This document shows positions 1-64,000 of a stretch of DNA of 64,000 nucleotides, piece after piece. This stretch comes from Planctomycetota bacterium (GTDB lineage Bacteria > Planctomycetota > UBA1135 > UBA2386), in assembly GCA_965223545.1 (NCBI GenBank), contig OZ245006.1:1248001-1312000 (forward strand), in the 5' to 3' direction. The position numbers and the translations under genes are program-made. The notes beneath the pieces are model-generated. The model saw only the letters and a list, made by a program, of their open reading frames with translations, was not told the origin of the DNA and did no database searches. The first letter of the stretch is position 1, and each line of letters starts with the position of its first letter.

Positions 1-34
1 GCCGACCGACACGTCGATCCCGTCGCATAATTCG

Positions 35-934
35 ATGCCCCTACCTGGGCCGAGTTGCCCCCAACGACCGATGCACCGACCGCCGCCCGACGACGCGCAC
101 CCCCACCGCCTGGTCGCGCTGGACCGCGACCACCCCGGCTTTCGCGACGCGGCCTATCGCGCTCGCCGCGATGCCATCGCCGCGAGCGCGCTCGCCTACC
201 GCAGCGGGCCGGTACCGGCGGTGCCGTATACCGAGGCCGAGCACGGTGTCTGGCAACAGATCTGGCGCGCCCTCGATCCGCTCCATCAGAGTTGGGCTCC
301 GCGCGGCTTCTTGGTGCTGCACCGCCGGCTGGCGCTCTCTCGGGACCGCATCCCACAGCTGGAAGAGGTCAACCGGCGGTTGGTCGACGTCTGCGGCTTC
401 CGCATGCAGCCGGTGGCCGGTCTGATCGAGCCGCGCGCCTTCCTGTCCCGGCTGGCCGACGACCACTTCTTGGCGACCCAGTACATCCGCCACCACTCGA
501 CGCCGCTGTACACACCGGAACCCGACGTCGTGCACGAGCTCATCGGCCACGCGGCGAGCTTCACCCACCCGATGATCGTCGAGCTCAACCGGGCCTTCGG
601 CCGCGCCGCGCGCGTCGCGACGGACGCGGCGGTGCAACGCCTGGAGCGGGTCTACTGGTGGACCATGGAGTTCGGCGCGCTGCGCGAGAACGGCGCGCTG
701 AAGGCGTTCGGCGCCGGCCTGCTGTCGAGCTTCGGCGAGCTCGGCAGCTTCGCCGAGCGGGCGGCGCTGCGGCCGTTCGACGTCGATGCCATGGCGCGCA
801 CCGACTACGACCCCACCGACTACCAGCCGCAGATCTTCGTCGCCGACTCGTGGGAGGAGATGTACTACGAGTTGGCCGAGTGGCTCGGCGCGGCGACCAG
901 GGTCAGTCGAGGCGGCCCACCACACACCCCTTGA
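35..934 (+). CDS. phhA: Phenylalanine 4-monooxygenase (aromatic amino acid hydroxylase)
   Basis: Motifs TQYIRH, YTPEPDVVHELIGH, WWTMEFG, AFGAGLLSSFGE, YQPQIFV. The true start may be the ATG at 71. Overlaps the convergent gene by 32 bp. Confidence 0.93.
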   Translation: MPLPGPSCPQRPMHRPPPDDAHPHRLVALDRDHPGFRDAAYRARRDAIAASALAYRSGPVPAVPYTEAEHGVWQQIWRALDPLHQSWAPRGFLVLHRRLALSRDRIPQLEEVNRRLVDVCGFRMQPVAGLIEPRAFLSRLADDHFLATQYIRHHSTPLYTPEPDVVHELIGHAASFTHPMIVELNRAFGRAARVATDAAVQRLERVYWWTMEFGALRENGALKAFGAGLLSSFGELGSFAERAALRPFDVDAMARTDYDPTDYQPQIFVADSWEEMYYELAEWLGAATRVSRGGPPHTP

Positions 935-2084
935 GGTACTCGGACTCGCGGTGACCCAGCCACACGGGATGGTCGGCGCCGGCCGCCAACCGCTCGCGCA
1001 GCACCGCGCGCCACGGCAGGCCGCCCGCCGCCTGCCGGAGCACGTCCTCGAAGTCCGCGCGGCTCAGATGGTGGCTGCAGGAGAACGTCAGCAACAGGCC
1101 ACCCGGCGCCAGCAGCCGCAGCGCCTGCCGGTTGAGGTCGCGATAGCCGCGTTCGGCGCCGCCGCGCTCGCGCCGGCGTTTGGCGAACGCGGGTGGGTCG
1201 ACGACGATCAAATCGAAGTTCTCCTTGCGCCCGCGGAGCTCGCGCAGCGTGTCGAACGCGTTGGCCTCGGCGGTGGTCAGGCCTGCCAACCCGTTGCGCT
1301 CGGCATCCGACCGGGCCCGCGCCAGCGCGGCGGCCGACTGGTCGACGGCGAGAGCGGTGCGCGCACCGCCGGCCAGCGCGGCGAGTGAGAACGCCCCCTG
1401 ATAGGCAAACAGATCGAGCACCCGACGGTCCTGCGCCAACTCCGCGACCCGGCTCCGGGCGGGACGCTGATCGAGATAGAAGCCGGTCTTGTGGCCGCCC
1501 CAGGGATCGACCTGGTACTGCAGCGCACCTTCGCGGATCACCGCCTCTTCCCGACGCCGGCCACACAACAGCCGCACCTCGCGCGGCAGCCCCTCGCGGG
1601 CGCGGACCGCGGCATCGTTGCGCGCGATCACGCACGCGCAGCCGGTGACTTCCGCCAGCGCGCTGGCGATGCAGTCGAGCGCCGCCTCGACGACGGCGTG
1701 GGTCGACTGCAAGACGACGCATTCGCCGTACTCGTCGACCACCAAGCCGGGCAGGCCATCGGCTTCGCCGTGCACCAGCCGGACTCCCCGCTGCGGACCG
1801 CGCAAGCCGGAGCGGCGCGCCACCGCCGCGGCGATCCGCGCACCGAAGTGGGCCGCCGGACCCAACGCGTCATCGCCCGGCCCCGCCAGCCGCAGCCGCA
1901 TGTTCGAAGCCGCCGAGTACAGGCCGACGCCATAGCCCCGACCGGCGCCGTCGGTGACCCGGACCAGCGCCTGCGCCGGCGCCTCCACGCGGGCGAGGTC
2001 ATCGGCGAAGAACCACAACCGCCCGCGGCGCGCCAGCTCGCCGGCCCGCGGCGTCAACACGACGACCGGGTCGGGGGCGCTCAT
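903..2084 (-). CDS. rlmI: Class I SAM-dependent rRNA methyltransferase, RlmI-like (m5C1962)
   Basis: RLVHGEADGLPGLVVD, GHKTGFYLDQR, VLDLFAYQGAF, DLIVVDPPAFAK, TFSCSHH, DHP..ESEYLK. Confidence 0.85.
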   Translation of the reverse strand: MSAPDPVVVLTPRAGELARRGRLWFFADDLARVEAPAQALVRVTDGAGRGYGVGLYSAASNMRLRLAGPGDDALGPAAHFGARIAAAVARRSGLRGPQRGVRLVHGEADGLPGLVVDEYGECVVLQSTHAVVEAALDCIASALAEVTGCACVIARNDAAVRAREGLPREVRLLCGRRREEAVIREGALQYQVDPWGGHKTGFYLDQRPARSRVAELAQDRRVLDLFAYQGAFSLAALAGGARTALAVDQSAAALARARSDAERNGLAGLTTAEANAFDTLRELRGRKENFDLIVVDPPAFAKRRRERGGAERGYRDLNRQALRLLAPGGLLLTFSCSHHLSRADFEDVLRQAAGGLPWRAVLRERLAAGADHPVWLGHRESEYLKGCVVGRLD

Positions 2085-2836
2085 CGAGCGCGATGGGCGC
2101 GGACCACGCGGAACGCCTCACCGTAGCCGCGGCCCTTGTTGAAGAGCATCGAGCGGTGTGCGTTGAGGCCGAGGACCGGGTGGAGATAGTCGACGTAGGC
2201 CAGCTGGCTCTCGTACTCGCGCATCGCCGCGCGCTTCTCCTCGGCGACCGGCGTGATGTCGACGATGACGTCGGGGACCATCGCGTTCCAGATCTCGTAG
2301 CCGAACACCTGGCCACCGAACCCGATCCGAGCCAAGCCGCGCACCACCGAGCAGTAGAGCGCGCGGTGATCGGAGTTGCCCTCGCCCTCCCAGGGCGCGT
2401 AGACCACGGCCGGCTCGTAGGCACCGACGACCGCGGACACGCGCAGCGAGACCTGTTCGATGTCGTCGTCGGTGATCACGCAGCTGTCGGGGAAGCCCCA
2501 GAACTCGAAGTCGGTGACGTCGAGATGGGCCATGCCGGCGCGCGACTCGGAGCGCCGCCGATCGGTGTAGGTCGCGGCGTCATAGCGCCCGTCGGGATCG
2601 CCGGCGACGCCGTCGGTGGCGAGCACGATCCGCACCGGATCGCCCTGGCGGCGGTGCAGAAGCAGGGTGCCCCCGGGACCGGCGGCCTCGTCGTCCGGGT
2701 GCGGCGCAAAGCACAACACCCGCCCGCGGGGCGGCGCGGTGTAGATCTCCGGCAGCGGCAGCACGGAGTAGGAGTCGTCGTCGGGGAGAAGCACGGTCGT
2801 CGAGCGGCGGGGCGGCGGTGCGTCGGGCGCGCTCAC
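2081..2836 (-). CDS. PIG-L/LmbE family deacetylase
   Basis: FAPHPDDE motif, RRSE, SDH, YE.W, VDIT...K..AM..YESQ. GTG start at 2836 overlaps the upstream stop (GTGA). The ORF-track extension to 3922 is a shadow frame. Confidence 0.85.
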   Translation of the reverse strand: MSAPDAPPPRRSTTVLLPDDDSYSVLPLPEIYTAPPRGRVLCFAPHPDDEAAGPGGTLLLHRRQGDPVRIVLATDGVAGDPDGRYDAATYTDRRRSESRAGMAHLDVTDFEFWGFPDSCVITDDDIEQVSLRVSAVVGAYEPAVVYAPWEGEGNSDHRALYCSVVRGLARIGFGGQVFGYEIWNAMVPDVIVDITPVAEEKRAAMREYESQLAYVDYLHPVLGLNAHRSMLFNKGRGYGEAFRVVRAHRAR

Positions 2837-3864
2837 AGCAGATCGGAGTCGCCCATCGTCATGTACCACTCGTCGCGGTAGTAGATCGTGTCGTACTTGA
2901 AGCTCGCCAGGACCAAGAAATACGTCGTGCCCAGCACCATGAAGCCGATCCGCTGGAACACCAGGAAGCGCGGATCCACCTGGTTGAACAAGCCGGCCAA
3001 CACGTCGACCCCGTCGGCGCGACCGCGCGCCTCGAGCGCGCAGACCATCGACATGGTGGCGTCGGCGTCGTCGACCGGCGCCAGCCAATCGATCATGAAC
3101 CCCGTGTTGGGGACCAGGAAATCGGCGACCGTGTAGACGCAGACCCCGCGCAGCGCACCGTCCGCGTCGCGGCACTCGTACAGCGTGTAGTCGCGATCCG
3201 GACAGTCCGCGTAGCGCCAGTTGAGGTAACGCTGATCGCGGATCAGCGCCAGCCCGAAGGTGGGCCGCAGCGATTGCCAGAGCGCGTCGACATCGGCGCC
3301 GAAGCGGGCGACGGGCTCGGTGCGCAGCCCCGCGGGCCCGCTGCGCGGGCGGGTGGCGGAGAGCTCGCGAAAGACGAGGTCCCAGTTGCGGATGTTCCAA
3401 TAGCCGAGGTAGCGCTGGCCGGCGCGCCACGCCGGCACCGGCCAGCCGTAGGTGAACAGCACCTTGCCGTCGTCGGCGCCGCAGAACAGCTCGTGGAACT
3501 TCCAGCCCAGGTGGATGAACAGACCGGGGCGCGGGCCGTGCCGGCGCCAGCGCGGCAGAACCATCAAGTCCACGCCCTGCGCTGCCAGCTGCTCCCGCCC
3601 CTCGGACCAGATGCGCACCGGGATCCCGGCGTAGGCACCGATCACCCCCTCGGTCGCGTGCTCGGCCACGACGTGCTGGATGCGGCCGGTCGGATTGTCC
3701 TGGAACTTCCAGCGCCAATGCGCGAGCGAGCGCGGCCCGATGCCGGCATCGGGATCGGGGAAGATCCGGTTGTAGCACTCCAGCACCGGCTGCTCGTCGC
3801 CGGGCCGGTAAGCGCGCAGCACGACGGGGTCGGGTGCCGCCTCGCCGGCCGCCCCCTCGCTCAT
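2833..3864 (-). CDS. GNAT family N-acetyltransferase (tandem GNAT type)
   Basis: LRAYRPGDE, W.WKFQDNP.G, QGVDLMVLPRWRRHG, TYGWP, IRDQRYLNWRY, C-terminal WYMTMGDSD. Confidence 0.8.
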   Translation of the reverse strand: MSEGAAGEAAPDPVVLRAYRPGDEQPVLECYNRIFPDPDAGIGPRSLAHWRWKFQDNPTGRIQHVVAEHATEGVIGAYAGIPVRIWSEGREQLAAQGVDLMVLPRWRRHGPRPGLFIHLGWKFHELFCGADDGKVLFTYGWPVPAWRAGQRYLGYWNIRNWDLVFRELSATRPRSGPAGLRTEPVARFGADVDALWQSLRPTFGLALIRDQRYLNWRYADCPDRDYTLYECRDADGALRGVCVYTVADFLVPNTGFMIDWLAPVDDADATMSMVCALEARGRADGVDVLAGLFNQVDPRFLVFQRIGFMVLGTTYFLVLASFKYDTIYYRDEWYMTMGDSDLL

Positions 3865-3958
3865 CGTGCCCCCCGCGAGTCACCGCACCGAAGTCCCTGC
3901 GGCAGCACGCCTTTGGAAACACCGTCGCGACGCGAAGGGCCGCGGTTGCGGACGCTCC

Positions 3959-4444
3959 TCAAGGCGCGATCTCGAGCGGCGGCAGCTGCTCGCCGCGGTG
4001 GACGACCCGGGCCAGTGGCACGAACCCCGGCACGCTTCGATCAGTGCTCTCGAAGCCCGCGTCGTCGAAGAAGGCCAGGGCGACGCGGTTGCTCGGTTGC
4101 ACGAGGGCATCGAGCCGGCGCAGACCACGGCGCCGCGCTTCGGCGAGTGCCCGCTCCAACAGCAGCCGGCCGTAGCCGCGCCGGCGGCGATCGGGTGCCA
4201 CCACCAGGGTCACCTCGGCGGTGCGGTCGGGCGCCACATCCAACCGGAAAAAACCGGTGCACCGCCCGTCGGCGGCCTCGCCCACGACACACACGATGCG
4301 GGGATCCTCGCTGAGCCGACGCTCCCAGGCGGCCCCGTCCGCGTCCGCCGGCGGACCCAGCCCGGCGGCGCGCAACCACGGCGCGATCGTCGGCAGATCG
4401 CGAGGCACGGCGGCGCGAAACTCGAGGGCGACGGAGGGCGGCAT
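3959..4444 (-). CDS. GNAT family N-acetyltransferase
   Basis: LVVAPDRRRRGYGRLLL acetyl-CoA motif, N..ALAFF...GF. Start chosen at ATG 4444. Confidence 0.85.
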   Translation of the reverse strand: MPPSVALEFRAAVPRDLPTIAPWLRAAGLGPPADADGAAWERRLSEDPRIVCVVGEAADGRCTGFFRLDVAPDRTAEVTLVVAPDRRRRGYGRLLLERALAEARRRGLRRLDALVQPSNRVALAFFDDAGFESTDRSVPGFVPLARVVHRGEQLPPLEIAP

Positions 4445-4494
4445 GGGCGCGCGGATCTTACCCAAGCCACCGAGGGGTTCCTCAAGTGGAATCC

Positions 4495-4522
4495 TTGACC
4501 TGCCTTGCCGCCGAGCTACGAT
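4495..4522 (+). promoter_or_regulatory. Candidate sigma70 promoter of the nusA operon
   Basis: TTGACC (4495-4500), 16-nt spacer, TACGAT (4517-4522), upstream of the leader hairpin. Confidence 0.55.
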
Positions 4523-4554
4523 GCTGTCGCACAATCTCTTCCTGTGATCCAAAT

Positions 4555-4577
4555 GGAGCGGGGTTCCCGCTCCTTTT
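4555..4577 (+). promoter_or_regulatory. rimP-leader-like attenuator hairpin upstream of nusA-infB
   Basis: GGAGCGGG-gtt-CCCGCTCC-TTTT; matches the GGG/CCC terminator-like hairpin known upstream of rimP-nusA-infB operons. Confidence 0.65.
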
Positions 4578-4775
4578 CGTTTGGTCGCAGAGCGGGGAGC
4601 GTCTGTCCGGAGCGACAGCCCCGAGCGACCCGTCGCGCGACGCCTCCCGCCAACCCAAAGCCCCCGATTCGCCCCCTTCACCACCACCGACTTCCAGCGC
4701 ACTGACCTCAGCTGCCGCGGCCCCGGCCGCGAGCCTCTCAGCTCCAAAGACCCCTTCGCCCCTCCAACTGCATCG

Positions 4776-5972
4776 ATGGCCTCCGCCGACATCGTCCGTT
4801 ACATCGACACGATCGCCCGTGACAAGGAGATCGACAAGGAGGAGCTGTACGCGTCGGTCGAGCTCGCGCTGGCCCAGGCTCTGGCCAAGAAGTACGGCAT
4901 CGATGACCTCGAGGTGCGGATCGACCGCGAGTCGGGGCAGTTCGACTGCAACTACGAGGTCGACCTCGAGAACGAGGGGCGCATCCTCGCCCAGTCGGTC
5001 AAGCAAGCGATCATCTCGCGCGTGCGCGAGGCCGAGCGCGACGTGCTCTACGAGGAGTTCGAACGGCGCATCGGCGACATCGTCACCGGCACCGTGCAGC
5101 GCTTCGAGGGCGACGCCGTCATCATCAACCTCGGCCGCAACATGGAGGGCATCCTGCCCCGCACCGAGAAGGTGCGCGGCGAGAGCTACAACATCGGCGA
5201 CCGCATCCGGTCGATGGTCTACGAGGTCAAGAAGGCCGGGCCCCGCGTCAAGATCATCCTGTCGCGCGCCCACAAGGACCTGGTGCGGGCACTCTTCGAG
5301 CTGGAGGTGCCGGAGATTGCCGAGGGCATCATCGAGATCCGGCGGATCGAACGGGAGCCGGGCTACCGCACCAAGCTGGCGGTGCACTCGAGCGACGACA
5401 AGGTCGACTGCGTCGGTGCGTGCGTGGGCGTACGCGGCACGCGCATCAAGTCGATCATCGACGAGCTGAACGGCGAGCGCATCGACATCATCCGCTGGAA
5501 CCAGGATCCGGAGATCCTGATCGCCAACGCGCTGAAGCCGGCCGAGGTCTCGCACATCCAGCTCAGCGACAACATCCGCGAAGCAGTGGTGCTCGTCGAC
5601 GAGGACCAGCTGTCGCTCGCAATCGGCCGCAAGGGACAGAACGTGCGACTCGCCAGCCGGCTGACCGGCTGGGAGATCGACATCATGACCCGCACGGAAC
5701 TCGAGAAGAAGATCGCCGAAGAGGACGCCGAAGAGGCCGCTGTCGCGGAAGGCACCGAAGGCGAAGCGGCGGAGGCGGCACCGACGGAAGAGCCGTCGGC
5801 GGACGGCGCTGTATCGGAGCAACCCTCGAACGGCGCGGGCGCGGAAGCGACCGCCGAGCGCGCGGGGCCAGAGGAACCGGCAAATGGAGACCCGGCCGCC
5901 GTGAACCCGGCGCCTTCCAATGCGCCGGAACCGGGAGCCGACGACGGGTCGCGGCGGGAGCCCGAGGCGTAA
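4776..5972 (+). CDS. nusA: Transcription termination/antitermination factor NusA
   Basis: GRILAQSVKQAIISRVREAER, LFELEVPEI, REPGYRTK, GACVGVRG, ELNGERIDII, QLSLAIGRKGQNVRLASRLTGWEIDI; acidic C-terminal tail. Confidence 0.97.
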   Translation: MASADIVRYIDTIARDKEIDKEELYASVELALAQALAKKYGIDDLEVRIDRESGQFDCNYEVDLENEGRILAQSVKQAIISRVREAERDVLYEEFERRIGDIVTGTVQRFEGDAVIINLGRNMEGILPRTEKVRGESYNIGDRIRSMVYEVKKAGPRVKIILSRAHKDLVRALFELEVPEIAEGIIEIRRIEREPGYRTKLAVHSSDDKVDCVGACVGVRGTRIKSIIDELNGERIDIIRWNQDPEILIANALKPAEVSHIQLSDNIREAVVLVDEDQLSLAIGRKGQNVRLASRLTGWEIDIMTRTELEKKIAEEDAEEAAVAEGTEGEAAEAAPTEEPSADGAVSEQPSNGAGAEATAERAGPEEPANGDPAAVNPAPSNAPEPGADDGSRREPEA

Positions 5973-5999
5973 ACGGCAATCGCGGTAGCAGGAGCAAGC

Positions 6000-8801
6000 T
6001 TGACCAAGGTACGCGTCTACGAACTGGCCAAGGAATACGGCATGAAGGGGCCCGAGCTAGCGGACCTCCTTCGCGAGCTGGGCTTTGACCAGATCAAGTC
6101 TCACATGGCCGTCCTGGACGGGCCCGACCAAATGATGGTCGTGGCTCGGCTCGAGGCGCAGGGACTGACACGCTCTGCCGAGGGCGACGGCACCGCGACA
6201 TCTGCCGAGCCGAAGAAGAAGTCGCTGCCCAAGCGGAAGGCGCTGCCCGGCACGAAGAAGTCGTTGCCGCCGCCGGTGGCGAAGGAGCCGCCGCGCAAGA
6301 AGCTGCAGACCAGCGAAGAACCGCCGGCGCTACCCCCCGAGCCGGAGCCCGCCGCTGCGACGGCCGAGCCGGCGCCCGCCACCGACACCGGGACGAAGCC
6401 AGCCGCGCCCGAACCGCCGGCGCCAGAGCCCGCCGCCCAGCCAGCTGCTTCCGCGGCCGAGACACCCGAGCCAGCCCCCGCCACCCCGGAGGTCGCCGAG
6501 CCGGCCGCGCCCGCCGCATCCGCTGGGGTCGAAGCACCCGCCGCCGCCGCGCGCGAGGCTGCTGCGCCCGAGCCTCCTGCACTGGAAGCGGGGACAATGG
6601 AGGCCGGCGCGACCGCCGCCGAACTCGAGACACCGCCCGCCGCCGAGCCCACCACGAGCGCACCTGCCGCGGCCGCGCCGCCGCCCGCCGAGACCGCGGA
6701 GGCCCCCGCGCAGGAGGCCGCCGCCGGAGCCGACAACCCTCAGGTCAAGCGACTGCTCGTGCCGCAGAAGAAGGCTCAGGTCGTGGGCCGCATCGAGCTG
6801 CCGCAAGAGACTATCCGCGACGCCACGCGCCGCTCGGCCCCGATCAGCGAGCGCGACCAGGCCGCGCGCCGTCTGCGCCGGCAGGCGCTGCAAAGCACTC
6901 AGAGCCGGACCGCCGCCCCGCGGGGCGGCGTCCGCCGCGGGCCGGGTGGGCCGGGACGGGGCCGCACACGCGACGGCAGCCGCGGCCGCAAGCAGAAGTC
7001 CAACGTCATCCAACCGGCGATCGACCCGAACAAGGTCGTCGAGATCGAACCGCCGATCTCGGTGAAGAACCTGTCCGAGGCCCTCGGCATCAAGGTGCCG
7101 CAGCTGCTCGCCACACTCGCGTTCAAGCTCGACATCCAAGGCAAGACGATCAACTCGTTCTTGAGCCCCGACGAAGTCGAGCTCGTGGCCCTCGAGCTCG
7201 AGCGCAAGATCAAGATCGTCGAGCAGCGTGAGGCCGAGGAGGAGCTGATCCAGACGATCGTCGACGAGGCCAAGGAAGAAGACGAGTACGAGCGCGCCCC
7301 CGTGCTCACCTTCATGGGTCACGTCGATCACGGCAAGACCACCCTGCTCGACGCTCTGCGTTCGAGCGATGTGACCAAGGGCGAGGCCGGCGGCATCACC
7401 CAGCACATCGGCGCCTACAAAATCCGGCACAGCTCCGGGGCTCGCTTCGTCGTCCTCGACACGCCCGGCCACGCCGCGTTCACGTCGATGCGCGCGCGCG
7501 GTGCCAGCCTGACCGACATCGTCGTCCTCGTGGTCGCCGCCGACGACGGCGTCATGCCGCAGACGGAAGAGGCGATCTCGCACGCGTTGGCAGCCAAGGT
7601 GCCGATCGTCGTTGCGGTGAACAAGTGCGACCGCCCGGGCGCCAACCCGATGCAGGTGCGCCAGCAGCTGTCGGTCAAGGGGCTGCAGCCCGAGGAATGG
7701 GGCGGCAACGTGCAGATGGTCGACGTGTCGGCGACAACCGGCCAGGGCCTCGACGATCTGATCGAGAAGATCCAGCTCGAATCCGAGCTGCTCGAGCTCC
7801 GCGCCCGGCCGTCGGCAGCCGGTGTCGCCGTCGTCGTCGAGTCCAAGCAGACCCCCGAGCAAGGCGTGGTGGTCAACGTGCTGGTCACCAACGGCACGCT
7901 CCGCGTCAAGGACCGCGTACTCTGCGGCGAGAGCTTGTCTCGCGTGCGCAGCATGACGGACGACCACGGCGAGCAGGTCAACGAGGCTGGCCCGTCGACG
8001 CCGGTGATGATCATGGGAATCGACGAGCTGCCGCAGCCCGGCGATCACCTGTACGTCATCAACGACGTCAAGAAGGCCAAGGAAGTCGCCGAGGACCGGC
8101 AACGGCGCGCCCGCGACATGTCGCTCGCCGAGCGCTCGACCGTCACGCTGGAGAACCTGTCCGCGCACCTCGCGGCAGCCGCCGCCGAGGAGATCAAGGT
8201 CATCCTCAAGGCAGACGTGATGGGCTCGCTGGAACCGATCAAGCGGGTGCTCGCCGAGCTCAACACCGACGAAGTCCGCATCAACATCATCCACGCAGCG
8301 CTCGGCGGGATCAGCGAAACCGACGTCTCCCTGGCCGAGGCGTCCGGTGCTCTGATCGTCGGCTTCAACTCGGTCGCGGATTCGGGCGCCCGCCAGGCGG
8401 CGGATCGCGCCGGGGTGCAGATCAAGTTCTACGACGTGATCTACAACCTCATCGACGACATGAAGGCGGCGATGGAGGGCATGCTGGCGCCCGAAGAGGT
8501 CGAGAAGATCATGGGCCACACCGAAGTGCGCGCGCTCTTCAAGTCGAGCAAGGTCGGCACCATCGCAGGCTGCTACGTGCTCGACGGGACCATCGCCCGC
8601 AACCACAAGGCCCGGCTGTCGCGCGACGGCAAGGTGGTCTATCGCGGCCCGATCACCGGCCTGCGGCGGCACAAGGACGAGGCCAAGGAAGTGCGCGCGG
8701 GGTTCGAGTGCGGCGTCACGTTCGACGGCTTCAACGACATCAAGGTCGGCGACCAGATCGAGACCTACGTCATCGAGTTCGTCAAGCGCACTCTGGAGTG
8801 A
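6000..8801 (+). CDS. infB: Translation initiation factor IF-2
   Basis: KVRVYELAKE N-terminus, MGHVDHGKTTLLD, GGITQHIGAY, DTPGHAAF, NKCD, KADVMGSLE, AGFECG. TTG start with AGGAG upstream. Confidence 0.97.
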   Translation: MTKVRVYELAKEYGMKGPELADLLRELGFDQIKSHMAVLDGPDQMMVVARLEAQGLTRSAEGDGTATSAEPKKKSLPKRKALPGTKKSLPPPVAKEPPRKKLQTSEEPPALPPEPEPAAATAEPAPATDTGTKPAAPEPPAPEPAAQPAASAAETPEPAPATPEVAEPAAPAASAGVEAPAAAAREAAAPEPPALEAGTMEAGATAAELETPPAAEPTTSAPAAAAPPPAETAEAPAQEAAAGADNPQVKRLLVPQKKAQVVGRIELPQETIRDATRRSAPISERDQAARRLRRQALQSTQSRTAAPRGGVRRGPGGPGRGRTRDGSRGRKQKSNVIQPAIDPNKVVEIEPPISVKNLSEALGIKVPQLLATLAFKLDIQGKTINSFLSPDEVELVALELERKIKIVEQREAEEELIQTIVDEAKEEDEYERAPVLTFMGHVDHGKTTLLDALRSSDVTKGEAGGITQHIGAYKIRHSSGARFVVLDTPGHAAFTSMRARGASLTDIVVLVVAADDGVMPQTEEAISHALAAKVPIVVAVNKCDRPGANPMQVRQQLSVKGLQPEEWGGNVQMVDVSATTGQGLDDLIEKIQLESELLELRARPSAAGVAVVVESKQTPEQGVVVNVLVTNGTLRVKDRVLCGESLSRVRSMTDDHGEQVNEAGPSTPVMIMGIDELPQPGDHLYVINDVKKAKEVAEDRQRRARDMSLAERSTVTLENLSAHLAAAAAEEIKVILKADVMGSLEPIKRVLAELNTDEVRINIIHAALGGISETDVSLAEASGALIVGFNSVADSGARQAADRAGVQIKFYDVIYNLIDDMKAAMEGMLAPEEVEKIMGHTEVRALFKSSKVGTIAGCYVLDGTIARNHKARLSRDGKVVYRGPITGLRRHKDEAKEVRAGFECGVTFDGFNDIKVGDQIETYVIEFVKRTLE

Positions 8802-8863
8802 GACAGTCCCTCGGTGCTGCCGCGCACCGGGAGGGGACTGGACCGTGACCGAGGATCCCCGGC

Positions 8864-9157
8864 ATGATGCACATTGGCGTGCTGCAATTCTCGATGGAGA
8901 TCCCCCACTCGACGTCGCTCAAGGACAAGCGCCGGGTCATCAACCGGCTGCGCGACTCGTTGCGGCGCAAATTCAACATCTCGATCGCGGAGATCGACGA
9001 CCTCGACGATCGCTGCACCGCCACGCTCGGGGTAGCGATGGCCGGCAGCGATGTCCCCTACGTCAACGGAGCCCTCGACAAGCTGGTCGCTGTGTTGAGC
9101 GAGGACCGGGACGCCGTGCTCGGTGAGCACCAGCTCGAGATCTTCAGCCCGCAGTGA
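8864..9157 (+). CDS. DUF503 (YlxP-like) protein
   Basis: SLKDKRRVI...LRRKFNISIAEIDD.D; typical position between infB and rbfA. Confidence 0.88.
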   Translation: MMHIGVLQFSMEIPHSTSLKDKRRVINRLRDSLRRKFNISIAEIDDLDDRCTATLGVAMAGSDVPYVNGALDKLVAVLSEDRDAVLGEHQLEIFSPQ

Positions 9158-9185
9158 TGCGTCTGCCCGGTGTGAGGCTGCCCCG

Positions 9186-9596
9186 ATGAACGAACGGCGA
9201 ATCAAGCGGCTCGAAGCGCAGATCAAGGAGCGCGCGGCCGAGATCGTGTCGCGCGAGCTCGCCGACCCGCGGCGCGGGCTGATCACCATCACTCGCGTCG
9301 AGCTCGACCGCGAGATGGAGCACTGCAAGATCTTCTGGAGCGTGCTCGGCGGTGACCGGGAGCGCGCGCTCAACGAGAAGATGCTCGAGCACGCGACCTC
9401 GTTCCTCCGGCGGGGCATCGCCCAGGTGCTGCACACGCGCACGGCACCGCGCGTGCGCTTCGTCTTCGACGAGAGCATCGAGGGGGCGATCCGCGTCCAG
9501 GGCCTGCTCGATCGGCTGCGCACCGAGCGCGAGGCGCGGGAGACCACCGCCCCCGCCGGCGACGACGCCACCGGGGAAGCTGCCGCGGACGAGTAG
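9186..9596 (+). CDS. rbfA: 30S ribosome-binding factor A
   Basis: RRIKRLEAQIKE, LADPRRGLITITRVEL, RTAPRVRFVFDESIE; synteny with infB. Confidence 0.93.
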   Translation: MNERRIKRLEAQIKERAAEIVSRELADPRRGLITITRVELDREMEHCKIFWSVLGGDRERALNEKMLEHATSFLRRGIAQVLHTRTAPRVRFVFDESIEGAIRVQGLLDRLRTEREARETTAPAGDDATGEAAADE

Positions 9597-9680
9597 AGGG
9601 CCGGCGATTCTACCGATTCGGGAGCAGTGGCCAGCGCCAGCCGTAGCGCCCCGATCTCCCGTCTACCGTCTCGAGCCACC

Positions 9681-10628
9681 ATGCAGATTCCCCCGCTCTC
9701 CCGCGACTCGCTCCTCGCCTTCACCGTTGCTCTGCTGCTCCCGGCTTCCGGCGCGGCGCAGGACGCGGCCACGGACAACAACGACGTTCTCCTCAGCGCT
9801 TGCCAGCGCATGGCCGGCCTCAACGCGGCCGCGTTTCGCACGATCACATTCGAAGACAACGCCCTGACGCGCAGGTTCCGGGGGTCGATGCCCGGCGGAG
9901 ACGACGACGTCGAGGTGGCGGGATCGTGGCTCAACGAGCTGCGCCACTACCGCACCAACTACGACGAGGACGAGATCCTCAGCTATCGCGGCCGGGCGGT
10001 GGCGAGGTCCGGCGGTGACTGGCTCGCCCGCAGCGACACCCTGGTCAGCGGCGGGAGGATGCCCTACCTGTTCGACCCGCACGTGCTGTTCGACACCCTG
10101 GTCGAGCGGGCCGACGGGCTCACCGTCCTGCACCGGGAGCGCCGCGAACTGCGCGACACCGAGGTCCTCGTGCTGGGGATGACTCTCGAGGGTGCGGCGG
10201 CGCGCGACTTCGTGCTGACTGGCTCCGTGCCCAAGTCGAGCGGCGGGCCGCGCATCATGATGAGCGGCATGGGCGGCGGCACTCCTCCCGAGGACGACTT
10301 CACGGTCGATCTCGCCCTCACCGTCGACCCCGCGACCCTGCTGGTACACCGCGTCCGGGTACGCACCTACCAAGAGAGCGCGTTCGCCGGCCAGATCCAG
10401 ATCTCCGGCCCGGGCGGCAATGTCGGTACCGAGGAAGCCGACCAACCCGTGGTCAGCGAGCACGATGAAGCCGGCAACCGGATCTACAAGCACGGTCTCC
10501 CGGTGCGCAACGTCGGCGAGGGCGTGACCTTGATCGATTTCGACGTGTCGTTCTCCGACCACGACCAACCCGCCGACGTCGAGATCGACGACCGCGCGCG
10601 GCGCCTGCTGCGCATGAAGCGAAGCTGA
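9681..10628 (+). CDS. Secreted hypothetical protein, possibly LolA-like beta fold
   Basis: Signal peptide (LLAFTVALLLPASGAA-Q), beta-rich sequence, host-like codon usage. The fold is a guess. Confidence 0.65.
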   Translation: MQIPPLSRDSLLAFTVALLLPASGAAQDAATDNNDVLLSACQRMAGLNAAAFRTITFEDNALTRRFRGSMPGGDDDVEVAGSWLNELRHYRTNYDEDEILSYRGRAVARSGGDWLARSDTLVSGGRMPYLFDPHVLFDTLVERADGLTVLHRERRELRDTEVLVLGMTLEGAAARDFVLTGSVPKSSGGPRIMMSGMGGGTPPEDDFTVDLALTVDPATLLVHRVRVRTYQESAFAGQIQISGPGGNVGTEEADQPVVSEHDEAGNRIYKHGLPVRNVGEGVTLIDFDVSFSDHDQPADVEIDDRARRLLRMKRS

Positions 10629-10744
10629 ACGGCCCGCAACCGCCGCGCTCACCGACGGATCGAAGCCGCCAGTGCAGCTGCTGGCGCCGAGTCGCCATCT
10701 CCCGCCAACGGGGTCCGGTATCCTGGTGTACCCGCGCGTTGGCC

Positions 10745-11320
10745 ATGACCGAGATCGACGACCTGAAGCTGGAGCTGCTGCCGGAGATCGGCGAGGGCTC
10801 CGCCGACTGCATCCCGCTCGTCTACGACGAGCTGCGCCGGCTCAGTGGCGCATTGCTCCGGCGCCAGCGCCGAGACCACACCCTGCAGCCGACGGCGCTG
10901 GTGCACGAGACTTGGATCAAGCTCGAGCGGGCCGGCATCTGTGCGTCGACCCCGAGGCCGGTGTTCTTGCGCGTCGCGGCCGTGGCGATGCGGCGCATCC
11001 TGATCAGCTGGGCCGCCGCGCGCAATGCCGCCAAGCGCGGCGACGGCCGCGCGCCCCGATCGCTCGAGGAGGTGCCGGAGCTCACCGTGGAGGTGCCGGG
11101 ATCGCAAATCGACCTGCTGGCGCTCGACGACGCGTTGCGTGCGCTCCGCCAGCACGACGCCAGAATGGCCCGCGTCGTCGAGCTGCGCTTCTTCGCCGGC
11201 TGCGACGTCGCCGAGACCGCCGCGGCCCTCGACGTCTCGACGGCAACAGTCGAGCGCGCCTGGCGTTTCGCACGCGCCTGGCTGCAACGCCGACTGGCCG
11301 GCGAGCAAAGCCGGCCATGA
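10745..11320 (+). CDS. ECF sigma factor, TIGR02999/ECF43-like (kinase-associated)
   Basis: LVYDELRRL, HTLQPTALVHE, AMRRILI, KRG, LLALDDAL, VVELRFFAG, TVER.WRFARAWL. Confidence 0.92.
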   Translation: MTEIDDLKLELLPEIGEGSADCIPLVYDELRRLSGALLRRQRRDHTLQPTALVHETWIKLERAGICASTPRPVFLRVAAVAMRRILISWAAARNAAKRGDGRAPRSLEEVPELTVEVPGSQIDLLALDDALRALRQHDARMARVVELRFFAGCDVAETAAALDVSTATVERAWRFARAWLQRRLAGEQSRP

Positions 11321-14300
11321 GCGACGGGGCGACGACTGGCTGGCGCCGCGTCGAGACGCTGTTCGCCGACGCCGTCGCGCTGCCCGTCGAGGCCCGGCCG
11401 GCCTTTCTCGATCGCGCGTGCGCGGGCGATGCGCGCCTTCGCAGCGAGGTCGAAGCCCTGCTGGCGCACGACCGCGGCGGTCCGCTCGACCGCGCGCCGC
11501 TGCGCATCGACATCGTCGATCCCGATCCGCTGCTGCGGGAGGACGCGATGATCGGGCGGTTCCGCCTGACCCGCCCGCTGGCCGAGGGCGGCATGGGCGC
11601 GGTCTGGCTGGCGGAGAGAGCCGACGGCGCGTTTCGGCAAGAGGTCGCGGTCAAGGTGTTGAAGCGCGGTCTCGATACGGCAACCGTTCTGCGCCGCTTC
11701 CACGAGGAGCGCCAGCTGCTGGCCGGTCTCGTCCACCGCAACATCGCGCGCCTCCTCGACGGTGGAGCGACCAGTGACGGACGCCCTTACCTGGTCTTGG
11801 AGCACGTCGACGGCATTCCGATCGACGTCTTCTGCCGCGAGCTGTCGGTCGAAGCCACCCTCCGCCTGTTCGCCAAGGTGTGCGACGCAGTGGGCCACGC
11901 CCACACGAATCTCGTGGTCCACCGAGACCTGAAGCCCTCCAACGTCCTGGTCACCGCGGCCGGCGAGCCCAAGCTGCTGGACTTCGGCATCGCCAAGCTT
12001 CTCGCCGAGAACCACACCGACATCACGCAGTACCAGCAGCACCCGATGACTCCACAGTACGCCAGCCCCGAGCAGATCCGCGGCGGTCAGGTCAGCACTG
12101 CCAGCGACGTCTATGCACTCGGCTTGTTGCTCTACGAACTACTCTCCGGGCAACGCGCGTACGAGCTCGCCGCATGTGACACCGAAGAACGCCGACGCGT
12201 GGTGCTGGAAGTCGTACCACCGGCGGTGAGTCAGGTGGTGCCAAGACCGCGGGCGCAGCTCCTGCGCGGCGACCTCGACGCCATCGTATCCACCGCGCTG
12301 CGCAAAGCGCCCGGGGAACGCTATGCCTCGGCGCGCGAGCTGGGCGCCGACATCTCCCGTTTCCTAGCCGGCCACCCGGTCATCGCCCGCGGCGACACGT
12401 GGGGCTATCGCACGGCCAAGTTCATTCGCCGCCATCGCGTCGCCATCGCCGCCTCCAGTGCGGCCCTCTTGGGGCTGTGCACGACCCTCGTCATGGCTGT
12501 CTGGATGTGGCAACGCGCCGAGACGCACGCCCGCGAATCGAGCTGGCGCGGCTACGCCGCCGCCCTCAATGCCGCCGACGCGGCGCTCGGCCTGCGCCGT
12601 GCCCCGGAGGAGGCGCGCTCGCTGCTAGCCGAGGTCGCGCCGGGCGACCGCGGCTGGGAGTGGCGCCACCTGTGGCAGCGCGCCAACCGCAGCCTGTGGT
12701 CGTCCGCCCTGCCGGGCCGGGGCTTCGCCACCGCGTTTCACCCCACCGATGCGATCCTCGCCGTCGGCGGCGGTTTGTCCAACAGTGCCGTCCTCGAGCT
12801 ACGCGATGGCGGCGACGGCGCGCTGGTCCGGGCCTTCGAGGGCCACGGCGCGCGCGTGCGCGACCTCGAGTTTTCGCCGGATGGCCGTTGGTTGGCGTCC
12901 GCCGCGGAAGACGGCACGGTGCGCGTGTGGGACGTCGGCAGCGGCGTCGAGTTGCGCCGGATCGAGATCGAGAGCCCGCTGGCGCTGGGCTTCGGCGGCG
13001 CGGGCCGGCACCTCGCCGCCGCCGGCGGCAGCGGGGACGCGCCGGTGCTGATGCTGCTGGATCTGGAGCAGGCCGTGCCCCCGCGACAAATCGCGATCGC
13101 CAGCCGGGCGTGGGCTCTGGACGTCGGCGATGCCGGGCAGCGCGTGGCGATCGGCTGTGACGACGGCTGTGTGCGCTTGGCCGACTTCTCCCGAGCGGAT
13201 CCGACCGTGTCCTGCACCGCGGCCGTCGATGGCACCCCAGTGCGCGCCGTCGCCTTCGCGCCGGCGATGGCGCGCCTGTTCGCAACGACCAGCGACGGCC
13301 GCTGCGCCGAGTTCGACCCAGCGACCCTGGCGCAGATCGACGCCTGGACCGGTCCGGCGCAGGCGTGGGGACTCGCCATCGAGCCGCGGCTCGGACTCAT
13401 CGCCTGGAGCTCGCAGGTCACGCAGGGAGGCATCAACGCGGTGTTGCTCACCGGTCTGCGCCGCGGCACCATCCGCGGCAGCTTCGTCGGCCACCGGTAT
13501 CCGGGCGGCGTCTGGGGCCTGGCGCTGTCGCCCGACGGAGAGCGTCTCGCCAGCACGTCGTGGGACCGCGAACTCTGCGTGTGGGACATCGAGGGCACGC
13601 CGGCCGCGTCGACCATCGACCCCGACCTCCCGCCGGCTCGGTGCGTCGCGGCCGGCGGTGACCAGTGGGTCGCAGGGCTCGAGTCGGGAGAGATCGTGGT
13701 CTGGGACGCGGTCACCACCGCCCGGCGGGTACGGCGCGGCCTACACGCTCAATCCGTCGCCGCGGTGTGTGTCACGGCGAACGACGGGATCGTCAGCGCC
13801 AGCGGCAACCGAGTCTGCTTCGGCGTCGAGCGTCCGCGGTGGCACACTCTTGACGCGCCGGTCACGGCTCTGGGCACCGCCAGCGCGCTGGACGGTGTTC
13901 TGGTGGGAATGACCAACGGCACACTGGTGCAGCTGACCGCGGCGGGCGCCGGCCGCGTGCTGCAGAAGCAGCCCGACACGAGCATCACCGCCATCGCGAG
14001 CTCGCCGAGCGTAGAACACGCCCTCATCGCCCGCACCGCGGGACCGAACGGCGGCACGCTCGACCGACTGGCGCTGCCGGCCGCGGGCCTGGAATGGCGC
14101 GTCGGTCTCGAGGACGAGCCTGTCGACGTCGCGCTGTTGACCGGTGCGCCGCCGCGCGTCGCGGTCGCGCTGCGCGGCGACCGGCTGCACTTCTTCGCCA
14201 CCGGCGATGGCGCGTGCATTCGCCGCGTGCCCGACACTCCGGGAAGCTGGCGCCTCAACGCCTTGGCAGTCCTGCCGGCAGGACGCCTGGCGAGCGCGGG

Positions 14301-14625
14301 GACCGAGCTCGCACTGCGCATCTGGGCCCCCACTCGGACCGGCCCGTTGCTCGCGTTGCGCGAGCCCGCGGTGAACATCCGCGCGTTGGCCTTCGACCCC
14401 GAGACACAGGTGCTCATCGGCGCCGTGCGCGACGGAGGACTCGCCCTCTGGCACGCGCGGGTCCCGGCCGCGATGGCCGGCCCGGCGGCGGCACGGCGGG
14501 CCTGGGAAACCGCTCCGGACGCAGAAGCCGCCCTCCAACGACTGCGCGCGCACCGCTGGCTCGACGAGAGCTCCGCGCGCGACGCCGCCGCAACGCTGCT
14601 CCGGCTCTCCTCGCCGGGGCATTGA
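11317..14625 (+). CDS. Ser/Thr protein kinase with a transmembrane segment and WD40 repeats
   Basis: GGMGAVWLA, VAVK, HRDLKPSN, DFG, TPQYASPE, GDLDAIV..AL; hydrophobic segment; RGWEW; GH..VRDLEFSPDG..DGTVRVWD repeats. ATGA overlap with the sigma gene. Confidence 0.93.
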   Translation: MSDGATTGWRRVETLFADAVALPVEARPAFLDRACAGDARLRSEVEALLAHDRGGPLDRAPLRIDIVDPDPLLREDAMIGRFRLTRPLAEGGMGAVWLAERADGAFRQEVAVKVLKRGLDTATVLRRFHEERQLLAGLVHRNIARLLDGGATSDGRPYLVLEHVDGIPIDVFCRELSVEATLRLFAKVCDAVGHAHTNLVVHRDLKPSNVLVTAAGEPKLLDFGIAKLLAENHTDITQYQQHPMTPQYASPEQIRGGQVSTASDVYALGLLLYELLSGQRAYELAACDTEERRRVVLEVVPPAVSQVVPRPRAQLLRGDLDAIVSTALRKAPGERYASARELGADISRFLAGHPVIARGDTWGYRTAKFIRRHRVAIAASSAALLGLCTTLVMAVWMWQRAETHARESSWRGYAAALNAADAALGLRRAPEEARSLLAEVAPGDRGWEWRHLWQRANRSLWSSALPGRGFATAFHPTDAILAVGGGLSNSAVLELRDGGDGALVRAFEGHGARVRDLEFSPDGRWLASAAEDGTVRVWDVGSGVELRRIEIESPLALGFGGAGRHLAAAGGSGDAPVLMLLDLEQAVPPRQIAIASRAWALDVGDAGQRVAIGCDDGCVRLADFSRADPTVSCTAAVDGTPVRAVAFAPAMARLFATTSDGRCAEFDPATLAQIDAWTGPAQAWGLAIEPRLGLIAWSSQVTQGGINAVLLTGLRRGTIRGSFVGHRYPGGVWGLALSPDGERLASTSWDRELCVWDIEGTPAASTIDPDLPPARCVAAGGDQWVAGLESGEIVVWDAVTTARRVRRGLHAQSVAAVCVTANDGIVSASGNRVCFGVERPRWHTLDAPVTALGTASALDGVLVGMTNGTLVQLTAAGAGRVLQKQPDTSITAIASSPSVEHALIARTAGPNGGTLDRLALPAAGLEWRVGLEDEPVDVALLTGAPPRVAVALRGDRLHFFATGDGACIRRVPDTPGSWRLNALAVLPAGRLASAGTELALRIWAPTRTGPLLALREPAVNIRALAFDPETQVLIGAVRDGGLALWHARVPAAMAGPAAARRAWETAPDAEAALQRLRAHRWLDESSARDAAATLLRLSSPGH

Positions 14626-14657
14626 TCCGGCGGAAAGCCTCGGCGCCGGGCCGGTCG

Positions 14658-15746
14658 TCACATGTCGAACTCGACCACCAAGCCCGAGTTCTTCCTCACG
14701 GTTCCGGTCGGCCCCTGCGAGCCCGCGACGTAGACCGTACCGATCGGCGAAGCGGGATGTGGCGCGACGATGTGGTGCCGGGCACCGTCACTGAACACCA
14801 AGCCAAAGCTATTGGCGGTCGCATCGGGTGCCACGACCTGACTGAGGATGGTCAGCCCGCTGAAGTTCGGCGTCACGTTCATGCCGATCGAGAAGGTGAA
14901 GTTTCCAGCCGCGTCGGTGAACGTCGGAATCGTCAGCAGATAGTCGGTCAGCACGGTACACGCGCCAGATGGTGCGCTCTGCGTCCCCGGCAGAACGAAC
15001 GGCAAGGGCAACGGACCGAACGCGGTTTGGCTCGTACCGAGAGCAATCGAGACGAGCGAGCTCTTCGGCAGCCGGAAGCCGTTCAGCCGCAAGCTGATCG
15101 CGTTGCCCGCCCAGTTGCCCGATGCACTCGGTTGGATCTCCACCGGCAACGTCGATCCCGTCGTGATGCAGCCGGTGCCATAGCGAGCGAACGCCGGGGC
15201 CGGGTTGGGGTTGGCGCCCCCGGTGTTGTCGAACCAGATCGCGGATGGCTGAGTACGAGAGTGGACGACGATCTCGACACACAGCGGTCCCCCACCGCCG
15301 AAGGCGAATGGGGTCGAGAACGGCAACCGGTAGTCGAAGGGCTCGGCGAATCCAGTGGGCACGGTCTGTGGGAAGCTGACCAACGCGAACCGCGCCGCGG
15401 CCGCTCGGTCGGAGCCATGGTTGGCCGCCAGCGTCGCCGACGGGTTGCTCGCCGTCGTCTGCGCCGTCGACAGGAAGACACTGACCAACATCGAAGACGC
15501 GGGCAGCGTGGTGTTCGCCGCGACTGCGTCGCGGCGAAACGCGACCCCCTTGATGACACCGGCGCGACCCGCCATCTCGTCGTACACCGCAAGGTGGACC
15601 GCCGGAGTCGCCGTACCGCCGATCGCGAAGGTTTCGAAGAACGGTCCCTCGGTCGTCGCGAAGCTGGAGGGACTGACAAACGGCTGTGCGGCCGCTGGGA
15701 CGCAGAGGACGAGCCCGGCGAGGGCGAAGAACGGAGGATGCTGCAT
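14658..15746 (-). CDS. Secreted hypothetical protein with a lineage-type C-terminal beta domain
   Basis: Signal peptide (FFALAGLVLCVPAAA-Q), YGTGC, TDAAGN...SGLTILSQ...D...N.FGLVFSDG. Confidence 0.75.
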   Translation of the reverse strand: MQHPPFFALAGLVLCVPAAAQPFVSPSSFATTEGPFFETFAIGGTATPAVHLAVYDEMAGRAGVIKGVAFRRDAVAANTTLPASSMLVSVFLSTAQTTASNPSATLAANHGSDRAAAARFALVSFPQTVPTGFAEPFDYRLPFSTPFAFGGGGPLCVEIVVHSRTQPSAIWFDNTGGANPNPAPAFARYGTGCITTGSTLPVEIQPSASGNWAGNAISLRLNGFRLPKSSLVSIALGTSQTAFGPLPLPFVLPGTQSAPSGACTVLTDYLLTIPTFTDAAGNFTFSIGMNVTPNFSGLTILSQVVAPDATANSFGLVFSDGARHHIVAPHPASPIGTVYVAGSQGPTGTVRKNSGLVVEFDM

Positions 15747-15895
15747 TGGTTCGGGGAACAAGGCTCGGAGAGACGACCGGGCACCCACCGGCGTCGAAAC
15801 CACGTACGCCGACCGGCCCTACCCCCGTCGACCGCGAACCAGCCGCTCGACCGTCAAGATTTTGCGACTCCCGCCGCCGCCTCCGGCGTGGATCG

Positions 15896-16951
15896 CTATT
15901 CCTCCAGCCGCACCGCGTGTTCGCCCGCGGCGACGACTTCACCGATCGATGCCGCGGTCGCGCCCGCCTCGCGCAACCGGCGAAGGGCAACCTCTTCCTC
16001 CGCCGCGGGCAAGGTCACCAGCAGTCCGCCGGAGGTCTCGGCGTCATGGCAAAGGCGCACCAGGTCGACATCGACCCCAGCCCCCGCCACGGCCACACCA
16101 GCCAAGGTCGCCTGGCCGCGCTTTGCCGCGCCGGTGATGACCCCGTCCCGCACCAAGTCGAGCGCACCGCTGAACACGGGCAAGCGCGACGCCGCGAGCC
16201 GCAGCGTCACGCCGGCGCCCCGCGCCATCTCCGCGCCGTGCCCCATCAGCCCGAAACCGGTGACATCGGTGCAGCCGGAGACGTTCGACTCGGCCAGCGC
16301 CTCCGCCGCGGCCTTGTTGAGGGTCGCCATCTGCTGCATGGCACTCTCCTGCATCTCGTCGCTCGCGCGACCACGCTTGATCGCCGCCGACACCGGCCCC
16401 ATGCCCAAGGGCTTGGTCAGCAGCACGACGTCGCCGACCCGCGCCCCACTGTTGCGCCAGAACCGGTCGGGATGAACCAGACCGGTCACCGACAGGCCGA
16501 ACTTGATCTCGGAGTCGACCACCGAGTGTCCCCCGCACAGCGCGGCGCCCGCCTCCCGCACCTTCTCCAACCCGCCGGCGAGAATCTCGCCGAGCACCGA
16601 TACGTCGACTTCCTTCGGCCAACAAACCAGGTTGAGCGCGGTGAGCGCGCGTCCCCCCATCGCGTAGACGTCGGACAGCGCGTTGGCCGCCGCGATGCGG
16701 CCGAACCACCGCGGGTCGTCGACGACGGGCGGGAAGAAGTCGACGGTCTGCACCAGCGCGCGCTCGGCATCGAGCCGGAACACACCGGCGTCCTCCAGCC
16801 CCTCGGTGCCGGCCAGCAGGTCGGGGTGGTTCAGCGGACCCAGAGAATCGAGAACCTGCCCGAGGCTCCCGGAAGGCAGCTTGGCCGCTCAACCACCGCC
16901 CGAGGCGAACTCGGTCAAGCGATGCGAACGCTGCGGCTGGCAATCGGACAT
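15896..16951 (-). CDS. selD: Selenide, water dikinase (selenophosphate synthetase), Sec-containing (UGA at codon 21)
   Basis: RLTEFASGGG-U-AAKL reads in frame into EDAGVFRL, VQTVDFFPPVVDDP..FGRIAAANALSDVYAMGG, GGHS, LLTKPLG, TDVTGFGLMGH, DAETSGGLL. TGA lies at 16889-16891. Confidence 0.93.
16853..16882 (-). promoter_or_regulatory. Candidate bacterial SECIS stem-loop just 3' of the selD UGA
   Basis: On the mRNA: AAG-CUGCC-(14 nt)-GGCAG-GUU, starting 6 nt after the UGA. Pairing judged by eye only. Confidence 0.4.
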
Positions 16952-16979
16952 GTCAGACAAACTCCAGTCGGGAGAAACC

Positions 16980-18368
16980 TCAGCGCAACCGTTGCCGCAC
17001 CAGACCTGCGACCGTGTCCAGGGACTCGAGCTCCAGGCTGCGCAGATCGAGGAGCACTTGGCCGCGCTCGACGCGGGCGAAGATCGGCGGGCCATCGACC
17101 GGCGCACGCAGCGCGTCGGCCGCTGCGGCCCCACCGTCGACCGCCACCGCGAAGGAGGGCAACGGTCGCGCCGGGTTGGCGCCGCTGCCAGCGAACGACT
17201 CGGTCGGCACCACGGTGGCGCCCAGCGGCGCGAGTGCCCCGGCAAGCGTTTTGGCGCGGCTCTCGAGGTGGTCCGGCGACACCGTCAGCATGCGCAGAGT
17301 GGGAATCTCTCGCAGCGGATCACCGTCGCGGTAGATCGCCAGCGTCGCTTCCAGAGCGGCCAGGGTGAGCTTGTCGCACCGAAACGCCCGGTACAGCGGA
17401 TGCGCGCGCACACGCGCGACCAGCGCGCGATCGCCGACGATCAACCCACACTGGGGTCCGCCCATCAGCTTGTCGCCGGAGAAACAACAGAGGTGCACGC
17501 CACTGGCGACCACGTCGGCGACGCGCGGCTCACCCACGCCCGGCACCGGCTCGCGCGCCAGCAAGCCGGAACCCAGATCGTCGATCACGCACAGACCGCG
17601 CTCTCGGCCGAGCACGGCGATCTCCTCGCGCGCCGGGAACGCGGTGAAGCCCAAGACGAGGAAGTTGCTCGGATGCACCAAGAGGAGCGCCGCCGTGCGC
17701 TCGCCGATCGCGCCGGCGAAGTCGCGCAGATGCGTGCGGTTGGTGGTCCCCACCTCGACCATCTGACAGCCCGCCTGCGCCATGACGTCGGGCATCCGGA
17801 AACCACCGCCGATCTCCACCAGCTGCCCGCGCGACACCACGACCTCGCTGCCCGCCGCAATCGCCGCCAGCACCAACGTCGTCGCCGCCGCGTTGTTGTT
17901 GACCACCAACGCACCCGTGGCCCCGGTCAGGTCACACAGCATGGCCGCCACCGCCTCCTCGCGCTCGTTGCGCTGACCGGTGCGCGGATCGAGCTCGACC
18001 ACCGCGTAGCCACCCGCATCCTGGGCCGCGCGCCGTGCGGCGTCGGCCAGCGGGGCGCGGCCGATGCCGGTGTGCAGCACCACGCCAGTGGCGTTGATCA
18101 CGGCCCGGTGCCGCGCCGCCAGGGCCTGGCGACCGCGGCGCTGCAGCTCGTCAGAAACTGCGGCATCGCCGAAACACCGCTGCACGGCGGCGGCGTCCAG
18201 CCGGCTGGCCCGCACCGCCTCGCGCACCTCGTCGAGGTACTCGCGCGCGACGCGCACCGCGACCGATCGCGGCAGCTCCGCCAGAGCCACGCGCCGCAGC
18301 AGCGCATCCAGCGACGGAATCCGGCGCAGCGCATCGGCGGCCTGCGAGCTCGGATGCGAAGTGGTCAT
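16980..18368 (-). CDS. selA: L-seryl-tRNA(Sec) selenium transferase
   Basis: LRRIPSLD, VINATGVVLHTGIGRAPL, ALVVNNNAAA, VSRGQLVEIGGGFRMPDVM, EVGTTNRTH, VHPSNF, DLGSG, FSGDKLMGGPQCG. Confidence 0.96.
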   Translation of the reverse strand: MTTSHPSSQAADALRRIPSLDALLRRVALAELPRSVAVRVAREYLDEVREAVRASRLDAAAVQRCFGDAAVSDELQRRGRQALAARHRAVINATGVVLHTGIGRAPLADAARRAAQDAGGYAVVELDPRTGQRNEREEAVAAMLCDLTGATGALVVNNNAAATTLVLAAIAAGSEVVVSRGQLVEIGGGFRMPDVMAQAGCQMVEVGTTNRTHLRDFAGAIGERTAALLLVHPSNFLVLGFTAFPAREEIAVLGRERGLCVIDDLGSGLLAREPVPGVGEPRVADVVASGVHLCCFSGDKLMGGPQCGLIVGDRALVARVRAHPLYRAFRCDKLTLAALEATLAIYRDGDPLREIPTLRMLTVSPDHLESRAKTLAGALAPLGATVVPTESFAGSGANPARPLPSFAVAVDGGAAAADALRAPVDGPPIFARVERGQVLLDLRSLELESLDTVAGLVRQRLR

Positions 18369-18471
18369 GCAGCAGCAAAGATACGCCCCGCACCGCGGTT
18401 GTGACCCCAAAAGACCAAGGCGTTCGCCGCCGAGTTGATGTCGCCGCGCGCAGTCCTAAGCTCGGCCGCCG

Positions 18472-20238
18472 ATGCCGCGCCCAACCCGTCCACCCGACCC
18501 CGCGACATCATCAGCCCCGCGGCTCGTCGACCTCCCGCCCCGGGATCCGCGCGCCGGCGCCCTGGCGCGCACCGTCGGCGTGCCCGATCTGCTCGCGCGC
18601 GTGCTGCTGGCGCGCGGAGTCGACGACCCCGGCCTGGTGCGCCAACACCTGCGGCCCGAGCTCGATGCACTGCACGATCCGTTCGAGTTCGACGCGATGC
18701 AGCCCGCGGTCGACCGGGTGCGGCGCGCCGTCGCCGACGGCGAGACCATCCTGGTGCACGGCGACTACGACGTCGACGGCATTTCCGGCACGGTGCTCTT
18801 GCTCAAGCTGTTCGCCGTGATGCAGGCCAAGGCGGTGCCGTTCATCCCCCAGCGGAGCGACGGCTACTCCTTCAGCCAGGCGTCGTTCGACGCGGTGCGG
18901 GCCGCCGGCGCGACGCTGTGCATCTCGGTGGACAACGGCACCAACGCCATCGAGTGGATCGACCGCATCCAGCGCGCCGGCTGCGACGTCATCGTCACCG
19001 ACCATCACGGCACCACCGAGAACGTGGCCGACGCCCACTGCGTGCTCAACCCCCGGCTGCCCGACTCCGGCTATCCGGACCGCGACCTGGCCGGCGTCGG
19101 CGTGGCGTTCAGTCTGGCCAGCGCGGTGGCGAGGTCATTCTCCCGCGGACGCACGATCAGCAGTGAGTTTCAGAGCTTCCTGGTCGACGCGATGACCTAC
19201 GTCGCGCTGGGCACGATCGCCGACGTGGCGCCGCTGCGCGGCGAGAACCGGATCCTCGTGTTCCACGGCCTGCGCGCCCTGGCGATGAGTCGCAACCCCG
19301 GCATCCGCGCCCTGCTCGACTCCGCCAACTTGAGCAATCGGTCACCGACCACCGAGGACGTCGCCTTTCGCATCGCTCCGCTGATCAACGCCGCCGGCCG
19401 CATGGGCAGCGCGGTGCAAGCCGTCGAGCTGTTGATGGCGCGCGGCTACCAGGAGGCACAGGAAGCCGCCAAGGTGCTCGAGCAGCACAACAAGCACCGC
19501 CGCCAGGTCGAACGCGATCTGGTCGACGCAGTGCTGGAGGAGGCCGCCGGCATGGACGACCGGATTCTGGTGCTGGGTGGCGAAGGCTGGCACCCCGGTG
19601 TGCTCGGCATCGTCGCCTCCCGCGTCGCCGAATCCCTGCACAAGCCGACGGTGCTGGTGGCGTTCGATGGTGAGCGCGGCCGCGGCTCGGGCCGATCGGG
19701 CGGCACGCTCCACTTGCGCGACGCGCTGCTGGCCTGCTCGGACTGCCTGCTCGCGCACGGCGGTCACGCCGCCGCCGTCGGCCTCGAGATCGAGCGCCAA
19801 CGCATGCAGGAGTTTCGCGCCAACATCAACGCGCGCTGCGGCAGCCAGGTCGCGCCCATGCCACTCCCCCAGCCCGACGGCCAAGCCACCTTCGACGAGC
19901 TCGACGCGCGCAGTGTGCGCAAGCTGGACCTGCTCGGCCCGTTCGGCGCGGGCTGTCCGCGGCCGACCTTCGTGACCGACGGCGTGCGCGTCGTCGGCCG
20001 CCCCCAGGTCGACGGCCGCGGCGTGGACCTGCGCCTCAAGTTGGCGCAGGGCGGCTGCGTCCTGCCCGCGCGGCTGACCCGCGGCGCGGGCCGCTTCGAG
20101 GAGCTGCGCGCGGTGCGAGGCCCGGTGCGGATCGCCTACTCACCCCGCCTGGCCACCCGCGCCGAAGAGGGACCGGTGCACCTGCAGCTGTTTGACCTCA
20201 CCGTCCTGGATTCTCCCGCCAAAGAGCCCCGACCTTGA
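18472..20238 (+). CDS. recJ: Single-stranded-DNA-specific exonuclease RecJ
   Basis: HGDYDVDG, SVDNG, VTDHH, LAGVGVAF, ALGTIADVAPL.GENR, PLINAAGRM, GSGRS, GGHAAAVG, LGPFGAG. Confidence 0.93.
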   Translation: MPRPTRPPDPATSSAPRLVDLPPRDPRAGALARTVGVPDLLARVLLARGVDDPGLVRQHLRPELDALHDPFEFDAMQPAVDRVRRAVADGETILVHGDYDVDGISGTVLLLKLFAVMQAKAVPFIPQRSDGYSFSQASFDAVRAAGATLCISVDNGTNAIEWIDRIQRAGCDVIVTDHHGTTENVADAHCVLNPRLPDSGYPDRDLAGVGVAFSLASAVARSFSRGRTISSEFQSFLVDAMTYVALGTIADVAPLRGENRILVFHGLRALAMSRNPGIRALLDSANLSNRSPTTEDVAFRIAPLINAAGRMGSAVQAVELLMARGYQEAQEAAKVLEQHNKHRRQVERDLVDAVLEEAAGMDDRILVLGGEGWHPGVLGIVASRVAESLHKPTVLVAFDGERGRGSGRSGGTLHLRDALLACSDCLLAHGGHAAAVGLEIERQRMQEFRANINARCGSQVAPMPLPQPDGQATFDELDARSVRKLDLLGPFGAGCPRPTFVTDGVRVVGRPQVDGRGVDLRLKLAQGGCVLPARLTRGAGRFEELRAVRGPVRIAYSPRLATRAEEGPVHLQLFDLTVLDSPAKEPRP

Positions 20239-21203
20239 GCAACTCCAAGACCTCACCCTCCACCATGCCCTGGTGGGGTATCACGCTGCGCGGCATGGCG
20301 ATGGGCGCCGCCGACGTCGTGCCAGGCGTCTCCGGTGGCACGATGGCGCTGATCCTCGGCATCTACAGCCGGTTGGTGCACGCCATCAAGAACATCGACT
20401 TCGGCCTCGTGCGATCGGCGCTCGGCGTGTTCCGCGGTGGCTGGCGCGCGTTCTCCGCCGAGCTGTCCCGCCGCGATCTCTGGTTCCTCGTCCAGCTGAT
20501 GGCCGGCATCGCGATCGCGATCCTCAGCTTCGCCAAGCTGATTCCGACGATGATGGACCGCTACCCCGAGCACACGCGGGGGCTGTTCTTCGGCATGATC
20601 CTGGCATCCATCGCGGTGCCGTACTCGCTGATGCAGCGCCGCGGACTGGTCGAGTTCTGCGCGTTTGCCGCGATGACCGTGTTCGCGTACTGGTTCAGCA
20701 ACCTGCAGGCGCTCGACGTCCGCGCCAGCACGTGGTTCCTGTTCCTCTGCGGTGCGATCGCGATCTGCGCGATGATCCTGCCGGGCATCTCCGGCGCCTT
20801 TCTTCTGCTGATCCTGGGCCAGTACCGCACTCTGCTCGACGCCATCCACGAGCTGGACGTGGTCACCATCGGCGTCTTCGGCCTCGGAGCCGTGCTCGGC
20901 ATCACGTCGTTCTCCCGCCTGCTCAGCTGGCTGCTCGACCACGTCCATTCGCCCACCATGGCCGCGCTGTGCGGCCTGATGGTTGGCTCGCTGGCCAAGA
21001 TCTGGCCCTTCAAGAGCGGCGACGCCATCGTGCTCGAGGGCAAGACGATCTCCGCCGGTGCGAACGTCCTGCCGTTCGGCGAGGAGTACGGCGGCCCCGT
21101 CGCCGGGCCGATCGTCGCCGCCGCCGTCGGCTTGGGGCTCGTCGTCGTGCTCACCATGGTGGGCAACCGACAGGCACCGGTGAGTACATCGCAGACCGGG
21201 TAG
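20235..21203 (+). CDS. DUF368 family membrane protein
   Basis: GMAMGAADVVPGVSGGTMALILGIY and AICAMILPGISGAFLLLILGQY, GLMVGSL..IWPF. TTG start overlaps the recJ stop; ATG 20264 is an alternative. Confidence 0.9.
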   Translation: MSNSKTSPSTMPWWGITLRGMAMGAADVVPGVSGGTMALILGIYSRLVHAIKNIDFGLVRSALGVFRGGWRAFSAELSRRDLWFLVQLMAGIAIAILSFAKLIPTMMDRYPEHTRGLFFGMILASIAVPYSLMQRRGLVEFCAFAAMTVFAYWFSNLQALDVRASTWFLFLCGAIAICAMILPGISGAFLLLILGQYRTLLDAIHELDVVTIGVFGLGAVLGITSFSRLLSWLLDHVHSPTMAALCGLMVGSLAKIWPFKSGDAIVLEGKTISAGANVLPFGEEYGGPVAGPIVAAAVGLGLVVVLTMVGNRQAPVSTSQTG

Positions 21204-21240
21204 GGCAACTTCGCCGGCGACGAGGTAGGCTCGTCACGCC

Positions 21241-23931
21241 GTGAAGCGCCTGTTCTTGATCGATGGCACCGCGCTCGCATATCGAGCGCATTTCGCCTTC
21301 TCCACCAGCCCGCGCGGTGGGTTGACGACCGCCGACGGCCGGCCCACCTCGGCGGTGTACGGGGTCTTGACGACGCTGATCTCGCTGTTCGAGGCCGAGC
21401 AGCCCGACGCCGTGGTCATCGCTTTCGACGGGGCGCGCCAGGACCTGCAGCGCACCAAGGTGTTCGCCGAGTACAAGTCGACGCGCGACAAGATGCCCGA
21501 CGAGTTGGTCGGCCAACTCTCGCTGATCGAGCGCGCGGTCACCGCATACGGCCTGCCGATCGTGCGCAGCACCGAGCACGAGGCCGACGACGTCATCGGC
21601 ACGCTCGCGGTCGCCGGCCGGGAGGCCGGCATGGCGGTGTTCATCGTCACCAGCGACAAGGACTTCATGCAGATCGTCGGGCCGCGCATCCGCCTGTGGA
21701 ATCTGCGCGCCTCGACCCGCGCCCCCGACGTCATCGGCCCCGCCGAAGTCGAGGCCAAGTTCGGCGTCAAGCCGGAGCAGATGGTCGACTTGTTGGCGCT
21801 GATGGGCGACAGCTCCGACAACATCCCCGGCGTGCCCAAGGTCGGCGCCAAGACCGCCGCCCAGCTGCTCGTCGACTACGGTGACCTGGACACGGTGCTC
21901 GAACGGGCCGAGGAGGTCTCTCGACCGGCGCTGCGCGCGTCGTTGTTGCAGCATCGCGAGCAAGCGCTCCTGTCGCGCGACCTTGTTCGCCTGCGCACCG
22001 ATCTGCAGCTGGGCATTCGACCGGAAGAGCTGCAGCCCCCCAGTCCGGACCGAGCAACGCTGGAGGATCTGTTTCGCGAGCTCGAGTTCGAGTCGCTGTT
22101 GAAGAGCCTGCCGACCCAATCGGACACAGCCCAGCTGCCGACCGACTATTCCGTGGTGACGACCCCGGCCGCGACCGCGGCGCTGGTCGCCGAGCTGAGC
22201 GCGGCGGAACGCTTCTCCTGCCACGCGGAGATGGCGGGCAGCGCGGTGCTCGGACTCGCGTTCTCGCCGACCCCCGGCCGCGCCGCGTACGTGCCGCTGC
22301 CGGCGCGCGGCAGCGCGGACCAGAGTTTGGACGCCGACCTGCGCGACTTGCTGCGCGCCGGCGGCGACCGGATCGTCGCGCACGACTCCAAGACGCTGCG
22401 CCGCACGCTGTCCCGCCTCGAGCTCGACCCCGGGCCGCTGGCCGCCGACGTACAGCTGGCGTCGTACTGCCTCGCCGCCAACCAGTCGTCGCACGATTTG
22501 CAGGCACTGACCTTGCGCCATTTCGGCTACAAGCGCGCCCAGGACGAGCCGGCCAAGGGCAAGAAGAAGAAGCAGAAGACGTTTGCCGACATCGACCCGC
22601 ACGTCGTCGGCGAGCTCGCGGCGGCCGACGCCGACTACGTGCTGCGCCTCCACGAGCTGCTCGAGCCGCGGCTCGCCGAAGAGTCGGTCGACGGCGTGCT
22701 GCGGGACATCGAGCTCCCGCTCGTCGACGTGCTGTTGTCGATGGAGAGCGAGGGCATCGCCATCGACAGCGAGCACCTACAGCGCCTGTCGAAGGAGCTC
22801 GAGGAACGCTGCCAGAAGCTCGAGGAGCGCGTCTTCGACCTGGTCGGCGAACCCTTCAACCTCAACTCACCCGCGCAGGTCGGCCAGGCGTTCTTCGACC
22901 GCCTCGAGCTACACAAGGTCGCCGGCATCGCGCGGCCGAAGCGCACGCGCACCGGCCAGTACAAGACCGACGCGGCGACACTGGAGACGCTGGCCCGCGC
23001 GCACGAGGCACCGCGCCTGCTGCTCGAGCACCGCCAGCTCACCAAGCTGAAGGGGACCTACGTCGACAGCCTGCCGGCGCTGGTCAGCGAGCACACCGGC
23101 CGCGTGCACACCACGTTCAATCAAGCCGTCGCCGCCACCGGCCGGCTGTCCTCCGACCACCCCAATCTGCAGAACATCCCGATCCGCACCGAGGAGGGGC
23201 GCAAAGTCCGGCGCGCGTTCGTCGCCCGGGCTCGAGACTGGGTCCTTTTGTCAGCGGACTACAGCCAGATCGAACTGCGCATCCTGGCACACATGTCCGG
23301 CGACGAGACCTTGATCGAGTCCTTCCGCAACCACGAGGACATCCACGCCCGCACCGCGGCCCTGGTCCACGGCCTCGCCCCCGACGAGGTGACCAGCGAG
23401 CTGCGCACCCAAGCCAAGGCGATCAACTACGGCCTGATGTACGGCATGGGCGCCTCGCGACTGGCCCGCGAGACCGGTATGAGCCCCCCCGAGGCCAAGC
23501 GCTTCATCAAGGCCTACTTCGTCGCCCTGCCGGGGGTCAAGGCGCTGCTCGACCGCACGCTCGAGCACGCCCGCGCCGAGCGCGAGGTGCGCACCCTGTT
23601 CGGCCGCCGCCGGCCGCTGCCGGAGATCGAGTCGGCCAACGCCATGCAGCGCGTCGCCGCCGAGAACATGGCGGTCAACACGCCGATCCAAGGCACCGCC
23701 GCCGACATCATCAAGCGCGCGATGCTCGACACGGAAGCCCGCCTGCGCGATGCCGGTCACGAAGCTCGCCTGCTGCTACAAGTGCACGACGAGCTGGTGC
23801 TCGACGTGCCCCGCGGCGAGCTCGACGCGGTGCAGGCCCTGGTGCGCACCGCGATGGAAGGCGCCGCCGATCTCGCCGTGCCGCTCGAGGTGACCATGGG
23901 CTCTGGCGACAATTGGCTGGAAGCCCATTAG
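21241..23931 (+). CDS. polA: DNA polymerase I
   Basis: LIDG..LAYRA, EADDVIGTL, MGDSSDNIPGVPKVGAKTA, TGRLSSDHPNLQNIP, SADYSQIELRILAH, AKAINYGLMYGM, LLQVHDELV. Confidence 0.97.
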   Translation: MKRLFLIDGTALAYRAHFAFSTSPRGGLTTADGRPTSAVYGVLTTLISLFEAEQPDAVVIAFDGARQDLQRTKVFAEYKSTRDKMPDELVGQLSLIERAVTAYGLPIVRSTEHEADDVIGTLAVAGREAGMAVFIVTSDKDFMQIVGPRIRLWNLRASTRAPDVIGPAEVEAKFGVKPEQMVDLLALMGDSSDNIPGVPKVGAKTAAQLLVDYGDLDTVLERAEEVSRPALRASLLQHREQALLSRDLVRLRTDLQLGIRPEELQPPSPDRATLEDLFRELEFESLLKSLPTQSDTAQLPTDYSVVTTPAATAALVAELSAAERFSCHAEMAGSAVLGLAFSPTPGRAAYVPLPARGSADQSLDADLRDLLRAGGDRIVAHDSKTLRRTLSRLELDPGPLAADVQLASYCLAANQSSHDLQALTLRHFGYKRAQDEPAKGKKKKQKTFADIDPHVVGELAAADADYVLRLHELLEPRLAEESVDGVLRDIELPLVDVLLSMESEGIAIDSEHLQRLSKELEERCQKLEERVFDLVGEPFNLNSPAQVGQAFFDRLELHKVAGIARPKRTRTGQYKTDAATLETLARAHEAPRLLLEHRQLTKLKGTYVDSLPALVSEHTGRVHTTFNQAVAATGRLSSDHPNLQNIPIRTEEGRKVRRAFVARARDWVLLSADYSQIELRILAHMSGDETLIESFRNHEDIHARTAALVHGLAPDEVTSELRTQAKAINYGLMYGMGASRLARETGMSPPEAKRFIKAYFVALPGVKALLDRTLEHARAEREVRTLFGRRRPLPEIESANAMQRVAAENMAVNTPIQGTAADIIKRAMLDTEARLRDAGHEARLLLQVHDELVLDVPRGELDAVQALVRTAMEGAADLAVPLEVTMGSGDNWLEAH

Positions 23932-23952
23932 TCGGTGGATCCGGCGTTTCGG

Positions 23953-25509
23953 CTACCAGTGCAGCCGAAGCCAGTGGGCCCCGTCAGCATCCAGCACCAC
24001 GCAGAACAAGTCGTCGTAGTCCTCTTCGGTCAACTCCGGCGGGTCGGTAGCCCCGAGCGCCGCGAGGATCTCCGGCAACGTGTTGGAGTGGCCGGCGACG
24101 ACGACCACTTCACCGGCGTGACCGCTGCGCAGCGCCGCCGCCAGCTCTTGCGGCTGTCGCGCCGGCACGATCACCGGTGAGAGATCCTTCACCCCGCACA
24201 GCGGCGCCAGAGTCGCTTGCGTGCGGCGGAACTCGGTGGCGTAGGCGGCCGCCACCGGAACGTCGGCCAGCACCTGCGCGAGCTGGCGAGCACGCCGCTG
24301 GCCGACGTCCGACAGCGGCGGATCCGGATCACCCTCGACCTCTGCCTTCGGCGTGTGGCGGACCAGCAGCACGATGGTCGGCGACAGCGCCCGCCCGCTG
24401 TGGAACGCGCGGATGCGCGCAGCCACGCCGGCCATGAGGTCGTTGGGCACCGGCACGGTCAGGTTGTACTGGGCGACCCGCCACTCGCCGTCGATCCGTC
24501 GCAGCGCGCCACTGCCGCGACACTCGCCCAACCGGTCGTGCCAGAGGGACTCGTCGAACCACGCCACCTCGCCCCCGGGAGCCAGCTGCACGTGGCGTTG
24601 CTGCGGCACGTAGATCCACGCCGACGGCCGCTCGAAGTAGGGCAGCGCAAAGGCGCGAAACTCGGCCAGCGTCCAGCGCTCGGTGGCATCGGTGCCCAGG
24701 AACACACCCTCGGGCGCGAACCGCTCGAAGTAGCGCTGCTCGTCACCCTTCGCCGCGGCGTCGTGGAAGTCGTCCAGCGCCGCACCGGCCCCTTCCCAAG
24801 CGCTCGGCGGTTGGCCACCGGCATGCACCTCCACCAAATGCCGCATGAGCGCACCGCCATCCAAGCTCGGCGGCACGTGGCCTTCGCCATCGAAGATGGT
24901 CAGACTGACGTCGACCCCCGCCGCCACCAGACTGGCCGCCGCGTCGCGGGAGCGCTCGACCCACTCCCCGTCATCACCGCCGACGAACATGGAAACCGGC
25001 ACGCCGCGCAGCTCGGCGAGCCGGGCCGCATCGGACGCGGCGGGCGGATACCCGGGCAGTACCGTCAGGCTGAGAAAGTGCCCCCGGTGCCGGAGGGCAG
25101 TGCGGAACGCGCCGCGGCCGCCGTTGCTGGCGCCGGCGAGATGCAGCCGGCCCCGGGCGATGCGGAAGGTCTCCCGCACGCGCTGCAGCAACGGCCCCAG
25201 CGCGACCTCACCACCGTCCCAGAACTGTCCTGACCGCGGCGCGACCGGACTGATCACCACCCAACCGGCCCGCCGCGCCGGCTCGCCCCAATAGCGCGCG
25301 AAGCCGGCGCGCACCATTGCCTCGTCTTGCGCACCGGGCGGCAGTGCCAACAACACCGGGAAGGTCTCCTCGGCGTCGTAGTCGTCGGGCAAACCGACCG
25401 CGTAGCGCAAGACCTCGCCATCGGGCAGCTGCAGCTCCTCGAAGGTCGGCTGGCATGGCGCGATCGAGGTCAGCGTCCACAGCAGGCCACTCAACACCGG
25501 TGTCTTCAT
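23953..25509 (-). CDS. Secreted three-domain protein: alpha/beta hydrolase + SnoaL/NTF2-like + histidine phosphatase
   Basis: Signal peptide; GASNGG nucleophile elbow and GEGH; FLGTDATERWT..VAWFDE..ECRGSG..QYNL; LLVRH..RRTQAT..VVAGHSNT. Confidence 0.8.
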   Translation of the reverse strand: MKTPVLSGLLWTLTSIAPCQPTFEELQLPDGEVLRYAVGLPDDYDAEETFPVLLALPPGAQDEAMVRAGFARYWGEPARRAGWVVISPVAPRSGQFWDGGEVALGPLLQRVRETFRIARGRLHLAGASNGGRGAFRTALRHRGHFLSLTVLPGYPPAASDAARLAELRGVPVSMFVGGDDGEWVERSRDAAASLVAAGVDVSLTIFDGEGHVPPSLDGGALMRHLVEVHAGGQPPSAWEGAGAALDDFHDAAAKGDEQRYFERFAPEGVFLGTDATERWTLAEFRAFALPYFERPSAWIYVPQQRHVQLAPGGEVAWFDESLWHDRLGECRGSGALRRIDGEWRVAQYNLTVPVPNDLMAGVAARIRAFHSGRALSPTIVLLVRHTPKAEVEGDPDPPLSDVGQRRARQLAQVLADVPVAAAYATEFRRTQATLAPLCGVKDLSPVIVPARQPQELAAALRSGHAGEVVVVAGHSNTLPEILAALGATDPPELTEEDYDDLFCVVLDADGAHWLRLHW

Positions 25510-25569
25510 CGCTCAACTCCTGGGTCCGGCACAACGGGACTCGGCAGCAGAGCTCGATACCATAGGTGC

Positions 25570-28083
25570 ATGCGCGCTCTCCTCCCAGTTGCCCTCACCC
25601 TCCTCCTGGCCCATCCCGGGTACGGGCAAGACTCGCAGCGCACGATGCTGGTCCGCGTCACCACCGGGACGTTCGCCGAGGAGGCCGCGGTCCGGCGCGC
25701 GCTCCCCGACCTCGACATCGTGCGTCGCACTTCCCCACTCTCGCTCGAGGCGCTGGTCCACCAGCAAGAGCTGGAGGAGCTGCGCTCGGCGGGGTTCTCG
25801 GTCGAGGTCGTGCACCGAGACCTGGCACAGTTCTATGCCCAGCGCCTGCAGCCGGTGGAGTTCGATGCCTCGCCGACCGCCCGCACCGGCTTGCCGCTCG
25901 GCAGCATGGGCGGCTACCTGACCTACGACGAGATCAACGCGCTGCTCGACACGTGGCGCCAGCAGTACCCCAACCTGATCACCGCGCGCCAATCGATCGG
26001 CAAGTCGGTCGAGGGCCGCGATCAGTGGATCGTCAAAGTGTCGGCGAACGCCGACGCCGACGAGGCGGAGCCGGAGATCTTCTGGGAGACGTTGATCCAC
26101 GCCCGCGAGCCCGGCGGAATGATGTCGGCGATGCGCACCGTCGAGTATCTGCTGTCCAACTACGGCACCGACCCCGAAGTCACCGACCTGCTCGACAACC
26201 GCGAGCTCTGGTACCTGCCGGTGATGAACGTCGACGGCTACGAGTACAACCGGCAGACCAACCCCGGTGGCGGCGGGCTGTGGCGCAAGAACCGGCAGCT
26301 GGTCGCCGCCAACACCTACGGCGTCGACCTCAACCGCAACTTCGGCTACCAGTGGGGCTACGACAACCGCGGCAGCTCGGGAACGCCGACCAGCGAGACC
26401 TACCGCGGTCCCTCTGCATTCAGCGAGCCCGAGGCCCGCAACGTGCGTGACTTCATCACTGCGCGCACACCGCTCGGCATGACCTCGGGCTGGGATCTCC
26501 ATGCCTTCGGCCAGCTCTGCATGTGGCCGTGGGGCTACAGCGCGGCGCTGTCACCGCGGCATTTGGCCTACCAGGAGATGACCCGCGAGATGACGCGGGA
26601 GAGCCGCAGCGTCATCGGCACGATCTTCGCCGCGCTGTACGCCATCAACGGTGGCGCGGCGGACTGGTTCGAAGGCGGCCAGGGACTCTGGGGCTGGCTG
26701 CCGGAGATCGGTGAGGACTTCTGGCCGATCACCTCGCGCATCCTCGCCCTGGCCGAGGAGAACGTGCACATGCTGGTGACTTCGATCAAGTACGCCGGCC
26801 CCTACCTGGAAGAGCAGCGCACCGACTGGATCGAGGTCGGCGACGGCGACGGGGTCCTGGAGCCCGGAGAACGCGTGCAGATCGTGTCCTTCGCGCGCAA
26901 TCTCGGCGTGCAGACCGCCAACAACGTGCGCTTCGAGCTGCGCAGCCCGAACCCGTTCGCGCGCGTCGAGATCGGCAGCTCCCCGCTGGGCAACACACCG
27001 ATGCACACCGATGTCGACAACAGCCAATCGCCGCTACAGGCGCTGGTGCCGAGCTACACGGCGCCCGGCACGCGGCTGCCGCTCGAGCTGACCTACCGCT
27101 TCGACGGGCACGTGCTGCGCCACACGGTCGATCTCGTGGTCGGGCAGCGGGCGCTGCTGGTGCGCGACCCGTGCGAGACGCGCAGCTGGACCACCGGCCT
27201 ACCCGGTGACACCGCGGTCCGCGGCCAGTGGACCTGGGGTGACCCCAACCCGACGTTCTCGCACCCCGCCGTCCGCTACGCAGTCCAATCTGGCAACGAC
27301 CACACCCCCGACGGCGGCGTCAACTGCTACATCACCGGCAATCAGCAGACGACGCTCGCATCCGCCGACGACGTCGACGGCGGGCACACCACGCTGCTGT
27401 CGCCGGTGTTCGACCTGTCGACAGCGCGCAATCCGTACATCCAGCTGTGGTATTGGTTCGTCGACCACGGCCGCGTACCGCAAGACGACGTCTTGGAGAT
27501 CGCGGTCACCAGCGATGGGCAGAGCTGGGTGCCGGTTCTGCAGGAGACCCGCTCCCGTCCCGAGTGGCAGCGGCTGTTCTTCCGCCTGCGCGATTACGTG
27601 ACGCCGAGCGCCACCGTGCAGCTCCGCGTGATCGCAGCGGATGCGCCGGACAACAGCGACTGCGAGGCGGCGATCGACGATCTGCGCATCACGGACTACG
27701 ACGACGGTGTCCGGCTGACCGCGGGCGGCCCGGCGCGCATCGGGCAGACCGTCGCGCTCCAGCTGCAGGCAACTCGATCGGCCAACCAGCCATACGCAAC
27801 CGCAGTCGCCCTCGGCACGAGCCCGGGCATCGCGCTGCCGAGCGGACGCGTGATCCCGCTAAACCCCGACCCCCTCTTCGCCACGGTCGCCTCCGTGCCC
27901 GCCGTGTTTCAGAACTTCGTCGGCCAACTCGACGCAGCCGGCAACGCGACCGCAGGCATCGCGATCCCGGCATCACCGAGCTTGATCGGCACCACACTGT
28001 TCGCAGCGTTCGTCACCGGCAGCCCGGGCGCGCCGGAGGGGATCGCCGACATCAGTCCGGCGCTGCCACTCACGATCCAGTAG
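25570..28083 (+). CDS. Secreted M14 zinc carboxypeptidase (carboxypeptidase T-like) with C-terminal beta domains
   Basis: Signal peptide; IHAREP, NVDGY, WRKNR, GVDLNRNF, YRGPSAFSEPE, DLH, PEIG; DVDGG.T.L.SP domain and a C-terminal domain. Confidence 0.92.
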   Translation: MRALLPVALTLLLAHPGYGQDSQRTMLVRVTTGTFAEEAAVRRALPDLDIVRRTSPLSLEALVHQQELEELRSAGFSVEVVHRDLAQFYAQRLQPVEFDASPTARTGLPLGSMGGYLTYDEINALLDTWRQQYPNLITARQSIGKSVEGRDQWIVKVSANADADEAEPEIFWETLIHAREPGGMMSAMRTVEYLLSNYGTDPEVTDLLDNRELWYLPVMNVDGYEYNRQTNPGGGGLWRKNRQLVAANTYGVDLNRNFGYQWGYDNRGSSGTPTSETYRGPSAFSEPEARNVRDFITARTPLGMTSGWDLHAFGQLCMWPWGYSAALSPRHLAYQEMTREMTRESRSVIGTIFAALYAINGGAADWFEGGQGLWGWLPEIGEDFWPITSRILALAEENVHMLVTSIKYAGPYLEEQRTDWIEVGDGDGVLEPGERVQIVSFARNLGVQTANNVRFELRSPNPFARVEIGSSPLGNTPMHTDVDNSQSPLQALVPSYTAPGTRLPLELTYRFDGHVLRHTVDLVVGQRALLVRDPCETRSWTTGLPGDTAVRGQWTWGDPNPTFSHPAVRYAVQSGNDHTPDGGVNCYITGNQQTTLASADDVDGGHTTLLSPVFDLSTARNPYIQLWYWFVDHGRVPQDDVLEIAVTSDGQSWVPVLQETRSRPEWQRLFFRLRDYVTPSATVQLRVIAADAPDNSDCEAAIDDLRITDYDDGVRLTAGGPARIGQTVALQLQATRSANQPYATAVALGTSPGIALPSGRVIPLNPDPLFATVASVPAVFQNFVGQLDAAGNATAGIAIPASPSLIGTTLFAAFVTGSPGAPEGIADISPALPLTIQ

Positions 28084-28210
28084 CGCCGGCGCCGACCGGT
28101 CGCTGGTGAACTCCGCACCGCGATTTCGGTGGTTGGCCGGAGGTGCGGGACCGCCGCGGTGGCCTAGGGTCGGGCTCCTTCAACCTCTCCCTGCAAACGG
28201 AGCCCTGACT

Positions 28211-28507
28211 GTGGAACAGATCGTCCCCTGGATCGTGCGGATCATCGGCGGTGCGCTCGGCGGCAACATCGCCGGCGGCATCCTCAAGAACCTGAGCCTC
28301 GGCAAGCTCGGCAACTCACTCGCCGGCATTCTCGGCGGCGGCCTCGGTGCTCAGCTGCTCAGCATGCTGGGCATCCTCGGCGGCGGTGAGGCAGCGGGCG
28401 GCGGCCTCGACCTCGGCAGCATCCTCGGCAACCTCGGCGCCTCCGGCGCCGGCGGTGGCGTGCTGATGGCGATCGTCGGCGCGCTGAAGAAGATGTTCGG
28501 CAAGTAG
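28211..28507 (+). CDS. Small glycine-rich (glycine-zipper) membrane protein
   Basis: IIGGALGGNIAG..LK.LSLG.LGNSLAGILGGGLG..SGAGGGVLMAIVG. GTG start with GGAG upstream. Confidence 0.85.
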   Translation: MEQIVPWIVRIIGGALGGNIAGGILKNLSLGKLGNSLAGILGGGLGAQLLSMLGILGGGEAAGGGLDLGSILGNLGASGAGGGVLMAIVGALKKMFGK

Positions 28508-28530
28508 CCGCAAGGCGCGGGCGCGGCTGT

Positions 28531-30957
<2,427 letters not shown>

Positions 30958-30996
30958 GCTGCGGCCTGCGCGCTATCGATGGGACCCAGCCACCCG

Positions 30997-31407
30997 TCAG
31001 TGGGTGATCTTCGGCTCCATCTCCTTGGCCTGCGTGATCCAGTCGGTCACGGTCGCCAGAGCTGGCGTGGCCTTGGCCAACTGCTTCTCGTCGTTGACCT
31101 CCTTCATCTTGGCCGTCAGGTTCTCGGCGTTGCGCGTCCGCAACTCCTTGACGGTGTCCACGCCCGCGCACTCGAGCATCTCGGCGTACTGCTTGCCGAC
31201 GCCGGAGATCCGCATCAGGTCGGCCATGTTGGCCCACTTGAGCAGCAGGGTCTCGCTGATGCCGGTGGCGTCGGCCGACGCCTTGCGGCCGGCCTTGTCG
31301 CAGCACTTCTCGAGAAAGTCGTCCGTCGTGTTGAAGCCGGCTTCCTTCAGCTTGGCGCCGTAGGCGGGACCGATGCCTTCGACTTCTTCAATGGGGTAGC
31401 TGGGCAT
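30997..31407 (-). CDS. DUF4332 helix-hairpin-helix protein
   Basis: IEEVEGIGPAYGAKL..AG, WANMADLMRISGVG.QYAEMLE.AGVDTVKEL..RNAENL. Confidence 0.9.
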   Translation of the reverse strand: MPSYPIEEVEGIGPAYGAKLKEAGFNTTDDFLEKCCDKAGRKASADATGISETLLLKWANMADLMRISGVGKQYAEMLECAGVDTVKELRTRNAENLTAKMKEVNDEKQLAKATPALATVTDWITQAKEMEPKITH

Positions 31408-31508
31408 GGATTCCTCGTCGATTCAGGGGCGGTTGGGAGCCGCGTCGGTGCCCGGAATATAGCCAGGCGATGGCCGATTGCGACACTCCGAACGATTAGC
31501 ATGCGCGC

Positions 31509-33179
31509 ATGCCGACCGACAACGAAATCGCACGCTCCGCAAACGTGCGCCCGATCGCCGAGGTCGCCGCAGACCTCGGCCTGGCGCCGGGCGACTGGCG
31601 GCCGTACGGGCACGACATCGCCAAGGTCGACCCCGGTGTGTTGCGTCGCCCGCGCTCGCGCGACGGCGACTGCCGGCTGATCCTGGTCTCCGCGATCACT
31701 CCGACCCCGGCCGGAGAAGGCAAGACCACGACCAGCATCGGCCTCGCGCAGGGCCTGAACCGGATCGGCAAGCACGCCTGTCTCGCGCTGCGCGAACCGT
31801 CGCTCGGACCGTCGTTCGGCATGAAAGGTGGAGCGACGGGCGGCGGCTACAGCCAGGTCGTGCCGCGCGAACGCATCAACCTGCACTTCACCGGCGACTT
31901 CCACGCCGTCACCTCCGCCCACAATCTGCTCGCCGCCATCCTCGACAACCAGATCTACTTCGGCAACCAGCTGCGTATCGACCCGCGCCGCATCCTCTGG
32001 CGCCGGGTGATGGACATGAACGACCGCGCGCTGCGCAACACGATCGTCGGCCTCGGCGGACCGATGCAGGGTGTGCCGCGCGAGACCGGCTTCGACATCA
32101 CGGCCGCCTCCGAGGTGATGGCGATGCTGTGCCTGGCCGAGAACGAGAACGACCTGCGCGCCCGGATCGACCGCCTGCTGGTCGGCTTCGGCTACGAGGG
32201 CGAGCCGATCACCGCCGAGCGGCTGTCGGCGTCGGGGGCGATGCTCGCGCTGTTGCGCGACGCACTGTGGCCCAACATGGTGCAGACGCTCGAGGGAACG
32301 CCGGCGTTCATCCACGGCGGGCCCTTCGCCAACATCGCGCACGGTTGCAACAGCGTGATCGCCACCAAGATGGCGATGCACCTGGGCGACTACGCGGTGA
32401 CCGAGGCCGGCTTCGGCTTCGATCTCGGCGCCGAGAAGTTCTTCGACATCAAGTGCCGCAAGGCGGGCCTACAGACCTCTGCGGTGGTACTCGTCGCGAC
32501 CGTGCGCGCCCTCAAACTGCACGGCGGTGCGGAGTTGCGCACGCTGTCGCGCCCCGACCCGGAGCGCACGCGGGCAGGTCTGCCCAACCTGGACAAGCAC
32601 ATCGAGAGCATCCGCCAGTTCGGCGGCCGCCCGGTGGTCGCCCTCAACCGCTTCGCCGACGACACCGACGACGAGATCGCGGTCGTGCGTGCGCGGTGCG
32701 AGGAGCTCGGCGTGTCGTTCGCGGTTTCCGACCATCACGCGCGGGGCGGCGAGGGTGCCGAAGAGCTCGCCCGGGCAGTCGTCGAGAAGGCCGAGCACGG
32801 CGCCGGCAAGTTCCAGCCGCTCTACGAGCTCGAGATGTCCGTGCCCGACAAGATCCTCGCGGTGGCGAAGTCGATGTACGGCGCGCGCGGAGTGACGTTC
32901 ACCAAAGAAGCCAAGCGAGACCTCGCCGACATCGAGCGCCTCGGCTTCGCCAACCTGCCGGTGTGCATCGCCAAGACGCCGGCCTCGCTCTCCGACGACC
33001 CCAAGCTGCACGGCCGGCCGCAGGACTTCGAGGTCACCGTGCGCAACATCCAGATCAACGCGGGCGCCGGCTTCCTGGTGGTGCTGACCGGCACCATCCT
33101 GCGCATGCCCGGCCTACCGCGGAAGCCGCTCGCCGAGCAGATCGATCTGCGCAACGGCGAGATCTCGGGGATGGCGTAG
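31509..33179 (+). CDS. fhs: Formate--tetrahydrofolate ligase
   Basis: SAITPTPAGEGKTTT, LREPSLGPSFGMKGGATGGGYSQV, INLHFTGDFHA, GGPFANIAHGCNS, TEAGFGFDLGAEKF, MPGLP. Confidence 0.97.
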   Translation: MPTDNEIARSANVRPIAEVAADLGLAPGDWRPYGHDIAKVDPGVLRRPRSRDGDCRLILVSAITPTPAGEGKTTTSIGLAQGLNRIGKHACLALREPSLGPSFGMKGGATGGGYSQVVPRERINLHFTGDFHAVTSAHNLLAAILDNQIYFGNQLRIDPRRILWRRVMDMNDRALRNTIVGLGGPMQGVPRETGFDITAASEVMAMLCLAENENDLRARIDRLLVGFGYEGEPITAERLSASGAMLALLRDALWPNMVQTLEGTPAFIHGGPFANIAHGCNSVIATKMAMHLGDYAVTEAGFGFDLGAEKFFDIKCRKAGLQTSAVVLVATVRALKLHGGAELRTLSRPDPERTRAGLPNLDKHIESIRQFGGRPVVALNRFADDTDDEIAVVRARCEELGVSFAVSDHHARGGEGAEELARAVVEKAEHGAGKFQPLYELEMSVPDKILAVAKSMYGARGVTFTKEAKRDLADIERLGFANLPVCIAKTPASLSDDPKLHGRPQDFEVTVRNIQINAGAGFLVVLTGTILRMPGLPRKPLAEQIDLRNGEISGMA

Positions 33180-33205
33180 CCGGCCGACTGCAGCGGTCAC
33201 GGACT

Positions 33206-33496
33206 TCAGCGATCGACGTCGAGGACCGCGATCAGGTCCATCATCTGCTCGATCTGCGCCTGGCTGCCCCTGACCAACACGCTGTTGGTCGCGGCGTCCG
33301 CGGCCACGCGCGCGCCAGGCTTCGACTCGATGAGGCGGTTCACCGTGCTGGCCACCGCATCCGCTGCGGCGTACTCGAGCCGGATGACACGCGCCTGCTC
33401 CGTGGTATCGGGCGCGGGAGACTGGCGCAGCTCGCCGCCGGTGCTGCACGCAGCGGCAGCGAACGCTGCGACAAGGACGAGGCGTGGAGTTCGCAT
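33206..33496 (-). CDS. Small lipoprotein with a single Secretin_N (NolW-like) domain
   Basis: Lipobox FAAAAC; RVIRLEYAAADAVA.TV..RVAADAATNSVLVRG...IEQM.DLI..LD. Confidence 0.75.
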   Translation of the reverse strand: MRTPRLVLVAAFAAAACSTGGELRQSPAPDTTEQARVIRLEYAAADAVASTVNRLIESKPGARVAADAATNSVLVRGSQAQIEQMMDLIAVLDVDR

Positions 33497-33576
33497 ACCA
33501 TAGAGACGTCCCGGCAACCCGCTCCTTGCGCCGGCCCGGCGAAAGAACCCAATCCTCCGGCGGCCGCCGGCAGTTT

Positions 33577-33611
33577 TGCGGATTTTGTCGACCATCGCGC
33601 GCGGTGAAGAC
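33577..33611 (+). promoter_or_regulatory. Candidate ECF promoter of the FG-GAP gene
   Basis: TGCGGATTTTGTCGAC-N16-GAC; 15 of 16 nt identical to the motif at the 5' end of the ECF sigma gene (39258-39292, minus strand). Confidence 0.55.
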
Positions 33612-33661
33612 CCCTCCCGACCGACACCCGCCGCATATCCGCGGCTTCTAAGGAGACACCC

Positions 33662-35494
33662 TTGCATTCATCCGTCCTTCACACCGGACTCGTTCTCGCC
33701 GTGCTCTCGTCCAGCGCGACGGCCCAGTACCTCGCCACCCCTCAGCACATCGCGCGAGACCTCCCCCTGGACAAAGCCGGCCCCGCCGCCAGCCCGCAGG
33801 CCGGCGACTTCAACGGCGACGTGATCCCGGACCTCGCCTACGTCGACGAGGGGACCGGCACGTTCGTCGTCGTCTGGAGCACCACGGGCATCGCGCAGTA
33901 CACCAACTCGGCCGACTCCGGCATCCTCGGCGTCTCGGCGATCGCGGCCCTCGACGTCGCCACGGGCGCCGACGGGCTGATCGCGGTCGGTCCCGGCGGC
34001 GCGCGGTTGGTGGCCTACGACGAAACCTCGCAGAGCTTTGTCACCAACAGCATCCCGAGCTGGAGCGGAGTCCGGCAGGTCGTCGCCGAGGAACACTCGG
34101 GAGGCCATTTCATCGCCGGCCTCAACGACGCAGGCGACGAGGTCCGCGCCGGCGTTTGGTCACCGGCGACGGGGTTCACGGCACTTGCCACGATCGCCAC
34201 GTCCGGTGCCCTCGACGTCGCCATCGCCGACTGGGAAGACTTCGACAGCGCGGTCGACCCCGAGATCATCGTCCGCACCCAGAACGAGTTGCTCGTCCAC
34301 GATCCGATCACCGGCGTGCTGCGCCACACCGAGTCGAAGCCGAGCACGGTCGCCAACGGCAGCGTGACGAGAGTCGAAGCCGGAGGCGCCGACCAGATCG
34401 CGTGGGTGCGCTGGAACGCCACCAAGTGGCGGCTCCACCTGTTCGCGGACGGCAACCAACTGCAGGCCTTCAACCTCGACCTACAGCCGCTGACCTTGCC
34501 GGCGTCGAACCTGGTCAACCTGTCGGCGGGCGACTACGACGGCGACGGCTTCGAAGACCTCTTGTTCTACGAAACGACGACGCAGTACCTGGTCGTCTTC
34601 CACCACCAAGCCAGCCCTCCCGGCTACATGCTCGAGGAGTACTATCTGGTCGACGACGGCACCCCCGATCCGGTCACCGATACCGCGCACGCCCTGTTCG
34701 CCGACATCAACAACGACTGGAACGAAGAGAACGCCGGTCAGCTGCTACTGCAGCTCGCCGATCTGATCGTTGTTCAGGAGTCGCAGGGGGGCGCAACGGG
34801 CGGAATCTCAATGCACGTCGACCTGGACAACACGTTCAAGGACGCGCACTTACTCGACCAGCCCACGGAACCCCCACCGCCTCCGTTCTTGATTCCGGTC
34901 GAGGACTATCCGCCGGAGTACACGCTGGGTTCGACCCAGTACGTCGGCACGAACTCGAACCTCGAGATCGGCCTCGAAGCGCCGCATTGGGCGACGCACA
35001 TCCAGGTGACCGCGTGGCGCTACGATTCGCCATGCTGCGAGAGCGGTGGCTCCACCTGCCCCGTCGTCGACATGGAGCTGGAGTGCAACAAGCTGACCGT
35101 GGTGGACCCCAGCATGGTGACGACCACGGTGGCGACCACGGTTACCCAACAGAACGCCAATGCGGCCGGGCAGTCCTGGTCCACGGACGAGCTGCACTAT
35201 CTGCAGGTCCGGTTTCTCGAGCTCGACGCGGCACTGGAGATCGTGCGCAGCACCGAGGTCTATCTGTACGCGGTGATCGCCGACGAGACGCTGAGCTCGT
35301 CTGCCAACTACTGGAGCGGCCTCGACTGCATCGCGCCGCCCGGGGCAGAGGAGGACAGCGTCGGTCAGGAGGGCGTGACCACTGGTGGAAGGATCATCGG
35401 CGCCATCAAGCTGCGCGACATCAAGGGCAAAGAAACCTTCCCGAACACACCGCAGCCGGTCCCCAACCAGGTCGGCACCTGCGTTTCGTCCTGA
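33662..35494 (+). CDS. Secreted FG-GAP/VCBS repeat protein with a Cys-containing C-terminal region
   Basis: AAGGAG RBS and TTG start; signal peptide (..SSSATA-Q); AGDFNGDVIPDL, IADWED, AGDYDGDGFEDLL, FADINND. Confidence 0.8.
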   Translation: MHSSVLHTGLVLAVLSSSATAQYLATPQHIARDLPLDKAGPAASPQAGDFNGDVIPDLAYVDEGTGTFVVVWSTTGIAQYTNSADSGILGVSAIAALDVATGADGLIAVGPGGARLVAYDETSQSFVTNSIPSWSGVRQVVAEEHSGGHFIAGLNDAGDEVRAGVWSPATGFTALATIATSGALDVAIADWEDFDSAVDPEIIVRTQNELLVHDPITGVLRHTESKPSTVANGSVTRVEAGGADQIAWVRWNATKWRLHLFADGNQLQAFNLDLQPLTLPASNLVNLSAGDYDGDGFEDLLFYETTTQYLVVFHHQASPPGYMLEEYYLVDDGTPDPVTDTAHALFADINNDWNEENAGQLLLQLADLIVVQESQGGATGGISMHVDLDNTFKDAHLLDQPTEPPPPPFLIPVEDYPPEYTLGSTQYVGTNSNLEIGLEAPHWATHIQVTAWRYDSPCCESGGSTCPVVDMELECNKLTVVDPSMVTTTVATTVTQQNANAAGQSWSTDELHYLQVRFLELDAALEIVRSTEVYLYAVIADETLSSSANYWSGLDCIAPPGAEEDSVGQEGVTTGGRIIGAIKLRDIKGKETFPNTPQPVPNQVGTCVSS

Positions 35495-35503
35495 CCGGAC
35501 CGC

Positions 35504-37960
35504 TCACGGCAGGGGTCGATCGCCGCGCCCGTAGACGATCGTCTGCGCGCGCACGAAGCGCGTGGTCCAACCGGCGCCGGCGAGGTCCCGCCGCGCCCGC
35601 TGCACGGCCTCCGCCGGACTGAGCCGCTGCTGCAGTCCACGGTGGACGCGCTCGGCGAACTCGACCTCCTCGCCGAGCTCGACCTCGGCGACCGAGACGA
35701 CGACCGTGTGCGCGCCGGCGCGGAACAGGGCGCCGCCCAGCGTCGTGGCCAACGGACTGTCGCCCGGCCGGCGGTAACCGCTCCCAGCCTTGCAGGAGGA
35801 CAGCAAACACAAGCCAGGGACCTGCATGCCGGCGATGGTCTCGAAGTCGACCACCGCATCGGCCAGCGCCAGGGCGGCGCCCAGCTCGCGCCCGTCGTGG
35901 ACATGATGCGCAACGAGATGGAACACACTGGCACTCGTGCCGGACAGCGAGGCGAGCGCCGCGGCCGTCGCCTCGGAATCGAACAGCAGCTGCGCCTCGG
36001 AACCGACCGCCGCGCTGAAGCGGGCACGCAACCTCGCCGGAAAGGGGATCGGCTCCAGCCCCGCGCGGGCCGCGCCTTCGGCGTGCGTATCCGTGCACGC
36101 CACGACGACCGCCGAGTACGCGGGCTCGAGCTCACCGCTGCCCTCCAAGGCCAACCGCAACGGCAGCGAGCCGATCTCGACGATCGGCAGCCGCTCGCCG
36201 AGCAGGGCGTCGCCCTCGCCATCGGCCGCCGGCACGACCAGGGTTGAGAACGGCACTCCCAGCAAGTCGCCGGCGACCACGGTCGCCCCGCTCCAGGACA
36301 GCACGCGCGCCGCCAGGCCAGCGGACGACGGCAGAATCTCGGCCGACAGGGCCCGAGCGCTCTCGACGAGCGCGTTCTCGTGAACAGGGTCGGCGCTCAC
36401 GCGCGGGTCTCTCGCCAAACGCCGGTCCAGCTTCACCGCGAGGCTGCGCACGTCGGCTCCGCGGGGCAGCCGCACGCACTCGGTGCCGGCCTCGTCGAGC
36501 ACGAACAGGTAGGATCCATACGGGCCCGGAACAAACACCAAGACCCCCGCCCCATCGCGGACCAACACTCGGCGCACGTCCGCGACCGAGCACTGCGGCG
36601 CGCCGCGGGCCAACGCGAGGCTGTTGCAGCGCTGGACCTCCAACACCGCTTGCAGAGCGCGTTCGACTCCCTGGTCCGCATCCAACGCAAGGGCCAACTC
36701 GATGCGCTCGGAGACGATGTAGCGCCGGTCATCGAACCGCAAGAAGCCCAACCCCCCAGGCCGCTCACCCTGCGCGGCCCAGCTGCGGAGCATCTCCGAC
36801 AGCGTCGCGGCCACGCGATCGCGATGATCACGCAGCTCGGCATCAGATTCGCCCTGAAGCCGCGCCAGCCGGCTGCGCAGCGCTGGCCAGTGCGGGCTCT
36901 CGGCTCCCTGACCGGCCGCGAGCGCGCGCCGATACTCTTCGCTCTGCCGCCGGGACTCTTCGAGGTCGCCACACTCGAGCGCCAGCTTCATGAGCTTCAG
37001 GTGCCCTTGAATGCGGATCTCCGGGATCAAGTGCGAGTTTTCGAGCCGTTGGCGAAACTCGGCCGCGGCAGCCGCGATCGCCGCGACCCGCTCTGTTGGA
37101 TCTGCGAGTTGGACCGCTTGTAGGTAGCGCGCAAGCGCGAGGTGCATGCGCAGGTAGGCCCGGTGCGCGGGAGACCACTCGACAACCTGGAGCGCTTCTT
37201 CCACTCGGTAGATGACGGCGCGCGCGTGACCGCGCCCCAACTCGAACTCCGCCAATCGCAGCGTGGCGTTCGCCAGCACGCTGGCATCGCCGCTCCGCTG
37301 GGCCAGCTTCCATTCATCGTCGAGGTGCAGTGCGGCCTGATCCGGCACCCCGGTGCGCACGTAGGTCTCCGCGATGATGCCGTGCAGCGATGCCTGGGCG
37401 GCGAGGTCCTCCTTCGTTTTGGCGATCTCGAGCAGCCGCTCCGCCTGCCTTCTCGCCCAGCGGTACTCGCCACGGCGAATGCCGATCTGCGCCAGGATCT
37501 CGCCGCGCAAGAACTCGCCCTGGCGCTCGCCGGGGTTCACCGCCTCGAAGTCGGTCAGCACGCGCGCGGCCAGGTCCAGGAACGCCAAGCGGACCGCAGC
37601 CACCGCCACCGCCAACGTGGCATCGGCCCTGGCTTTGGGGTATGGCCCCGGACCGACGAAGACCGCTCCCGCGCGTGACAGCAGGGCGATGTACTCCTCC
37701 TCGCGCCCCGCGGCACTCTCTCCCGCGATCGCCTCGACGGCGTTCGTGAGGCCGTTGAGCGCTCGACCGGCAGTCGGCGCCGCCTCGGCGGCAATGACGG
37801 CGCGGCGCAGTGACTCCAACCGGTCGACAGCTGCAGTCGGGGTCGGAGCTGGAGTTGGGTCCTGGATCGCGTCCGCGCGCTCGTCACCCGCCTCGCGGCT
37901 CGCAAGCCAGAGCCCAGCGCCAGCGGCCGCCAGCACCAGCAGCAAACGGCTGCCGATCAC
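35504..37960 (-). CDS. CHAT-domain (caspase-like) protein with an N-terminal signal/anchor and TPR-like helices
   Basis: GTG start overlaps the upstream stop; RLLLVLAAAGAGLWL; helical middle; LLGVPFSTL, EAT, VFHLVAHH, LCLLSSCKAG, LFRAGAHTVVVS..EV, SPAEAVQRAR, IVYG. Confidence 0.85.
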   Translation of the reverse strand: MIGSRLLLVLAAAGAGLWLASREAGDERADAIQDPTPAPTPTAAVDRLESLRRAVIAAEAAPTAGRALNGLTNAVEAIAGESAAGREEEYIALLSRAGAVFVGPGPYPKARADATLAVAVAAVRLAFLDLAARVLTDFEAVNPGERQGEFLRGEILAQIGIRRGEYRWARRQAERLLEIAKTKEDLAAQASLHGIIAETYVRTGVPDQAALHLDDEWKLAQRSGDASVLANATLRLAEFELGRGHARAVIYRVEEALQVVEWSPAHRAYLRMHLALARYLQAVQLADPTERVAAIAAAAAEFRQRLENSHLIPEIRIQGHLKLMKLALECGDLEESRRQSEEYRRALAAGQGAESPHWPALRSRLARLQGESDAELRDHRDRVAATLSEMLRSWAAQGERPGGLGFLRFDDRRYIVSERIELALALDADQGVERALQAVLEVQRCNSLALARGAPQCSVADVRRVLVRDGAGVLVFVPGPYGSYLFVLDEAGTECVRLPRGADVRSLAVKLDRRLARDPRVSADPVHENALVESARALSAEILPSSAGLAARVLSWSGATVVAGDLLGVPFSTLVVPAADGEGDALLGERLPIVEIGSLPLRLALEGSGELEPAYSAVVVACTDTHAEGAARAGLEPIPFPARLRARFSAAVGSEAQLLFDSEATAAALASLSGTSASVFHLVAHHVHDGRELGAALALADAVVDFETIAGMQVPGLCLLSSCKAGSGYRRPGDSPLATTLGGALFRAGAHTVVVSVAEVELGEEVEFAERVHRGLQQRLSPAEAVQRARRDLAGAGWTTRFVRAQTIVYGRGDRPLP

Positions 37961-38667
37961 TCCCGCCGCCGCGCCCGCGCGATTCCGAGAATCTGCGGAG
38001 CGCCGGTCGCGTCCGGCTTGACGACGGCCCATACCAAATCGACCGGCAGACTCTCCACCAACTCGCTGCTGTCCCATGTGCGCGCGTGCCCCACGGTCTC
38101 GATGTGAACCGGCGTGAGCTCGGACAGCGCGACTGGCTCGACCGGCTCCCCGCCGAGATCCTCCCCATCATAGAGATACAGCTCGATCGTGTCGGTGACC
38201 GCCAGGCCATCGACGCGCCACTCGAAGACTGGAGCGGCGGCGTACGAGCCGTGCGGACGCATCGAGTCCGTGACGTCAGCCGACACTCCCCCCAAGTAGA
38301 TCCGCGGATCCGCGGGGGCAGCAGCGGACGGCCACGCCCACCACACCAGCGCCGCGACGACCACTGCCGCAGCTCCCACCTTGGCCAACGCCGCTCCACT
38401 CCAGCGCAAACGCGCGGCGCGCGCGCGCGCGCGCGCCGCCGCTGCCTCGAGGTCGAACCCGCGCGCCGCGAGCGCGCGCTCGACCGACCGGTGCTCGCCT
38501 TCCGCGACGCGGTCCAGCCGACCCTGCATTGTCCGCAACCGCTCCAGCCGCGCACCGAACTCCGGCGCACTGCGCAGCGCGTCGCGCACGCTGGGGTCGT
38601 CCTCGCTGAGATCACCCGCCAGAATCGCTGCCAGCATCGTCTCCAACTCCTCGGATCGCTCGCTCAT
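37957..38667 (-). CDS. Putative single-pass membrane anti-sigma factor
   Basis: ATGA-coupled to the sigma gene; helical cytoplasmic N-terminus, TM segment ([16 protein letters not shown]), then a small extracytoplasmic beta domain (IYLGG..RPHG..VFEW..WAV). Confidence 0.65.
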
Positions 38668-39284
38668 GCGCACTCGCCTCCCGCCTGCGACTCGCGCTCC
38701 TCCAACAGGGACTCCAAGCGCGCGATGCCCTTGTAGTAGCGCGCCTTCAGGGTGCTCACCGGGACCTCCAACCGTGCGCCCATCTCCTCGAAGGTCAAGC
38801 CCTCGAAGTGCTTCAGCACCACCGCTTCGGCCTCGACCCCGCCGACCTTGGCGAGGGCCTGCATGACCCGGTCGCGCTCCGCGATCCCATCGTCCCGAGC
38901 GCTGGACACCTCGCTCCCCTCGCGCACCTCGAGCTGGCGCGGCGCACGCCGCGCGCGGCGCACGCCGTTCATCAGCTCCAGTCGACAGATGCGGTAGATC
39001 CAGCTGTCGGCCGGCGCGCGCCCCTCGTACTCGGAGAGCTTCTGCAAGATGATCACCACCGTGTCCTGAGCCAAGTCGGCGAGATCGTGCTCGGAGAGCG
39101 GCCGGCCCAGCCGGGCGTTCTGCGCCCCGAGCATCCTCGGCACACGTTTCAGCAGGTCCGCGAAGTCCCGGATGGCATCTTCCTTTCCGTCGAGCACCCC
39201 GCGGATCGTGGCCAGATCGCTGGCGCACCGCGAATCGGCGGGGACGGGGATGCAGGCGTCGGAGGGTTGCGGGCGAGTCGACAA
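38664..39284 (-). CDS. ECF RNA polymerase sigma factor
   Basis: [26 protein letters not shown] (region 2); [33 protein letters not shown] (region 4). Start uncertain: TTG 39284, ATG 39356 or GTG 39197. Confidence 0.88.
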
Positions 39285-39292
39285 AAACCGCA
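39258..39292 (-). promoter_or_regulatory. Candidate autoregulatory ECF promoter
   Basis: Minus strand reads TGCGGTTTTTGTCGAC-N16-GAC, the same as the motif at 33577-33611. Confidence 0.5.
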
Positions 39293-39455
39293 GAAAGGGC
39301 TGTGGCGCGGCGGGCGGATCCCGATCCCGCGCCGGACCGATGAGGACCCATCCCATTCTGCCCGCAACGCGCGGCCGCAACACCCGGTGTCCCCCCGGAG
39401 ACGCGACCCTCGAGCTTTGGTTTCGCCCCGCGACGCCGCTACTGTCGCGGGTTCG

Positions 39456-39926
39456 ATGCAGCGCCCCTTCCGCATCCTCGGCATCCAGCAGGTCGCCGTC
39501 GGCGCCGCCGACAAGGCGGCGCTCCGACGGCTGTGGGTCGACCTGCTCGGCGCCCGGCCCGTCGGTCACTTCCGCAGCGAGCGCGAGAACGTCGACGAGG
39601 ACATCACCGCGGTCGGCCACGGCGCCCACGCGGTCGAGATCGATCTGATGCAACCGATCGTGCCGCAGGCCAAACCGCGCGTGCACGAGCCGCCGCTCAA
39701 CCACATCGGGCTTTGGGTCGACGACCTCGGGGCGGCCGTGGAGTGGCTCGGCCAGCAGGGCGTCCGCTTCGCGCCGGGCGGCATCCGGCCGGGTGCCGCC
39801 GGGCACGACGTCTGCTTCGTGCACCCCAAGGGCAACGCCGACTTCCCGATCGGCGGCGAGGGGGTGCTGATCGAGCTGGTGCAGGCGCCGGACGACGTGA
39901 TCGCCGCCCTGACCGCGACGGACTGA
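39456..39926 (+). CDS. VOC-family protein, methylmalonyl-CoA epimerase-like
   Basis: [70 protein letters not shown]. Confidence 0.85.
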
Positions 39927-40066
39927 TCGCAGCCGCCCTCCCATGGCACCGAGGGCCTGGTGCCGAGGTGCCGACGACCCCATTTCCGTCCCACCGCACA
40001 GGAGAACCGCCGGTGGTAGGCTTGCTCAAACTCCCTCCGTCACCCCCAGAGAGGACCAAAGAGCCA

Positions 40067-40624
40067 ATGCTGCGCCCCCTTGCCACAACCCTGCTCGCCA
40101 GCCTCGCGCTGGCCTCCACCGCCTCCGCCGACCGCTTCTTCGTCGGCACACCCGAGAGCGAAGCCAAGCTCGCTCACGGCGCCAACTACATCGAAGGCGT
40201 GCTGATCCGCACCACCGACGAAGAGTACGTGATCCGCATCCTCAACGGCGAGATCCGGCTGCCCAAGTCGATGGTCTACAAGATCGAGCAGGACGGACTC
40301 ACCGTCGAGCAGCTCGAGAAGCGCGAGGCCGACCGCGCGGCGACCGCCGCCGAGGCCAACGTCCGCCGCGCCGAAGCCCGCGCCGAGGAAGCCGCGCTGC
40401 GCGAGGAAGAGGCCATCGAGCGCGCGCGCGTCGAAGAGGAAGCGCCGAAGACCGAGCTGACCATCGTCGTCGACTTCCAAGGCGCCCTGCCCGGCTACCG
40501 CTTCAAGACCTACGACCCGGTGTTGCACCGCGCCGACTTCAGCGGCCTCCGCGCCGTCATCGAGGACTACCTGCGCCGTCAGGTCGAAAGGGCTGCCCAT
40601 CGCACCCCGAGCCGGCGCTGGTGA
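40067..40624 (+). CDS. Secreted hypothetical protein (small beta domain plus coiled coil)
   Basis: Signal peptide (..LASTASA-D), IEGVLI..EYVIR..GEIRLPKSMVYKIE, EA/R-rich coil; strong codon bias. Confidence 0.75.
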   Translation: MLRPLATTLLASLALASTASADRFFVGTPESEAKLAHGANYIEGVLIRTTDEEYVIRILNGEIRLPKSMVYKIEQDGLTVEQLEKREADRAATAAEANVRRAEARAEEAALREEEAIERARVEEEAPKTELTIVVDFQGALPGYRFKTYDPVLHRADFSGLRAVIEDYLRRQVERAAHRTPSRRW

Positions 40625-40625
40625 C

Positions 40626-40648
40626 GGTACGGAGCCTGGCTCCGTACC
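40626..40648. terminator. Hairpin between convergent genes, probably a bidirectional terminator
   Basis: Perfect 10-bp stem GGTACGGAGC-ctg-GCTCCGTACC in the 32-bp gap; no long U tract. Confidence 0.55.
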
Positions 40649-40656
40649 TTCACTTG

Positions 40657-43266
40657 CTAGCGCGTGACGAAGTTGACTAGCCGTCCCGGCACGACGATTT
40701 CCTTGACGATCGTCGCGCCCTCGAGCTGGGCCGCGACGGCCTCGCGTGCGGCGGCCAATACGGCCTGCTGATCGGCCGCTGCCGCGACCGAGACCCGGCC
40801 GCGGACTTTGCCCTTGACCTGGACGACGATCTCGACGGTCTCGTCGACCAACATCTTTGGGTCCGCCGCCGGCCACTCGCAGCGCGCCAAGAGCTCGCCG
40901 CATCCGAGCCGGCTCCAGAGCTCCTCGGCGATGTGCGGCGCGAACGGCGCCAAGATCTGCACGAACCGCCGCAGCTGAGCGCGCGTCAGTGCGTCGCCGG
41001 CCTTGGTGGCGTCGTTGACGAAGATCATCATCGCCGAGATCGCGGTGTTGAACGCCAGACGCTCGATGTCCTTCGTGACCTTGTCGATCGTCTTGTGCAG
41101 GCTGCGCTCGAGTGCGGGGTCCGGGTCGCGGTCGGCCCCCAGGTGGGCGTGCACGACGCCCTGCTCGCTCTCGTCTGGCACCGCCAAGCGCCACGTGCGG
41201 TGCAAGAAGCGCGACACGCCGGGAACGTCCTTGGGGTTCCAAGGCTTCGCGTCGGCGAGCGGCCCCATCGCCATCTCGTACAGCCGCAGCACATCGGCGC
41301 CGTACTCCGCCACCACGTCGTCGGGGTTGACGACGTTGCCGTAGCGCTTGGACATCTTGGTGACGGTCTGCGTCAGCGGCGCACCGGTGTCTGCATGCCG
41401 AAAGCTCCCGCCGTCCTCGACGACCTCGTCCACGGGCACGGTGGCGCCGCGTTCGTCCTGGTAGGCGAAGCTCAGGATCATGCCCTGGTTGTAGAGCACG
41501 CGGAACGGCTCGTCGCAGCCGACCAGGCCGAGGTCGTACAGCACCTTGGTCCAGAACCGCGCGTACAGCAGATGGCCGACCGCGTGCTCGGTGCCGCCGA
41601 TGTAGAGATCCACCGGCATCCAATAGTCGCTCGCCGCGCGGCTGCAGAACTCGGTGTCGTTGTGCGGATCGCAGAAGCGCAGGAAGTACCAGCTCGACCC
41701 CGCCGCTCCCGGCATGGTGTTGATCTCCCGCCGCACCGGCCGCCCCTCGGCGTCGGTCGTGCGCACCCAGTCGGTCGCGCGCGACAGCGGCGACTCGGGC
41801 TGGCCGCCGGGGCGGAAGTCGTCCATCTCCGGCAGCTGCACCGGTAGCTCGTCGGTCGGAACCAGCGACACCGACCCGTTCTCGTGGTGCAGGATCGGGA
41901 ACGGCTCCCCCCAGTAGCGCTGCCGCGAGAAGAGCCAGTCGCGCAGCTTGTAGGTCACCTTGGCACACCCGACTCCGCGCGCCGCCAACCACTCGATGGT
42001 CGCGCTGATCGCCGCGGCCTTGGACGCACCCGTCAGGTCGAGTCCGTCGTCGTTGGCGGAGTTGATGTAGGGCGCCTCTTCTGAGCAACAACGACGGCCT
42101 TCGCGCACCGCGCGATCGGCGTCCGCATCGCCGGTGTCCGGCGCGAAGATCGGCGGCACCGGCAGCCCGAACGCCTGCGCGAACTCGAAGTCGCGCTCGT
42201 CACCAGCGGGCACTGCCATGATGGCACCCGTGCCGTAGGTCGAGATCACGTAGTCGGCGATCCACACCGGCAGCGCGGCGCGCGGATCATCGGGTCCGAA
42301 CAGCGGGTTGAGGGCCATCGCCCCGGTCCACACCCCACTCTTCTCCTTCGCCAAGTCGGTGCGCTCGAGCTCGCTCTTGGTCGCGGCCTGCGCGCGGTAG
42401 GCGTCGACCTGGCCGCGCTGGGCCTCGGTGGTGATCGCCTCGACCAACGGATGCTCCGGCGCCAGCACCATGAACGACGCGCCAAACAGCGTGTCCGGAC
42501 GCGTGGTGAACACACGAATCGACGCATCGTGCCCGCGCACGGCGAAGTCGATCTCCGCGCCCTCGCTCCGCCCGATCCACTCGCGCTGCATGGCCTTGAG
42601 CGAGTCGGCCCACTCCAGCTTGTCGAGGTCGGCGAGCAATCGCTCGGCGTAGTCGGTGATCTTCAGCATCCACTGCCGCAGGGGCCGGCGCTCACAGGGG
42701 TGGTTGCCGCGCTCGCTGTGCCCGTCGACGACCTCGTCGTTCGACAACACCGTACCCAGCGCCTCGCACCACCACACCGGCGCATCCGACTGGTAGGCCA
42801 ACCCCTTCTCGTGCAGCTTGGCGAAGATCCACTGCGTCCACTTGAAGTAATCCGGATCGCAGGTCGCGAACTCCCGCTCCCACTCATAGCTGAAGCCCAG
42901 CGCCTTCAACTGGCGGCGGAAGTTGTCGATGTTCGCGCGCGTCGACGTCGCCGGGTGCACGTTCTGCTGGATGGCGTACTGCTCGGCTGGCAGGCCGAAC
43001 GCGTCCCAGCCCATCGGGTGCAGGACGTTGAAGCCGCGCATGCGCTTGTAGCGCGCGACGATATCGGTCGCGGTGTAGCCCTCGGGATGGCCGACGTGCA
43101 GCCCCGCTCCCGACGGGTACGGAAACATGTCGAGCACGTAGTACTTCGGCGCGGCGGAGTCGAAGTCGGGATCGCCGGGCCCCGGCGCGCGGAACACGCG
43201 CTCCCGCTCCCAGAACGCCTGCCATTTCGGCTCGATCTCGGCGGGTTGGTACGTCTGCTTCCCCAT
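40657..43266 (-). CDS. leuS: Leucine--tRNA ligase
   Basis: YVLDMFPYPSGAGLHVGH (HIGH), MGWDAFGLPAE, FTTRPDTLFG, GTGAIMAVP, DWLFSRQRYWGEP, KMSKR (KMSKS), APFAPHIAEELW. Confidence 0.97.
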   Translation of the reverse strand: MGKQTYQPAEIEPKWQAFWERERVFRAPGPGDPDFDSAAPKYYVLDMFPYPSGAGLHVGHPEGYTATDIVARYKRMRGFNVLHPMGWDAFGLPAEQYAIQQNVHPATSTRANIDNFRRQLKALGFSYEWEREFATCDPDYFKWTQWIFAKLHEKGLAYQSDAPVWWCEALGTVLSNDEVVDGHSERGNHPCERRPLRQWMLKITDYAERLLADLDKLEWADSLKAMQREWIGRSEGAEIDFAVRGHDASIRVFTTRPDTLFGASFMVLAPEHPLVEAITTEAQRGQVDAYRAQAATKSELERTDLAKEKSGVWTGAMALNPLFGPDDPRAALPVWIADYVISTYGTGAIMAVPAGDERDFEFAQAFGLPVPPIFAPDTGDADADRAVREGRRCCSEEAPYINSANDDGLDLTGASKAAAISATIEWLAARGVGCAKVTYKLRDWLFSRQRYWGEPFPILHHENGSVSLVPTDELPVQLPEMDDFRPGGQPESPLSRATDWVRTTDAEGRPVRREINTMPGAAGSSWYFLRFCDPHNDTEFCSRAASDYWMPVDLYIGGTEHAVGHLLYARFWTKVLYDLGLVGCDEPFRVLYNQGMILSFAYQDERGATVPVDEVVEDGGSFRHADTGAPLTQTVTKMSKRYGNVVNPDDVVAEYGADVLRLYEMAMGPLADAKPWNPKDVPGVSRFLHRTWRLAVPDESEQGVVHAHLGADRDPDPALERSLHKTIDKVTKDIERLAFNTAISAMMIFVNDATKAGDALTRAQLRRFVQILAPFAPHIAEELWSRLGCGELLARCEWPAADPKMLVDETVEIVVQVKGKVRGRVSVAAAADQQAVLAAAREAVAAQLEGATIVKEIVVPGRLVNFVTR

Positions 43267-43397
43267 GGCGAACTGGCGGAGGGTCTTAGGTCTGCTGGGC
43301 CCGCCGGCGGCGGGGCGGACATGATCGACGCAGATCGCACAGCACGCCAATACGGATTCGGTTTTGCCCGGGGCGGCGCCCGCCTACCGTCCGGGTC

Positions 43398-43688
43398 ATG
43401 TACGGGCTGAGTGAGCGCGGCTTTCACCTGCTGCTCGGCGGCTTGCTGCTGGGCTCCACCTTCCTCGACCGCGCGGCGCGCGCATTGCTGCCATCGTGGG
43501 ATCCCCCGCAGGTCAGCCTGTTGACCCTGGCCATCGGCCTGATCTGGGTCGCGCTGTTCGCCGCCCACCGCGGCAAGAACCTCGAGGACCGCATGCGGGT
43601 GCTCGAGGACCGGCTCGAGCGCAGCGAGCAACGGGTGGAGATCCACGACGTCGAGCTCGCCCGGCGGCGCCCCGACGCCCACCACTGA
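43398..43688 (+). CDS. Small two-TM membrane protein with a coiled-coil tail
   Basis: Two hydrophobic segments then LEDRMRVLEDRLE; fills the gap upstream of the next gene. Confidence 0.6.
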   Translation: MYGLSERGFHLLLGGLLLGSTFLDRAARALLPSWDPPQVSLLTLAIGLIWVALFAAHRGKNLEDRMRVLEDRLERSEQRVEIHDVELARRRPDAHH

Positions 43689-43747
43689 TTGTGGCGACCG
43701 GCCGCGCCGCCTTGCGACCGCGGCGGCTTCCTTCTTACCCTGCGGCC

Positions 43748-46042
43748 ATGGCACCATCGCTCCGCCTCCTGGCGATCCCGCTCATTGCCCTGTTCGGCGC
43801 GCAAGCCGCGGCGCAGCAGGACGAAGCGCCGCGCGTCATCGTGCTCGGCTTCGACGGCGCCGACCACAACATGGTGCAGCGCTACATCGAGCAGGGCGAG
43901 CTGCCGAACCTCGAGGCGCTGGCCGAGCGCGGCACCCTGTCGCGGCTGGAGACCACCAACCCGGCCGAGTCCGCGGTGTCCTGGTCGACCTTCGGCCGCG
44001 GCCTCAACCCGGGGCGGACGACGATGTTCGGCTTCGTCAGCCGCATGCCGGGCACCTACTTTCCGGAGCTGCGCTTCATGAAGATGGGGGAACGCCCGGC
44101 GTCCGAGTTCTACGGCGGCGATGACGGCATCGGCTTGTGGGTCGGCGCGGCGGCCGGCCTGCTGCTCGGCCTGCTCGGCTTGCGCTTCCTCGGCCTCGGT
44201 GGCGGTGTGGTCGCGGCCGCGCTGCTCGTCGGCGGCGGGGCCTGGCTCGGCAGCACCCTCGGCGGTGACGGCGAGGCCGGCTTCGGCGACGCTCCCGTGC
44301 CGACGCTCGAGCCCGTGGTCGAAGGCAAGCCGCTGTGGAGCCGGCTCGACGAAGCCGGGCTCAGGGTGCGTGGCTTCCTGGTGCCGATGTCGACGCCGGT
44401 GCCCGAGATGCAACACGGCGGCCTCGCCGGCGGCCTCGGCGTTCCCGACGTCGCCGGTCGGCCGATCGGCAGCTACTTCGTGCTGTCCAGTGATCCGGCC
44501 GACACCCCCTTCGGCGATCGCCGCTCGACCGCTTCGCGCGGCCTGGTGTGCAAGCTGCAGGGCGAGGGCGGCCCGCTGACCGCCGAGATCCCGGGCCCGG
44601 TCGACCTCCGCACGCGCGCCGCGGTGCGCGCCGAGTTCGAGGCGGTGAAGGCCGAGCTCGAACAACCCGGCACGACCTCGGCGCGGGCCGCCGAGCTCCG
44701 CGGCCGACACGGCGAGCTCAACGACCGCGAGCGCGAGGGCTACGAGAGCACGGCGACGGTCACGGTCGAGCGCGCCGGCGAAGGCTCGGTCACCGTCACC
44801 ATCGATGGCAAGAAGCAGACCGTCCCCGAAGGCCAGTGGAGCGACTGGATGCCGATGCACTTCGCCTTGCCGGAGCCCCTGGCGACCACCGCGCTGGCGC
44901 GGTTTCGCGTGCTCGAGGCGGGCGAGCACATCAAGCTGTTCTTTCCCGCTCTGGGCTTCGATCCGCGCGCCATTCCACAACACCTGTGCGCGGAGCACCC
45001 GCCGGGTTTCTCCGCCGGCCTCGCCGAGCGCAGCGGGCCCTACGACACCACGGGCTGGGCGTGCATGACCAACCCGCTGAAGGACGAGGAGATCGACGAG
45101 CAGGTGTTCCTCGAGCAGATCCGCCTGCTCACGGCCGAGCGCAAGGCCGTGCTGCTCGAGGAGCTGGCACGCGACGACTACGACTTCTACTTCGCGATGT
45201 TCGGTGAGACCGACCGCGTCCAGCACTTGATGTTCCGGCTGATCGATCCCGAAAACCCGATGTACGACGCCGCGCTGGCGGAGAAGTACGGATCGGCGAT
45301 CCTCGACGCCTACAAGGCCATGGACGACATCGTCGGCGAGGTGATGCAGCGCCACGTCGACGAGCGGACGCACCTGCTGGTGGTCAGCGACCACGGCTTC
45401 ACGTCGTTCCGCCGGCAGATGGCGATCAACACCTGGCTGATCGAGGAGGGCTACTTGGTGCCGCGGCGCGGCGGCACGGATCCCAAGACTCTTCTGCGCC
45501 GCCTGCCGCGCAGCCAACAGGATCAACTGCGTTTCATGGATCCCGCCCGCAGCCGCGCCTTCGCGCTCGGCCTGGGCAAGATCTACATCAATCTGCAGGG
45601 CCGCGAAGCCAACGGCATCGTGCCGCAGAGCGAGTACGAGGCCCTGTGCGAGGAGATCAAGCAGAAGCTCCTCGCGCTGCGCGACCCGCAAGACGGCGCA
45701 CAGGTCGTCAACAAGGTCTGGCGCCACCACGAGCTGTACACCGGCCCCCACGCCGACAAGGACGCCGACCTCTACCTCGGCTTCGCGCCGTACTACCGCA
45801 TCAGCTGGAGCACGACCGTGGGTGGGTTCTCCGCCGAGGTGCTCGAAGACAACGACAACAAGTGGAGCGGCGACCACGCCTCCAACGACCCCGACGTCGT
45901 GCCGGGCATCTTGGTGTCCAACCGGCCGCTGGCCGAGGGACAGACCCCCGCCATCGTCGACATGACCCCCACGATCCTCGGTCTGTTCGGCGTCGATGCC
46001 GGTGGTCTGGACGGCCGAGTGTTGCAGTTCCAGCCGCAGTGA
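43748..46042 (+). CDS. Alkaline phosphatase superfamily protein (nucleotide pyrophosphatase/phosphodiesterase type)
   Basis: Signal peptide; VIVLGFDGAD, TTNPAESAVSWSTF..G.NPG, ETDRVQH.MFR, VVSDHGF, IYINLQGRE..GIV, WSGDH. Confidence 0.9.
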   Translation: MAPSLRLLAIPLIALFGAQAAAQQDEAPRVIVLGFDGADHNMVQRYIEQGELPNLEALAERGTLSRLETTNPAESAVSWSTFGRGLNPGRTTMFGFVSRMPGTYFPELRFMKMGERPASEFYGGDDGIGLWVGAAAGLLLGLLGLRFLGLGGGVVAAALLVGGGAWLGSTLGGDGEAGFGDAPVPTLEPVVEGKPLWSRLDEAGLRVRGFLVPMSTPVPEMQHGGLAGGLGVPDVAGRPIGSYFVLSSDPADTPFGDRRSTASRGLVCKLQGEGGPLTAEIPGPVDLRTRAAVRAEFEAVKAELEQPGTTSARAAELRGRHGELNDREREGYESTATVTVERAGEGSVTVTIDGKKQTVPEGQWSDWMPMHFALPEPLATTALARFRVLEAGEHIKLFFPALGFDPRAIPQHLCAEHPPGFSAGLAERSGPYDTTGWACMTNPLKDEEIDEQVFLEQIRLLTAERKAVLLEELARDDYDFYFAMFGETDRVQHLMFRLIDPENPMYDAALAEKYGSAILDAYKAMDDIVGEVMQRHVDERTHLLVVSDHGFTSFRRQMAINTWLIEEGYLVPRRGGTDPKTLLRRLPRSQQDQLRFMDPARSRAFALGLGKIYINLQGREANGIVPQSEYEALCEEIKQKLLALRDPQDGAQVVNKVWRHHELYTGPHADKDADLYLGFAPYYRISWSTTVGGFSAEVLEDNDNKWSGDHASNDPDVVPGILVSNRPLAEGQTPAIVDMTPTILGLFGVDAGGLDGRVLQFQPQ

Positions 46043-46053
46043 CCGGAGTAGTC

Positions 46054-46214
46054 GGCGGACCGACGCCGGAATCGGCGCACGAGTGACGTTGAGCCGACAG
46101 CTCCTCCCACGGGTCCCTCGCCGCACACCTGTGGGGAATGATCGCAAACCCATAAATGGTCTTGGGTTCCGCGATTCAACCCGGAATATGGGGCCACTTG
46201 GCACGCGGTTCGCT
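46054..46214 (+). ncRNA. ssrS: Probable 6S RNA
   Basis: Closing stem GGCGGACCG/CGGTTCGCT; GTTGAG/TTCAAC helix followed by CCGACA (compare 6S TGAGCCGA..TTCAA); terminal stem CCCACGGGT/ACCTGTGGG; 3' bubble hairpin ATCGC..AACCCA/TGGGTT..GCGAT. Confidence 0.62.
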
Positions 46215-46413
46215 CCTCCTTCTCCCATCGCCTGGGACTCGCAACCTTGGCTCAAACCGAGGACCTCCCCCGGCTCCTCGGTCAGGGGAAGAAGGACCCT
46301 TTGCCCCCCGCACCACCATCCGGTGGTCGCGGGGGGACGCTCGCCAAGCGAGCGCTATCATCGGCGCTTTGCCAGAGGCGGCCGCTGACTGCCGCCGCCT
46401 CGGAGGAAGCCCG

Positions 46414-49371
46414 ATGCGCATCGCCCGCCGCGCCAGCCTGGCGCTCCCCTGGACCCTCCTGCTCGGCTGCGGCGAGACCGTCGAACCCAGCGCTCCAACG
46501 GCCGGCGGCGCGGCCGCGTCCGATGTGGCTCCGACACGGGTCCGCTTGTTCGACCTCATCGAGCCGGGCTCGCTCTCCTTCGATGCACCCCCGCCCCGCG
46601 CGGCCCGCGCCGCGGAGCGAGTCGTGTTGGTCAGCGGCGCGGCCGACGACCCGGCGCCGTGGTTCGCGAGCAGCGACGGCAATCGACCGACCTACACACA
46701 AGAGCTCGGTGCGCAGATGACCCGCACCGCCGATGGCGGCGTCGAAGGCGGCGCGCTCCGGCTCGGCCCCGGCGTGGCGCGCGACCGCAGCTACGCGGTG
46801 CTGCTGCTGCCGGCGGAGCCCCTGGTGCGCTACACCGTGCGCGGCCGCGTGCGGCTGGCGGACAACCCGCTCGGCGGGGAGGCATCGGCACGCGAAGTCC
46901 TGCAGGTCATCGAACACGAACGCGCCGTCACCGATCCGACCCGCACCCGCCGCAGTCGTTGGGGCCGCGCGCCGCAACGCCACCGCGTCTCGCGCACCCT
47001 CGATCCATCCGGCTGGGACGCGTTCGAGCTGACGTTCCTATCGCGCCCGCGCACGCGAACGCTGGAGATCCGGCTGCTGCATCGCAGCGGCAACAGCGAG
47101 GCCGCGAGCACCTGGTACGATGCCGTCGAGGTCGAGCAGCAGCCTGTCTCGGAGCCGGAGATGTACGAGTTCCTCCGCGCGCGCTACGCCCCGCGCGACG
47201 GCCAAGAGGACCTGACGCCGTGGCGGCTGCGCGTCGCACTCGGCGTGCCCGACCCCGACACCGGCCGGCCGCGCGCGCGCCGCGAGTACCGCGACGCCAT
47301 GCTGCTGCCGCCGCCGCGCCGGCTCGCGCTGTCCGTGCGGCTCCCGCCGGCGGCGACCCGGCCGCAGCTGCACTTCCACTACGGGATGCTGCCGGAGAGC
47401 CATGGGCTGGACGGGGACGGTGCGGTTCTCCGCGTCGGTTTCCGGGCCGACGACGCCGCCGCCGAAGAGCCGATCGGCAGCGTGCGGTTCGACCCCAAGA
47501 ACGACCCGCAGCACCGCGACTGGCTCACCGCGAGCATGGATCTGACCACGGTGGCCGGCGAGGACGGGCAGCGCGGCGTGCTGTCGTTCTGGGCCGAGGA
47601 CATCGAGGACAGCGAAACCGACGTGCTGGACGCGGTGCTGCTGTCCACACCGCGCATCGCGCCCGCCGAGCAAACGGGCAGCGGGCTGAACGTGCTCTTG
47701 ATCGGCGTCGACACGTTGCGCGCCGACCGAATGAGCGCGTTCGGCTACGAGCGCGACACGACACCGCACCTGCGTGTGCTCGCCGAGCGCGCCACGCTGT
47801 TCCCCCACACCCTGTGCCAGGCGCCGTGGACCCTGCCGTCGTTCTCCACCATCTTCACGTCGATGTATCCTTCGGCGCACGGCGCCGGCCGCGGCGGGCA
47901 CGATGAGTGGACGCCGATCGACCCGACGACCACCGCGCTGGCCGAGATCTTGAGCCGCGCCGGCTACGTCACCCAGGGGGTGACCGCCAACCACCTGATC
48001 TCACCCAGCTACGGCCTCGACCAGGGGTTCGGCGCCTACCGCATCCCCGAGGGTTGGAGCATGGAATCGGCAGCGGGCGACAAGCAGCACGTCATCGCGT
48101 TGCTGCGCGAGTTCCGCTCCACGCCGTTCTTCCTGTTCTGGCACATCATGGACCCGCACCTGCCCTACACGACGGAAGACGGCTTCCGCGAGGAGTTCAC
48201 CGCGGCGGACTACGAGGGGCGGTTCAAGGGTTCACGCGGCTATCAGGTGCCGTTCCAGGTGCTCGACCCACGACCTGGGCGACGGTGGTACACCCACGAG
48301 GGACCGCCGCCGGCGCCGGCGCTCGCCGAGGACGACGAGCGGTTCGTGCACGACTACTACGACGCCGAGATCGCCGAGACCGACGCCGCGATCGGCGCGG
48401 TGCTGACCGCACTCGATGAACTCGGCCTGGCCGAACGCACGATCATCGCCCTGGTCGCCGACCACGGTGAGGGGCTGGGCGAGCACAAGCACTACCACCA
48501 CGGCTACACCCTGTTCGAGGACCAGGTCCGCATCCCCATGTTGGTGGCGGTGCCCGGCCAGAGCCGCCGCGTCATCGAACGGCCGGTCGGCGCCATCGAC
48601 CTCGCTCCCACTCTGCTGGGCGCGCTCGGGCTGCCGATTCCGTCGACCTTCGAGGGAGTCGACCGGTTGGCGGCCGACGCGCCGGAAGACGATCCGGTGT
48701 TGATGGAGTACCCGACCTACGACAGCTCGGCGCAGAAGGCATACGTGCGCGGCAGTCTGAAGTATCTGCACGATCCGGTGTTCCACACCGAGGCCCTGTT
48801 CGACGTGGCGGCGGATCCGCTCGAGACGCAAGACGTGCGCGCGGCGCATCCAGAATTCGTCGCCGAGGCGCGCGCCGCCCTCGACCGCTTCCGGTGGGCG
48901 CAGCTGCAGAAGGGGCGCTTCCACCTGCGCTTGGTCGGCAAGAAGGGACAGAGGCTGCGGCTGAAGCTGCGCACCGACGATCTCTTCGACGCCAACTTTG
49001 CCAGCCGCCCGTCCATCGATGAGCACGACTTCACCATGGACTTGGGGCGCACCACTCTCGAGCTCGACACCGAGCTGAGCACCGGCCCACTCGAGCTGGT
49101 GTTCTGGTGCCGGGGCCGCGAGATGCAGCTCGAGGCGACGCTCGACGGCACGGCGCTGGCCGGGCTGGCGTTGGGCCCCGACGCCGTCGCGATCCCACTG
49201 CCGGCCACGCTCGAGCTCAATGCGATCCCGGAGCTGCACACCAGTCAGGTCGGCGCCCCTGCCACCGGCGAGCTGCTGCTGTGGCTCGAAGCCGGCGCCT
49301 CGCACGTGCTACCGGTGGTGCCGACCCCCGAGGAAGTCGAGCACCTGAAAGCGCTCGGCTACACCAAGTAG
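46414..49371 (+). CDS. Sulfatase-like hydrolase lipoprotein with N-terminal beta-sandwich domains
   Basis: GGAGG RBS; lipobox LLLGC; NVLLIGVDTLRAD, TTPHL, APWTLPSFSTIFT, HIMDPHLPY, YDAEI, ADHGE, HG.TLF.DQVRIP, DLAPT, LFD..DPLE. Confidence 0.88.
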   Translation: MRIARRASLALPWTLLLGCGETVEPSAPTAGGAAASDVAPTRVRLFDLIEPGSLSFDAPPPRAARAAERVVLVSGAADDPAPWFASSDGNRPTYTQELGAQMTRTADGGVEGGALRLGPGVARDRSYAVLLLPAEPLVRYTVRGRVRLADNPLGGEASAREVLQVIEHERAVTDPTRTRRSRWGRAPQRHRVSRTLDPSGWDAFELTFLSRPRTRTLEIRLLHRSGNSEAASTWYDAVEVEQQPVSEPEMYEFLRARYAPRDGQEDLTPWRLRVALGVPDPDTGRPRARREYRDAMLLPPPRRLALSVRLPPAATRPQLHFHYGMLPESHGLDGDGAVLRVGFRADDAAAEEPIGSVRFDPKNDPQHRDWLTASMDLTTVAGEDGQRGVLSFWAEDIEDSETDVLDAVLLSTPRIAPAEQTGSGLNVLLIGVDTLRADRMSAFGYERDTTPHLRVLAERATLFPHTLCQAPWTLPSFSTIFTSMYPSAHGAGRGGHDEWTPIDPTTTALAEILSRAGYVTQGVTANHLISPSYGLDQGFGAYRIPEGWSMESAAGDKQHVIALLREFRSTPFFLFWHIMDPHLPYTTEDGFREEFTAADYEGRFKGSRGYQVPFQVLDPRPGRRWYTHEGPPPAPALAEDDERFVHDYYDAEIAETDAAIGAVLTALDELGLAERTIIALVADHGEGLGEHKHYHHGYTLFEDQVRIPMLVAVPGQSRRVIERPVGAIDLAPTLLGALGLPIPSTFEGVDRLAADAPEDDPVLMEYPTYDSSAQKAYVRGSLKYLHDPVFHTEALFDVAADPLETQDVRAAHPEFVAEARAALDRFRWAQLQKGRFHLRLVGKKGQRLRLKLRTDDLFDANFASRPSIDEHDFTMDLGRTTLELDTELSTGPLELVFWCRGREMQLEATLDGTALAGLALGPDAVAIPLPATLELNAIPELHTSQVGAPATGELLLWLEAGASHVLPVVPTPEEVEHLKALGYTK

Positions 49372-49396
49372 GCGCGGGCGCGGCGCAGCCGCGCAC

Positions 49397-51277
49397 TCAG
49401 AGCAGGCGCTTCTTCAGCTTGCCCTTCAGCGCGCGCAGCTCTTTCTCCAGCTCCTCGATCCGCTGGCGCAGTGCGTCGCGGTCGTCGTCGCCATCATCGC
49501 CCTCGTCGTTGCCACCAGCGCCGGTGCGGATGCGGTAGGAGAAGCGACCCTTTGGCGCATCCTCGCCATCGCCGGAGAACTGTAGGACGCGGCCGCGGAA
49601 GCCGTCGCCGTCGACCGAAACCCCTTCGCCGGCCTTCAACACGCGGAACACGCCCTTGCCGCCGGCGCCCGAGCCCACGCCCACGCCCCAGCTCCCGGCA
49701 TCGCCGGCCTTGGCGCGGCGCAGAGTATGGACGCGGACGCCCTTGCCGTTGGCGGAGTGCTCGCCGTCGCCGCTGCGGAAGAAGCGAACCGCTCCCCCCT
49801 TGCCTTCGCCGTCGCCTTCGCTCATCCGGAAGAACGCGCGCGCACCGGAGTCGTCGCACTCGGCCCCGTCACCGTCGTCGGCGTCATCGTCATTCGTGAC
49901 GCGAAGCCAGGACACGCCACTCTTGCCGAACGGGGTCACCTGGACCTCGCCGTCGTCGCCCTCAGCGAACGACCAGCTCTTGCCCTCGCGGTTGAAGAAC
50001 ACTCGGGGCGATTCGCCTTTCTTGCTGCGCACGGTGACGCCACCTTCGCCACCGAACGAGTAGCGATGGACCTCTCCACCATGCTCGTGCTCGCCGTGCC
50101 CGTGCCCGTGCTCGCCGCCGTGCTCGCCGTGCCCACTGCCGTGGTCGCCACCGCCGTGCAAGTGCTTCTCCAACGCCTCGGCGACGGCCTTGCGGATCTT
50201 CTCGTCCAGGTCGCCTCCGACGCGGACGCGCACTTCTCGTTGTTCCTTCTTCTCCCCGGTGTCGCCGCCTTTCTCCTGGGCCTCGACACCGAGCGGAAGC
50301 ACCGCGATGGCGCCGGAAACCAGCAGGGCGCGGGCGGGCCAGCTCAAACGATGCGAAAGCTTGCTCTGTGCAATCATGGTCAGTCTCCGGTTCAAAGCAC
50401 GGGGCCCGCCGAAGCCACTCGCACCGAGCGGTGGCGCCATCGAGCCGACATCCAATTGGGTGGCGACGCGCAGGAGCGCGCGCCCGTAGCCGTGCGGCCT
50501 CGTCGCCAGGGCCTCGACCGCGCGCGCGTCGCAGCGCACCTCCTCGACCTCGCGCAGCAGCTGGCGCACGGCGTGTGCGACCGGGTTCCACCAGTGCAAC
50601 GCGGCGACGACCACTTCCAGCCAACGGGTCCAGTGGTCGCGGTTGGCCAGGTGGGCCAGCTCGTGCGCCAACACCGAGCGCAGGTCGCGCGGCGACAGGC
50701 TCGCCAACATCGCGCGCGGCACCACGATGACCGGCTGGCCTCCCATCGCCCACAGAAAGGGCGACAGGTTGGCATCCACGACGCACACCGCCGGTACCCG
50801 CCGCAGCCCCAGGCGCGCCGCGAGCGGTGGCACGAGCGCGTTGACCGCTTCGGGCGCCGTCTCTGCGCGGCGCAGCAACGCCGCGCAGCGGCGCGCGCGG
50901 CGCCAAGCGACGACCGCGGCCAACGCGGCCCCGGCGAGCCATACGCCGACTCCCCAGCTCGCCAAATCCACCGCCGAAAGGCGGGCTGGCGCCACCGCGG
51001 CCGGTCCTGGCGCCGGCGGTGGCGAAGTCGCGGGCACCAAGAGCCAGTCTTCGGGCGTGGCCCCCACGGCGGCACTCGAGGCGGCTTGCGGCCACCACGG
51101 ACCGACGTCGACCGCGAGGAGCGGTGGCGTCACCAGCTTGAGGAGCGCCAGGGCAGCCAGGCCGTGGGCCACTGGCGCATTGCGCCAGACCCGCCAGACG
51201 AGCCAGGCGCAGAGCCCCAGCCCCGCGGCGACCGCACTGTTGGCCAGCAACCCGCAGACGACGTCCGGCGCACTCAT
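49397..51277 (-). CDS. BlaR1/MecR1-type M56 metallopeptidase with a His/Gly-rich C-terminal region
   Basis: LALLKLVTPP, VWLAG, SPF, VLAHELAH..RDHW, HWWNP, EE.RCD, YGRALL, LNRRLTMI. Confidence 0.9.
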   Translation of the reverse strand: MSAPDVVCGLLANSAVAAGLGLCAWLVWRVWRNAPVAHGLAALALLKLVTPPLLAVDVGPWWPQAASSAAVGATPEDWLLVPATSPPPAPGPAAVAPARLSAVDLASWGVGVWLAGAALAAVVAWRRARRCAALLRRAETAPEAVNALVPPLAARLGLRRVPAVCVVDANLSPFLWAMGGQPVIVVPRAMLASLSPRDLRSVLAHELAHLANRDHWTRWLEVVVAALHWWNPVAHAVRQLLREVEEVRCDARAVEALATRPHGYGRALLRVATQLDVGSMAPPLGASGFGGPRALNRRLTMIAQSKLSHRLSWPARALLVSGAIAVLPLGVEAQEKGGDTGEKKEQREVRVRVGGDLDEKIRKAVAEALEKHLHGGGDHGSGHGEHGGEHGHGHGEHEHGGEVHRYSFGGEGGVTVRSKKGESPRVFFNREGKSWSFAEGDDGEVQVTPFGKSGVSWLRVTNDDDADDGDGAECDDSGARAFFRMSEGDGEGKGGAVRFFRSGDGEHSANGKGVRVHTLRRAKAGDAGSWGVGVGSGAGGKGVFRVLKAGEGVSVDGDGFRGRVLQFSGDGEDAPKGRFSYRIRTGAGGNDEGDDGDDDRDALRQRIEELEKELRALKGKLKKRLL

Positions 51278-51696
51278 CCGCGCTCGCCCTCCGGCGTCCC
51301 CGCCTCGGGGTCGCCCTCGTCGTCGCCCAGCAGCTGCCAAAGGGCGTCGCGCTCCTCCGCCGACAGCCGTGCCTGGCCGGCGAGATTGAGCAACAGCGGG
51401 GCGAGCGCTCCATCGCACACCTTGTCCGCCATGTGCTGCAGCTGCTGGCCCAAGAACGCGCCGCGGTCGACCGCCGCCTCGAACAAGTGCGGACGTTGGC
51501 CGCGGTCGCGGCGGACCCAGCGCTTCTTCTCCAGCCGGTCCAGCAGAACCTGCACGGTGCGGTACTGCACCGTCGTCGGCTCGGCGTGCAGAGCGACGGA
51601 CAGCGCGCGCACCGACTGGCGGCCGCGCTTCCAGAGTTCGTCGAGCAGTCGGAGCTCGGCGTCAGACGGGGTGGGTAGATTCGTCACGGGAATCAA
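51274..51696 (-). CDS. BlaI/MecI/CopY family transcriptional repressor
   Basis: PSDAELRLLDELW, YRTVQVLLDRLEKK.WV.R; ATGA-coupled to the M56 gene. GTG 51687 is an alternative start. Confidence 0.9.
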   Translation of the reverse strand: MIPVTNLPTPSDAELRLLDELWKRGRQSVRALSVALHAEPTTVQYRTVQVLLDRLEKKRWVRRDRGQRPHLFEAAVDRGAFLGQQLQHMADKVCDGALAPLLLNLAGQARLSAEERDALWQLLGDDEGDPEAGTPEGERG

Positions 51697-51730
51697 ACAG
51701 GACGTTTGCGGCGTGTAAACGCCCTGTTTG
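51694..51730. promoter_or_regulatory. Inverted repeat, probable BlaI-type operator
   Basis: CAAACAGGACGTTTGC-ggcgt-GTAAACGCCCTGTTTG, 14 of 16 bp arms, directly at the repressor start. Confidence 0.7.
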
Positions 51731-51801
51731 CCGCAGCCTTCCCCGATTTCTGAAGTTTCCTATCGAAGCGCACAAATAGCTGCCTTGCAGCAGTTTACGA
51801 A

Positions 51802-52413
51802 TTACTTCGAATAGTACAGGACGAAGGCCGGCGGGACATTCGCCAGGATTGCCCGAGACCGCCGAAACCCGGAGAAGCGCTCCGCCATCGCCCGCCGAAA
51901 GCGCACCGCCGCCGGCAGGCCGTAGGCATGCACGTATTGGAACGTGCGGAACTCGCCGCCGTCGGCCAACACCGCGGCGGTGCCCCCGACAACAGCCTGC
52001 TGCACCTGCACTGGCAGGCTCGCGAACGGCAAGCCGGAGACGATCGCGGCCGGCTGGCCGCGATGGTGAGCGGCGACGATCTCCTCGACGTGCTCGACCG
52101 ACCCGTGGTGGAAAGCCAGCGCGGGGAACCGCTGACGGAGCCGCGCACAGAAGCCGGCATCCCGCTCGATCCCGAGGTAGTGCGCGCCAGCCGGCAGCGC
52201 CTCGACGATCGCCTGCGTCACGGGACCGGTCCCCGGCCCGTACTCGAGCACCAAGCCACCTTCGGAGACCGGCAAGTCCGCCGCCAGCGCGCGCGCCAGC
52301 TGCCGCGAACTCGGCAGCACTGCGCCCACCGTCCGCGGGTTGCGGACGAAGGTGCCCAAGAACTGCATCGAGTCGCGCAGCGGAGCGCGGTTGCCACGAG
52401 CGGGCTGTGCCAT
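51802..52413 (-). CDS. Phospholipid N-methyltransferase-like SAM methyltransferase (PmtA type)
   Basis: F.RNPRTVGAVLPSSRQLA, VLEYGPGTGPVT, IVSGLPF, FRTFQY, NVPPAFV. Confidence 0.85.
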   Translation of the reverse strand: MAQPARGNRAPLRDSMQFLGTFVRNPRTVGAVLPSSRQLARALAADLPVSEGGLVLEYGPGTGPVTQAIVEALPAGAHYLGIERDAGFCARLRQRFPALAFHHGSVEHVEEIVAAHHRGQPAAIVSGLPFASLPVQVQQAVVGGTAAVLADGGEFRTFQYVHAYGLPAAVRFRRAMAERFSGFRRSRAILANVPPAFVLYYSK

Positions 52414-52446
52414 CGGCTCATGCTAACCGACGATCGGTCGCGGACG

Positions 52447-52740
52447 TCAGAACGCGTCGATGTCGATGCGCAGCGGGCCGCGCTCGATCACCGCCGAGCA
52501 CGCCAGCCGGAAATCGGCGGACAGCCCCATCCGATCGAGCGTGCCGCGCTCGCCCGGGGCTGCCGGCCGCAGACCGGCCTCTCCCTCCACGACGCGGACC
52601 GCATCGGTCCCACACTGACCCCGCGTGCAGCCGGTGGCGATCTCGACCCCGGCGGCAGTCGCCGCCGCCAGCACGGTCGTCTCCGGCGCAACCCAGACCA
52701 GATGCCCTCCGGGGTCGAAGCAAACCTCGACCAGCGTCAC
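52447..52740 (-). CDS. 2Fe-2S ferredoxin-like protein
   Basis: TVLAAA..AGVEI..GCTRGQCGTDAVRVVEG..ER..L..RLAC; the third Cys is replaced by Asp. GTG start assumed. Confidence 0.8.
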   Translation of the reverse strand: MTLVEVCFDPGGHLVWVAPETTVLAAATAAGVEIATGCTRGQCGTDAVRVVEGEAGLRPAAPGERGTLDRMGLSADFRLACSAVIERGPLRIDIDAF

Positions 52741-53081
52741 GCCAAACCCACTTCGCGGAGATGCGGCGGTGTACGGGGTGAGATCCAAGGGCGTTGCACA
52801 ACGCGACACCATACGAGCGGAGGCAACCCCCAGGAACGCTCAGCGCGGCCGAGGCCGCAACCAAAAAAACCGAGCGCACCGCGGCAATAGCGGAGCCCGC
52901 GAATCCAACGGTGCCGGACGGCCACGCTGAGCGCAGACGCCCCTGTTGCTTCTCAGCGTCCGGGAGTTGCGGTATCGAACTCCTGACGACAACTGGCCTT
53001 CGGAGATGTTGTCGCCGAGCGAAGATTCTTGGCCCGGACGCTCAAACCGCCGGGGTCGCTCGCTCGAAGAAACCGACAGCG

Positions 53082-54251
53082 ATGGCGAACGACAGCGGGA
53101 CACTGTCTCGACGGCGAGAGGAGGGCACCATCCTGATCTGGGCCCTGATGGTCGTGATGCTCACCTCGGGCATGGTGATCTCGCACTCGACCTACATGGC
53201 CGCGGCGCGCGCGACGCGGGAGACGCGGTTCTCGCGCGACACGCTGGCGAGCGCGTTCGCCCGCTCGGGCGTCACCGATACCGTCGGCTGGTTCCGGCGG
53301 CAGACCACGCAGCCGGTGCAGTCGTTTCTGCCTCTGCTCGACCCGACCGGCAACCCGCCGATCCACGACACCATCGACCCGACCGTCGGGTTGGTGCGCG
53401 AGTTCGAGATCCAGGGCAATCTGCGCGGGCGCTACGAGGTGCGCACGGCGGAGGCGAGTGACATCTCGCCCCAACGCGGCCTGACGATCCCGGGCAGCGT
53501 GTGGCAAATCGGCGTGCGCAGCTACGTCTATCGCGCGATCGACCCCACCGTCCCGTACGACCAGCCGCCCAACCGGATGATCTCGGTGGACACGATGACC
53601 ACCGAGATCCGCAACGCGCAGCTCAACCTCCCGGCACAGACGCCACTCATGCTCGACGAGGTCGGCGACCTCAACATCGGTTTCAACACGACGGTCGACG
53701 GCAGCGGCGAGGCCGCGATCGCCTACAAGCAGCCCCTGGTGATGACGGTCAGCACGATCGATGCGGGGGCCACGATCATCGGCGCCGAGCTGGCGATGCC
53801 GAGCTACGACGCCTCGGCGCTGACGGTGTTCTCCATGTCCATGCACGAGCTGCGCGCCTTCGCTGACATGGTCGTGCGGGTCGGCACTTCCGACATTCCA
53901 CTCGACGACAGCAACAAGAAGGTCATCAAGGACGCAATCGTCGTCGTCGCCGGCGACGAGCTGACCGCCGACCCGATCTACGTCGAGAACAGCCTGGTCG
54001 TCTACGACGGCAGCATGGTTCGCACGGGGCTCGCCGAGACGCAGATCCAAGGCGTCCTCTACGTCAATGGCGACGTGAAGATCGACGCGCCGTTCGTCTT
54101 GCGCGGCGCCATGGTCGTCCGCGGCGAGGTCCGCATCGGCGAATCCGGCCGCGTCGCGATCCACGGGGACCGCCACGTCGTCGCCCGAGTCCGGCAGAAC
54201 CTCAACCGCTACCGCGAACGCCGCACCAGGGTGCCCCTCGATGCGCCATAG
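53082..54251 (+). CDS. PilX/GspK-like minor pilin-type protein
   Basis: RRREEG|TILIWALMVVML, A..FARSGV..V.WF; C-terminal beta-helix-like repeats (IQGVLYVNGDV..GAMVVRGEV). Confidence 0.7.
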   Translation: MANDSGTLSRRREEGTILIWALMVVMLTSGMVISHSTYMAAARATRETRFSRDTLASAFARSGVTDTVGWFRRQTTQPVQSFLPLLDPTGNPPIHDTIDPTVGLVREFEIQGNLRGRYEVRTAEASDISPQRGLTIPGSVWQIGVRSYVYRAIDPTVPYDQPPNRMISVDTMTTEIRNAQLNLPAQTPLMLDEVGDLNIGFNTTVDGSGEAAIAYKQPLVMTVSTIDAGATIIGAELAMPSYDASALTVFSMSMHELRAFADMVVRVGTSDIPLDDSNKKVIKDAIVVVAGDELTADPIYVENSLVVYDGSMVRTGLAETQIQGVLYVNGDVKIDAPFVLRGAMVVRGEVRIGESGRVAIHGDRHVVARVRQNLNRYRERRTRVPLDAP

Positions 54252-57200
54252 CCACCGCGCCAACGCCGGGGTCACCCTGCTCGAGCTGCTGGTGTCGATG
54301 ACCTTCGTCGGGGTCTCGCTGGTCATCATGCTGCAGCAGATCGCGCTCAGCCACCACGAGATGCTGCAGGAGGACCAGCGGCTGTTCGCCCACCGCAAGG
54401 CGATGGCGATGCTCTCCGAGCTGCAGGCCAGCGTCGACCAAGGCGTCATCAACAACCCGGCCCAGCTAACCCGACTCGCCGACTTGCAACCCAACCCGCT
54501 GCTGACGACGCGGTCCAGCAGCATCGCCCCCGACCATCCGATGTCGGGCAACGTGCGCCTGGCCAACGGCAACTGGAAGTACCGCCGGACCGTGCGCATC
54601 GATCCGATTCTCGGCTCGGAGCAGGCCCGCTACACCCACGTGCAGATCGAACGGCACACCGAGGGCGGCAGCATCCTGGTCGAAGCCGCCGCGGGCGGGG
54701 TGCTCAATCTGCCGGCCACGGCGTACCCGGCCACCAAGCAGTACGACGTCTACGTCTTGGCGCTGGCCGCGGCACCCTCGCTGTGGATGCCGACCGGCCC
54801 GCTGCGCGCGATGCTGCAGGCCGAAGCGCTTCGCATCCAGCAGGACAACCCCGGGTTGAGCTTCCGCCTCCGCTTCATCACCGAGCTGGGCTACGGTCGC
54901 GATCCTCTGTACGCGCCGTTCGTCAACGACAAGCTGGCAGCGGATCAGGCCGCTCCCTGGGCGTACACCTATCCGGGCCGGCTCGGCGCCGGCCAGCAGT
55001 ACAGCGCGCTCTACGCGTCCGCCAACTTCCGCGGGCGGGTGCGCAACGAGGCCGGCTTCGTCAACGATTTCGACGCGGCGAAGAACCCGTTCCCGCACAC
55101 CGTTGCCGACCGCTTCAACCACTGCATGCGCACGCCCGCGGCGCGGCAGCGCTTCGCGCAACGAGTGGCGACGGGCCAGGAGGACCCCGACGCTCCCCCG
55201 CTGCACCTGCTGCTGGCCGACCTGCATGACGATCCGGCCCGGTACCGCAACGCGATCTTCATCAACTTGCACGGCGAGGGGCTGCCGTGCCCTCCGCTGC
55301 GCAACTACTCCGACCCGGCCAAGCTGCCGCAGACGCTGCCGGGCGTCCGCGTCGTCACGCATCCCACGCGACTGCACACCGCGCGCGACCCCGACGGCGA
55401 CGGCGACGCCAGCGACAGCGCGGACGTCGCGCTGCAGGTGTACGCGTACCACACCGATCCGGGGACCGCGCCGGCGGTGCTCGGTCAGCCGATCACCGTC
55501 CAGCTCGCCGGCCTGGACCCGGCCAAGTTGACGGACATCGCCGCGTCTCTCGACGTCCGGTGCACCGTGGGCGGCGTCGACCCGGCCACCGGAAGCACCA
55601 GCAGCGGCAACCTCGACTACGCCGTCGTCACACCACCCACCACGGCGCCGGTCGGGGTCGGCATGTGGTACGAAGTCGGCACCGCTACGACCCCCGACGC
55701 ACACATCTGGCTGCGGCTACACAACACACCATTGATCGCACCCGCGGTGAACGGCCGCGGCTTGCCGGCATCGCAGCGTCTCTACGGAATGGACTACGTG
55801 CCGGCGCCGTTGGCCGATGGTCTCGACGCCGTCGGCACCGGACCCAAGAACACCGCGCGGTGGTCGATCCGCGTTCCACCCGGTGCTCAGCTCACATGGC
55901 TGTCCACTGACCGCATGGTGACGGTCCGCACGCGGATCGGCGCCAACGCGAGCAGTGGTCAGGCCTGGCCCACCGCGATCGAGCCACACAACCACTCCGA
56001 GACCTACACCTGGTGGACGCGCAGCGCCCTGTCGATCCCGCTGACGGAGCGCTTTCAGTTCTTGGGTGACCCGCGCCACAGTCCCTACGCCGACTTGGCC
56101 GCCGGCGGCAGCAGCTTTCCGCACGGCTACAACTGGTTCTTCGACGACCTGCAAGACGGCGCGGTGGACGCCAGCGCCGCCTGGCCGGTAGTGGATGCGA
56201 CGCGGCTGCGACACGGTTTCGGTCTGGGTGTGACCGCGGATGTTCCGCGGCTGGTGCAGGTCTGGCGCGAAGCGCTGCAGGCCTCGACCGCCGTCTTCCT
56301 GCACGCCAACGGCAGATTGGCCCAGTACGCGCTGCTCGGCGGCGAAGCCGGCCTGCCGCCGAGCAGCGAGGGCGCCATGCCCGCCGCGGTCCGCTGCGCG
56401 GGTGATCTGTACGCGCAGCCCGGCCCGGTCTCTCCGGCCGAGCTCCACCCCGGAACTGCCAGCCATACGGTGCCGACCGTCGGCCAGCCGCTGATCGTCG
56501 ACCGCGACACTGCCTTCTGGTGCAAGCCATGGCTGGGAGAGCTGTTCCCGGATGCGGTGGCGACCCAGTACGGGACCGACGGCAACTTGGCCTGTGGTAA
56601 CAGTCCTCGCTTCTACCGCGTGGGCCGCGGCGCGGCTTCGCTCGCCGGGCTGCCGGCGGGCACGTCGTTCGCCGTGCCGAGCAGCGCGGCCCTGGGCGCG
56701 CACGGTGGCGCGACCGTGTTGCAGATCGGCAGCCCGGCGACGCGCTTCCAGCACGAATCGCTGCCGGTGGAGACCATGCTGGCCGCGGTGCAGTCGGGCG
56801 CCGACATCCTGCAGGCGGCGGGCTACGAGAACCACGCGATCACACCGGGGTGGCAGCCCTACCGCGCCGACCAGGCCCTGCCGGTTCCGTTGCCACAAGA
56901 CGTCGATCCCGCGGCGTTTCCGGATCTGCCGGCGGACTTCCTCGGGCGCTTCAGCGAGGCGCCCAACAGCCTCGCGGGCGGCGGTGTGATTCGGCTGCGC
57001 AACCCGTTGTCCACCGAGGCAGCCTACTTCGCCTTGGCGAGCGACACGGCGATCAGCGGCGAGCACCACGCGCTGCTGCTGCGCCGCTCCTTTCTGTTCG
57101 CCCTCCGCGCGTTCCACGAGGGCGGCGCCGGCAGCCCCGGCCAGCCCGAGTTGGTGCCGCAGGTGCCGCTCTTGGAGATCACCGCCCCGCGTCCACCGCT

Positions 57201-57558
57201 CGAGCTCAGCGCCCCCACTTCGGTGCAGCTGACCTGGCGCACGCTGCTCCAGCGGTTCGACGGCGAGCCCCTGACCACTCCGAACGCGGAGGCCAACTAC
57301 ATCTACGTCATCAGCCATTCGCCCGCCGGCCAGCCCTTCCGCTACATCGGCAAGCCGGGTTTGGCGACGCCGGGGCAGCTGCCGACCGATCCGTCGCTCT
57401 GGATCTACGACGCGTCGCCGGGCGAGGAGAGCTTCGTGCTGCCGCTGTCCCCCGTCGAGTTCCCCACCGGGGACTACACGATCAGAGTCGAGTGTTTCGA
57501 CCGCACTCGCGCGCAGCACTCTGCGTACCACCAGGTCAACATATCGATCGTCCGCTAG
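54241..57558 (+). CDS. Very large prepilin-type N-terminal methylation protein (1105 aa)
   Basis: RANAG|VTLLELLVSMTFVGVSLV class III signal with Glu+5; DPDGDGD motif; C-terminal Ig-like strands. Confidence 0.8.
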   Translation: MRHSHRANAGVTLLELLVSMTFVGVSLVIMLQQIALSHHEMLQEDQRLFAHRKAMAMLSELQASVDQGVINNPAQLTRLADLQPNPLLTTRSSSIAPDHPMSGNVRLANGNWKYRRTVRIDPILGSEQARYTHVQIERHTEGGSILVEAAAGGVLNLPATAYPATKQYDVYVLALAAAPSLWMPTGPLRAMLQAEALRIQQDNPGLSFRLRFITELGYGRDPLYAPFVNDKLAADQAAPWAYTYPGRLGAGQQYSALYASANFRGRVRNEAGFVNDFDAAKNPFPHTVADRFNHCMRTPAARQRFAQRVATGQEDPDAPPLHLLLADLHDDPARYRNAIFINLHGEGLPCPPLRNYSDPAKLPQTLPGVRVVTHPTRLHTARDPDGDGDASDSADVALQVYAYHTDPGTAPAVLGQPITVQLAGLDPAKLTDIAASLDVRCTVGGVDPATGSTSSGNLDYAVVTPPTTAPVGVGMWYEVGTATTPDAHIWLRLHNTPLIAPAVNGRGLPASQRLYGMDYVPAPLADGLDAVGTGPKNTARWSIRVPPGAQLTWLSTDRMVTVRTRIGANASSGQAWPTAIEPHNHSETYTWWTRSALSIPLTERFQFLGDPRHSPYADLAAGGSSFPHGYNWFFDDLQDGAVDASAAWPVVDATRLRHGFGLGVTADVPRLVQVWREALQASTAVFLHANGRLAQYALLGGEAGLPPSSEGAMPAAVRCAGDLYAQPGPVSPAELHPGTASHTVPTVGQPLIVDRDTAFWCKPWLGELFPDAVATQYGTDGNLACGNSPRFYRVGRGAASLAGLPAGTSFAVPSSAALGAHGGATVLQIGSPATRFQHESLPVETMLAAVQSGADILQAAGYENHAITPGWQPYRADQALPVPLPQDVDPAAFPDLPADFLGRFSEAPNSLAGGGVIRLRNPLSTEAAYFALASDTAISGEHHALLLRRSFLFALRAFHEGGAGSPGQPELVPQVPLLEITAPRPPLELSAPTSVQLTWRTLLQRFDGEPLTTPNAEANYIYVISHSPAGQPFRYIGKPGLATPGQLPTDPSLWIYDASPGEESFVLPLSPVEFPTGDYTIRVECFDRTRAQHSAYHQVNISIVR

Positions 57559-58535
57559 TGTCGTGCTTCAGTAGACCGTGCAGCAAGTGCACACGGCGAC
57601 GGGCAAGGCGCGAAGCCGGCCTCAGCCTGATCGAGATCGTCATCGCCCTGGCGGCGTTCACCACGCTGCTCGTCGTCAGCATGCAGACGATCACCGGCTT
57701 GACCGAGTCGCAGGCCTACGTCGAAGGCAAGGCGCGCACGCGCGCGCTGGCGGAACGCATCGTCGAGTTGGTCCGCGAAGACGTGCTGTACTCGACGCGA
57801 CTGTTCCAACACCGCAGTGCCAGCTACGCGTTGATCGAGAAGATGGCACTGCCGGACATGCCGCTCACCGATAGCCGCCTGCCCACCAGCTCGGCCATCG
57901 GCTACTTCGCACCCGATCCCGCCGGCGTCATCGAAACCGGCAACCTGCTGTTCCTGCTGCGCACCGAGCCGACGATCATCGCGGACTTGGACGCCGTCGT
58001 CCCGGGGATGCTCTGGCGCGTGAGCACCTACCGGTTCGTGCTGTATTACCTGACCGGCGACGAGGAGTACGACTTGCATCGCTGGGCCAGCACGGTGGTC
58101 GCTGACCACCACGACATCGTCCGGCTGACGAACCAGGGCCAACGCCACGCCCTGGTGGAAGTTCTGCTCCAGCAGGGAATCGACTTCGCCTGGGACTCGC
58201 GCGCGGCACCGGCAGCGTCCATGTACACGCTGGCCATCGACGAGGATCCAGCACCGCTGACACCGGAAACCAAAGTCAGCATGGACCAGAAGTTCTCGGC
58301 GCCGTCGCTGGTCGGTGCGCGCGATTGCCGGATCGCGGCCAACGGCACGCCCGCGCCGCTGTTCGTGCCATCCTACGCCCGCCCGACGACGTATTTCCCA
58401 CAGGGCTTCGAGGTCAAGGTCGACGGCAACGCCATCGGCGGGCTGCTGATGGTGCGCATCGGCCTCCAGCAGAGCATCGGCAACCGCACACACGGGATCA
58501 CCGCGACACGCCAGCAGAGCTACCGCGATCAATGA
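57558..58535 (+). CDS. Prepilin-type N-terminal methylation protein (PilW/GspJ-like)
   Basis: RREAG|LSLIEIVIALAAFTTLLV..ERIVE.VREDV; GTG start overlaps the upstream TAG. Confidence 0.8.
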   Translation: MSCFSRPCSKCTRRRARREAGLSLIEIVIALAAFTTLLVVSMQTITGLTESQAYVEGKARTRALAERIVELVREDVLYSTRLFQHRSASYALIEKMALPDMPLTDSRLPTSSAIGYFAPDPAGVIETGNLLFLLRTEPTIIADLDAVVPGMLWRVSTYRFVLYYLTGDEEYDLHRWASTVVADHHDIVRLTNQGQRHALVEVLLQQGIDFAWDSRAAPAASMYTLAIDEDPAPLTPETKVSMDQKFSAPSLVGARDCRIAANGTPAPLFVPSYARPTTYFPQGFEVKVDGNAIGGLLMVRIGLQQSIGNRTHGITATRQQSYRDQ

Positions 58536-61500
58536 CGATCCCACCGAGCACCGACCCGGCACGGACCGAAGGCAGCTCGCAGAGCCCGGCCACTGCCGAA
58601 CGGCGCGTGCTGGGCGACTTCGAGATCGTCGACGAGCTGGGTCGCGGCGGCATGGGGGTCGTCTACCGAGCGACCCAGGTGTCGATGCAGCGCCCGGTCG
58701 CCCTCAAGCTGCTGCCGACGTTCGCCGGCCTCGATGCCACCGCGGTAGCGCGCTTTCGCCGCGAAGCCGAGGCCGCGGGACGCTTGACGCACCCCGGCAT
58801 CGTGCCGATCTACGGCGTCGGCGAACAGGACGGCACGCACTACTACGCCATGGAGCTGATCGAGGGACCGAACCTCGATCAGCTGGTGCAAGCCCTCAGC
58901 CGACGCCCGCCGACGCGGCTGCGGTCGCCGCTGCTGGTCGAGGCCGGCTACGCCCACATCGAGCAGGCCCTCGAGTTCGCCGAGGGTGCCGAAGGCGACG
59001 ACTACGTGCGCTCGTGCGCGACCCTCGCCGCCGATATCGCCAGCGCGCTCGCCACCGCACACCGCTCGCGCATCATCCACCGCGACCTCAAGCCGAGCAA
59101 CGTCCTGATCCACCCCACCGGCCGTCCGGTGCTGGTGGACTTCGGGCTGGCGCGGGACGAACTCGCCACCAACCTAACGCGCAGCGGCGACGCCCTCGGG
59201 ACCCCCGCCTACATGGCGCCCGAGCAAGTGCTGGGTCAACCCACCGACGCCCGCGTCGACATCTACGGCCTCGGTGCGCTGCTCTACGAACTCCTCGCCT
59301 TGCGGCCGGTGTTCGACGGCCAAACCCCCGCCGACCTGTTGCGCCGCATCGTGGAAGACGAGGCCACTCCGGTCACCAAGGTCAACCCACGCGTGCCCCG
59401 TGACCTGGCGGTCATCGTGCACACGTGCCTGGCCAAGAGCGCCGACCAGCGCTACCCCGCGGTCGAAGCCCTGGAGATCGACCTGCGCTCGTTCTTGATG
59501 GGCCGGCGCATCCTCGCGCGACCACCCGGGCTGGTCGACCGCATCAAGCGCGTCGCCCGGCGCGTCCGCCACAACGCGGCGATCACCATCGGGGCGCTCG
59601 TGGTGACGGCAGGCATCGGCGGCACGGCGGCGGTGATGCAATCCCAGCGGAGCCACCGCGACGGGATCGCCGCGTTGGCGCAGGCCCGCCAGGCACTGGT
59701 CGAGGCCAAGGACCTGCGGCGCGCGCAGGAGCACTACGGCCGCGCCGAGGCCCTGCTCGGTGCCGGCGGTGCCGACCGTGCCCGGATCGAGCATGCCCGC
59801 GCCGCCTACGGCGAGCACTATCCCACCGAGCTGGCGTTCCTGCAGGCGATGATCGCCTCGCTGTCGGCGGGCGAGAGGGCCGAGCTCGACGACATCGTGC
59901 AGCGCGTCGCCGGCTTCGGCACCATCGTGCGCGCCCCGCGACTCCAGTCCGCCAGCGTGCAGCTCCGCGCCTACGTCGACGGCACTCTGCAAGCCGATTG
60001 GCAACCATTGCCCCAAGGCGGCAACATGCCTGTCGGCGACTACATCGCCGAGCTGCGGCTGGAGAACGCGAAGCGCCAGATCGTCGCACTGCGCGTCGAG
60101 CGCGACCGACAGACCGCCCTCGACGTCACCCCGATCGGCGAGTCCGATCTTCCAGCCGACGCGGTACCGGTCGCCGATCCCGCCACCGGTGCCACGTTCG
60201 CGATCTCCCGGCATGAGCTCAGCAACGCGCAGTATCGCGCGATGCTGACCGGAATCACCGACCCGGAGCTGCGCGCCGAGCTGACGCCGGAGGACTGGCG
60301 CAGCGACGCCGTCGACCAAGCACCGGTCCGCGGGCTGTCCTACTCACAGGCTCGCGCCGCCGCGGCGTTGCTCGGTGGGCACCTGCCCTCGCTGCGCGAG
60401 TACCACCTGGCGGCGACCGCCGGACTGCCTGGCTTGCGCTACCCGTGGGGCCAAGAGTTCTCGACCGACAAGATCGTCGCCAACCCCCAGTACCTATCGG
60501 CGCCGCTCGCGGTGGACCTTCCCGTGGGCGGGGATTCACCGCACGGCGTTCAGCACCTCCTCGGCAACATCGCCGAGCTACTCGCGCCGGCCGACGACAA
60601 CGACGCCGCGATGATCGGTGGCCACTTCCAGTCGATGCAGCCGGAGCAGTTGACCCTCGACCCGATCACGGCCACCTTGGTCGCGCTGCCGACGGTCACC
60701 AGCACCAACCGTTTTGCCGGCATGCGCGTCGCCTACTTCCCGCGGCCGCAGCCGACCCCCGCCCGCCTCGAAGCGGCGGAGGAGGAGTGGCAGCGCGCGC
60801 GCCGCGTGATCGGCAGCATGCAGCACGAGTGGCGCGTCTCGGCGTCCGGTCGGGTGCACTACGCAGTTCGCTGGAGTGCGCACCAGCACGCCGGCGAAGC
60901 CCGACCGCTGCATCTCGTCACCCCTGGCTTCCTGCAGCTTGCGGGAGCCGTGGTGCGGGACGGACACGGCCGCCCGCTGCCCTCCACCCGGGCGGCCGGC
61001 ACCGGCTGGGACACCAGCCAGCTGCACGTGGAGCCCGAGCAGGCGACTCCCGCAGGAGCACTGCTGCACCGTGCCATCGAGTGCGATCTGGTGCCGACCT
61101 CGGGGCTGATGCCGCACGCCGGTGGCTTCCGCATGCGCGTCCCACTCAAGGGCACCGGCGCCCGTCCGGCCAGCTACCGTTTGGCTCTGCCGCCGGGCAG
61201 CCAGGTGATCCGCGTCGAGCCACCGCCGGACCACGCGTTCGTCGACGGGGGCGCCCCGGTGCTGCAGTGGACCCTCGCCGCCGATGGCCAGCGCCGCCTG
61301 ATGCCGGCGCAGATCTACTTCCGCGCCGACGGGTTCCTCGGCGAGCAATGGCCGGCGCGGTCGCGCGCGCGCGCGTTTGCCGAGCGGTTGATCGAGAGCA
61401 TCTACCGCGACGACGAACAGCAAAGCGAGCTGCGCCACCCGGCCTTTCGTGGCCTGGGCCGGGGCGGAGTGACCAACACGCCACCTCCACAGCTCGACCG

Positions 61501-62146
61501 GCCGCGGCTGGTCGACGTGATGGGACTCGGGCCGGTACTGACCATGTCGCTGCGCGCCGACTGGAGCTATTCGGTGTCGGCCGACACGCGGCTCGAGCTC
61601 GACGACTGGCCGCTGACGCTGCAGTGCCTGATCACCGATCAGGGATTGCGCGCGCTGCGGCTCGAGCAGCCGGCGCAGACCGACGGCGGTGAGCTGCGGC
61701 CCGACGGCTCCTATCATCACGCACGCCTGGGCACGACGGTGACCCCGCGGCCCGGCACCGCGCTCAACCCGACGCACGATCAACTGACCGACCTGCAGGT
61801 GATGTACGTCGCCGAGGATCCGTGGGTGCGCTTCCAAGTGCTGGGCCACTTCGCCGCCGACACCGACACCGAAGCGACGATCCACGCGCGGCTGACCAAC
61901 GCCGCGCAAGCTCTGTGGAGCTGCGCACCGCTGACTGCCACCGCGCGGGAAGACGGCGGTCAGCTGTGGATCGTCGAGGCCGATGGCATTTGGAAGTGCG
62001 AGCGGTGGGTGTTCCTGACCCGCGGCCGCCGCCACCTGCTGTTCAAGGCGGTGGCGCACGGCAACACGCGCAGCCACGCGATCGAGAGCTTCCGCCAGCA
62101 CACCACGTGGTTCGAGGACATGGCCCGCACGGTCGTGATCGAGTGA
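58532..62146 (+). CDS. Ser/Thr protein kinase with a TM segment, FGE/SUMF1-like domain and further C-terminal domains
   Basis: LGRGGMGVVY, VALK, HRDLKPSN, DFGLA, GTPAYMAPE; TM; ISRHELSNAQY, PVRGLSYSQA, HLPS..EY, YPWG, SPHGV.HL.GNIAEL, GMRV. Confidence 0.9.
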   Translation: MTIPPSTDPARTEGSSQSPATAERRVLGDFEIVDELGRGGMGVVYRATQVSMQRPVALKLLPTFAGLDATAVARFRREAEAAGRLTHPGIVPIYGVGEQDGTHYYAMELIEGPNLDQLVQALSRRPPTRLRSPLLVEAGYAHIEQALEFAEGAEGDDYVRSCATLAADIASALATAHRSRIIHRDLKPSNVLIHPTGRPVLVDFGLARDELATNLTRSGDALGTPAYMAPEQVLGQPTDARVDIYGLGALLYELLALRPVFDGQTPADLLRRIVEDEATPVTKVNPRVPRDLAVIVHTCLAKSADQRYPAVEALEIDLRSFLMGRRILARPPGLVDRIKRVARRVRHNAAITIGALVVTAGIGGTAAVMQSQRSHRDGIAALAQARQALVEAKDLRRAQEHYGRAEALLGAGGADRARIEHARAAYGEHYPTELAFLQAMIASLSAGERAELDDIVQRVAGFGTIVRAPRLQSASVQLRAYVDGTLQADWQPLPQGGNMPVGDYIAELRLENAKRQIVALRVERDRQTALDVTPIGESDLPADAVPVADPATGATFAISRHELSNAQYRAMLTGITDPELRAELTPEDWRSDAVDQAPVRGLSYSQARAAAALLGGHLPSLREYHLAATAGLPGLRYPWGQEFSTDKIVANPQYLSAPLAVDLPVGGDSPHGVQHLLGNIAELLAPADDNDAAMIGGHFQSMQPEQLTLDPITATLVALPTVTSTNRFAGMRVAYFPRPQPTPARLEAAEEEWQRARRVIGSMQHEWRVSASGRVHYAVRWSAHQHAGEARPLHLVTPGFLQLAGAVVRDGHGRPLPSTRAAGTGWDTSQLHVEPEQATPAGALLHRAIECDLVPTSGLMPHAGGFRMRVPLKGTGARPASYRLALPPGSQVIRVEPPPDHAFVDGGAPVLQWTLAADGQRRLMPAQIYFRADGFLGEQWPARSRARAFAERLIESIYRDDEQQSELRHPAFRGLGRGGVTNTPPPQLDRPRLVDVMGLGPVLTMSLRADWSYSVSADTRLELDDWPLTLQCLITDQGLRALRLEQPAQTDGGELRPDGSYHHARLGTTVTPRPGTALNPTHDQLTDLQVMYVAEDPWVRFQVLGHFAADTDTEATIHARLTNAAQALWSCAPLTATAREDGGQLWIVEADGIWKCERWVFLTRGRRHLLFKAVAHGNTRSHAIESFRQHTTWFEDMARTVVIE

Positions 62147-62355
62147 TGCAACCCCGCCGCTACCAACCGGCGCGCACCACCGCGCTCTACGTCGCCGCCC
62201 TGTGTCTGCTCATCGCGAGCTGCAGCGGCGAGGAGAACCCGGGCCCGCTGCGCGGGCCGTTGGCGGGGCGCGAAGCGCTGCTCCACGAGCTGGACGAGCA
62301 AAAGGCACGGCAACGCGAGCGCGATGAGGCGCTGCTCGACGCGATCGGGCGGTGA
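62146..62355 (+). CDS. Small lipoprotein
   Basis: Lipobox LIASC after a hydrophobic stretch; TGATG overlap with the kinase stop. Confidence 0.6.
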   Translation: MQPRRYQPARTTALYVAALCLLIASCSGEENPGPLRGPLAGREALLHELDEQKARQRERDEALLDAIGR

Positions 62356-62395
62356 GCCCCGCCAATTTCCTCGGGGTCGAGCCCCTGCAGTCCCC

Positions 62396-63745
62396 TCAGA
62401 AGACGTAGAACTCGGCCGCGCGCGTGAACTCTCCGCTGCTCGCGTTGAGCGCTCGGAATCCCTGAAACGCTGCGGCTTGTCCAATCAGACTCGGTCGGTT
62501 GGGGACCGGAATCTGCACCGACAACGCTCCTGTCGACGAGGCGCCGGCGACGACCTGGATCAACACGAGTGGGTCGATCACGAGACCGTACTGGAACGGC
62601 GGCACCGCGAAGAAGTTTCGATACAACCCACCACCCAAGAACACGACTCCGACCTCTGAGGCGGAGATCGGCATGTCCACGGAGAACGTCTTGCCGACCT
62701 CGACGCGGGGGCGAACGCGCAGTTCGCCGTCAAGCACGACCGTGTAGATTTGTGGAGTGCCGCCGTTGGCCGAGGCGGCAAACGCAACTCGGCTGCCGCT
62801 GTCGTCCATGCTCGGGAGCCCCTGCAGGATGTAGGCGACACTATCCTCCGCGCTCAACATGACTTGCGCACCGCCGTCTCCGGGAATGATCGCCAGCCCA
62901 ACTAGGGTCCCCACAACTCCCCAGCGAGCTGCATGCACCAGCCACCGGCCATCGCGCGACGAGTGCATTGATCGCCGGAAGTAGGGACCATCGGTGATCG
63001 CCTGCTCGCTCTGACCAAGGATCAAGCGATAGAGGTGCGTCTGCAGCGCGGTCGGCGACACCATCTCGAACGCGATCGTGTTGCCGTTGTCGACCCAGCG
63101 CGCCCCCGACGGACCCGCGCCGTTGGCGCCCGAAATCGGTGATCCGGTGAACGAGGTGCGCCCGGTCTTCGTGAACGCGCTGTTGCGGAAGTACTCCTTC
63201 GGCTGGAACGGCTGCGGCAGCGAAGCCCCGAACACGACGAACTGCTCGCTCGGATCCAACGCCACGTCGTCCAGCAGAAGCGTGTCGGTGGCGATGTCGG
63301 TCATCGCACCACCGTTGGTCGGGATGATGAAGACGCGATAGATCCCGGCCTCGAGCCGGGTCCCCCACAGCACCTGATCGGTCGAGTTCACCGCCCAAAG
63401 CCGGTGGTTGGTGCCGGTCATCGTGGCCAGCGTCAGGGGCGAACCACCTGCCGCCGCGGCGAACCGCAGGTTGTTGCCATCGAGGAAGTACACCCCGCTG
63501 CTGTTCGGACTCCACAAGAACGACCCGATCGAGGCACCGGTCGCGATGGTCGACTCCGGCCCACCGGAGAAGCCCACGACGCCGATCAATCCGGCCCCGC
63601 GAAACGCGATCACGCGGCCGTCGGGGCTGATGGTGGCGTCTTGGTGCACGCCGAGCGACGTCGTCACTTGGACGACCCGGCGCTGCGATGGGAGGGCCGA
63701 CGCCGCAGCGGCGCACAGCACCGCGATCATGACAGGACTCTTCAT
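62396..63745 (-). CDS. Secreted TolB/PD40-like beta-propeller protein with a C-terminal beta domain
   Basis: Signal peptide (..ASALPSQ); ISPDGRVIAF, WSPNSS, SRDGRWLV, PSMDDSGSRVAF repeats; C-terminal G..SVQIPVPN.PSLIG...FQ. Confidence 0.8.
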   Translation of the reverse strand: MKSPVMIAVLCAAAASALPSQRRVVQVTTSLGVHQDATISPDGRVIAFRGAGLIGVVGFSGGPESTIATGASIGSFLWSPNSSGVYFLDGNNLRFAAAAGGSPLTLATMTGTNHRLWAVNSTDQVLWGTRLEAGIYRVFIIPTNGGAMTDIATDTLLLDDVALDPSEQFVVFGASLPQPFQPKEYFRNSAFTKTGRTSFTGSPISGANGAGPSGARWVDNGNTIAFEMVSPTALQTHLYRLILGQSEQAITDGPYFRRSMHSSRDGRWLVHAARWGVVGTLVGLAIIPGDGGAQVMLSAEDSVAYILQGLPSMDDSGSRVAFAASANGGTPQIYTVVLDGELRVRPRVEVGKTFSVDMPISASEVGVVFLGGGLYRNFFAVPPFQYGLVIDPLVLIQVVAGASSTGALSVQIPVPNRPSLIGQAAAFQGFRALNASSGEFTRAAEFYVF

Positions 63746-64000
63746 GCGGGGACTCCGTGGGGTACCGATCAAGCATAGCCCACGCCATCGCGGGTGTAAC
63801 AGCGCTGCACCCTCCGCGGGATCGCGGCGGCGGGGCGCCACGAGCCGGAAAAACCTCTACCCGCCAGCGCGCTCCGGCCCGTATGACGGACGGTGCGACC
63901 GGGCCTTCGGCAACGCTGTGCCCGCCGTCGCGGTCCAACCCTCTCCGACGCTCCCGGCCGCGCGCTCGCCGCGCGGCTTGGCCGATCCAAATGCACCGAC

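Follow-up and report, generated by a model that had tools for sequence, protein, structure and literature searches.

A window of 64,000 nt on contig OZ245006.1 (the whole stretch of DNA that was analysed) carries a four-gene module consisting of an ECF sigma factor, an anti-sigma-like membrane protein, a predicted exported TPR-CHAT protease and an FG-GAP-like gene. The module is a conserved unit, and it is a split form of the DdvS/DdvA-type regulator. Its features in the window are as follows.

33578..33614, plus strand: predicted ECF-type promoter ahead of the FG-GAP gene; T-tract and -35 element TTTTGTCGAC at 33583-33592, 16-nt spacer, -10 element GACCCC at 33609-33614
33662..35494, plus strand: predicted secreted FG-GAP-like protein, 610 aa, likely the sigma output; signal peptide ending TA-Q, degenerate repeats
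35504..38077, minus strand: TPR-CHAT protease, predicted exported; 857 aa from ATG 38077, or 818 aa from GTG 37960
35792..35794, minus strand: catalytic Cys, C723 (818-aa numbering), in LSSC; invariant in complete homologues
35906..35908, minus strand: catalytic His, H685 (818-aa numbering), in VFHLVAHH; invariant in complete homologues
37957..38667, minus strand: likely anti-sigma, 236 aa, single-pass; N-terminal domain of three helices, membrane helix at approximately 90-112, linker, FN3-like outer domain
38290..38295, minus strand: Leu125-Gly126 of the juxtamembrane linker, suggested by its conservation as a candidate cleavage site
38664..39251, minus strand: ECF sigma, approximately 195 aa if the uncertain start is ATC 39251; Pfam and TIGR profiles
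39255..39291, minus strand: promoter of the sigma operon, predicted to be autoregulatory; -35 element at 39286-39277, 16-nt spacer, -10 element GACGCC at 39260-39255

Conservation of the module

The sequence-only reading of this DNA had described an ECF sigma gene, a single-pass membrane protein gene and a CHAT gene coupled by ATGA and GTGA overlaps on the minus strand, and we see the same in the window sequence, where the CHAT and FG-GAP genes are convergent with their stops 9 nt apart. The source genome holds three copies of the module, namely that in the window and two paralogous loci with the same gene order, and the order is found again in dozens of loci at approximately 20-30% identity, so the arrangement is not due to chance. 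A fourth CHAT gene of the source genome (L006) lies outside any such module.

Relatives were surveyed in two sets of loci, one picked via CHAT (60 loci) and one via the anti-sigma gene (33 loci). All four genes are present in 50/60 of the CHAT-selected loci, which come from 26/29 genomes. The anti-sigma-selected loci have the sigma gene in 33/33 cases and an adjoining CHAT gene in 28 of the 32 that were evaluable, the other four having no CHAT gene within 8 kb, while the weak-match control loci have an adjoining CHAT gene in 0/7. It is clear that the triplet is kept outside the window. The FG-GAP gene is convergent on CHAT in 54/60 and 26/28 loci of the two sets, respectively. Relatives with names all belong to Planctomycetota, and the uncultured relatives carrying the module are likely planctomycetes.

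That CRISPR is not involved, as had been claimed, agrees with the surroundings of the module. CRISPR effectors and CBASS gave no match among 91 flanking ORFs, eight of which had PADLOC matches to generic kinase, radical-SAM, subtilase, methylase, ankyrin or WYL models, and the neighbours of the module in the window include no Cas7-11, Csx30, Csx31 or CRISPR array.

The TPR-CHAT protease

In a Pfam profile search the window protein matches the CHAT family PF12770 (E 8e-20), to which it belongs, and the His and Cys picked out earlier are kept as a dyad in 92/92 complete proteases (63/63 and 29/29). Structural matches of the predicted model reveal the caspase-like fold of the CHAT domain; proteolysis itself is predicted from dyad and fold. 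The TPR-like helices of the N-terminal half were likewise recovered, as profile matches and as helical repeats in the model (pLDDT 91). By TM-score the closest structure to the protease model is DdvA (0.50), and a family profile search of the PDB likewise ranked DdvA first among CHAT sequences; Csx29 of type III-E systems is a strong structural match. A phmmer search of the PDB with the single protease sequence gave no match.

The protease had been read as bearing a signal, and a hydrophobic segment indeed lies just after 37960. Hydrophobic, export-type N-termini are found in 52/58 proteases compared with 14% of control windows; 33 proteases have an Ala-Gln-type end site and 6 a lipobox-like pattern. 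At the other end, 37/63 proteases have a C-terminal membrane helix followed by a basic tail. Because both protein ends so place it, the catalytic domain, and with it the protease, is predicted to lie outside the cytoplasm, the export calls being based on hydropathy and simple patterns.

A putative protease start inside the anti-sigma gene

The 818-aa frame and the GTGA overlap were both confirmed, but the GTG may not be the start of the protease, since the CHAT frame is open upstream as far as ATG 38077, the position of which is conserved. The true start is probably this ATG, placed in a conserved Trp codon approximately 120 nt within the anti-sigma gene. Trp codons 60-160 nt ahead of the anti-sigma stop are preceded by A in 36/100 and 19/62 cases, and those farther upstream in the gene in 13/244 and 9/96. 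Such a start would make this a gene overlap of an unusual kind, kept by selection and missed by gene callers. Arg pairs are frequent in the overlapping protease frame, the DNA being GC-rich, so a Tat signal call there is uninformative.

Two other explanations of the overlap were considered and rejected. A frameshift artefact joining the anti-sigma and CHAT genes is ruled out because the split, with a new signal peptide after it, is seen again in both sets of loci, and a programmed anti-sigma/CHAT fusion is ruled out because the ATG in the overlapping frame is under selection. In one locus, L040, the anti-sigma N-terminus lies in the CHAT frame, apparently via a frameshift.

The anti-sigma-like protein and the FG-GAP-like protein

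The middle protein is single-pass, as had been noted, and its N-terminal domain resembles that of anti-sigma factors, with model helices at residues 3-16, 25-33 and 35-68 and profile matches to 3HUG_B (E 0.0011) and RsiW 5WUQ (E 0.036). The NF052375 anti-sigma profile is matched by 25/57 homologues, and all 58 have N-in topology as judged by charge. Pfam gave no family common to the homologues, and a CxxC motif is found in 6/58 but not in the window protein. Taken together, profiles and model make it likely that this protein is an anti-sigma factor. Its outer domain is FN3-like and approximately 100 aa long. The low pLDDT at residues 114-123 points to a flexible juxtamembrane linker, which has a Leu in 52/58 homologues and Leu-Gly in 34/58, at 7-25 residues outside the membrane helix. 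Since the four CHAT-less anti-sigma loci keep this motif (MG, IG, LD and LG), it is independent of a neighbouring protease.

The FG-GAP gene has an AAGGAG site ahead of its TTG start. The secreted FG-GAP target of the sequence-only reading was borne out with respect to the signal peptide and the convergent gene, but the FG-GAP repeats of the window protein fall below the Pfam cut-off, which 7/10 scanned homologues pass. The C-terminal tail is Gly/Pro-rich and unstructured-looking, with a Gly-Gly-hydrophobic-Gly motif. As a mimic of the linker site of its own module the tail fits L039, L040 and L069 by eye but not most loci, and the idea was dropped. When covariation with the protease was expressed as partial rank correlation given sigma, the FG-GAP body (0.34-0.35) exceeded the outer domain of the anti-sigma, for which covariation was weak (0.20-0.25); the FG-GAP tail gave the weakest covariation measured.

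Promoters and the start of the sigma gene

The sigma protein of the window, called an ECF sigma from the start, is above the cut-offs of PF04542 and PF08281, matches TIGR02937 and has the sigma2 and sigma4 regions only in approximately 200 aa, as ECF sigma factors do. The predicted promoter of the module has the form TTTT-GTCGAC/TGAAAC-N16-GAC. The bipartite ECF-type pattern has exactly two matches in the 8.1 Mb genome, one before the FG-GAP gene and one before the sigma gene. The family motif is present upstream of FG-GAP genes in relatives, and a matrix derived from these matches 16/59 sigma upstream regions compared with 2.9% of shuffles, with no match in the other 43/59. Since the -35 sequence differs between modules and tends to agree within one module, each paralogous module is likely its own channel.

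In the window the sigma gene lacks an ATG at the expected start and has ATC 39251 where relatives have ATG. In 7/11 other loci inspected a start codon (ATG, GTG or TTG) lies just after the -10 element, and the sigma mRNA is likely leaderless. A GTG 15 codons downstream of ATC 39251 could serve as start.

Relation to known systems

In DdvS/DdvA of Myxococcus xanthus the anti-sigma and a periplasmic TPR-CHAT are fused, and a site-1 role of the CHAT domain has been proposed but not proven (PMC11506125, PMC6061681; PDB 8ROT). The system has the same parts as ours, so the earlier statement that no characterised example was known does not hold (PMC11506125), while our literature search found no report of a split sigma/anti-sigma/TPR-CHAT module. 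Common to both are an ECF sigma with an autoregulated operon (predicted here), a three-helix N-terminal anti-sigma domain, one membrane helix and a flexible linker, an extracytoplasmic (predicted here) TPR-CHAT with His-Cys dyad, and RseP as site-2 protease (proposed here). DdvA, a single chain of 991 aa that carries a CHCC zinc site, is found almost only in Myxococcota, whereas the module has separate genes for the anti-sigma, which has its own FN3-like domain and mostly no zinc motif, and for the protease, which brings its own predicted signal peptide, lipobox or membrane anchors. Anti-sigma and CHAT profiles were never found fused in one ORF in either locus set, and no longer (fused) relative appeared among 7999 scored candidates, which is weak evidence. 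The output is likely one FG-GAP-like protein in the module and is a CBASS-CRISPR island for DdvS/DdvA, the island being controlled by only a subset of DdvA-like pairs, and the module promoter differs from the GTAA-n16-CGT of DdvS.

The DegS-RseA-RseP-sigmaE system of Escherichia coli is described in PMC10028731. It shares with the module a separate (candidate) site-1 protease, a single-pass anti-sigma, RseP and an autoregulated (predicted here) ECF sigma. DegS, a serine protease of the PDZ type, is not encoded beside the sigma gene; in the module each sigma operon includes a cysteine protease of its own. In the type III-E craspase (PMC10028731) the TPR-CHAT protein Csx29 is encoded beside CASP-sigma and its inhibitor Csx30, which is cut in trans. 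The module likewise encodes a TPR-CHAT beside a sigma and its likely inhibitor. Craspase is cytoplasmic, has a soluble Csx30 and is activated by Cas7-11 and target RNA (PMC10028731), whereas the module has no CRISPR locus and its protease has export signals. Finally, among the ECF groups covered, the supplement of PMC7826278 names CHAT for ECF54 only, and it describes that group as exclusively actinobacterial, with the sigma gene near TPR-CHAT, no anti-sigma, subtilase and carboxypeptidase-regulatory neighbours and a GTATCAG/CTCC promoter. In contrast, the module has an anti-sigma and another promoter, and its named relatives are Planctomycetota.

Proposed mechanism and alternatives

We consider it probable, with considerable room for doubt, that the TPR-CHAT protease cuts the linker of the anti-sigma and that RseP then frees the sigma factor. 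The membrane protein would hold the sigma until a ligand on the TPR superhelix activates the protease outside the cytoplasm, which would cut near Leu125-Gly126; release by RseP would follow, and the freed sigma, acting at the predicted shared promoter, would drive transcription of both its operon and the FG-GAP gene. The source genome encodes an RseP homologue (TIGR00054 above cut-off), and RseP cleavage of truncated DdvA has been demonstrated (PMC11506125). Against this explanation stand the CHAT-less anti-sigma loci, the weak covariation of the outer domain with the protease, the sigma regions lacking a promoter match (43/59), the absence of an ATG start for the sigma of this copy and the fact that CHAT autoproteolysis was never seen in DdvA (PMC11506125).

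Several of these observations would suit an arrangement where CHAT is an output enzyme, which matures or trims FG-GAP (e.g. the Gly/Pro tail) or a different protein of the envelope, and where the anti-sigma is opened by a general site-1 protease. The FG-GAP gene accompanies CHAT nearly as faithfully as the anti-sigma does (54/60; 26/28), its product has an unstructured-looking tail with the Gly-Gly-hydrophobic-Gly motif and a body whose covariation with TPR and CHAT exceeds that of the anti-sigma outer domain, and sigma/anti-sigma pairs without CHAT exist. We nevertheless regard this arrangement as rather unlikely: a protease start embedded in the anti-sigma gene would tie the amount of protease to the anti-sigma and not to FG-GAP, anti-sigma and TPR-CHAT are one polypeptide in DdvA (PMC11506125), and in type III-E systems the substrate of CHAT is the sigma inhibitor (PMC10028731).

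It is also known that a bound protein can protect an anti-sigma, as RseB shields it from RseP. TPR-CHAT could similarly be a bound shield and sensor over the outer domain that blocks RseP and, on a signal, cuts itself or lets go, leaving the anti-sigma uncut by it. The small outer domain (approximately 100 aa, FN3-like) and the tight translational coupling, which suits a 1:1 complex, fit such a role, and the bulky TPR-CHAT of DdvA does block RseP (PMC11506125). The conserved hydrophobic-small pair, however, sits in a flexible linker by the membrane, where site-1 cuts are expected, and the same anti-sigma is retained in pairs without CHAT, so that a shield is dispensable in some cases; we find this role quite improbable. 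Equally little weight is given to the notion, compatible with the preferred cutting of the linker by TPR-CHAT, that the family works as proposed while this copy is weak or silent through its leaderless ATC start, or that the ATC is an assembly error. The start codons seen after the -10 element in 7/11 other loci speak for it, but in this copy the dyad and all four frames are intact, as are the two promoters, and the downstream GTG could act as start.

Significance

For DdvA, the lack of a known signal and the presence of enzyme and substrate in one chain kept the site-1 proposal from being shown (PMC11506125). The module bears on the question of whether an extracytoplasmic caspase-like protease can make the site-1 cut in an ECF pathway: it offers a separate small enzyme and candidate substrate parts, a conserved candidate cut site, a predicted reporter promoter defined to the base, a candidate ligand encoded next door in the FG-GAP gene and dozens of natural variants for swaps. 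Through the split module the unproven cutting step of the myxobacterial regulator becomes testable, and TPR-CHAT/ECF control, so far placed in a defence context in myxobacteria, is extended to a module of a different phylum that is not concerned with defence.

As a speculation that we hold to be on the unlikely side, FG-GAP may be both output and input. Its variable Gly/Pro-rich tail, alone or after the propeller catches an outside target, would dock in the TPR groove of the CHAT protease from the same module and activate it; cutting of the anti-sigma would then lead to further FG-GAP synthesis. Each genome would have several insulated channels, every one with a separate sensor, protease, sigma and promoter code, by which Planctomycetota recognise surfaces or neighbours. 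If true, this would be a bacterial receptor-caspase feedback loop.

Gene content and domains of the module

On re-examination the four genes lie where the sequence-only reading had placed them, and the ATGA and GTGA overlaps as well as the 9-nt gap between the convergent genes are all present.

33206-33499 (-): small ORF running divergently from the FG-GAP gene, whose product has one Secretin_N domain and resembles a lipoprotein at its N-terminus; not seen as a constant member of the module
33583 (+): promoter-like site
33662-35494 (+): FG-GAP gene
35504-37960, or to 38077 (-): TPR-CHAT protease
37957-38667 (-): membrane protein, likely anti-sigma (236 aa)
38664-39251 (-): ECF sigma
39286 (-): promoter-like site

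The ECF sigma assignment is borne out by PF04542, PF08281 and TIGR02937, all above cut-off, and the named ones among its six strong matches, four in number, are all Planctomycetota, which is the basis for assigning the window to this phylum. The CHAT domain of the 818-aa protein is matched with E 8e-20, and the His and Cys said to be kept (H685 and C723) are both found in 63/63 and 29/29 complete proteins. The FG-GAP assignment holds for the family, with 7 of 10 homologues above cut-off, while the matches of the window protein itself are sub-threshold.

Conservation of the module

The genome of the window carries four CHAT loci, and the same module is found at three of them (the window, L005 and L007) with identities of 15-35%. 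The fourth CHAT gene (L006:7841-10900) encodes a long TPR-CHAT protein with a signal-like N-terminus and no adjoining sigma gene. At L005 a gene of lower GC3 (11380-12960) lies between the CHAT and FG-GAP genes; its product, judged by eye, we take to resemble a TAXI-family solute-binding protein. The protease profile gave matches in 49 of 61 genomes searched, a count that takes in unrelated CHAT proteins. From the 69 best non-self matches (to E 3.8e-27), nine near contig ends were left out, and the remaining 60 loci from 29 genomes had the sigma gene in 56 cases, the anti-sigma in 55, the convergent FG-GAP gene in 54 and all four in 50.

As an independent test the anti-sigma profile was run against 301 genomes of the phylum, giving strong matches (E <= 5.5e-19) in 18 genomes and many weak ones restricted to the N-terminal 130 positions. 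We examined the 35 strong genes outside the first locus set (33 regions, 14 genomes) and seven weak controls. Sigma was present in 33/33 regions, CHAT lay downstream in 28 of 32 evaluable loci (one further locus is cut off by the contig edge), and the convergent FG-GAP gene accompanied it in 26 of these 28; CHAT was found at 0/7 of the weak controls. Mere linkage is unlikely since identities are 19-32%, though kin are not independent, and the proposed triplet is thus conserved elsewhere.

The neighbouring protease is missing at four anti-sigma-selected loci. At L113:8046-9254 the frame overlapping the end of the anti-sigma gene still opens with a start codon, and the stretch after it resembles a signal peptide before a stop ends it, so the protease was likely lost recently. 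At L111:7088-8020 the gene after a CHAT-less sigma/anti-sigma pair encodes a secreted Cys-rich protein of ~280 aa, and the FG-GAP gene is divergent upstream. At L040:3999-4905 the anti-sigma N-terminus is in the CHAT frame and the membrane part in another, likely a frameshift or an assembly error. Tandem pairs of complete modules occur at L109 (G076:C527) and L135 (G239:C7), and two genomes (G009 and G224) have at least seven related loci apiece.

The protease and its start

Modelled with AlphaFold (pLDDT 91), the protease has a caspase-like domain and a TPR superhelix, as the TPR-like helices had suggested. The model is most similar in structure to Csx29 and DdvA, the latter with the highest TM-score (0.50). 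The N-terminal hydrophobic signal noted in the window protein does resemble a signal peptide or signal anchor, and such a stretch follows the start in 52/58 proteases as opposed to 14% of control windows; 33 N-termini show an Ala-Gln-type cleavage pattern and six a lipobox-like one. In 37/63 proteases, the window protein not among them, there is a C-terminal membrane helix with a basic tail. Both elements would put the catalytic domain outside the cytoplasm. Between TPR and CHAT (residues ~395-413, 818-aa numbering) the motif W..P.R.GG.GFL....RR is conserved across the family and could be a gate or a pseudo-substrate.

The codon of the conserved anti-sigma residue Trp198 is preceded by A, creating an ATG in the protease frame, in 27/53 modules against a background of 3-7%, and in 4/18 of the second locus set. 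For any Trp codon 60-160 nt ahead of the anti-sigma stop the counts are 36/100 and 19/62, compared with 13/244 and 9/96 farther upstream and 1/16 and 4/78 in control genes. Because of this excess, and because 21/58 proteases have no ATG, GTG or TTG within 30 codons of the hydrophobic stretch, the protease probably starts ~120 nt inside the anti-sigma gene, in the window at 38077.

The likely anti-sigma protein

The middle protein is single-pass as proposed, with one membrane helix in 57/58 family members and a more basic N-side in 58/58. Its predicted structure comprises three helices at the N-terminus, a linker modelled with low confidence (114-123) and a beta-sandwich; most of the structures that the sandwich matches are FN3-like. 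Profile matches in the PDB include RsiW and 3HUG_B (E 0.0011), presumably the anti-sigma RslA; an NCBIfam anti-sigma model is matched by 25/57 members, below its cut-off, and CxxC is kept in six. We infer that this protein binds the sigma factor. On the outer side, at a distance of 7-25 residues from the membrane, the linker has a Leu (52/58) followed by a small residue, a candidate cut site; the motif is also kept at the four CHAT-less loci.

Promoters and the FG-GAP output

The pattern TTTTGTCGAC-N16-GACNCC has exactly two matches in the 8.1-Mb genome, one at 33583 (+) and the other at 39286 (-), where a fifth-order model expects the two 15-mers 0.02 and 0.03 times each. As it occurs just twice, the predicted regulon of the window sigma is its own operon plus one gene. 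Upstream of FG-GAP genes the motif GATTT-c-TG(A/C)AAC-N16-GAC emerges with a log-likelihood of 147 vs 71 for shuffles, scoring >= 9 in 34/56 regions, which are its training set; the derived matrix finds 16/59 sigma upstream regions vs 2.9% of shuffles. FG-GAP sites resemble the upstream region of their own sigma above those of others (mean z 0.66, 0/10,000 permutations as high), and this pairing is the best of 34 in six loci, with kinship among loci a caveat. By eye, the -35 variant tracks sigma region 4.2. A start codon within ~13 nt after the -10 in 7/11 other loci inspected suggests a leaderless sigma mRNA; in the window this position is taken by ATC.

The C-terminal part of the FG-GAP proteins is a variable Gly/Pro tail, which might conceivably be the protease ligand. 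In a subfamily of nine loci (L005, L051, L055, L056, L057, L062, L070, L077, L083) the tail is fixed, ..PP.P..D..LLP(W/F)(N/D/E), and the anti-sigmas mostly have a common distinct N-terminal domain.

Proposed mechanism and relation to DdvS/DdvA

We lean towards a cascade in which a signal would switch on the exported CHAT protease, which would cut the anti-sigma linker; RseP, of which the genome has a homologue, would then cut the membrane helix, releasing the sigma to drive both promoters. The component genes, the coupling between them and the promoter-like sites are observed; binding, cleavage and the activating signal are predicted. Against this stand the existence of CHAT-less sigma/anti-sigma pairs and the weak covariation of the anti-sigma outer domain with the protease. 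That the protease instead acts on the FG-GAP protein we consider improbable, and that it is a shield which lets go or self-cleaves, quite improbable.

The sequence-only reading knew of no characterised example of the cascade, which has to be corrected. PMC11506125 describes DdvA as a fused anti-sigma and periplasmic TPR-CHAT protein whose CHAT is proposed as the site-1 protease, the RseP step being demonstrated; it calls DdvA the sole characterised anti-sigma with TPR-CHAT, found almost only in Myxococcota. The DdvS promoter is given in PMC6061681. According to PMC10028731, Csx29 cuts Csx30, which inhibits CASP-sigma, and the supplement passages of PMC7826278 name CHAT for ECF54 only.

As proposed, the module works like DdvS/DdvA, yet is not a member: its anti-sigma and protease are separate, unfused genes, its anti-sigmas mostly lack the zinc site, and defence neighbours are absent among 91 flanking ORFs, which agrees with the view that no CRISPR is involved. 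A description of the split module was not found in the open literature; table S7 of PMC11506125 could be relevant to split forms. The module is real and well conserved, and it represents a split version, apparently not described so far, of a system whose kind is known. The central idea is already in print, and the split arrangement offers an unusually good means of testing it.
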